Assembly (NCBI GenBank): GCA_035628955.1
Contig: DASPIV010000230.1
Location: 1-36,825 of the forward strand
Length of the DNA stretch: 36,825 nt
Direction: 5' to 3'
DNA from: Bordetella sp.
Lineage (GTDB): Bacteria > Pseudomonadota > Gammaproteobacteria > Burkholderiales > Burkholderiaceae_B
Shown: positions 1 to 36,825 of the stretch, piece after piece
How the letters are laid out: each line of letters starts with the position of its first letter
How positions within the stretch are numbered: position 1 is the first letter of the stretch
The notes under the pieces: generated by a model
What the model was told of the DNA's origin: nothing
Databases searched by the model: none
What the model saw: the letters and a program-made list of their open reading frames with translations, nothing else
Program-made: the position numbers and the translations under genes

Positions 1-134
1 AAAAAGGCGCCGTGCGCAAAATTGATCACTCCCAGCAGGCCGAAAGTGATGGACAGCCCGGCGGCGATCAACACATACAGGACGCCCAGTACGATGCCGT
101 TGGCCGCCTGGGACAGCACAATCTCATTGAACAC
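1..134 (-). CDS. Branched-chain amino acid-type ABC transporter permease (LivH family), 5' part only; runs off the window edge
   Basis: Not in the ORF track. Manual translation from GTG at 134 gives MFNEIVLSQAANGIVLGVLYVLIAAGLSITFGLLGVINFAHGAF, with the LivH-family G-L-S-x-x-F-G-x-x-x-x-I-N-F-A-H-G motif. GAGAG RBS upstream; directly follows the binding-protein gene. Confidence 0.9.
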   Translation of the reverse strand, partial: MFNEIVLSQAANGIVLGVLYVLIAAGLSITFGLLGVINFAHGAF

Positions 135-166
135 GGCTTACTCTCTCAAGGTGAAATGCGGCCCCA

Positions 167-1414
167 TCACCGTGCCGGCATGCTGCAGCCGACCTCTTCC
201 TTAGTGCCGAAATCGCGCAAGGTGTCTTCTTCGGTCTGGCTGGTATGGCCCACGATGTCGAAGAAATCCCATTTATCGGTGATGTCCTGCTTGATGCTTG
301 CGATCACAGATGGGCGGATCAACTGGTGGTCCCAGGTGCGGTAATAGGCAGGAAATGCGCCCTTGTCGTCTTTCCATTTCTCGAGCGCGGCAGCCACCGC
401 CGGGCCTTCCGTCGATTTGGCGGCATCGATCGCGTCCAGCAGCGAGCGCATCGACAGCCATCCCGAATAGGCCTTGTCCGCAGGCGGACGCCCATATTTT
501 TCGATGAACAGCTTGGTGAATTCCTTTTCGGCTTCGCTGTTGGCCGGGTCGTTGTAGTACCAGGGCTTGATATAGGTGCCCGTGGATGCCGCGGCGCCCA
601 CGTCCCAGAAATCGGTGTCGCTGACCGCGATTTCGTAGTACGGGATCTTGCCCTTCATGCCCATGGCATTCCAGGCTTTCAGGAAGTTCGACAGGTCTTG
701 TCCCACCAGCCCGCCCACAACGGCATCCGGCCGGGCGGCGCGGATCTTCAACACGTACGAGCTGTAGTCGGCGGTGTTCAGCGGCACCTCATCCGCGCCG
801 GCTTCCTGGCCGCCGTTGGCTTTCAGCATGGCGCGGCCGGTGCGCAGGATATCCTGCCCGAAGGCATAGGCCGGGGTAATGAAGTACACCTTCTTGCCCT
901 GCTTGTCGACGATGGGCATCAGGCCGGCCATCTGCACCGGCACCGTGGCCTGGAAACGAAAGGTGTACGCGTTGCAGTTGGCGCCGGTCACTTCCCTGGC
1001 CGCGGCCCCAGCCACCACCAACGGTGTCTTGGTGCGGGCGGCCACCCCCATCATCGCCAGGGCCGACGCGCTGCTGTTGGCGCCCACCACGCCGGCCACG
1101 CGATGCTCGTCAACCAGCTTCTGGAAATTCTGCTGCGCCAGCTGCGCATTCGGTTCATCCAGAAACACCACATCGACATCGCGGCCCAATACCTTGCCGT
1201 GCTGCTCGACAGCCAGCATCGCGCCGCGCGACAGGAACTCGCCGATCGACGCGCTCGGCCCTTGCTTGGGAAAGACCATACCTACCTTCACCGGCCCGCT
1301 GTCTTGTGCCCACGCCGCCATCGGGGCGCACATCAGCGCCGCGCACGCCAGTACCTTGGCCCGCATACCTGCCCGCCGTACCAGCCCGGTTGCAATTGAC
1401 TCGTTTCTGTCCAT
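167..1414 (-). CDS. ABC transporter substrate-binding protein (LivJ/LivK-like, periplasmic binding protein type 1)
   Basis: Start moved to ATG at 1414 (GGAG RBS upstream). Signal peptide ending AWA-Q, then VKVGMVFPKQGP, PAYAFG and DYSSYVLKI motifs. Confidence 0.88.
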   Translation of the reverse strand: MDRNESIATGLVRRAGMRAKVLACAALMCAPMAAWAQDSGPVKVGMVFPKQGPSASIGEFLSRGAMLAVEQHGKVLGRDVDVVFLDEPNAQLAQQNFQKLVDEHRVAGVVGANSSASALAMMGVAARTKTPLVVAGAAAREVTGANCNAYTFRFQATVPVQMAGLMPIVDKQGKKVYFITPAYAFGQDILRTGRAMLKANGGQEAGADEVPLNTADYSSYVLKIRAARPDAVVGGLVGQDLSNFLKAWNAMGMKGKIPYYEIAVSDTDFWDVGAAASTGTYIKPWYYNDPANSEAEKEFTKLFIEKYGRPPADKAYSGWLSMRSLLDAIDAAKSTEGPAVAAALEKWKDDKGAFPAYYRTWDHQLIRPSVIASIKQDITDKWDFFDIVGHTSQTEEDTLRDFGTKEEVGCSMPAR

Positions 1415-1473
1415 CTTTGTCTCCTTGTCTTTGATTGAAGATGTCGCCGCCCTACGAGCATCCGACACCCGCC

Positions 1474-2931
1474 TCACAATGCGGCCACCTGCTTTCCTGC
1501 CCTGCGTCCCGACACGAATGCCCACGCCAGGTGATGGCCGTGTCCTTTCAGCAGCAAGCCGCCCTGTCCGGTGGAACCCACCGCATACAGGCCGGGAATC
1601 GGCTGCCCGCGGTTGTCCAGGACGCGATGCGAAAGATCTACCTTGAGCCCTCCTTCGCTATGCACGAACACCGACCGAACCGGGCCCAGCGCCACGAATG
1701 GGCCGCTGGCCGACTGCCCTGCCATGGCTTGCTCCAGCAGCGCGCCGTCCATGTCCAGTTTGGCCGCCAGAGACCGCAGGCTCTCGGCACGGGCATAAAT
1801 ATCCTTGCGGTTTCGCGCATAGTCCGGCAGGTAGGCATAGGCAACGCCCGGCGCCGTGGAAATGAAATCTGGCCACGCAGAGAAGCGTTCGGCGACCTCG
1901 CGTCCGAACACGATCCAACCGCGCTTGCCCGGCTCATCGGCCAGGGCGTACGCCAATTGCCGGGGCGCCGCCTGCACGGCCTTGCCATGCTGGTTGACCA
2001 GCACGGCACCGGCCTCGAACAACCCCAGCGAAGGCGCCAGCGCCGTGGTCAGGAACTGCATCAGGAAAGGCCGTAGCAAGGCCTGGGGCATGTGGTCCAT
2101 CGACCACTGCATGAAAACGGCCAGCGCGCGCCAGGGCGGCAAGCGCCGCACCAGCGTTTCGCGGGCTGGCGGAATAAACCGCAATTCCGGCCCCAGGGCC
2201 AGGTCGCCGTTCAGCACCACCGCGCCCAGCGCTTCTGCCATGCGCTGGCCGTCGCCGGTAGCGGTCATGTTGATCGCCTCGACCTTGGCTTCGCGCGGTC
2301 CCATGAATCGCGCCTTCAGCGCCGGGCTGTTGGTAAAGTCGCCGGCGGCAAGAATGATGCCTTTGGTGGCGCTCACCGTATGCGGCTGGCCATCCAGGTC
2401 GATGTGCACCGCCGTCACCCGGCCGTTTTCCACCACCAGGTCTCGAACCAGCGCGTTGCAGCGGATCATGACGCCCGCGCGCCGTGCGCGCCGCTCCAGG
2501 TGATAGATGAATGAGCGGGAATTTGGCAGCACGTTGTGCATGCGCGGCTGGCGGTGCGGCGGCTCGGGCATGGGACCCATGAAGCGCACGCCGCTATCGA
2601 GCAGCCATTGGAACGCCGCAGGCACTTCGTCGCACAGGATCTTGCGCAATGCGTCGTTGTCGCGTGGGGCCAGGTCGCCCGCGAATCCTGGCATATCTTC
2701 CCAATGGTGCTGGGGCGTATCCACGATACCCTTGGCGCGCTGGTGCGGTGTCTGCGTGGCGGATACCGATCCGATGGACCAGGCGGTGGAACCGCCCAAT
2801 GCAGGGTTCTTTTCCAGCAGCATTACCCGCGCGCCCGCTTCCCTGGCCTCGATCGCTGCGGCCAGGCCGGCGCCGCCCCCACCCACCACCAGGACATCGA
2901 CCGTTTTGTCTATTCCGACGCTCATCGCCAT
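1474..2931 (-). CDS. FAD-dependent oxidoreductase, FAD_binding_2 family (fumarate reductase flavoprotein / 3-ketosteroid delta1-dehydrogenase / TcuA-like)
   Basis: DVLVVGGGGAGLAAA FAD-binding fold, LLEK..GGSTA, ATGDG, GGLKVD, IPGLYAVG and C-terminal SGRRAG. Confidence 0.85.
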   Translation of the reverse strand: MAMSVGIDKTVDVLVVGGGGAGLAAAIEAREAGARVMLLEKNPALGGSTAWSIGSVSATQTPHQRAKGIVDTPQHHWEDMPGFAGDLAPRDNDALRKILCDEVPAAFQWLLDSGVRFMGPMPEPPHRQPRMHNVLPNSRSFIYHLERRARRAGVMIRCNALVRDLVVENGRVTAVHIDLDGQPHTVSATKGIILAAGDFTNSPALKARFMGPREAKVEAINMTATGDGQRMAEALGAVVLNGDLALGPELRFIPPARETLVRRLPPWRALAVFMQWSMDHMPQALLRPFLMQFLTTALAPSLGLFEAGAVLVNQHGKAVQAAPRQLAYALADEPGKRGWIVFGREVAERFSAWPDFISTAPGVAYAYLPDYARNRKDIYARAESLRSLAAKLDMDGALLEQAMAGQSASGPFVALGPVRSVFVHSEGGLKVDLSHRVLDNRGQPIPGLYAVGSTGQGGLLLKGHGHHLAWAFVSGRRAGKQVAAL

Positions 2932-2946
2932 TGCTTTATGCGCCCC

Positions 2947-3669
2947 TCATACCAAGCCACCGTTGGGCTGCAAGATCTGCCCATGCACCCACGACGCCTT
3001 GTCCGAGGCCAGGAACGCTACCATTTGCGCCACTTCGTCGGGCGTGCCGATGCGATTGAACGGGCTCATCGCCGCCGAGCGCTGCTTGGCCTCGTCGGTC
3101 TTGCCCGCGCGAAACAGGTCGGTATCGACCGGACCTGGCGCCACGGCGTTGACCCGCACCCCCCGACCAGCCAGCTCTTTGGCCATGGCACGCACCAGGC
3201 ATTCGACCGCAGCCTTCGATGCGCTGTACGGACCCAGGCCAGGTGCCGCGTAGCGCACCAGCGAGGTCGTCAGCGCCACGATGGCGCCGCCATCGGCCAC
3301 CTGCTGCCCGGCATGGCGCAGAATATTGAACGCGCCGACGATGTTCACCTCGATCAACTTGCGGAAGTTGTCGGTGTCGAACTGATGCACCGGCCCCGGA
3401 GGGACATTGACGCCCGCGTTGGCCACGACGCAATGCGGGCGGTTACCGAAGTCGCGCACCACGCTGTCGAACACCGCTTCCACCTGGGCATCATCAGCGA
3501 TATCGGCCTGGTAGAACGCCACCCGGCCGCCCCCACTTGCCGCGGGCTTTGCGGGTTTGCTCGACACATAGGTGCACGCGACATCGAAACCATCGTTGGC
3601 CAGGGCCTGAACGCAGGCCGCGCCGATACCGCGAGATCCACCAAACACTAAAGCCACTTGCTTGCTCAT
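2947..3669 (-). CDS. Short-chain dehydrogenase/reductase (FabG-like)
   Basis: GGSRGIG, NAG, YSASK catalytic motif, VNAVAPG. Confidence 0.92.
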
Positions 3670-3724
3670 GGTTCATCCCTTTCTGTTCCGCCACCATTCG
3701 CGGTGACGCGTTGATATTCATGCT

Positions 3725-3874
3725 TGCGTCATCGCCCCGGCCCGGCTGCTCGACCTTGATCACCTCGGCTCCCAGGTCACCCAGTATCTGGGTGCCCCAC
3801 GGCCCCGAGAAAACCCGGCTCAGGTCCAGGATGCGAAGGCCTTTGAAAGGACGCTTATCGACGCTAGCTTCCAT
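3725..3874 (-). pseudogene. N-terminal remnant (~50 codons) of a class III CoA-transferase (CaiB/BaiF family)
   Basis: [41 protein letters not shown] is the family N-terminal signature. Similarity stops there, and only ~55 bp remain before the next gene, whereas the family is ~400 aa. Confidence 0.85.
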
Positions 3875-3875
3875 A

Positions 3876-5663
3876 TCAGGCCACCCATGGCTTGCCGAAC
3901 GCCGGCTCGGTATATGGAATGGGCGGCAACTGCCACGTTCCGGTGGAAGGCGGGCGGATCTCGCTATCGACGTGTACGTCGATCACGCACGGGCGGCGAT
4001 TCTTCACCGCCTGCTCCACGGCGGCCGCCAGGTCTTCGCTGCGCGTGATCGTGACGCCGTCGGCGCCGCAAGCGCGCGCCCAGGCGGCGAAATCGGGGTT
4101 ATAGCGTTCGCCGCCCGGACCCTGGCTGCCCTTGTAGAAAGCAGTACCCATTTCGCGGCCCTGGAACAGGCCGTATTGCAGATCGCGTATCGCCCCCCAC
4201 GCGAAGTTGTTCCAGACGATCCATACGCAAGGCAGCTGGTATTCGACCGCCGTGGCCACCACATAGGGCGCCATCATGAAGCCGCCATCGCCCACCACCG
4301 CCACGCAAGGGCGCTCGGGCGCGGCAAGCTGCGCCCCCAGCACGCTGCATACGCCGAAGCCCATCGATGAGTAGCCCCAGCTATTGAGCATGCTGGCCGG
4401 ACGTCGCGCCTGCCAGAACTGCATGAACCAATTGTGATGCACGCCTGAATCGAGTGTCAGAATCACATCTTCCGGCAGCGCTTTCTGCAGCGTACCCACC
4501 ACGTACTCAGGCCTTATGGGCGTGGTGATGGCATCGAAATTGGGGCGCACGAACGCTTGCCATTCTTTGCACCAGTCCGCCAATTGCGCGCGCCACGCGA
4601 TGAAGTTTTCTCGCTGAATATCACGCCGGCCGGCCAATGCACCCAGCAGTTGTTGGCAGAAAACCTTGGCGTCCGCAATCACGCCCAGCGTGGGCGGATA
4701 GTTCCGGCCCAGCTCGACGGGATCCAGATCGACCTGCAGCAAGCGAGTAGCCGGGAAGTTCCACGAGTACCCCGGCATCCAGGTCGACGATGACCGATCG
4801 TCGAAGCGTGTGCCTACGCAAATGACCAGATCCGCATGGCGGCCGGCCTGGTTGGCGGGGTATGCGCCATTGCGGCCGATGAACCCCAGTGTCAGCGGGT
4901 CATCCGCCGGTACGCAGCCCATGCCGTTGGGCGAGGTGATCACTGGAATGCCCAGCCTGGCTTGCAATTCGGTAAGGGCCGGGCCGGCACCGGCCAGCGT
5001 GGCGCCCTGGCCGATGAAGAAGACCGGGCGCCGTGCTGCGGCGATCAGTTCCAGGGCCGCAGCCAGGTCGGCTTCGCTCAGCGCGGGCCGATGTGCTCCG
5101 AAGGCCGGCGTGGCCGGCGGCGTGGCCACATCGTCTTCCTCCTGGAACACGTTATAGGGAATGTCCATGTTCACAGGGCCAGGGCGCCCCGTCAGCATGG
5201 TGTCGAACGACTGCCGCAACGCCAGGGGCAGCATGTCCACGCGTGACGGCTGGAAGCTGCGCTTGACGACCGGCCGCAGCACCTGGGCAAAATCGGCCTG
5301 ATTGTGCTTGTACAGTTCCTGGAACGGCGCCCGGTTGGCCTGCGAGGTCGGTACGTTGGCCGTGATGGCAAGGAAGGCCGAAGAATCGGAAAGCGCTGTA
5401 GCCAGCGACATGACCATATTGGCCGACCCCGGGCCCGTAGAGGTCAGCGTGGCCACGGGAGCGTGCTTTACCCGGAAATACCCATCGGCCATATGGCCCG
5501 CGCACTGCTCATGGCGCGGCGATACGTACTTGATCTCATCCTTGCGCTCGTACAAGGCATCCAGGATGCCGACATTGCCATGACCGCAAATGCCGAACAC
5601 ATACGGCATTTTCTGCTTGATCAAGTAGTCGACAATGATTTCCCCACCCTTACGACTTGCCAT
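3876..5663 (-). CDS. Thiamine-diphosphate-dependent enzyme (acetolactate synthase-like superfamily), probably catabolic
   Basis: RHEQ with the ThDP-activating Glu, TGPG, RPGPV, and the GDGGF...NN ThDP/Mg motif. N-terminal GICGHGNVG. Confidence 0.9.
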
Positions 5664-7129
5664 TACTGCTCTCCTGATCCGGTATCCGGGATGAAGGTGA
5701 CCACGCGCTCTTCACTCATCTCGCGCATGGCGTAGTACGGACCTTCCCGCCCAAAACCACTGGCCTTGGATCCGCCGTAAGGCATCATATCCACGCGTGA
5801 ACTCGAGGTCTCGTTGATATGCACGCCACCCACACGCAATTCGCGCGCGAGCCGGAAGGCATCGTCCAAGCGGTTGGTGAAGGCACCCGTCGCCAGGCCA
5901 TAGGGCGTGGCGTTGACCCGCGCTATGGCTTCGTCCAGATCCGAGAATGGGATCAACGACATCACGGGGCCGAAGACCTCCTGGCAGCCCAGCGCCATAC
6001 TGTCGTCGACGCCTTTGAGTAGCGTGGGCGTAATGACATTGCCCTGCCGCCTGCCCCCGGCCAGGCAGGTGGCACCGCCCTTGACTGCAAGGTCTATCCA
6101 GTTTTCGATGCGCTCTGCCGAAGCCGTACTGATCACCGGACCCACGAAGTTCGCCGGCTCAAAAGGGTCTCCGGCAGCCAGAAGACGTACCTTCTCCGTC
6201 AGGCGCCGCTCTACTTCCGAGAACGCGCGCTCATGCACCAGCAGCATCTGGATCGATGTGCACACTTGCCCCGCCTTGCGATAGGCCGCGTTGATGATCC
6301 GGCCCAACGCGAAATCCAGATTGGCGTCATCGCACACGATGCCAAAGGCGATCGAACCCAATTCCATCTGGGTGCGACGTAGTCCCGCACGTTGCTGGAT
6401 GGCACGCCCCGCCTCGGTGCTACCCGTGAATGCGTAGAAGTTGATGTCGGGCTGATCCAGCAAACCCTGCACGACCTCGGCGCCGCCATGCAGTACCGAA
6501 ACCATCGCTCGGGGCAGGCCCGCTTCGATCAACGCGTCGGCCATCTCGCAGGCCACCAGGGGGGTATGTGGCGAAGGCTTCAGAATCACGGCATTCCCCG
6601 CGGCCAGCGCCGGCGCCACCTTGTGCGCCACGGTATTCAGCGGGGCATTGAACGGCGTGATGGCGCATACGACGCCCAGGGGCACCTGCACGGTCCAGCA
6701 CACTCGGCCCGTTTGGCCTGACGCCCCTTCTATGGGCACCAGGCTGCCGGTGAACCGGCGCGCTTCCTCGGCCGACAGGCGAAACGTCTGGATGGTGCGC
6801 CGTATTTCACCTGCGGCATCATTCAGCGTAAAACCCGCCTCGATGCACAGCAAGCGCTGCAAGCGGTCACTGCGCTGTTCCAGCACGGCCGCCGCTTTTT
6901 CAAGCAGTAGCCCACGATCATACGGACCAAGTTTGCTGGCGCGATAAGCCTGCGCCGCCGCCTGGACCGCTGCCTGGATCTGGGCGACGCTGGGGATGCC
7001 GATTTCAGCTACGCACTGATTGTCGTACTTGTTCAGTACCTCGAACGAGCCCGCCTGACCCTGTACCCATTCGCCGGCAATCAGCAAGCCCCGCCGCGTT
7101 TCGATCTCGTGCGTACCATGCACTTCCAT
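5663..7129 (-). CDS. NAD(P)-dependent aldehyde dehydrogenase
   Basis: ITPFNAP, LKPS, FTGSTEAG, ELG, GQVC (catalytic Cys), EVFGP, YGGSKASGFGREG. Stop overlaps the next start. Confidence 0.93.
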   Translation of the reverse strand: MEVHGTHEIETRRGLLIAGEWVQGQAGSFEVLNKYDNQCVAEIGIPSVAQIQAAVQAAAQAYRASKLGPYDRGLLLEKAAAVLEQRSDRLQRLLCIEAGFTLNDAAGEIRRTIQTFRLSAEEARRFTGSLVPIEGASGQTGRVCWTVQVPLGVVCAITPFNAPLNTVAHKVAPALAAGNAVILKPSPHTPLVACEMADALIEAGLPRAMVSVLHGGAEVVQGLLDQPDINFYAFTGSTEAGRAIQQRAGLRRTQMELGSIAFGIVCDDANLDFALGRIINAAYRKAGQVCTSIQMLLVHERAFSEVERRLTEKVRLLAAGDPFEPANFVGPVISTASAERIENWIDLAVKGGATCLAGGRRQGNVITPTLLKGVDDSMALGCQEVFGPVMSLIPFSDLDEAIARVNATPYGLATGAFTNRLDDAFRLARELRVGGVHINETSSSRVDMMPYGGSKASGFGREGPYYAMREMSEERVVTFIPDTGSGEQ

Positions 7130-7260
7130 TGCCGTTCGCCTCTTCCTTCACATTGACCGAAAGAAGAATACGCGCGGGTAAACGCGAAGAAATAATACTG
7201 TTTTCCATTGACGGGCATAAGTAGAATGAATACCCCAAGACCGATGTCCCGCCCGCGCAC

Positions 7261-8214
7261 ATGGAATTACGTCAGCTACGCTCTTTCATCCAGATCATCG
7301 AAAGCGGAAGCCTGACCAAAGCGTCACGCCAGCTTTATATTGCCCAGCCTGCGCTCAGCCAGCAGATTGCCAAGCTGGAAAGCGAAGTAGGCCGGCCGCT
7401 GCTGCTGCGTTCGGCCAAAGGGGTGATTCCCACCGAGCATGGCCGTGCCCTGTACAACCATGCCCGCCTGATGCTCAGGCAGCATGAACAGGCGCTTTCC
7501 ATCGTCCGCCAGGAAACCCCCCACATACAAGGTATGGTGTCGCTTGGGCTGGCTCCCACCACGCTTAGTGCGCTGGGCCTGCCGCTGGTGCGATGGGTAA
7601 GAGAACGCTATCCGCACGTGGTATTGAACGTGGTCGAAGGCATGAGCGGGCACCTGGCCCAGATGATGCGTCTGCGCCAGCTGGATCTGGCCATCCTGTT
7701 CAACCGCAATGCGCTGCCCGACCATGAGCCCACGCCGCTACTGCGCGAAGAACTGTTCGTGCTGGCCGCGGCAAGTTCGCCCCTGATCCCAAAAGGCCGC
7801 AAGCACCTGACACTGGCCGAGGCGGCCGCGTTGCCCATGATCCTTCCCACCGGTTCGCATGGCTTGCGGCGCTTGATCTCCTCGGTGTTCGAGCAGCGCA
7901 ACCTGACCATGAACATTATTGCCGAGATCGATTCGCTGTCCCTGCTGATGGACTGCGTGTATGAAGGCATGGGCGTCACTATCAAGCCCATGGCGGCAGT
8001 CCTGTCTCAGCGGCAGCTGTCGCGCAGTTGGCGCGCTTATTCCATCTCGGACGCGCAGCTGGTGCGAGGCAATTACATCTATTCGCTGGCCAGCGAGGTA
8101 TTCTCGCCATCGGCGTCGGTTATCGCCGAGGAAATCAGGTCGGTTACCGCCGACCTCGTCGAGCAGAACAAATGGCAGGGCGTGCAACTGCTGGAAGAGC
8201 CCAGCCTGGGCTAG
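7261..8214 (+). CDS. LysR-family transcriptional regulator (Nac/TcuR-like)
   Basis: MELRQLRSF...SLTKASRQLYIAQPALSQQIAKLE HTH; divergent from the ALDH operon. Confidence 0.93.
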   Translation: MELRQLRSFIQIIESGSLTKASRQLYIAQPALSQQIAKLESEVGRPLLLRSAKGVIPTEHGRALYNHARLMLRQHEQALSIVRQETPHIQGMVSLGLAPTTLSALGLPLVRWVRERYPHVVLNVVEGMSGHLAQMMRLRQLDLAILFNRNALPDHEPTPLLREELFVLAAASSPLIPKGRKHLTLAEAAALPMILPTGSHGLRRLISSVFEQRNLTMNIIAEIDSLSLLMDCVYEGMGVTIKPMAAVLSQRQLSRSWRAYSISDAQLVRGNYIYSLASEVFSPSASVIAEEIRSVTADLVEQNKWQGVQLLEEPSLG

Positions 8215-8237
8215 GCTCGCCACGTTCCGCTGAGGGT

Positions 8238-9002
8238 TCAGTGATCCGACCCGTTGCCGCTGGCCATGTCCCATACTGCTTGCGAAATGGGCTGTTCGCG
8301 CTCTTCGATGATATGGGCGATCAGGCCTGCCACGCGGCCGATCAGCGTCATACCCTTGCCGAACTCGGGGCTGAGTTCCATGTCGAGCAGCACGGCGGCC
8401 TTGGCGCCGGTGGCGTTCAAAGGCACCGGCCTGCCAAAGACCCGGGTCGCCGCCGCGGCCAGGGCCAGGGCGTAGCGGCAGTGCTTGCCGTGGTAGCCGC
8501 AATCGGCGGCCACGGCAAGAATCTTGTTGCAACGCGGATCGCCACCCACATGGATGGGATGCCCGATACCCGGAATGCGCCGCCGCGCTTCGCGCTCGCG
8601 CGCCACCACCCGTTCAGCGTGGGCATCGCGCGCAGCCGCGTCGTCATCCGCGCCTGCAAAATCTGCAACCGCCTGCTGCAGGAAGCGCGCGGCGTATTCC
8701 ACTACCCCCAGATAACGGCTGCCCGCGCCCAGGATGCCGGCGGCCACCGCGCCCTGCATCGACTCGGGTGCGCCATGCAGGGTCAGGCGCGTGGCCAGGG
8801 CGCTGGGGGTCAGGCCATGGTCGGCCGCCGTCACCAGGAACATATTGATCATGCGGCGCTGGTTCGCGTCCGGAAAGCTGCCCAGCACGGTCAGGCAAAG
8901 AACGTCGACGAAATCGCGCTGGTCGATCAGGTCGTCGACCAGGTCGTAGCCGCGGATGGTGATGTGGTCGGCGTCGCCGCCACCGATATTGCTCTTGAAC
9001 AT
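8238..9002 (-). CDS. Citryl-CoA-lyase-like protein (short citrate synthase fold)
   Basis: True start MFKSNIGG at 9002 lies within the longer ORF. Motifs ITIRGYDL, DHGLTPSA, IPGIGHPIH, DPR, R.AGLIAH..EE; 254 aa. Confidence 0.85.
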   Translation of the reverse strand: MFKSNIGGGDADHITIRGYDLVDDLIDQRDFVDVLCLTVLGSFPDANQRRMINMFLVTAADHGLTPSALATRLTLHGAPESMQGAVAAGILGAGSRYLGVVEYAARFLQQAVADFAGADDDAAARDAHAERVVAREREARRRIPGIGHPIHVGGDPRCNKILAVAADCGYHGKHCRYALALAAAATRVFGRPVPLNATGAKAAVLLDMELSPEFGKGMTLIGRVAGLIAHIIEEREQPISQAVWDMASGNGSDH

Positions 9003-9034
9003 GTGCTTTCCTTGTTGATGGTGGCCGGCCCGGC

Positions 9035-10015
9035 TTATTCGAGCCGCGCGCCCGATTGCGCGACGACGTCCTTCCAGCGCGGCACTTCCTGTTCGACGAA
9101 CCGCTGGAAGTCGGCGTCCGACAAGCCCATGGGGAAGCTGCCGATGGCGGCCATCGAGGCCACGACATCGGGCGCCTCGGTGGCGCTCTTGATCGCCGTG
9201 GCCAGCTTGGCCACGACGGCGTCCGGCGTGCCCGCCGGCACGAACACGCCCGACCACCCTTCCAGCGCGGCGTCCGGATAACCGGCTTCGGCCATGGTGG
9301 GTACGTCGGGCATGACGTCCAGCCGGCTCTTGCCCGCCACCGCCAGGGCCCGCAGTTTGCCGGCCTGGATGTGCTGCCCCACCGATTCGGGGTAGCTGAA
9401 CATGATCTCGACATTGCCGGCCAGCACATCGGCCAGCGCAGGTCCGGCTCCCTTGTATGGGATATGCGTCAAGCTGATGCCGGCGGCCGATTGCAGTCGG
9501 GCGGCCGCCAGATGGGTCTGGGTACCCGAGCCGGCCGACGCATAGTTGACCGCGCCGGGGCGCTGCCGGGCCGCCTGGACCAGGTCCTGCAAGTTGCGGT
9601 ACGGCGTGCCGGCATTGGCAACCAGCACGGTCGACTGGCGAAATAGCGAATGCACGGCGCGCAAGTCCTTGGGCGGGTCGATGCGTACGTGATCGAACAG
9701 TGCCAGGTTGGCCGCCTGCGTTCCATGGGTACCGTACAGCAAGGTATAGCCATCCGGCTTGGCATGCGCCACCGCCTCGGCACCGATCATGCCGCTGGCA
9801 CCGGGCCGGTTTTCCACTACTACCGGCTGGCCCAGACTGTCGGCCAGCTTGCGGGCCAGCAGGCGCGATTGGTTGTCGGATATGCCGGCGGCCGCGAACG
9901 GCACCACCAGGGTGATGCTGCGGGCCGGATAGTCCTGCGCATGGGCGAGCGGCGCGGCCAGCATGGCGCCTGCCGATACGAGCGCAGCCGTGATGGCTCG
10001 AGTCCAGTGTTGCAT
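9035..10015 (-). CDS. Bug/TctC-family tripartite tricarboxylate transporter substrate-binding protein
   Basis: Signal peptide, YPARSITLVVPFAAAG, VENRPGASG, PDGYTLL, HIPYKG, DVPTMAEAG. Confidence 0.93.
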   Translation of the reverse strand: MQHWTRAITAALVSAGAMLAAPLAHAQDYPARSITLVVPFAAAGISDNQSRLLARKLADSLGQPVVVENRPGASGMIGAEAVAHAKPDGYTLLYGTHGTQAANLALFDHVRIDPPKDLRAVHSLFRQSTVLVANAGTPYRNLQDLVQAARQRPGAVNYASAGSGTQTHLAAARLQSAAGISLTHIPYKGAGPALADVLAGNVEIMFSYPESVGQHIQAGKLRALAVAGKSRLDVMPDVPTMAEAGYPDAALEGWSGVFVPAGTPDAVVAKLATAIKSATEAPDVVASMAAIGSFPMGLSDADFQRFVEQEVPRWKDVVAQSGARLE

Positions 10016-10044
10016 CTGGGTTGCTCCTGTGCGGATGATGGGTT

Positions 10045-10854
10045 TTATTGATATGAATGGCGGCCGGCGGTCGTGCCCGCATCAACCGGAAACACCACGC
10101 CCGTCACCCAGCGCGCCTCGTCGCTGACCAGGTAGCGGATGGCATGCCCGACGTCCCAGCCGCTGCCTTCAGTGCGCAGCAGCGAACGCTTGCGGCGGAT
10201 CTCGCGCTTCTCTTCCGACATGCCGCGCGCGTAGACCATGGGCGTGTACACCATGCCGGGCGCCACGCAATTGACGCGGATGCCCTCTTCGCCATGATGC
10301 GCCGCCATGGCGCGCGTCATGTTGACCACGGCCCCTTTCGAGGTCGGGTACAGCAGGCTCGGGTGCCCACCGATCAAGCCCGCCACCGAAGCGATGTTCA
10401 CGATGGCGCCCTGGCCCTGCTCGCGCATCGCGGGTATGCAGTGGCGCGCCATCAGCATCATCGACGTGACATTGATCCGTAGAGCGCGATCCCACTCTTG
10501 CAGGTCCAGTTCCACGGCGTTGCCCGCGGGGCCGCCGACCCCCACGTTATTGACCAGGATATCCACCCGGCCCCACTGCTGTCGCACCTGGGCAACAGCC
10601 TGGCCACACTGTGCGTCCGAGCTGACGTCGCATGGCAGCACCAGCGCCTGCCCCCCCTCGTCTTCGATCATGCGGCGGGTGACATCGGCCCATTCTTCGA
10701 TCGCATCAATCAACGCCACCCGCGCGCCATCGCGCGCCAGCAGGATCGCCGCGGCGCGGCCATTGCCAATGCCGTCGGCGCGCGACCCCGCACCGGTCAC
10801 GATGGCCACGCGATCGGCCAGCGACCGGCTGGCGGGCTCGAATTGTTCGCTCAT
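10045..10854 (-). CDS. Short-chain dehydrogenase/reductase
   Basis: TGAGS..GIGNG, NNVG, YPTSK, IRVNCVAPG. Confidence 0.92.
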   Translation of the reverse strand: MSEQFEPASRSLADRVAIVTGAGSRADGIGNGRAAAILLARDGARVALIDAIEEWADVTRRMIEDEGGQALVLPCDVSSDAQCGQAVAQVRQQWGRVDILVNNVGVGGPAGNAVELDLQEWDRALRINVTSMMLMARHCIPAMREQGQGAIVNIASVAGLIGGHPSLLYPTSKGAVVNMTRAMAAHHGEEGIRVNCVAPGMVYTPMVYARGMSEEKREIRRKRSLLRTEGSGWDVGHAIRYLVSDEARWVTGVVFPVDAGTTAGRHSYQ

Positions 10855-10879
10855 TACCTTCCCTTTCCTGGTTTGTGCA

Positions 10880-12454
10880 TCAATTGATCTTGCGGGCGCG
10901 GTCGCCCCAATAGCGGGCGCGCAACTGGTTCTTGTCGGGTTTACCCAGCGTGGTCAAGGGCAAGGCCTCGACAAAGTCGATGGACTTCGGTGTGCTGACC
11001 GGCCCCTTCGCGGTGCGCACCGCGACCTTCAGTTCGTCTTCGCTGGCGGCGGCGCCGGCACGCAGCACCACCACCGCCTTGACGGCTTCACCCCACTTTT
11101 CATCGGGCACGCCTATGACCGCCGCGGCCGCTACGGCGGGTTGCGCCGTCAGGACGTTCTCGATTTCTTTGGGGTACACGTTGAAGCCCCCCGAGATGAT
11201 CATGTCTTTCTTGCGATCGACCAGGAAGTAGTAGCCATGAGGGTCGCGATAAGCCATGTCGCCGGTGTGCAGCCAGCCGTTGCGCAGCGCCTCGGCGGTC
11301 AATTCCGGCTGCTTCCAGTAGCCGTCCATGACGAGCGGACTGCGCACGCACAATTCGCCTACCTGGCCCGGTTCCACCGGATTGTCGTGATCGTCCAGGA
11401 GTTCAACCGTAACGCCCGGGTACGGCATGCCAGCCGCTCCCAGCGTGTCGACATCGGTACGCGCATGGTCTTCCTGCGACAAGAACAGGATGTTGCTGGG
11501 GCTTTCCGTCTGGCCGTAGCTTTGCACCAGCACCGGGCCGAACACCCGCATGGCTTCCTGGATGCGCGCCGGTGCCATGGGCGATGCGCCGTATGACAGC
11601 AGGCGCAGCGATGAGAAGTCGGCTGTCTTGCAGTGCGGATGATCCAGAATGGCATAGATCATGGTGGGCACCAGGAAACTGAAGGATGCCCGGTGCGCTT
11701 GCAGTGCCGCGATGTATTTTTCGGGATCGAAGCCGCGCTGCAGAATGACAGTGCCGCCGCGCCAGAGCGTAGGCACCAGCATGGCGCCGGCCCCGTGCGA
11801 GATCGGCGTGGGGCACAGCAGACGCAGTTCGGCCGGCAACTGACGCGCCGCCAGCAGCAGCAACGCCTGCATCCACATCGAACGGTTGGTCAGCATGACG
11901 CCTTTCGGCTTGCCGGTGGTACCACCGGTATAGGCCAGGCGGATGACGTCATCGTGCTCGGCCGCCACCCGCAGCGGCGCCGGCTCGAATCCGCCCGCAT
12001 ACTCCCAGAACGAGGCCTGTCCGGGCACGTCGCTGTCGTGCGAATACCAGTGCCGCACCGCGGGGCAATGTTCGCGCAGCGCCTGCAGGCGGGCCTGATA
12101 GCCGCGGTCGGCGATAAACACACAGGCCTCGGCGTCGCCGACGATGTAGGCGTGATCGTCCAGGCCGCCCATGCCATGCAGTGTCACCGAGCGCAGGCCC
12201 ATCAGGTAGGCCGCCGCCATGACGACGAACACGTCGCTGCGGTTTCCCGACAGTTGTGCGACGCCATCGCCGCGCTTGACGCCCAGCGCCGTGAAGGCGG
12301 CCATGGCCTGGCCGATGCGCCGGCCCAACTGGCGATAGCTCAACTGGGATTGATCGTCGATGAACGCGACCCGGTCCGGATAGCGCGCGATGGCCTGGAT
12401 GATCATGTCGCCGATGGTGCCGCCGATATGGGCCCGATGTGTAGTCATTGCCAT
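10880..12454 (-). CDS. AMP-forming acyl-CoA synthetase/ligase
   Basis: YTGGTTGKPKG, YGQTE, GWLHTGD, DRKKDMIISGGFNVYP, GK. Start is at 12454 or 12448 (AAGGA upstream). Confidence 0.92.
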   Translation of the reverse strand: MAMTTHRAHIGGTIGDMIIQAIARYPDRVAFIDDQSQLSYRQLGRRIGQAMAAFTALGVKRGDGVAQLSGNRSDVFVVMAAAYLMGLRSVTLHGMGGLDDHAYIVGDAEACVFIADRGYQARLQALREHCPAVRHWYSHDSDVPGQASFWEYAGGFEPAPLRVAAEHDDVIRLAYTGGTTGKPKGVMLTNRSMWMQALLLLAARQLPAELRLLCPTPISHGAGAMLVPTLWRGGTVILQRGFDPEKYIAALQAHRASFSFLVPTMIYAILDHPHCKTADFSSLRLLSYGASPMAPARIQEAMRVFGPVLVQSYGQTESPSNILFLSQEDHARTDVDTLGAAGMPYPGVTVELLDDHDNPVEPGQVGELCVRSPLVMDGYWKQPELTAEALRNGWLHTGDMAYRDPHGYYFLVDRKKDMIISGGFNVYPKEIENVLTAQPAVAAAAVIGVPDEKWGEAVKAVVVLRAGAAASEDELKVAVRTAKGPVSTPKSIDFVEALPLTTLGKPDKNQLRARYWGDRARKIN

Positions 12455-12549
12455 CCTTGTTTCCGTATCGATGAAGCCCGCGCCCGTCCACCCAAGGCAT
12501 CGTTTCACCGTTATTTCCATGAATCGATTTTTATCGAGTATATCTTTAA

Positions 12550-12563
12550 ATGAATCGTTTCAT
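12550..12563. promoter_or_regulatory. Putative LacI-family operator ATGAATCGTTTCAT
   Basis: Near-perfect palindrome with central CG in the AT-rich divergent intergenic region next to the LacI gene. A weaker copy ATGAATCGATTTTT is at 12519-12532, and the motif recurs at 18698. Confidence 0.72.
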
Positions 12564-12655
12564 CAATAAGCCGGCTCGACGCTGCGGCAACGGCGCCCGT
12601 GGCAGTCTGGCGTCAGGGACCGCGGGTTATACTCGCGCCTGGAAAAAGGACCCTC

Positions 12656-13690
12656 ATGCGACCCAAGCAGATCAGCATCCGGGACGTCGCTGCACTGGCA
12701 GGCACTTCGGTGGGCAGTGCCTCGCGCGTTATCAACGGTGCCGCCAATGTCACGCCGGAAGTCCGTGCCAAAGTCGAACGCGCCATCGCGGCGCTGCGCT
12801 ACCGGCCCAATCATGCGGCGCAGGCATTGCGCTCGCGCAGCAGCAAGACCATCGGCTGCATGTTTTCCGACGTCACCAACCCCTTGTACGCGCGCGCCTT
12901 CCGCGCGCTCGAGGCGCGCTTCTTTACGGCCGGCTACATGCTGCTGCTGGCCAATGGGCTCAATGACGCCGAACGCGAGATCAACATCCTGAACACTTTC
13001 CAGTTGCGAGGCATGGACGGCGTGATCATCGCGCCCGGCAACGAGCGCGATGCGGGCGTGCTGGAAGCGGTCCAACACCTGACCATGCCCGTGGTGATCT
13101 ACGACCGCGACATGAATGTCGATGCCGACACTGTGCTCTACGATCACGTCAAGGGCATCAAGACGGCGGTTGGCCATTTGATGGCGCTGGGCCACACCCG
13201 TATCGCGCTGGTGCTGTGGCAAGCCAAAAGCCGCGCCGTGCGCCGGCGCATCGAAGGCTACAAGGCGGCATTCAAGGCGGCCGGGCTGCCCGTGCCCGAA
13301 CTGCTGATCCAGGGGCCTACGCCCACCAGCTCGGCCTACGACGCCGTCACCGAAATGCTGGGCGGGCCCGGCGCCCCCACGGCCATCATCGCGCAAGGTA
13401 CGCAAACCCTCAGCAGCACCCTGCGTGCTATTGCCATGACGGGCAAGCGCGTACCCGACGACATCTCGGTCATCGGCATAGGCGATACCGATTTTGCCGA
13501 GAACTACGACCCCCCGCTTACCGTGCTGCGCACACCGGTGGAGTCCGTGGCCGATTGCGCCTCGGCCATGCTGCTTGAACGCATTCACGCGCGCAACGGC
13601 GAAGCGCCGCCCGCGCCGCGCAGCAACACGTTCCCGTACTCCTTGATCGAACGCCGCTCCTGCGGCCCGGTCAAGCGGCGCGCAGGATGA
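12656..13690 (+). CDS. LacI/GalR-family transcriptional regulator
   Basis: SIRDVAALAGTSVGSASRVING HTH, YRPN..AQAL hinge, VPDDISVIG, PPLT. Start at ATG 12656 with AGGA RBS. Confidence 0.95.
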   Translation: MRPKQISIRDVAALAGTSVGSASRVINGAANVTPEVRAKVERAIAALRYRPNHAAQALRSRSSKTIGCMFSDVTNPLYARAFRALEARFFTAGYMLLLANGLNDAEREINILNTFQLRGMDGVIIAPGNERDAGVLEAVQHLTMPVVIYDRDMNVDADTVLYDHVKGIKTAVGHLMALGHTRIALVLWQAKSRAVRRRIEGYKAAFKAAGLPVPELLIQGPTPTSSAYDAVTEMLGGPGAPTAIIAQGTQTLSSTLRAIAMTGKRVPDDISVIGIGDTDFAENYDPPLTVLRTPVESVADCASAMLLERIHARNGEAPPAPRSNTFPYSLIERRSCGPVKRRAG

Positions 13691-14651
13691 TCTTGCCGAA
13701 GTGACGGTTGGTCTGCATGTATGCCAGGGCCTGCGCGCCCTGCTCCAGCGCAAAGCTGCGGTCCACCGGTAGCCGCAATAGGCCGGCGTCCAGCACCGGG
13801 CCCAGGTCGCGCAGCATGTGCGCGGTAATCTGCCTGACTTGTTCAGGGGTGCGCGTACGAAAGGTCACCCCGCTGTAGTGCACGCGCCGCAGCGCATGCA
13901 GATCGAAATCGAAGTTGGCCGTGCGGCCCGCCAGCCGTCCCACGTTCACGATGCGCCCCTCGATGGCAGTGGCGGCCAGCGTGGCATTGAATACCGGGCC
14001 GGCCAGCATGTCCACGACCACCTCCGCTCCCCTGCCGCCGGTGGCTTCGAGCACTTGCCGCGCCCAGTCCGGTGCCAAGGGATCGACGGTCAAGTCGACG
14101 CCCAGTTCCCGCAGGCGCTCGCGCTTGGTAATACTGGTCGAACTGCCGCATATCCAGCCCGCCTTCATGTGCCGGGCGATTTGCACAGCCATCAACCCCA
14201 CCGCCGTCGATGCGCCGTGGATCAGCACCGACTGCCCTGCCTGCATGCGGCCGTGGGCAACCAGGGCATCGTGCATGGTCTGCAATGCAATCGGCAAGGT
14301 GGCGGCCAGGGCCGGATCTTCGATGCCCTGCGGCATGGGCAGCACGCGCCCCCAGTCAGCCACGGCATACTCGGCAAAGGCCCCCCGTCCCGAGCCCATG
14401 ACGCGCTGGCCGACGCGGATATGCCCCGGCACATCGGGGCCCACCGCGTCCACCACCCCCGCCCATTCCAGGCCCAGTACCGCGCCCGGCCCGCCCCCGT
14501 CGCCGTGGCGGCGGCCTTCCGCCATGTACACGTCGGCCCGGTTCAGCGCGCAGGCCTGCACCCGTATGCGAACCTGGGCCCTGCCCATTTCCGGAACCGG
14601 CACCTCGGCCAGGGCCGGCCCGTCGATACCCAGGACGATAGCGCGCATCAT
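13671..14651 (-). CDS. NADPH:quinone oxidoreductase-like protein (MDR / zeta-crystallin family)
   Basis: ALNRAD, GLEWAG, VLIHGASTAVG, C-terminal HFGKIIL. The 3' end overlaps the convergent LacI gene by 20 bp. Confidence 0.88.
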   Translation of the reverse strand: MMRAIVLGIDGPALAEVPVPEMGRAQVRIRVQACALNRADVYMAEGRRHGDGGGPGAVLGLEWAGVVDAVGPDVPGHIRVGQRVMGSGRGAFAEYAVADWGRVLPMPQGIEDPALAATLPIALQTMHDALVAHGRMQAGQSVLIHGASTAVGLMAVQIARHMKAGWICGSSTSITKRERLRELGVDLTVDPLAPDWARQVLEATGGRGAEVVVDMLAGPVFNATLAATAIEGRIVNVGRLAGRTANFDFDLHALRRVHYSGVTFRTRTPEQVRQITAHMLRDLGPVLDAGLLRLPVDRSFALEQGAQALAYMQTNRHFGKIILRAA

Positions 14652-14658
14652 CGGCCGC

Positions 14659-15645
14659 CTATTGCGCCTTGGCGCCCGACTTCTTGACGATGTCGCCCCA
14701 GCGATCGATCTCACTATCGACAAAGGTCTTGAACTGGTCCACGCCCATCAGGTCGATCTGGATGCCGGCCTCGTCAAAGCGTGCGCGTACCGTGTCGCTA
14801 CCGAGCGCCTGGTTGATGGTGGCATTGAGCTTCTCCACCACATCGCGCGGCGTGCCCGCGGGGGCGAAGACGCCGCTCCAGCTGATGACTTCATAGCCGG
14901 GAACACCGGCCTCCATCAAAGTGGGCACGTCGGGCAACACCGCCGCGCGGGTCCGGCTGGTGACTCCCAGTGCCCGCAGCTTGCCAGCCTGGATATGCGG
15001 CAACGAGACATTCAGGTTGTCGAACATCAGCTGAATATGGCCGGCCAGCAAGTCGTTCATGGCGGGGCCGCCGCCACGGTACGGCACGTGCGTGAAGCGG
15101 GTGCCGGTCAGTACCTGGAACAGTTCGCCCGACATGTGGATGCTGCTGCCCGCGCCGGATGAGCCCATCATCAACTTGCCGGGATTCTGCTTGGCATAGG
15201 CAATCAGTTCCTGCACGGTTTTCGCGGGTACCGCCGGATTGACCACCAGCACGTTCGTGCCGGCCGTCATGCGCGCAATGGGAACGAAATCGCGGCGCGC
15301 ATCGAATGGCAGATTGCCATACAGCGTAGGGTTGATGCCGTGCGTACCGATGGTGCCTTGCAGCAGCGTGTAGCCGTCGGCCGGCGCATCGGCGACATGG
15401 GCGGCGCCAATATTGCCGCCCGCGCCGCCGCGGTTCTCGACCACCACGGGCTGCCCCAGGATCTTCGACATTTCCTCGGCCAGGATGCGGCCGGTGGTGT
15501 CGGTTGACCCGCCCGGCGGAAACGGAATCACATAGCGAATGGGCCGGTCCGGATAGGCTGCGGCCGCCAAGGCCGGCAGGCCCGCCACCAGTGCCACGGC
15601 CAATGCAAGCAAGCGTTTCATGCCGCGAAATCGAGAAATCATCAT
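14659..15645 (-). CDS. Bug/TctC-family substrate-binding protein
   Basis: YPDRPIRYVIPFPPGGSTD, VENRGGAGG, HVPYRGGG, PDVPT. GGAG RBS. Confidence 0.94.
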   Translation of the reverse strand: MMISRFRGMKRLLALAVALVAGLPALAAAAYPDRPIRYVIPFPPGGSTDTTGRILAEEMSKILGQPVVVENRGGAGGNIGAAHVADAPADGYTLLQGTIGTHGINPTLYGNLPFDARRDFVPIARMTAGTNVLVVNPAVPAKTVQELIAYAKQNPGKLMMGSSGAGSSIHMSGELFQVLTGTRFTHVPYRGGGPAMNDLLAGHIQLMFDNLNVSLPHIQAGKLRALGVTSRTRAAVLPDVPTLMEAGVPGYEVISWSGVFAPAGTPRDVVEKLNATINQALGSDTVRARFDEAGIQIDLMGVDQFKTFVDSEIDRWGDIVKKSGAKAQ

Positions 15646-15684
15646 GGTCTCCTTGTATCGTTGTAATGAGGTACAGCGGGGCGT

Positions 15685-15716
15685 CCTACGCGGGCCGCCC
15701 TACGCGGGCCGCCCTA
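15685..15716. repeat. 14-bp tandem duplication (CCTACGCGGGCCGC)x2 plus partial CCTA
   Basis: Direct reading: units at 15685-15698 and 15699-15712. The partial third unit contains the SDR stop codon. Confidence 0.8.
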
Positions 15717-16514
15717 TTTACGTATTGCGATGCCGGCGGACATGCCGCCGTCCACCGGCAATTCGATGGCGTTGATATAGCTGGCTTCGTCCGACAACAG
15801 AAAACGGATGGCGGCCGCCACTTCCGCGGCCGTGCCCTGGCGGCCGAACGGCATGGGTTGCGTCAGGCGATCGGGCCGGGCCTGGGTCGCGGCGCGGCCC
15901 ATGGGGGTGTCGATCAAGCCCAGCATGACGATGTTCGCGCGTATGCCGGCCGGCTGCCCTTCCAGTGCCACGGCCCGGCACACGGCGGACAGCGCCGCTT
16001 TCGAGGCCTCGTAAGCCGGGTTGCGCCCGCCGGGCCGACGCGATGCGGTAGACGACACGAACACAATCGAGCCGCCCGCCGCCATCCTGGGCAGGGCGTG
16101 CTTGGCGCAGAACAGGTGCGCTCGGGTGTTCACGTTCATGACCGCATCCCAGCTGTCGGCGCTCAGGCTTGCCAGCGGCGCACGATGGCTGATGCCCACA
16201 TTCAGCACCAGGCCGTCCAGGCCCTCCATGTCAGCGGCTGCCTGCTCGACCAGGCCAGGAATCCGCGCAACGTCCGCGACGTCGGCCTGCAGTGCCGTGG
16301 CGCGCCCGCCGGCCTCGACGATATCGTCCACCGTACGTTGCGCCGCATCGTGATCGCGGTCGGCGCAGGCCACGCGCGCACCGGCCAGCGCCAGCGCCAG
16401 GCACGTGGCATTGCCATTGCCCGCCGGCGCGCGCTCTTGCGCCGGGCGGCCCGCCCCCACGACCAGAATGCGGCGGCCCGCCAGGCTGGGCGCCAAAGGC
16501 TTTGTGTGATTCAT
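15714..16514 (-). CDS. Short-chain dehydrogenase/reductase
   Basis: VGAG....GNG, LNVG, YEASK, LPVDGG. Same subfamily style as 10045-10854. Confidence 0.9.
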   Translation of the reverse strand: MNHTKPLAPSLAGRRILVVGAGRPAQERAPAGNGNATCLALALAGARVACADRDHDAAQRTVDDIVEAGGRATALQADVADVARIPGLVEQAAADMEGLDGLVLNVGISHRAPLASLSADSWDAVMNVNTRAHLFCAKHALPRMAAGGSIVFVSSTASRRPGGRNPAYEASKAALSAVCRAVALEGQPAGIRANIVMLGLIDTPMGRAATQARPDRLTQPMPFGRQGTAAEVAAAIRFLLSDEASYINAIELPVDGGMSAGIAIRK

Positions 16515-16551
16515 GTAAGGGCTCCAGGCTTGGGCGAAATGAATGATGCGG

Positions 16552-17565
16552 TCAAAGGGTGGCCACCGGCGTAACGGGCGAACCCACGGCGCCGGGCAAG
16601 CGCAACGGTGGTGCGGTCAGCAAGAATTTCGAACGGCCCTGGGCCGCCAGCGCACGGGCGAGTTCGGCTAAATACCAGAGTTCGCCCAGCGGTATGCCGT
16701 ACTGGAACAGGCACAACTGATGCAGCGGCAGGCGCGCGCAGGGCTCGGCCGCCGGGCCCGCTGGAATACCCTCGACCGCATAGTTGTCGGCACACAGTGC
16801 GGCGACGCCGCTGTCGACGATCCAGCGCCGCAGCCGCTCATCCCGGCCGTCCAGCACGGCGCAACTGCGATCCAGCACCGCCAAGTCCGGCTTGCCGGCC
16901 ATCGCCAGCAATTTGTCGGCAAAACCGGTGTACAGGCACAGCATGTCGCCGGCCTGGATATCACCGCCCGCAGCGTCCAGGGCGCGCATCAGCACGTCAT
17001 AGCCCACGTATTGGCGCGCGTCGCCGCATAGCGCGTACAGGTCGAGCAGCACGCCGCGCGACTGGATGGCTTTTTCCGCCATGGTCTGGATACCCAGGCG
17101 GCGCGCACCGACAGGCGCATCGCCGTCCGGCCCGACCACATCGGTGCCGGCGCGGAACCCGTTGTAATACACCGCCACGGGCTGGCCATTGCCGTCCACG
17201 TCGAACAAGTGGCCCACGTGCGCGTAGCTGTCCCATTGCGTGGAATACTGCGTGTGCAGAGTCACCGCGTCGTCGCAGACCACGTCGGTATGCGCATGGC
17301 CGGCCGGGTCCACCGGCAAGTTGTAGACCGGCCGCCCATCGCGCCGCGTCGGCGCCAGCGCGGGCGGATGCCGGCGCGGGTTCAGCACATTGCCGCCGGG
17401 CAAGTCCAGCGGCAGGCTCAGGCAGATGCTGCGCCCATCGCGCACTTCGCGTATGCCGCGCAGCACCGCCTGGGGCGTGATCAGATTCAAGCGGCCCAAC
17501 TCATCATCGGGCCCGAAATCGCCCCAGTTCGACTGCGGCGGCCGTACTTTCCAGCGCTTGTTCAT
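16552..17565 (-). CDS. Cyclase-family (kynurenine formamidase-like) metal-dependent hydrolase
   Basis: WGDFGPDDELGRLN, QYSTQWDSYAH, RGVLLD, ADNYAVE, GELWYL, GAVGSPVTPVA. Confidence 0.88.
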   Translation of the reverse strand: MNKRWKVRPPQSNWGDFGPDDELGRLNLITPQAVLRGIREVRDGRSICLSLPLDLPGGNVLNPRRHPPALAPTRRDGRPVYNLPVDPAGHAHTDVVCDDAVTLHTQYSTQWDSYAHVGHLFDVDGNGQPVAVYYNGFRAGTDVVGPDGDAPVGARRLGIQTMAEKAIQSRGVLLDLYALCGDARQYVGYDVLMRALDAAGGDIQAGDMLCLYTGFADKLLAMAGKPDLAVLDRSCAVLDGRDERLRRWIVDSGVAALCADNYAVEGIPAGPAAEPCARLPLHQLCLFQYGIPLGELWYLAELARALAAQGRSKFLLTAPPLRLPGAVGSPVTPVATL

Positions 17566-17580
17566 AGTCTTGTCGTCTCG

Positions 17581-18624
17581 TCACAACTGCACGCGCGCGG
17601 TCTGCACGATGGCTTTCCAACGGCCGGCCTCGGCCGCGACGAATGCCGGGAATGCCTGGGCGTCCAGCTGCTGCAAAAGTTCGGTGCCATTCTGCGCGGC
17701 GCGCCTTTGCACGGCCGGATCGGCAAGCACGCCGCCGCATGCATCGGACAGCACCGCCACGGCATCGGCTGGCGTACCACGCGGCGCAAACAGCCCGGAC
17801 CACACCGATGACTGCGCGCCCGGATAGCCCGCCGCCGCAATCGTGGGTACCCCAGGCAGGGTGGACAGGGGCCGGGGCCCCGTAGTGACCAGCGCACGCA
17901 GTTTTCCGGCACCGATCAGTGGCAGGCTCGTAATGGGATAATCGAACATTACGTCCACGGTGCCGGCCATTAAATCGTTCATGGCCAGTCCGGCGCCCTT
18001 ATAAGGCACGTGCAGCAGGCGGATGCCAGCCACTTCTTGCAACAGCTCGGCTACCAGGTGCTGCGCCGTGCCGACGCCCGCCGAGGCATACGTCAGTTTG
18101 CCGGGCTGGCTGCGCGCCAGGGCCAGGAAGTCGTCGAATGTGGCAAATGGCGCCGACATGCCGGCCACCAACACATTGAAGTCCGCGAACAGGCCGTGCA
18201 CCGGCACGAAATCGCGCACCGGATCGTAGGGGAATTCTTTGTACAGATAGCGATTGGCGGCATGGGTGCCGTTGGTGCCGAACATCAGGCTGTATCCGTC
18301 GGGCACCGCCCGGCTGGCCACGCCCAAGGCGATATTGCCCCCTGCGCCCGGCCGGTTGTCCACGACGAACGGCTGCCCCAGCCGCGCCGCCAGTTTCTCG
18401 GCAACCAGGCGGGCATTGCTGTCGGCAATGCCGCCCGCGGCAAACGGCACGTAAAGCGTCAACGGCCTGGCAGGGTAACTTGCCGCCTGGCTGCGCCGGC
18501 TGACGCCCAGGGCGGCCATGGCACCCATGGCCGCCAGGAAACCGCGGCGATCCCGCCAGGCAGCGGCGCACGGCCCCGTGCCGCCATATTGAACCGATTC
18601 ATTAAGTTGCTTGCATGCCGCCAT
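17581..18624 (-). CDS. Bug/TctC-family substrate-binding protein with a Tat-like leader (DRRGFL)
   Basis: Start at ATG 18624 (AGGAG RBS). YPARPLTLYVPFAAGG, VDNRPGAGG, YDPVRDF, HVPYKG. Confidence 0.92.
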   Translation of the reverse strand: MAACKQLNESVQYGGTGPCAAAWRDRRGFLAAMGAMAALGVSRRSQAASYPARPLTLYVPFAAGGIADSNARLVAEKLAARLGQPFVVDNRPGAGGNIALGVASRAVPDGYSLMFGTNGTHAANRYLYKEFPYDPVRDFVPVHGLFADFNVLVAGMSAPFATFDDFLALARSQPGKLTYASAGVGTAQHLVAELLQEVAGIRLLHVPYKGAGLAMNDLMAGTVDVMFDYPITSLPLIGAGKLRALVTTGPRPLSTLPGVPTIAAAGYPGAQSSVWSGLFAPRGTPADAVAVLSDACGGVLADPAVQRRAAQNGTELLQQLDAQAFPAFVAAEAGRWKAIVQTARVQL

Positions 18625-18697
18625 GCCGTCTCCTGATTCTATTGAGAACCGCGCTTTTGTGCGCCAGTTTTCCAATTTTTGGCAACTCTAGCACACA

Positions 18698-18711
18698 ATG
18701 AAACGGTTCAT
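18698..18711. promoter_or_regulatory. Putative LacI-family operator ATGAAACGGTTCAT
   Basis: Near-perfect palindrome with central CG upstream of the 18624 operon. Matches 12550-12563, including the flanking A and CAA. Confidence 0.72.
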
Positions 18712-18772
18712 CAACAAATCGAAAGACGGTTAAAGCGCCCGCCATAGGGCCAGCAACGCCCCGCGCCACCCC

Positions 18773-19684
18773 TCAGGACTTGAAACCGCCCGCCATGCGT
18801 GTGGGCGTCATGCTGCGCAGGGTCTTCAGGAAATCCTTGGCCGGCCGGCCCAAGGGCTCGTACAACAGATGAAAGGCGTCCACATCCACCTTGGACTCCG
18901 CATCCAGCGGCCGCACCACCACGTCGGCATGGCGAAGGCCGGCGGCAGTCAGTTCGTCGACCAGCGCAATACCGGTCTGTTCCTGGGCCAGCGCCCAGGC
19001 TACGTGCACCTGCTGCACTTCGATGCTGAAGCGCAAGATACAGCCCGCCCGGGCGGCCATCTCGCGTATGGTCTGCGCGAACGGAATATCACTGGCATAG
19101 CCAATCAGCTTCTGATCCTGCAGATCGGACACCTGCAAGCGGCGCCGTCGCGCCAGCGGATGCGAACGCGGAATCGCCGCCACCAGGCTGGTTTCGAACA
19201 GGGGATGCACGCGCAGGTTGGGATGGCTGATAGGCATCTGCGCGACGCCGATCTCGAACTGGCGGTCAAGCAGCGACTGCAGCAACGTGCTTGGACTCAT
19301 GGTGCGCAGTACCACCTGCACATCGGGGTGGGCCTGCGCGAAAGCGCTGATGGCACGCGGCAACAGCGACTGGCTCAGGTTTGCGCTGCATGCCACCCGC
19401 AGGAAAGCCGTGCGCTGGTGGACCAGGTCCTCGGCTACCTCGTTGACCCGGGTCACGCACTGGTAGAGCGAATCGACTTCGATGAAAAGCCGGTTCGCCT
19501 CGGGGGTGGGATAGATGCGGCCCTTGATGCGCTCGAACAATTGCATGCCCAGGCGCTGCTCGGTGTAGGCCACCAGCCGGCTGACTGCCGGCTGGGACAC
19601 GTTGAGCACCTTGGCCGCCCCCGATATCGAATGGGTCAGCATGATGGCGCGAAACGCCTCGATCTGGCGCAGGTTGATACGCAC
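18773..19684 (-). CDS. LysR-family transcriptional regulator
   Basis: NLRQIEAFRAIM...SISGAAKVLNVSQPAVSR HTH; divergent from the 19788-28579 operon. Confidence 0.94.
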   Translation of the reverse strand: MRINLRQIEAFRAIMLTHSISGAAKVLNVSQPAVSRLVAYTEQRLGMQLFERIKGRIYPTPEANRLFIEVDSLYQCVTRVNEVAEDLVHQRTAFLRVACSANLSQSLLPRAISAFAQAHPDVQVVLRTMSPSTLLQSLLDRQFEIGVAQMPISHPNLRVHPLFETSLVAAIPRSHPLARRRRLQVSDLQDQKLIGYASDIPFAQTIREMAARAGCILRFSIEVQQVHVAWALAQEQTGIALVDELTAAGLRHADVVVRPLDAESKVDVDAFHLLYEPLGRPAKDFLKTLRSMTPTRMAGGFKS

Positions 19685-19691
19685 GGCTCAC

Positions 19692-19710
19692 CTATAACAT
19701 TTGATTATAG
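19692..19710. promoter_or_regulatory. LysR-type binding site CTATAA-N7-TTATAG
   Basis: Perfect 6-bp inverted repeat containing the T-N11-A box, just upstream of the LysR start in the divergent promoter region. Confidence 0.72.
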
Positions 19711-19787
19711 AAATTGAACAAATAAGCATAAGCTATTCTAGGATCGTCTTCCTATACTGCCTTCTCCCATGCACGGAGGAAGGCGCA

Positions 19788-21152
19788 GTGAGCGATTTTG
19801 ATCTGGTAGTTCGAGGCGGCATCGTCGACGCACAGGCAATCACGCCGGACGGCTGGCTGGCCGTGCGCGACGGCCGCGTGGCAGCCCGCGGCGATCGCGG
19901 CGCCGATGCGCCCGCCGCGCGCGACAGTATCGACGCGCGCGGCCTGTGGATCATGCCGGGCGTGGTAGATGGCCAGGTCCATTCGGCCAGCCAGGCCAAT
20001 CAAGAGGGCCTGGGCCAGGCCTCGCGGGCAGCCGCGGCGGGCGGGGTCACCGTCATGGTCGACATGCCCTACGACGACCCCGAACCTGTCGCCTGCCGGG
20101 CCAGCCTGGACGCGAAGATCGCCGAAGTCGAGCGCGACTGCCATGTCGATGTGGCCTTGTACGGAACGCTCAATGACACGCATGGCCTGGACGCCGCGGC
20201 TGGCCTGATCGAAGGCGGGGTGTGCGCATTCAAGTTCTCGACTTTCGAAGCCACTCCGCGGCGCTTCCCACGCGTCGAGGAAGATATGTTGTATGAAGCC
20301 TTCCGGCGCATCGCGGCAGCCGGCCTGGCCTGCGGTGTGCACAACCAGGTGCAGGAACTGACACGCAAGAATATCGAGCGCATGGTGGCCGAAGGCGACA
20401 CGGGCTGGGATGCCTTCCTGCGGGCGCACCCGCCCCTGATCGAGAACCTTGCCACCGCGTCCATCTATGAAATCGGCGCGCAGACCGGGGCCCGCGCCCA
20501 CGTGGTGCACGTCTCTACCAGCCGAGGCTTCGAGATCTGCGACATGTACCGCCAGGCGGGGCACCAGGCATCCATCGAGACTTGTGTGCAGTACCTGATG
20601 CTGAACCACGAAGAACACACCCGCCGCTTCGGCGCCAAGACAAAGCATTACCCGCCCATCCGGCCCAAGGCCGAGGTCGACCTGCTCTGGACGCACATCG
20701 CGCGCGGCGCTTGCACCTTCGTGTCTTCCGATCACGTCAGTTGGGGCCTGGAACGCAAGTCGAATCCCAACGTATTCAAGAATGCCTCCGGCGGCCCCGG
20801 CCTCGAGACCCTGCTGCCGGCCTTCTGGACCGGCTGCGAGAACCACGGCATCGCTCCCACCATGGCGGTGCGCCAGCTCAGCGCCAACCCGGCGCGCCAC
20901 TTCCTGCTGCATGACCGCAAGGGCGGCCTGTCGGTCGGGCAGGACGCCGACCTGGTACTGCTCAAGCCCGAGCGGTATGCCTACGACCCCGCCACCAGCG
21001 TGTCGGCCGTGCAATGGAGTTCGTTCGAAGGCATGACATTCAGCGTGCGGGTGCACGCCACGTACAGCCGCGGCCAATTGGCCTATGACGGAACCGTGCG
21101 CAACGCCGCCGGGCACGGGCGCTTTCTGCGCCCCGCCGGAGGCCTTCGATGA
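19788..21152 (+). CDS. Cyclic amidohydrolase (allantoinase/dihydroorotase/hydantoinase family); candidate hydantoin-5-propionate hydrolase
   Basis: GTG start with GGAGG RBS. PGVVDGQVH, AAAGGVT..VDMP, AFK (carboxylated Lys position), HVVHVS, PPIR, SSDH, NPAR, KG.L.VGQDAD. Confidence 0.88.
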   Translation: MSDFDLVVRGGIVDAQAITPDGWLAVRDGRVAARGDRGADAPAARDSIDARGLWIMPGVVDGQVHSASQANQEGLGQASRAAAAGGVTVMVDMPYDDPEPVACRASLDAKIAEVERDCHVDVALYGTLNDTHGLDAAAGLIEGGVCAFKFSTFEATPRRFPRVEEDMLYEAFRRIAAAGLACGVHNQVQELTRKNIERMVAEGDTGWDAFLRAHPPLIENLATASIYEIGAQTGARAHVVHVSTSRGFEICDMYRQAGHQASIETCVQYLMLNHEEHTRRFGAKTKHYPPIRPKAEVDLLWTHIARGACTFVSSDHVSWGLERKSNPNVFKNASGGPGLETLLPAFWTGCENHGIAPTMAVRQLSANPARHFLLHDRKGGLSVGQDADLVLLKPERYAYDPATSVSAVQWSSFEGMTFSVRVHATYSRGQLAYDGTVRNAAGHGRFLRPAGGLR

Positions 21153-22408
21153 ACCAGGTCCGCATCGACGCCGACCGCCTCTGGCGCCGCGTCATGGACC
21201 TGGCGGCATTCACGCGCGCCGATGCGCCGTGGACGCGGCGTGCCTTCGGTGCCGAATTCAAGGCGGCCCGCGCCTGGCTGGAACAGGCATACCGCGCCGC
21301 GGGGCTGGACACGCATGTCGATGCCGCCGGCAACCTGGTGGGCCGCCGGCCTGGGCGACGTCCCGGCTTGCCGCCGCTTGCTACCGGCTCGCATTGCGAC
21401 ACCGTTGCCGAAGGCGGCCGCTTCGACGGCATAGCCGGGGTACTGGCCGGCCTGGAGATTGCGCACTGCATGCAAGAAGATGGCCATGTGCTGGAGCATC
21501 CGTTCGAGGTCATCGACTTCCTGTCCGAAGAGCCCAGCGACTACGGCGTGTCCTGCGTAGGCAGCCGGGCCATGGCGGGCCAACTGGGTCCGCAACACTT
21601 GGCACAGGCCGAGCCGGGCGGTGAAACGCTGGCGCAGGCAATCGACCGTATCGGCGGCAGCAGCGCGGCACTGGCAAGCGCCGACCGGCGCAGCCGTCCC
21701 AACGCCGCCTTTATCGAACTGCATATCGAACAGGGGCCGGTGCTGGAACATCACGGCCTGCCGATCGGGGTAGTGAGCCATATTGTCGGCATCCGCCGCG
21801 TGGCCCTGACAGTACATGGCCGTCCCGACCATGCGGGCACCACGCCCATGGACATCCGCCGGGATGCCCTGGTGGGCGCGGCCGAACTGATCATTGGCGC
21901 CCGCCGCCAGGCCGAGGCCTACCAGGGCCAGCCCCGCTATGTGGTGGCCACCATCGGGCACATGGCCATCACGCCGAACGCGGCCAATGCCGTGCCTGGA
22001 TCGGCCCGCATGACATTGGAAGTGCGCAGCGACGATCCGGCCGTGCTGCGCGACTTTCCCGAAAAACTGCTGGCGGCCTGCCAGCCCAGGCTGCGCGCGC
22101 TGCAGCTCGGCGCCGACCTGGCCGACCTGACCGAGGCTGCTCCCACGGCCTGCAGTGCCGATGTCATGCGCCAGATCGAGCAAGCGGCCGCCGACCTGGG
22201 CCTGGCCAGCAAGGTGCTGCCCAGCGGGGCGGGCCACGATGCGGCCTACATGGCGGCACTGGGCCCGATGGGCATGATCTTCGTGCCGTGCCGCGACGGC
22301 CGCAGCCATTGCCCCGAAGAGTGGCTGGAACCCGATCAGCTGGCCCATGGCGCACAGGTTTTGTATCGGACATTATGCAGGCTGGACCAGGCTCTGCTGC
22401 CGGCCTGA
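21149..22408 (+). CDS. M20-family N-carbamoyl-L-amino-acid amidohydrolase; candidate N-carbamoylglutamate hydrolase
   Basis: GSHCDTV..GGRFDG..GV, EE, ELHIEQGPVLE, HAGTTPM..RRDAL, SGAGHDA, SHCPEE. ATGA overlap with the upstream gene. Confidence 0.92.
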   Translation: MNQVRIDADRLWRRVMDLAAFTRADAPWTRRAFGAEFKAARAWLEQAYRAAGLDTHVDAAGNLVGRRPGRRPGLPPLATGSHCDTVAEGGRFDGIAGVLAGLEIAHCMQEDGHVLEHPFEVIDFLSEEPSDYGVSCVGSRAMAGQLGPQHLAQAEPGGETLAQAIDRIGGSSAALASADRRSRPNAAFIELHIEQGPVLEHHGLPIGVVSHIVGIRRVALTVHGRPDHAGTTPMDIRRDALVGAAELIIGARRQAEAYQGQPRYVVATIGHMAITPNAANAVPGSARMTLEVRSDDPAVLRDFPEKLLAACQPRLRALQLGADLADLTEAAPTACSADVMRQIEQAAADLGLASKVLPSGAGHDAAYMAALGPMGMIFVPCRDGRSHCPEEWLEPDQLAHGAQVLYRTLCRLDQALLPA

Positions 22409-22433
22409 ACAGGAAAGACTTCAAGGGAAACCA

Positions 22434-24064
<1,631 letters not shown>

Positions 24065-24068
<4 letters not shown>

Positions 24069-25144
24069 TTACCGATCATCTAGTTCCGGCGGACATCGAC
24101 GCGGCCATCATGGGCGGCCTGCTGCTGTCGGCCGGCGGCAGCGGCCGGGCACGCGTTGCCCAGAGCCGGCGCTTTGCCGAACTCGCCTGCCAGCGCGGCC
24201 CGCTGCCATTGCGCCAGCTCGACAGCCTGCCCCCCGATAGCCAGATACTGGTATCCACGGCCGTGGGCGCGCCCGGCGCGGGCAAGCACCTGGCCGATCC
24301 GGATCATGCTGTCCTGGCGGCGCGCAACCTGATCGCCGCCAGCGGCGTGCGCATCGATGCCGTCATGCCCGGCCATGTGCCGGGCTTCTATGCCTGGCTG
24401 CTGGCCGCCGAGCTGAACGTGCCCTTGCTGGACGCAGCCTGCAACGGGCGCGGCCACCCCACGGTGCGCATGGGCAGCCTGGGCCTGTCTTCGCAGCCGG
24501 ACACGCTGCTGTACCAGGCGGGTGCCGGCGCGAACCTGCAGATCACGCTGCACGGCAACATGCTGACCACCTCGACGCTGCTGCGTGCGGCAGCGGTGCA
24601 GGCGGGCGGCCTGATCATGGCCTGTCGCGGCCCGCTGCCCGCAACACTGGTGGCGCAGGCGGCCGCGCCCGGCGCCATCGGCTGCCAACTGGCGCTGGGC
24701 AAGGCGATGCTGGACGCGGGAGAAAACGCCGAAGCGCGCATCGCGGCCCTGGTTTCGACGGGCGGCGCGCGCCTGCTGGCAAAAGGCGCCATCCAGGAGA
24801 ACACCGTAGCCTACCAGGACGGCTTCGACGTCGGCACGGTCAGCCTGGCCGACCAAGACAGCGGACAGTTGCTGCAACTGGGCGTGTGCAACGAATTCAT
24901 GACCCTGCAGGCTGACGGAAAGCGCGTGTCCACGTTCCCGGATCTGCAGGCCGCCATCGACCTGGACACCGGCGCCGTGCTGGCGATTTCCGAAATGAAG
25001 CCGGGCCAGCGGGCCGCGCTGGTAGTGATCCCCAAGGCCCGCCTGCCCATGGGGGCGGGCATCTACGACCCCAATGTCTACCCTGACGTAGAAGCGCGCA
25101 TGCAGGCGCCCCTGTCCATGTACGCTCTCGATCCCCAAGCCTGA
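24065..25144 (+). CDS. DUF917-family protein; candidate thiohydantoin-propionate desulfurase
   Basis: N-terminal D.AI.GG.LL.AGG.G, VGAP, D.ACNGRGHP, G.D.G, NEF, TFPDL; ~360 aa. ATGA overlap with the hydratase gene. Confidence 0.8.
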
Positions 25145-25155
25145 AGGTGCCACCG

Positions 25156-25755
25156 ATGATGACGCTGTACGACAGCCGCAAGTCCGGCAACGGCTGGAAG
25201 CTGCGGCAACTGCTGCAATTGCTGGGACACCAGTATGAACGGCGCGTGCTGGACCTGGCGGCGGGCGAGGCGCGCACACCGGAAATGCTGGCCTTGAATC
25301 CGCTGGGCCGGATCCCCGTGCTCGTCACCGACCAGGGTATGGCGCTGCGCGAATCCAATGCCATCCTGCTGGTGCTGGCCGAGGGCAGCCCATATCTGCC
25401 CACCGAGCCGGCCGCACGTGCCGACGTGCTGCAGTGGTTGTTCTTCGAACAGTACGACCATCTGCGCAACTTCGCGCGGCCGCGCTTTCTAGTTTCGATC
25501 GCGCGCAGCGCCGCGCCCGACGCCCCGGAAGTCATCGCGCTGCGCGAGGCAGGCGTACGGGCCCTGCGCGTCATGGACGACCATCTGGCCCGCCACGAAT
25601 ACCTGGCGGCCGACCAATACACCGTGGCGGATATCGCGCTGTACCCCTACACCTGCATGGCGCCCATGGGCGGCTATGACTTGCAGCCCTATCCACACGT
25701 ACTCGCATGGCTGTCCCGCATAGGCGCACGTTCCGACACGCTCGCCCTTCCCTGA
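25156..25755 (+). CDS. Glutathione S-transferase family protein
   Basis: TLYD...SGN.WK, LNPLGRIPVL, ESNAIL, WLFFEQ, YTVADIALY. Confidence 0.92.
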   Translation: MMTLYDSRKSGNGWKLRQLLQLLGHQYERRVLDLAAGEARTPEMLALNPLGRIPVLVTDQGMALRESNAILLVLAEGSPYLPTEPAARADVLQWLFFEQYDHLRNFARPRFLVSIARSAAPDAPEVIALREAGVRALRVMDDHLARHEYLAADQYTVADIALYPYTCMAPMGGYDLQPYPHVLAWLSRIGARSDTLALP

Positions 25756-25790
25756 AACCATCTTCTGTCGAACACAAGCTGGAGCACTGT

Positions 25791-26774
25791 ATGCCATTCC
25801 GTCATCGAATCGCCTGCGCCTTCTGGGCACTGGCCGCGGCCGCCGCCATCCCTGTCGCATCGACAGCGGCCGAGACTTATCCGTCCAAGCCCATCCGGAT
25901 GGTGGTTCCGTATCCGGCCGGCGGCGGATTCGACACCATCACGCGCCGCATGGCCGAAGGCCTGCGCGAACAATTGAATACGCCGGTCGTTGTCGAGAAC
26001 AAGCCCGGCGGCAACACCATCATCGCCACCGACCTGGTGGTGCGCGCCCAGCCCGACGGCTACACGCTGCTGATGAACGCGCCGGCGGGAATCGTGCAGG
26101 GGCCGTGGCTGCAGAAAGACTTGCCGTACGACCCCATCAAGGACCTGCAGCCGATCTACATGGTGGCGCAGGTACCCACTGCGTTGATCGTGCCGGCGTC
26201 GCTGGGGGTCGATACATTTGCCCAGTTCGTCGACTACGCAAAGCGCCACCAGGGCGAGATGGCCTACGCCAGCCTGGGCAACGGCAGCACCTTCCACATC
26301 TTCGGCGCCATGCTGAACGACCGCGTAGGCGCCCAGGCCACGCATGTCCCGTACAAAGGCGACGCCCCGGCCATGGGCGACCTGGTGCCCGGCCGGGTGC
26401 AGTTCATGTTCAACAACCCGATAACGGCCATCAATTTCGCCAAACAGGGCAAGGTGCGCATCCTGGCGATCAGCGGAGCGCAGCGCCTGCGGGCGGTGCA
26501 GGATATCCCCACGCTGGGCGAGCTGGGCATGCCGCAATTCAATATAACGGGCTGGTATGGGTTATTCGCGCCGGCCGGTACGCCGCGCGCCGTTACCGAC
26601 AAAATCGCCCAGGCGGTCAAGGCCGTGATGCAGACACCCGTAATGCAAAGCTACCTGGAATCGGTAGGCGTGCTTGCCAGCGACTCGGGTGTAGATGCTT
26701 TTACCCGCCAGGTGAACCAGGAATACCAGGCCTGGGGCGAACTCATCAAGCAGAACAACATTCACGTCGACTGA
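25791..26774 (+). CDS. Bug/TctC-family substrate-binding protein
   Basis: Start at ATG 25791 with GGAG RBS. YPSKPIRMVVPYPAGGGFD, VENKPGG, PDGYTLL, HVPYKG. Confidence 0.94.
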   Translation: MPFRHRIACAFWALAAAAAIPVASTAAETYPSKPIRMVVPYPAGGGFDTITRRMAEGLREQLNTPVVVENKPGGNTIIATDLVVRAQPDGYTLLMNAPAGIVQGPWLQKDLPYDPIKDLQPIYMVAQVPTALIVPASLGVDTFAQFVDYAKRHQGEMAYASLGNGSTFHIFGAMLNDRVGAQATHVPYKGDAPAMGDLVPGRVQFMFNNPITAINFAKQGKVRILAISGAQRLRAVQDIPTLGELGMPQFNITGWYGLFAPAGTPRAVTDKIAQAVKAVMQTPVMQSYLESVGVLASDSGVDAFTRQVNQEYQAWGELIKQNNIHVD

Positions 26775-26857
26775 CCCCGGCGCGCGCCGCGCGCCTACCT
26801 GACTAGGCGCCCCGCCGCCCGCGCACGGTTCGTTCTCATCTACTTCGGAAGGTCATC

Positions 26858-28579
26858 ATGCATAGCTTCCCAGACCGGCGGCGCAGCGGCGCCTGCCTGA
26901 TGTTCGCCGTCTTGTGTATCGCGGCGCCCTGGTCGGCCCGCGCGCAAGAGCCGGTGGTTCTCGATGGCGCCCACCTGACCTACCGGCAAGTTGCGCAGAT
27001 CGCGCGTGCCGGCGCGCCGGTTCAGATCGATCCGCAAGCGCGCGCCCGCGTGGCGCGCGCCCACGATATCGTGCTGGCAGCCGCGGCGGCCGACATGCCG
27101 ATCTATGGCCTGAACCGGGGCGTGGGTTCGGCCAGGCAGGTTGCGGTCCTGGAAGGCCAGCGCGAGAACGCCAGCGAGGTGCGCAAGTCGTCGGAAGCGT
27201 TCAATCGCAATCTGCTCATTTCCCACAGCCGTGCAACCGGGCCCGCCACCGATGCGGCACGGGTGCGCGCGGCCATGGCAGTGCGGCTGAACACGGCGCT
27301 TACCGGTTCATCGGGCATGCAGCCGGTTATTGCCGACATGTATGCCGCGCTGCTCAACGCCGGCATCACGCCCGCCGTGCCGCGCGACGCCTCGGTGGGC
27401 GAGGCCGACATATTCCTGCTGGCATACACGGGGCTTGCGATGATGGGGGTGGGCGATGTGATCGTCGACGGCCAGCGCCAGCCTGCCGCCCGGGCACTGC
27501 GGGATGCGGGCATCGAACCGGTGCGTCCGTTCGCCAAGGATGCCCTGGCCATCATGAGCTCCAATGCCTACTCGGCCGGGCATGCGGCCTTGGTGGCAAA
27601 CGACCTGGAGCACTTGCTCAGGCGCGCCGACCTGGTGTTCCTGGCCAGCCTGGAGGCGCTCAATGGCAACGTGGCGCCGCTGTTGGCCGGCAGCGTGGCA
27701 GTACGGCCTTTCAAGGGCCATCGCGAAGCCGCGGCCGACATGTCGGACCTGCTGCAGGGCAGTTATCTATGGAAGAAAGATCCGGCCCGCTTCAGCCAGG
27801 ACCCGCTCAGTTTCCGCACCACTGCGCAACTGCACGGCGCGCTGCGCGAACAGCTGCAGGCCCTGGCCGGACACTTGAGCATCCAGCTCAATGCATCGGA
27901 CGACAATCCCACGGTGCTGGTCGACGTACGCGCGCCCGACAACGCACCCGAGCAAGAGGCCCGCTATTACGTAAGCGGCACGGTGGACGGCCGGCCGGTG
28001 CAGGGCGCGGTCATTCCCACCGCCCACTTCGAACCTGTCAGCTGGGTGCTGGACGCGCAGGCCATGGCCATTGGCCTGAGCCACTTGACCAACCAATCCA
28101 TGCAACGCGCCAACCGGCTGGCAACCAAGGACTTCACCGGCATCGACCTGCTGGAAGGGCAGCCGCCGGGCAGCCTGGCGGGGTTCTGGAAAACAGCCAA
28201 CGTCATACAGACCCGAGTCTTTGCCGATACCTTGCCGGTGTCATCCCTGGTGCAGCCTTCGGCCAAGGACATCGAAGACGTAGGCACCCAGGCGCCGCTG
28301 GCCATCGAGCGGCTGGATCGCATCGTGGACCATGCCTACCGCATGCTGGGCCTGGAACTTGCCGTGGCAGCCGAGGTCATCGACCGGCGCCTGCAGGCGC
28401 AACCCCAATTGGCCCTGGCAGCGCCCACCGGAGAATTGCTGGCCCATGCGCGCCTTGCAATGAAGCAATCCCAGCCACGCCTGCCGGGAGGCGACATCGA
28501 TGCGGCCTACATGCTGGTGCGCTGCACCGGCGATCCTGCCGCGAAGGCCGCCATCTGCGGCCCTGCCGCCAGCCCCTGA
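26858..28579 (+). CDS. Aromatic amino acid lyase family (HAL/PAL fold), MIO-less, with N-terminal signal peptide; candidate ergothionase-type trimethylamine lyase
   Basis: VVLDG..LT, PIYGLNRGVG (catalytic Tyr), RAAMAVRLN, SVGEAD in place of SVGASGD, KDALA..SSN, QDPLSFR...Q.HG, N.SDDNP, EDV. Residues 1-29 form an n/h/c signal peptide ending A-R-A. Confidence 0.88.
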   Translation: MHSFPDRRRSGACLMFAVLCIAAPWSARAQEPVVLDGAHLTYRQVAQIARAGAPVQIDPQARARVARAHDIVLAAAAADMPIYGLNRGVGSARQVAVLEGQRENASEVRKSSEAFNRNLLISHSRATGPATDAARVRAAMAVRLNTALTGSSGMQPVIADMYAALLNAGITPAVPRDASVGEADIFLLAYTGLAMMGVGDVIVDGQRQPAARALRDAGIEPVRPFAKDALAIMSSNAYSAGHAALVANDLEHLLRRADLVFLASLEALNGNVAPLLAGSVAVRPFKGHREAAADMSDLLQGSYLWKKDPARFSQDPLSFRTTAQLHGALREQLQALAGHLSIQLNASDDNPTVLVDVRAPDNAPEQEARYYVSGTVDGRPVQGAVIPTAHFEPVSWVLDAQAMAIGLSHLTNQSMQRANRLATKDFTGIDLLEGQPPGSLAGFWKTANVIQTRVFADTLPVSSLVQPSAKDIEDVGTQAPLAIERLDRIVDHAYRMLGLELAVAAEVIDRRLQAQPQLALAAPTGELLAHARLAMKQSQPRLPGGDIDAAYMLVRCTGDPAAKAAICGPAASP

Positions 28580-28650
28580 GCCGAGGCGGCGCCCGACGGC
28601 AAGCCATTCAACCAACGTGATGCAGGCCGGTATCGATGAGCGGCCGCAGC

Positions 28651-28683
28651 TGGCGCGCGGGCGTGGCGCGCCATTTTATTTTT
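28651..28683 (+). terminator. Rho-independent terminator ending the 19788-28579 operon
   Basis: 8-bp stem TGGCGCGC/GCGCGCCA, 7-nt loop, followed by TTTTATTTTT. Confidence 0.75.
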
Positions 28684-28891
28684 CTGTCATTGACATCGCC
28701 CTGAATTCCGACTTATCCACTCAAGCATCCGTGCCTGCTGCGCTCAGAAGCGCATAATGAATCGGGTCTTCCCCTGAAGGAAGATGCTGGCGATTCATCG
28801 TTGGCGCTGTCTCCAGCCTGTGGTCCCGTGTTTCCAGAATGCATGTTCTCAGTCGGGCCGAGACAGCAGGAAGCAAACTTGGGAGAGTCAC

Positions 28892-29608
28892 ATGACAGAA
28901 GACACGCGGCCGCGCAGGCGATTCCTGCAGGCATTGGCGCTGGTACCTGCCTCGACACTTGCGGGCGGTGTAGCGGTCACGCAAACGGCCTGCAGCAACC
29001 AGGCCGACCGCGTTGCCGGCCCCGCCGAGGCCTATGCGCCCACTTACTTCACCCAGGAAGAGTGGGCCTTCATCAACGCCGCGGTCGACCACCTGATCCC
29101 TGCCGACGAGTACGGTCCCGGCGCCATCGACGCAGGCGTGCCCGAGTTCATCGACCGCCAGATGGAAACGCCCTACGGCCACGGCAAGCTCTGGTATATG
29201 CAAGGGCCCTTCCATCCCGATTCGGTGCCCGAACTGGGGTACCAGCTCAACCTGACTCCCCGTGACGCGTACCGCCACGGCATCGCGGCGTGCGATGCCT
29301 GGTGCATGAAAACCCATGGCAGCGCGTACGCCGGACTCGACAGATCGCTGCAAGAGCAGGTGCTGAAAGACTTGCAGGCCGGCAAGATCGAGCTCGATAG
29401 CGTGCCTTCGGCCACTTTCTTCAGCTTCCTGCTGGGCAACGCCAAAGAAGGCTTCCTGTCCGACCCCATGTACGGCGGCAACAAGAACATGGTTGGTTGG
29501 AAGATGGTGGGCTTCCCCGGGGCGCGCGGCGATTTCATGGACTGGACCGACCAGCCCAACGCCAAGTATCCCTACGGTCCGGTGTCGATCTCCGGCAAGA
29601 AGGGGTAA
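28892..29608 (+). CDS. Gluconate 2-dehydrogenase subunit III (Tat-exported)
   Basis: Start at ATG 28892 (GGAGAG RBS). RRRFL twin-arginine motif, LIPADE.GPGA..AGV..FIDRQ, EGF.SDP.YGGN..MVGWK..GFPG. Confidence 0.9.
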   Translation: MTEDTRPRRRFLQALALVPASTLAGGVAVTQTACSNQADRVAGPAEAYAPTYFTQEEWAFINAAVDHLIPADEYGPGAIDAGVPEFIDRQMETPYGHGKLWYMQGPFHPDSVPELGYQLNLTPRDAYRHGIAACDAWCMKTHGSAYAGLDRSLQEQVLKDLQAGKIELDSVPSATFFSFLLGNAKEGFLSDPMYGGNKNMVGWKMVGFPGARGDFMDWTDQPNAKYPYGPVSISGKKG

Positions 29609-29612
29609 GCCC

Positions 29613-31388
29613 ATGGCCATCAAGAAAGACAAAGTCGACGCGGTGCTGGTGGGATTCGGCTGGACCGGCGCCATCATGGGGCAGGAACTGACCGATGCGG
29701 GTTTGCATGTACTGGCGCTGGAACGCGGCGCCATGCAGGACACCCCCAAAGACGCCCCGTACCCCAAAGTGCTGGATGAACTGGCCTACTCGGTGCGCGG
29801 CAAACTGTTCCAGGACCTGTCGAAAGAAACGGTCACCATTCGCCACGGCGTCAATGACGTGGCGGTGCCGTACCGCCAGAACGGCTCGTTCCTGCTGGGC
29901 ACTGGCGTGGGCGGCGCAGGCTTCCACTGGAACGGCATGCACTATCGCATCCTGCCCGAAGAGCTCGAGCTGCGCACGCGCTACGAAACCCGCTACGGCA
30001 AGGATTTCATACCCGAAGACATGACCATCCAGGACTTCGGCGTCACCTACGACGAGCTGGAACCCTGCTTCACCCAGTTCGAATACGTGTGCGGCACGTC
30101 GGGCAAGGCGGGCAACCTGAACGGCCAGATCGTCGAGGGCGGCAATCCGCACGAAGGCCATCGCAGCAAGGAATACCCGCTACCGCCGCTGGCCACCACG
30201 CTCAGCGCGCAATTGTTCGAGACGGCCGCCCGGGAAGCCGGCTTCAATCCCTTTCCTGCGCCGGCGTCCAATGCATCGGGTCCTTATACCAACCCCTACG
30301 GCGTGCGCCTGGGACCCTGTAATTTCTGCGGTTTCTGCGAGAACTATGGCTGCTACATGTATGCCAAGGCGTCGCCGCAAAGCACCATCCTGCCGGTGCT
30401 GTTGAAGAAACCCAACTTCGAACTGCGTACGCATTCGCACGTCATCAAGGTCAACCTGGACTCCACCGGCAAGAAGGCGGTGGGCGTCACCTACATCGAC
30501 GCGCAGGGCCGCGAGATCGACCAGCCCGCCGACCTGGTGGTCCTGTCGGCCTACCAGATGCACAACGTGCGCCTGCTGCTGCTTTCAGGTATCGGCCAGC
30601 CCTATGACCCCAAGACCAATGTAGGAGTCGTGGGCAAGAACTACGCGTACCAGATGAACGGCGCCATCAATGTGCTACTGCCCAAGGGCACGCAGCTCAA
30701 TCCCTTCATGGGCACGGGTGCGGGCGGGGTCAGCATGGACGACCTGAACGGCGACCAGTTCGATCATGGCCCGCTGGGCTTCGTGGGCGGCGCCAGTATC
30801 CGGCATGTGCGCACGGGCGGGCGTCCGATCAAGCAGGCGGCCACGCCGCCGGGCACGCCTACCTGGGGCACCGCCTGGAAAGGCGCGGTGCAGGACGCTT
30901 ACCAGCGCTACATGGCCATCGGCATGTCGGGTTCGGTGATGTCGTACCGCGACGCCTACCTGTCGCTGGATCCCACTTACAAGGACACCTACGGCCAGCC
31001 CTTGCTGCGCATGACCTTTGATTGGCACGACAACGAATTCAAGATGCTGGCCTACATGGGCGCACGCATGGAAGAAGTGGCCAAGGCCATGAAGCCCGAG
31101 AAGTACTTCGTGGGTGTGCGCAAGAAAGGCTCGCACTATGACACCCGCGTGTACCAGAGCACTCATAACACGGGGGGCGCCATCATGGGCTCGAACCCCA
31201 GGGAAAGCGTCGTCAACAAGTACCTGCAAAGCTGGGACGTACCCAATGTGTTCGTGATGGGCGCCTGCGTGTTTCCGCAGAACATGGGCTACAACCCCAC
31301 CGGGCTCGTGGGCGCGCTGGCTTATTGGTCGGCGCAGGCCATACGCGAGCAGTACCTGAAGAACCCCGGCCCCCTGGTCCAGGCTTGA
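29613..31388 (+). CDS. Gluconate 2-dehydrogenase flavoprotein subunit (GMC oxidoreductase)
   Basis: VDAVLVGFGWTG, VGGAG.HW, CNFCGFC, RLLLLSGIG, YQSTH.TGG..MG, YNPT. Confidence 0.92.
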   Translation: MAIKKDKVDAVLVGFGWTGAIMGQELTDAGLHVLALERGAMQDTPKDAPYPKVLDELAYSVRGKLFQDLSKETVTIRHGVNDVAVPYRQNGSFLLGTGVGGAGFHWNGMHYRILPEELELRTRYETRYGKDFIPEDMTIQDFGVTYDELEPCFTQFEYVCGTSGKAGNLNGQIVEGGNPHEGHRSKEYPLPPLATTLSAQLFETAAREAGFNPFPAPASNASGPYTNPYGVRLGPCNFCGFCENYGCYMYAKASPQSTILPVLLKKPNFELRTHSHVIKVNLDSTGKKAVGVTYIDAQGREIDQPADLVVLSAYQMHNVRLLLLSGIGQPYDPKTNVGVVGKNYAYQMNGAINVLLPKGTQLNPFMGTGAGGVSMDDLNGDQFDHGPLGFVGGASIRHVRTGGRPIKQAATPPGTPTWGTAWKGAVQDAYQRYMAIGMSGSVMSYRDAYLSLDPTYKDTYGQPLLRMTFDWHDNEFKMLAYMGARMEEVAKAMKPEKYFVGVRKKGSHYDTRVYQSTHNTGGAIMGSNPRESVVNKYLQSWDVPNVFVMGACVFPQNMGYNPTGLVGALAYWSAQAIREQYLKNPGPLVQA

Positions 31389-31401
31389 GGAGGCACGCAA
31401 G

Positions 31402-32715
31402 ATGATCAAGCACACCATCATCGCGGCCGGCCTGGTCTTGCTGGCAGGTCCGGCCTGGGCCGCGGAAGGCGCCACCGGACGGGCCGATGCCCAACTGATC
31501 GAGCGGGGCGCATACCTGTCGCGTGCCGGCGACTGTATCGCCTGCCACACTGCGCAGGGCGGCAAGCCGTTCGCGGGCGGCCTGGGGCTGGACTCGCCGC
31601 TGGGCATGATCTACTCCACCAACATCACGCCCGACAAGGATACCGGCATCGGCAGCTACACACTGGAAGACTTCGACCGGGCCGTGCGCCAAGGGGTCGC
31701 CAAGGACGGCCATTCGCTGTACCCGGCCATGCCGTATACGGCGTACGCCCGGATATCGCCGCAAGACATCGAAGCGCTGTACGCCTATTTCATGCATGGC
31801 GTGCAACCGGTAAGCCAGGCCAACAAGGGCACGGACATCATCTGGCCGCTTTCCATGCGCTGGCCGCTGGGCATCTGGCGCTGGATGTTCGCGCCCGACG
31901 CCGCCGGGGCCGCCCCGGCCAGCCAGGCCGCCGATCCAGGCCAGGCCGAGGTAATGCGCGGCAAGTACCTGGTGGAAGGACTGGGCCATTGCAGCACCTG
32001 CCACACGCCGCGCGGTTTCGCCTTGCAGGAAAAAGCGCTGACCGACGCCGACGGACCGGAATTCCTGTCCGGCGGCGTAGTGGAAGGCTGGCTGGCCAAG
32101 AACTTGCGCGGCGACACGACCGACGGGCTGGGCAGTTGGTCCAAAGCCGACATCGTGGCCTTCCTGAAAACCGGCGTCAACAATCATTCCGCCACGTTCG
32201 GCGGCATGTCGCAGGTAATCTCCGACAGCACCCAGCACCTGACCGATGCCGACCTGAACGCCATTGCGGCCTATCTGAAGACACTGTCACCGGTGAACAA
32301 GAATGCCACCCGGCCGCTGGCCTACGATGCCGCAGCGGCGCAGGCACTGCGTACCGGCAAAGACCAGGGCGAAGGCGCCATGACGTTCCTGAACAACTGC
32401 GCCGGCTGCCACCGCAGCACCGGCAAGGGTTATGCGCAGACGTTCCCGCAGCTGGCGCTGAGTTCGACGGTGAACTCGGCCGACCCGACCTCGCTGATCC
32501 ATATCGTGCTGAAAGGGGCGCAGTTGCCGGGCACGGCAGCCGCGCCCACGCAGTACGCGATGCCGGGTTTCGACTGGCGCCTGAACGACCAGGAAGTCGC
32601 CGCGGTAGTCAGCTTCGTGCGCAGCAGCTGGGGCAACCAGGCCTCGGCCGTCAGTGCAGCTGAAGTGGCCAGGGTGCGTGAAGATGTCGGTGCCGCGCCG
32701 CAACCGCAGCACTAG
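31402..32715 (+). CDS. Gluconate 2-dehydrogenase triheme cytochrome c subunit
   Basis: Signal peptide plus three CxxCH motifs (CIACH, CSTCH, CAGCH), YSTNITPD, YPAMPY. Confidence 0.93.
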   Translation: MIKHTIIAAGLVLLAGPAWAAEGATGRADAQLIERGAYLSRAGDCIACHTAQGGKPFAGGLGLDSPLGMIYSTNITPDKDTGIGSYTLEDFDRAVRQGVAKDGHSLYPAMPYTAYARISPQDIEALYAYFMHGVQPVSQANKGTDIIWPLSMRWPLGIWRWMFAPDAAGAAPASQAADPGQAEVMRGKYLVEGLGHCSTCHTPRGFALQEKALTDADGPEFLSGGVVEGWLAKNLRGDTTDGLGSWSKADIVAFLKTGVNNHSATFGGMSQVISDSTQHLTDADLNAIAAYLKTLSPVNKNATRPLAYDAAAAQALRTGKDQGEGAMTFLNNCAGCHRSTGKGYAQTFPQLALSSTVNSADPTSLIHIVLKGAQLPGTAAAPTQYAMPGFDWRLNDQEVAAVVSFVRSSWGNQASAVSAAEVARVREDVGAAPQPQH

Positions 32716-32741
32716 GCGCTGACCAGGCACGCAGCTTGCTC

Positions 32742-32769
32742 GGGCCCATGTCCGTACCGACATGGGCCC
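32742..32769. repeat. Perfect 11-bp inverted repeat GGGCCCATGTC-N6-GACATGGGCCC
   Basis: Direct reading; downstream of the cytochrome gene; no U-tract. Confidence 0.7.
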
Positions 32770-33907
32770 CGCCCGCCTTGCTACCTTGAAGACTTCCGCT
32801 GACCGCCGCCGAACTACGGCATTTTCCAGCGTTCTGAAGCAGCAGGCCGCCGCCTGCCGCGCAGCGCTGACACACGACGATATCCGGCTGCCGCTGCAGA
32901 CGGCGGCAGCCGTGCTGCTGGCTTACGCCTGTATGGCGTGGCTGAAACTGCCCGACATCGCCTGGGGAGCGTTCTCGGCCCTGTTCGTCGTGCGGGCCAG
33001 CGTGGAAGGCACGGTAGGCGAAGCCACGGGCCGCATACTGGGGGCCCTGATTGGCATGGGGCTCGGCGTATTGCTCGTGCTGCTATCGCAATCCGAAGAC
33101 ATACCGGCGGCATGGAGCATAGTGGGCGGCGTCGGCCTGGCCGCCTATATTTCGATACGCTGGCCGACACTGAGCTACAGCCTGGTCACCGTCACCATGC
33201 TGACAGTCGCGCCCGATGACGACATCGTTGGCGGCGCGCTGCAAAAGACCTTGGCCATCGTCATTGGTTCGGCGTCCGGCATTCTTGCCGCCGCCGCCGT
33301 CATGCCGCTTTCGGCACACCGCAATGTCTGCGTCAACCTGGCCGCATCGATCGAGGCCTATGGCGACCTGCTGGCCCAATGGGCCTCGGCGCTGGGCGAA
33401 AGCCGTACCCGGCCGCGCCTGCACAACCAGTCCGTCATGGAACAGGCCCGTCGCCGTGCGCGCGATATGGCGTTGCAGGTGCACACTTTTCCCGCCGATC
33501 TTCTGTATCGGCACACCCTGATTCATCGGCTGCACGAGCGTATAGATGGGCTGTGGCGCACCGCCACGCTGATGGAACGCGCGGGCAGCCTGCCGCTGTC
33601 GGAAAACGTTTGCCGGCGCCTGGGCCCCGCGCTGGAAAAGGTGGCCACGGCTACCCGGAAGCAGATCGAAGGCCTGGCTGAGGCGGTGCGGCAAGAAGGC
33701 CGCGGCACCGCCCCGCGCCAGGCCACCGCGCCACTGGAGCGCCTGAACGGCATCATCGAAGACGCCATGGAGCAACAGGCCCTGGATTCAAGGGAAAAAG
33801 AGGCTGTCGAGGTCATCCGCTGGGCTTGGCATGAAGTGGCGCAAGAGCTCGATGCGCTGGCCGAGCATCTGAACGACCACGGCCGGCCGACCCGCAAGCG
33901 CAAGTGA
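32762..33907 (+). CDS. FUSC / aromatic acid exporter family membrane protein (start uncertain)
   Basis: W..FSALFV, RILGALIG..LG, several hydrophobic helices in the N-terminal half and a helical soluble C-terminal half. Confidence 0.75.
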   Translation: MGPARLATLKTSADRRRTTAFSSVLKQQAAACRAALTHDDIRLPLQTAAAVLLAYACMAWLKLPDIAWGAFSALFVVRASVEGTVGEATGRILGALIGMGLGVLLVLLSQSEDIPAAWSIVGGVGLAAYISIRWPTLSYSLVTVTMLTVAPDDDIVGGALQKTLAIVIGSASGILAAAAVMPLSAHRNVCVNLAASIEAYGDLLAQWASALGESRTRPRLHNQSVMEQARRRARDMALQVHTFPADLLYRHTLIHRLHERIDGLWRTATLMERAGSLPLSENVCRRLGPALEKVATATRKQIEGLAEAVRQEGRGTAPRQATAPLERLNGIIEDAMEQQALDSREKEAVEVIRWAWHEVAQELDALAEHLNDHGRPTRKRK

Positions 33908-33927
33908 TATCCGGCGCCCCCGCCCTG

Positions 33928-35280
33928 CTATTGACCAGGCCCGCGGGCGAAATGTTCGCGCGTCAGCTTCACGACCACCGGCGACAGCATGACCAGGGCC
34001 ACCAGGTTGGGAATGGCCATCAGGCCATTCAAGGTGTCGGCCAGCAGCCAGGCAAAGTCCAACTGCGCAATGGCGCCGAACGGCACGGCCAGCACCCAGA
34101 TGACGCGAAACGGCAAGATGGCGCGCACGCCAACCAGGAATTCCCAGCACCGTTCGCTCAGGTAGCTCCAGCCCAGAATGGTGGTGAAGGCGAAGATCGC
34201 CAGCGCCACGGCAATGACATAGTTGCCAACGCCGGGCAATGCGGCCTCGAATGCCGCCGACGACAGCACCGCGCCGCTGTCGCCGCTGGTCCACAGGCCC
34301 GAGCACACAATGACCAGGCCGGTCATGGTGCAGATGATGATGGTGTCGATGAAAGTACCGATCATGCCGATCATGCCGGAACGGACCGGGCTGTTGCTGG
34401 TGCCGGCGGCCTGCACGATGCCGGCAGTGCCCAGCCCTGCTTCGTTCGAAAAAATGCCGCGCGCCACGCCGTAGCGCATGGCGGCCATGACGGCCGCGCC
34501 GGCAAAGCCGCCGGTGGCCGCCACTGGCGAGAAAGCGTGAGTGAACACCAACTGGAACGCAGCCGGGATGGCATCGGCCATGACTACCAATGCCGCCAAC
34601 GAAGCCACGATATAGGCCACGCACATGAAGGGCACCAGCGCCTCGGCCACCGCGCCGATGCGGCGGATACCGCCCAGCACCACCATGCCGATCAATACCA
34701 TCGTGATCACGCCGGTGACCCAGTCGGGCACGCCGAAAGATGCCTGCAGGGCGTCGGACATGCTGTTGACCTGGACCATGTTGCCGATGCCGAAGCCGGC
34801 CAGGCCGCCGAACAGGGCGAACAGCATGCCCAGCCACGCCCACTTCGGCCCCAGGCCATTGCGGATGGCGTACATCGGCCCGCCCGTGAATTCGCCGCGC
34901 GGATCTTTTTCGCGGTAATGCACCGCCAGAAGGACCTCGCTGTACTTGGTGGCCATGCCGACCAGGGCGGTCACCCACATCCAGAACAACGCGCCGGGGC
35001 CGCCCAGGAAGATGGCAGTGGCCACGCCCGCGATGTTGCCCGTGCCCACCGTGGCGGCCAGGCTGGTCATCAGCGCCTGGAAAGGGCTGATTTCACCGGT
35101 ATCGTCATCCCGCTTGGTGCGGCTGCGCCAGGCCAGCCGAAATCCGGCCGCGATCTTGGTCAGGGGCATGAAACCCAGGCGCAGCATCAGATACAGCCCG
35201 GTACCCAGGATCAGCACCAGCATCGGCGGCCCCCATACCAGGCTGTTGACGCTGTTCACGACTGTATCCAGGAATTGCAT
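33928..35280 (-). CDS. Alanine/glycine:cation symporter (AGCS, AlsT family)
   Basis: ISPFQAL..SLAATVGTGNIAGVATAI..GGPGALFWMW, GGPMY, RGIFSNEAGLG, LMAIPNL. Start at ATG 35280 with AGGAG RBS. Confidence 0.95.
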   Translation of the reverse strand: MQFLDTVVNSVNSLVWGPPMLVLILGTGLYLMLRLGFMPLTKIAAGFRLAWRSRTKRDDDTGEISPFQALMTSLAATVGTGNIAGVATAIFLGGPGALFWMWVTALVGMATKYSEVLLAVHYREKDPRGEFTGGPMYAIRNGLGPKWAWLGMLFALFGGLAGFGIGNMVQVNSMSDALQASFGVPDWVTGVITMVLIGMVVLGGIRRIGAVAEALVPFMCVAYIVASLAALVVMADAIPAAFQLVFTHAFSPVAATGGFAGAAVMAAMRYGVARGIFSNEAGLGTAGIVQAAGTSNSPVRSGMIGMIGTFIDTIIICTMTGLVIVCSGLWTSGDSGAVLSSAAFEAALPGVGNYVIAVALAIFAFTTILGWSYLSERCWEFLVGVRAILPFRVIWVLAVPFGAIAQLDFAWLLADTLNGLMAIPNLVALVMLSPVVVKLTREHFARGPGQ

Positions 35281-35498
35281 GGGTGGTCTCCTGTTGGATG
35301 GCTGGGCATTCGGGCGATCTCGCCCGCCCGAACTGCGCGGTCGTGACATCGTACAGGACAGCACCGCCGGCGCACATATTGCTGAATGCCGGCCCGGCGC
35401 CCCCTTTGCACCGTCCCACCGAAGTCAGGTGATAATCGGTGCATCCACCCGCAACGGCATGACTGTCATCGGAAATGCCACCTACGGAGCCACCGCAC

Positions 35499-36437
35499 AT
35501 GCCACTGACTAGCAATGCGAAAGGGGTCTACCCCATCGCCCCCACGCCCTTTTTCGACGACGGCAGCATCGACACCGAATCCATCGGGCGCATGATGGAT
35601 TTCTATGTCGAATGCGGCTCTACCGGTGTCACCGTGCTGGGCCAGCTTGGCGAAGCCCAGAAGCTGGAACATGCCGAATCGCTGGCCGTCGCCAGCCTGG
35701 TCATAGGGCGGGCCCGGCAATTACCCGTCATCGTGGGCGTCTCGGCGCCCGGCTTCGCCGCCATGCGGGCGCTGACGCGCGACGTCATGGACCGCGGCGC
35801 CGCCGGCGTGATGATCGCGCCGCCCAACACACTGCGCACCGATGACCAGATCGTCAACTATTACCGGCAGGCTGTCGAGGCCATCGGCCCCGACGTGCCT
35901 TTCGTGCTGCAAGATTATCCGCTGACGTTCTCGGTGCAGATGAGCCCGGGCGTCATCAAGCGCATCGTCGACGACCTGCCTTCGTGCGTGATGCTCAAGC
36001 ATGAAGACTGGCCGGGGCTGGAAAAAATCTCCACGCTGCGCAAGTTCGAGCAAGAAGGCAAGATGCGCCATATCTCGATATTGTGCGGCAACAATGGGCT
36101 GTTCCTGGACTACGAAATGGAGCGCGGCGCCGACGGCGCCAATACGGGCTATTGCTTCCCCGACATGCTGTGCGATGTGGTGCGCCTGAATGCGCAAGGC
36201 CAGCGCGAAGAAGCTCACGACCTGTTCGATGCCCATTTGCCCCTGCTGCGCTACGAGCAGCAGCCCGGCGCGGGCCTGGCCGTGCGCAAGTACATACTGA
36301 TGCGGCGCGGCATCCTGACATCGGCCGCGCAACGAAAGCCGGCCAGCCCCATGTCGCCTGTGGCCCGCCAGGAAGTCGACCACCTGCTGGCCCGCCTGGC
36401 CCGCAAAGACCCACGCGCCGGCCAACTGGTGAACTAG
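35499..36437 (+). CDS. DapA/N-acetylneuraminate lyase-family class I aldolase or dehydratase (not a true DapA)
   Basis: GVYPIAPTPF..DG.ID, LGQLGEA, QDYP, Schiff-base Lys in MLKHED. GGAG RBS. Confidence 0.88.
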   Translation: MPLTSNAKGVYPIAPTPFFDDGSIDTESIGRMMDFYVECGSTGVTVLGQLGEAQKLEHAESLAVASLVIGRARQLPVIVGVSAPGFAAMRALTRDVMDRGAAGVMIAPPNTLRTDDQIVNYYRQAVEAIGPDVPFVLQDYPLTFSVQMSPGVIKRIVDDLPSCVMLKHEDWPGLEKISTLRKFEQEGKMRHISILCGNNGLFLDYEMERGADGANTGYCFPDMLCDVVRLNAQGQREEAHDLFDAHLPLLRYEQQPGAGLAVRKYILMRRGILTSAAQRKPASPMSPVARQEVDHLLARLARKDPRAGQLVN

Positions 36438-36446
36438 CGCCCTGGC

Positions 36447-36476
36447 GGTGTCAGGCACCCTGCGGAGCCAGACACC
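36447..36476. repeat. REP-like imperfect palindrome GGTGTCAGGCACC-CTGC-GGAGCCAGACACC
   Basis: 13-bp stem with two A-A mismatches, between convergent genes. Confidence 0.6.
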
Positions 36477-36551
36477 TGGCAATACCCGGCACAAGAACAA
36501 GTTTGCGCCTTAAGGTAGCGCCATGGGTGCCCGAGCCAGCCACCACCAGAA

Positions 36552-36825
36552 TTATTGCTTCTTGCTGGCTTCGTAGCGGGCCTTGTTCTCGGTGTTGGGC
36601 GGGTACAGGCCGGGCAGGCTCGCGCCGCCCTGCACTTCGTCCATGATCCAGCCTTCCAGACGCTCTTGCTCGACCGCCAGGCCGACCACGTCGGCCAGCA
36701 GCGCGGCCGGAATCACCACGGCACCGTCCTGATCGGACACGATGATGTCATCCGGAAATACCGCCACGCCGCCACAGCCGATGGGCTGCTGCCAATCCAC
36801 GAACGTCAGGCCAGCCACCGATGGC
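36552..36825 (-). CDS. RraA / HMG-CHA aldolase family protein, 3' part only
   Basis: QQPIGCGGVAVFPDDIIVSDQDGAVVIP signature, ending LPGLYPP; the frame is open to the window edge. Confidence 0.85.
   Translation of the reverse strand, partial: PSVAGLTFVDWQQPIGCGGVAVFPDDIIVSDQDGAVVIPAALLADVVGLAVEQERLEGWIMDEVQGGASLPGLYPPNTENKARYEASKKQ

What the first reader, a model, noticed from the sequence alone, without database searches (positions are those of the whole stretch)
18773..28683. Complete candidate ergothioneine/thiohistidine catabolic operon with an unusual layout
Seen: one co-oriented unit with a LysR box at the front and a terminator at the end. It encodes a cyclic amidohydrolase, an M20 carbamoylase, a divergent urocanase homolog, a DUF917 protein, a GST, a Bug receptor and an MIO-less HAL homolog; there is no hutI, hutF, hutG or hutC. 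Established: bacterial ergothioneine degradation (Burkholderia and Paenibacillus systems) uses these five families in order: ergothionase, thiourocanate hydratase, DUF917 desulfurase, hydantoin-propionate hydrolase and N-carbamoylglutamate hydrolase, yielding glutamate, trimethylamine and H2S. Inference: this operon degrades ergothioneine or a close relative (for example the S-methyl form or a selenium analogue). Automated pipelines would probably mislabel it hutH/hutU/allantoinase. The exported lyase, Bug receptor and GST are not part of the pathway as I know it.
Basis: partly seen in the sequence, partly recalled or inferred. Interest (0 to 1): 0.88.

Follow-up and report, generated by a model that had tools for sequence, protein, structure and literature searches.

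The report
S-methyl-ergothioneine breakdown operon, exported lyase
These eight genes likely let a soil bacterium eat S-methyl-ergothioneine, a methylated form of a dietary antioxidant; four of the enzymes belong to already curated families, while a predicted exported first enzyme from its own small branch and a glutathione transferase that almost always comes along are still unexplained.

Summary
The operon is real: seven + strand genes, a divergent LysR, a conserved LysR box and a terminator-like end. It is not the classic ergothioneine pathway. The hydratase scores above the S-methyl thiourocanate hydratase cut-off (941.8/880) and below the thiourocanate hydratase one (678/930). It is about 75% identical to PDB 8Q9V. 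The DUF917 protein likewise passes only the S-methyl model. The sulfur would therefore leave as methanethiol, not H2S. Current NCBIfam names four of five enzymes, so 'pipelines would mislabel it' is mostly wrong.

Open points: (1) The MIO-less lyase has a predicted signal peptide and sits in its own clade. It keeps the thiolate-binding Lys but has a remodelled loop, so its substrate is unproven. (2) A GST subfamily directly follows the desulfurase in 20 of 22 S-methyl-type loci and 0 of 10 ergothioneine-type loci. (3) Nine related genomes, mostly MAGs, have the hydratase but no MIO-less lyase, which suggests uptake of S-methylthiourocanate made by others.

This scan found the same core with its GST before, on other DNA (e1-2500419). 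The primary papers were not held. Verdict: new variant of a known pathway.

The parts
18773..19684 (-). LysR-type regulator, divergent from the operon
   Evidence: Pfam HTH_1 + LysR_substrate; orthologues in the same position in S-methyl-type and ergothioneine-type operons
19695..19707 (.). LysR box (T-N11-A dyad)
   Evidence: conserved in 9 of 9 aligned intergenic regions; binding inferred
19753..19758 (+). -10-like hexamer of the operon promoter (predicted)
   Evidence: conserved columns; not flagged by the generic scan
19788..21152 (+). hydantoin-5-propionate amidohydrolase ErtD
   Evidence: NCBIfam NF058538 685.8 bits, cut-off 600; allantoinase models below cut-off
21149..22408 (+). N-carbamyl-L-glutamate amidohydrolase ErtE (M20)
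   Evidence: NF058540 617.1 bits, cut-off 520
22434..24068 (+). S-methyl thiourocanate hydratase (urocanase fold)
   Evidence: NF058531 941.8/880; thiourocanate model 678.4/930; PDB 8Q9V 897 bits vs 7NED 586 and HutU 530-569; tree
24065..25144 (+). S-methyl thiohydantoin desulfurase (DUF917 fold)
   Evidence: NF058532 464.9/450; thiohydantoin desulfurase model 213.8/440; fold matches 2O3I
25156..25755 (+). glutathione S-transferase of a subfamily tied to the S-methyl desulfurase; role unknown
   Evidence: Pfam GST; adjacent to the desulfurase in 20 of 22 S-methyl-type loci; subfamily-specific Ser7, Arg8, Trp14, Asp101, Arg104, Arg108
25791..26774 (+). Bug/TctC periplasmic binding protein, orphan; predicted receptor for S-methylthiourocanate
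   Evidence: Pfam TctC; signal-like N-terminus; orthologues 49-75% in related operons vs at most 41% for paralogues in the genome; three tctA genes elsewhere in the genome
26858..28579 (+). MIO-less trimethylammonia-lyase homologue with predicted Sec signal peptide (residues 1-29), own clade
   Evidence: best PDB match ergothionase 6S7J; catalytic Tyr83, His123, Lys445 kept; loop and Trp444 differ; clade of 19 rows, SH-aLRT 100; hydrophobic stretch at residues 13-23
28651..28683 (+). intrinsic-terminator-like hairpin with T tail
   Evidence: energy not beyond shuffles

Best explanation
The operon likely breaks S-methyl-ergothioneine down to glutamate: a predicted periplasmic lyase would strip trimethylamine outside the cytoplasm, and the Bug protein would capture the resulting S-methylthiourocanate for import. 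Inside, the hydratase would add water and the desulfurase would release methanethiol, giving hydantoin-5-propionate. ErtD would then open the ring and ErtE would release glutamate, ammonia and CO2. The LysR likely induces the operon in response to a pathway intermediate. The GST most likely acts on a carboxylate-bearing intermediate at the desulfurase step, using glutathione to clear or exchange the S-substituent; this is the weakest link. Shown here: gene identities, order, family membership and co-occurrence. Inferred: every activity, the location of the lyase, the ligand of Bug and the role of the GST.
For: Hydratase and desulfurase pass only the S-methyl models; ErtD and ErtE pass theirs. 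The hydratase is about 75% identical to 8Q9V (403 of 536 columns, counted by hand) and shares its shortened loops. It groups apart from HutU and thiourocanate hydratases. No hydratase over the thiourocanate cut-off was found in G000 or in 4 other genomes with this operon type. The lyase lacks MIO like ergothionases (background passages in bioRxiv 10.64898/2026.04.22.720169). It lies in a clade separate from lyases of thiourocanate operons and hutU-linked lyases. Only 11 of 266 homologue rows, the window's own included, carry its loop type. Periplasmic trimethylammonia-lyases have precedent in Shewanella. TTT receptors mostly bind carboxylates (PMC5812351 passages). S-methyl-ergothioneine occurs naturally, in mouse urine and tissues (PMC8471778 passages).
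Against: The lyase keeps the lysine (Lys445, aligned to Lys384 of T. denticola ergothionase) that the Shewanella preprints say binds the free thiolate, which S-methyl-ergothioneine lacks. The NCBIfam S-methyl hydratase model is broad: it also passes 57-59% identical enzymes with other motifs and other neighbours, so the HMM alone does not fix the substrate. The desulfurase clears its cut-off by only 15 bits. Related operons carry a 3-mercaptopropionate-dioxygenase homologue, an S/N-oxide reductase or a methyltransferase, which methanethiol release does not explain simply. The signal peptide was judged by eye and hydropathy only. No activity was measured.
Confidence: 0.68

Rival explanations
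1. The operon is a detour for ordinary ergothioneine. The lyase makes thiourocanate, a housekeeping thiol S-methyltransferase methylates it, and the S-methyl enzymes finish the job.
For: The thiolate-binding Lys is kept. A TPMT-family gene lies elsewhere in 5 of 5 genomes checked. In 4 of 4 Xanthobacteraceae-type cassettes (L011, L012, L047, L053) a SAM methyltransferase marks the edge of the conserved block.
Against: There is no methyltransferase in the window operon or in L001, L002, L004 and L005. TPMT is unlinked. The lyase clade differs from lyases in thiourocanate operons. hutU-linked lyases also keep that Lys, so it is a poor predictor of substrate. The cassette methyltransferase could instead convert methanethiol to dimethyl sulfide (recalled analogy to Mdd enzymes).
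Confidence: 0.14
2. The natural substrate carries a larger or oxidised sulfur substituent (for example S-carboxyethyl, S-cysteinyl or a sulfoxide), and the GST or accessory enzymes deal with it.
For: An intact 3-mercaptopropionate-dioxygenase homologue sits in or next to L001, L043, L046, L003, L008 and L048, with internally deleted remnants in L004 and L005. A BisC-like S/N-oxide reductase sits in L008, L048 and L066. The GST is near-obligate.
Against: The hydratase is about 75% identical to 8Q9V, with motifs nearly unchanged. The dioxygenase is absent from the window and L002, and an unlinked copy exists in 5 of 5 genomes checked.
Confidence: 0.11
3. Classic ergothioneine catabolism as in Burkholderia and Paenibacillus, releasing H2S.
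For: The same five protein families are present. ErtD, ErtE and the LysR box are shared with thiourocanate operons (ErtD 77-80% identical).
Against: The thiourocanate hydratase and thiohydantoin desulfurase models fail (678/930 and 214/440), while true examples L062 and L067 pass them. Motifs differ throughout.
Confidence: 0.04
4. A divergent histidine (Hut) operon.
For: The hydratase passes the broad hutU model (671/375).
Against: The lyase has no MIO tripeptide and fails hutH (217/539). A canonical hutI-hutC-hutU locus exists on C428. The hydratase is outside the HutU clade.
Confidence: 0.02

Closest known systems
S-methyl-ergothioneine catabolism with S-methyl thiourocanate hydratase, PDB 8Q9V/8Q9U (recalled as Variovorax sp. 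RA8, Vasseur et al. 2024 ACS Chem Biol; paper not held; PDB lists the molecule only as 'urocanate hydratase')
   Same: Hydratase about 75% identical; hydratase and desulfurase pass the curated S-methyl models.
   Different: I could not see that operon or paper, so whether its lyase, GST or Bug are described there is unknown. No curated model and no solved structure closer than 6S7J exists for the lyase.
Ergothioneine catabolism of Burkholderia sp. HME13 / Paenibacillus (recalled), represented here by L067 and L059-L063, L065
   Same: Five-family logic; ErtD 77-80%, ErtE 61-63%, LysR 53-57% identical; same LysR box.
   Different: Hydratase 51-54%, desulfurase 31-33%, lyase 44-50% identical, with other motifs. 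No GST next to the desulfurase. The two examples annotated (L062, L067) have an MFS transporter after the hydratase rather than Bug. Sulfur leaves as H2S.
Ergothionase of Treponema denticola (PDB 6S7J) and Shewanella periplasmic trimethylammonia-lyases SO_3057, SO_3299, Swoo_3913
   Same: No MIO; catalytic Tyr, imidazole His and the Lys384 position are kept; TM-score 0.83. Periplasmic location has precedent.
   Different: 30% identity to 6S7J. The loop after the catalytic Tyr reads Ser-Ala-Arg-Gln for Trp-Asn-Lys-Asp, and Trp replaces Gln before the Lys. It feeds assimilation, not anaerobic respiration.
Structural-genomics GSTs 3M3M and 4HZ2
   Same: Ser-Gly-Asn active-site motif; best PDB matches.
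   Different: The operon subfamily has its own conserved Arg/Asp/Trp residues; no substrate is known to me for either.

Membership tests
S-methyl thiourocanate hydratase (NF058531; PDB 8Q9V) | Score above curated cut-off and above sister models | tested here: met
   941.8 vs cut-off 880; thiourocanate 678.4; hutU 671.4. The model is broad.
S-methyl thiourocanate hydratase (NF058531; PDB 8Q9V) | Shortened C-terminal loop and one-residue deletion after Asp-Gln as in 8Q9V, unlike HutU and thiourocanate hydratase | tested here: met
   alignments; small substitutions vs 8Q9V (Ser for Asn after Tyr-Met; Asn-Lys-Ser-Gln for Asp-Lys-Ser-Ala)
S-methyl thiourocanate hydratase (NF058531; PDB 8Q9V) | Hydrates S-methylthiourocanate but not urocanate or thiourocanate | not testable with these tools
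   needs an enzyme assay
Thiourocanate hydratase (NF058530) | Score above cut-off; clade membership | tested here: not met
   678.4 vs 930; separate clade; controls L062 and L067 pass
S-methyl thiohydantoin desulfurase (NF058532) | Score above cut-off and above the thiohydantoin desulfurase model | tested here: met
   464.9 vs 450; sister model 213.8 vs 440; His-Val-Pro-Gly and Asn-Gly-Arg-Gly-His-Pro motifs
ErtD / ErtE of ergothioneine utilisation | Score above cut-off | tested here: met
   685.8/600 and 617.1/520
Trimethylammonia-lyases (ergothionase family) | HAL fold without the MIO Ala-Ser-Gly; catalytic Tyr kept | tested here: met
Ergothionase in the strict sense | Lys at the Lys384 position and the usual inner-loop residues | tested here: inconclusive
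   Lys445 kept, but loop and neighbouring residue remodelled, own clade
Ergothionase in the strict sense | Turnover of ergothioneine to thiourocanate | not testable with these tools
   needs an assay
Histidine ammonia-lyase HutH | MIO tripeptide; hutH cut-off | tested here: not met
   Glu-Ala-Asp; 217.5 vs 539.15
Exported (Sec) enzyme | Signal peptide | tested here: inconclusive
   basic n-region, hydrophobic core (mean hydropathy 2.85), Ala-Arg-Ala before the mature domain, similar in orthologues; no dedicated predictor was available

The most novel reading that the evidence does not exclude
The lyase founds an undescribed family of exported S-methyl-ergothioneine trimethylammonia-lyases. A few Alcaligenaceae use it to release S-methylthiourocanate as a shared good that many lyase-less bacteria import through Bug or ABC receptors. 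The tied GST is an unrecognised sixth enzyme of the pathway that handles the sulfur substituent with glutathione.
Probability: 0.3. Interest if true: 0.65.

Novelty: new variant of a known kind. Interest (0 to 1): 0.4.

Why it matters
S-methyl-ergothioneine is found in mammalian urine and tissues, and its biological source is described as unknown (PMC8471778 passage). A complete operon in cultured strains (L001, L004, L005) makes its microbial fate testable. It would link ergothioneine turnover to methanethiol and trimethylamine release. It offers a candidate specific lyase, usable like ergothionase for enzymatic quantification. It also points to one unassigned enzyme (the GST) and to possible cross-feeding. 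The core chemistry, however, is already named in curated databases.

Tried and rejected
Papers. The primary papers (Vasseur 2024, Maurer 2019, Beliaeva 2021) were not held, so what I say of them is recalled. Literature searches listed no paper on the S-methyl pathway, its lyase or its GST. In one search, 35 of 40 papers were listed and none of those held 'S-methyl thiourocanate'. Subscription journals are missing, so this does not show absence from print. PMC13547098 held nothing relevant. bioRxiv supplements were closed and could bear on lyase residue assignments.

Complex and expression. Desulfurase-GST complex prediction gave no verdict (score 0.00). No RNA holder was listed; the best DNA holder, a soil metagenome, may be the source of the window.

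Other searches. Rfam: no match in the window. Methanethiol oxidase family PF05694: not found in G000, which is 87% complete. The desulfurase has no PDB sequence match; by fold only 2O3I.

Wider genome samples. Apart from the centre genome, the hydratase model found 0 of 400 in the order sample, 0 of 400 in the phylum sample and 0 of 400 in the family of G1128. At most 3 candidates per genome were scored.

Flanks and limits. Flanking genes (cyclase cluster on the left, gluconate dehydrogenase genes on the right) are not shared with S-methyl-type loci and were excluded. The genomic context of lyase-clade members outside Alcaligenaceae (P0004-P0007, P0009, P0043, P0045, P0055) could not be fetched. 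A selenium analogue as co-substrate can be neither supported nor excluded. Both trees are quick searches with SH-aLRT only; the careful lyase tree did not finish.
Full report
Observation. The seven + strand genes are present and tightly packed, with a divergent LysR on the minus strand. A T-N11-A box at 19695-19707 and a -10-like hexamer are conserved in 9 of 9 aligned intergenic regions. A terminator-like hairpin follows the lyase, though its energy is ordinary. The window is contig C230 of an 87% complete genome. Its closest operon relatives are Achromobacter and Bordetella petrii. The best sequencing run holding it is a soil metagenome that may be its source.

Identity of the enzymes. NCBIfam 20.0 places four enzymes above curated cut-offs: ErtD 685.8/600, ErtE 617.1/520, S-methyl thiourocanate hydratase 941.8/880 and S-methyl thiohydantoin desulfurase 464.9/450. 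The sister ergothioneine models fail: 678.4/930 and 213.8/440. The hydratase's best PDB matches are 8Q9V and 8Q9U (897 and 894 bits), against 586 for 7NED and 530-569 for the bacterial HutU entries. I counted 403 identical columns of 536 by hand. A tree of 37 hydratases gives three groups: HutU, thiourocanate-type and the group holding the window. A caution: the S-methyl model also passes 57-59% identical enzymes of Agrobacterium, Lichenihabitans and Paracoccus with other motifs. Closeness to 8Q9V is therefore the stronger argument.

Internal controls. The genome has a canonical hutI-hutC-hutU locus on C428, followed by a second MIO-less lyase with a signal-like N-terminus, 45% identical. These two are the only PF00221 matches in G000. 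In the family, 4 of 365 genomes pass the S-methyl cut-off, and 18 more score 750-768 bits. I fetched 8 of those 18 and all 8 have thiourocanate-type motifs; L062 and the Burkholderia locus L067 pass that model. Six of the eight, and L067, share the LysR-ErtD-ErtE module with the window (ErtD 77-80%) but differ in hydratase, desulfurase and lyase. The S-methyl operon thus looks like a different front end on a shared back end (inference). No hydratase over the thiourocanate cut-off was found in 5 of 5 S-methyl-type genomes checked.

The lyase. Its best match by sequence and by predicted fold is ergothionase 6S7J. It lacks MIO and keeps Tyr83, His123 and Lys445. Passages of two Shewanella preprints (10.64898/2026.04.22.720169, parts 1 and 3 of 5 plus passages; 10.1101/2025.08.13.670108, passages) state that the Lys384 position binds the ergothioneine thiolate and is neutral in lyases of sulfur-free betaines. 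Keeping it counts against an S-methyl substrate. However, the hutU-linked lyases keep it too, and the window enzyme changes the residues around it: Trp precedes the Lys, and the loop after the catalytic Tyr reads Ser-Ala-Arg-Gln instead of the usual x-Asn-Lys-Asp. Of 266 homologue rows, 11 have this loop type (window included), 164 the usual type and 38 gave no match. In a tree of 51 rows it sits in a clade of 19 (SH-aLRT 100) that excludes all lyases of thiourocanate operons and hutU loci. A signal peptide is predicted from hydropathy and motif only. The lyase ends the operon in L001, L002, L004, L005, L043 and L046; the named ones are all Alcaligenaceae, and L043 and L046 are near-identical to L001.

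Lyase-less relatives. For nine genomes with an S-methyl-type hydratase and no lyase nearby (L003, L006, L007, L008, L009, L010, L011, L012, L013), a whole-genome PF00221 search found nothing in 5 and only one MIO-type enzyme in 4. Eight are MAGs of unstated completeness, L008 is an isolate, and L013 has no desulfurase within 10 kb. Most keep a Bug or ABC receptor beside the enzymes. TTT receptors mostly bind carboxylates and are often orphans in Bordetella (PMC5812351 passages), and G000 has three tctA genes. The simplest reading is that the imported molecule is S-methylthiourocanate, made in the periplasm by the lyase where present and scavenged where not. This is inference.

The GST. Among S-methyl-type desulfurase loci with at least 700 bases downstream, 20 of 22 have the GST directly behind (exceptions L008 and L052). 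This holds even in the reshuffled Agrobacterium and Lichenihabitans clusters. It is 0 of 10 for thiourocanate-type loci. I left out four truncated loci (L007, L042, L044, L050; L042 may be the window's own DNA), five without a desulfurase hit (L013, L051, L054, L056, L070) and duplicates; several counted loci are close kin. The top 46 GST homologues form a subfamily with conserved Ser7, Arg8, Trp14, Asp101, Arg104 and Arg108. 16 of those 46 share a contig length with a desulfurase hit, against 2 of the next 72. The arginines suggest a carboxylate substrate (inference). Its reaction remains open.

Accessory genes that complicate the picture. A 3-mercaptopropionate-dioxygenase homologue (best PDB 3USS/4TLF) is intact in L001, L043, L046, L003, L008 and L048. 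It is internally deleted in L004 and L005 and absent from the window and L002. A BisC-like reductase occurs in L008, L048 and L066. A SAM methyltransferase bounds the conserved cassette in L011, L012, L047 and L053. All point to extra sulfur handling, and they keep two rivals alive: a larger or oxidised S-substituent (0.11) and in-cell S-methylation of thiourocanate (0.14; TPMT present but unlinked in 5 of 5 genomes).

Comparison and verdict. The operon works like the five-step ergothioneine pathway but is not a member of it. It is a member of the S-methyl branch by the two enzymes that define that branch, as far as sequence can test. The primary papers could not be read, so I cannot say whether the lyase and GST are already described; my searches listed nothing on them. 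The scan had noted the same core with its GST in another genome and nothing like this lyase by sequence. New variant of a known kind; interest 0.4.

Noticed in passing
G000:C428 (L036:102-5740); also L018-L023, L038-L040: In this genus the canonical hutU is followed by a MIO-less lyase with a signal-like N-terminus that keeps the Lys384-position lysine, where hutH would be expected. No MIO-type HutH was found in G000. It may be a hercynine or ergothioneine-derivative lyase feeding urocanate into Hut.
   Followed up: partly
L001:14356-14925; remnants L004:14340-14670, L005:14340-14570; window 26775-26857: A 3-mercaptopropionate-dioxygenase-like gene between Bug and the lyase is intact in L001, internally deleted to different extents in L004 and L005, and gone from the window (83-bp gap).
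   Followed up: partly
L011:7085-21515; L012, L047, L053: Alphaproteobacterial-type cassette: SAM methyltransferase, double-length LysR, S-methyl-type hydratase, desulfurase, GST, ABC importer, three-subunit molybdenum hydroxylase and ErtD-like gene. No lyase within the loci; no PF00221 match in the genomes of L011 and L012.
   Followed up: partly
L066:7010-19693 (Agrobacterium pAt plasmid); L071:5917-13709 (Lichenihabitans plasmid): Related clusters with desulfurase-GST, a 59% identical hydratase of another motif type, and a different lyase: a true MIO HutH in L071 and a divergent HAL homologue below the hutH cut-off in L066, which also has an S/N-oxide reductase. These may act on a non-betaine 2-(alkylthio)histidine.
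   Followed up: partly
L008:12704-20709 (Caenimonas soli): Between hydratase and desulfurase lie a CoA transferase III, a thiol dioxygenase, an enoyl-CoA hydratase and a sulfate-transporter-like gene; a BisC-like reductase follows the desulfurase; no GST. This recalls 3-mercaptopropionate catabolic clusters (recalled).
   Followed up: no
window 16552-17565 and L060, L062, L063: A putative cyclase (PF04199), 55-62% identical, lies near the thiourocanate operons of three relatives as it lies near this operon. Probably a shared chromosomal neighbourhood.
   Followed up: no
window 28784-32715: Three-gene membrane-bound gluconate 2-dehydrogenase-type cluster directly downstream, unrelated to the operon. 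The window also holds three further orphan Bug genes.
   Followed up: no
L068:8980-12709 (Polaromonas plasmid): MIO-less lyase with a signal-like N-terminus, followed by a Bug receptor and an ornithine-cyclodeaminase-family gene.
   Followed up: no
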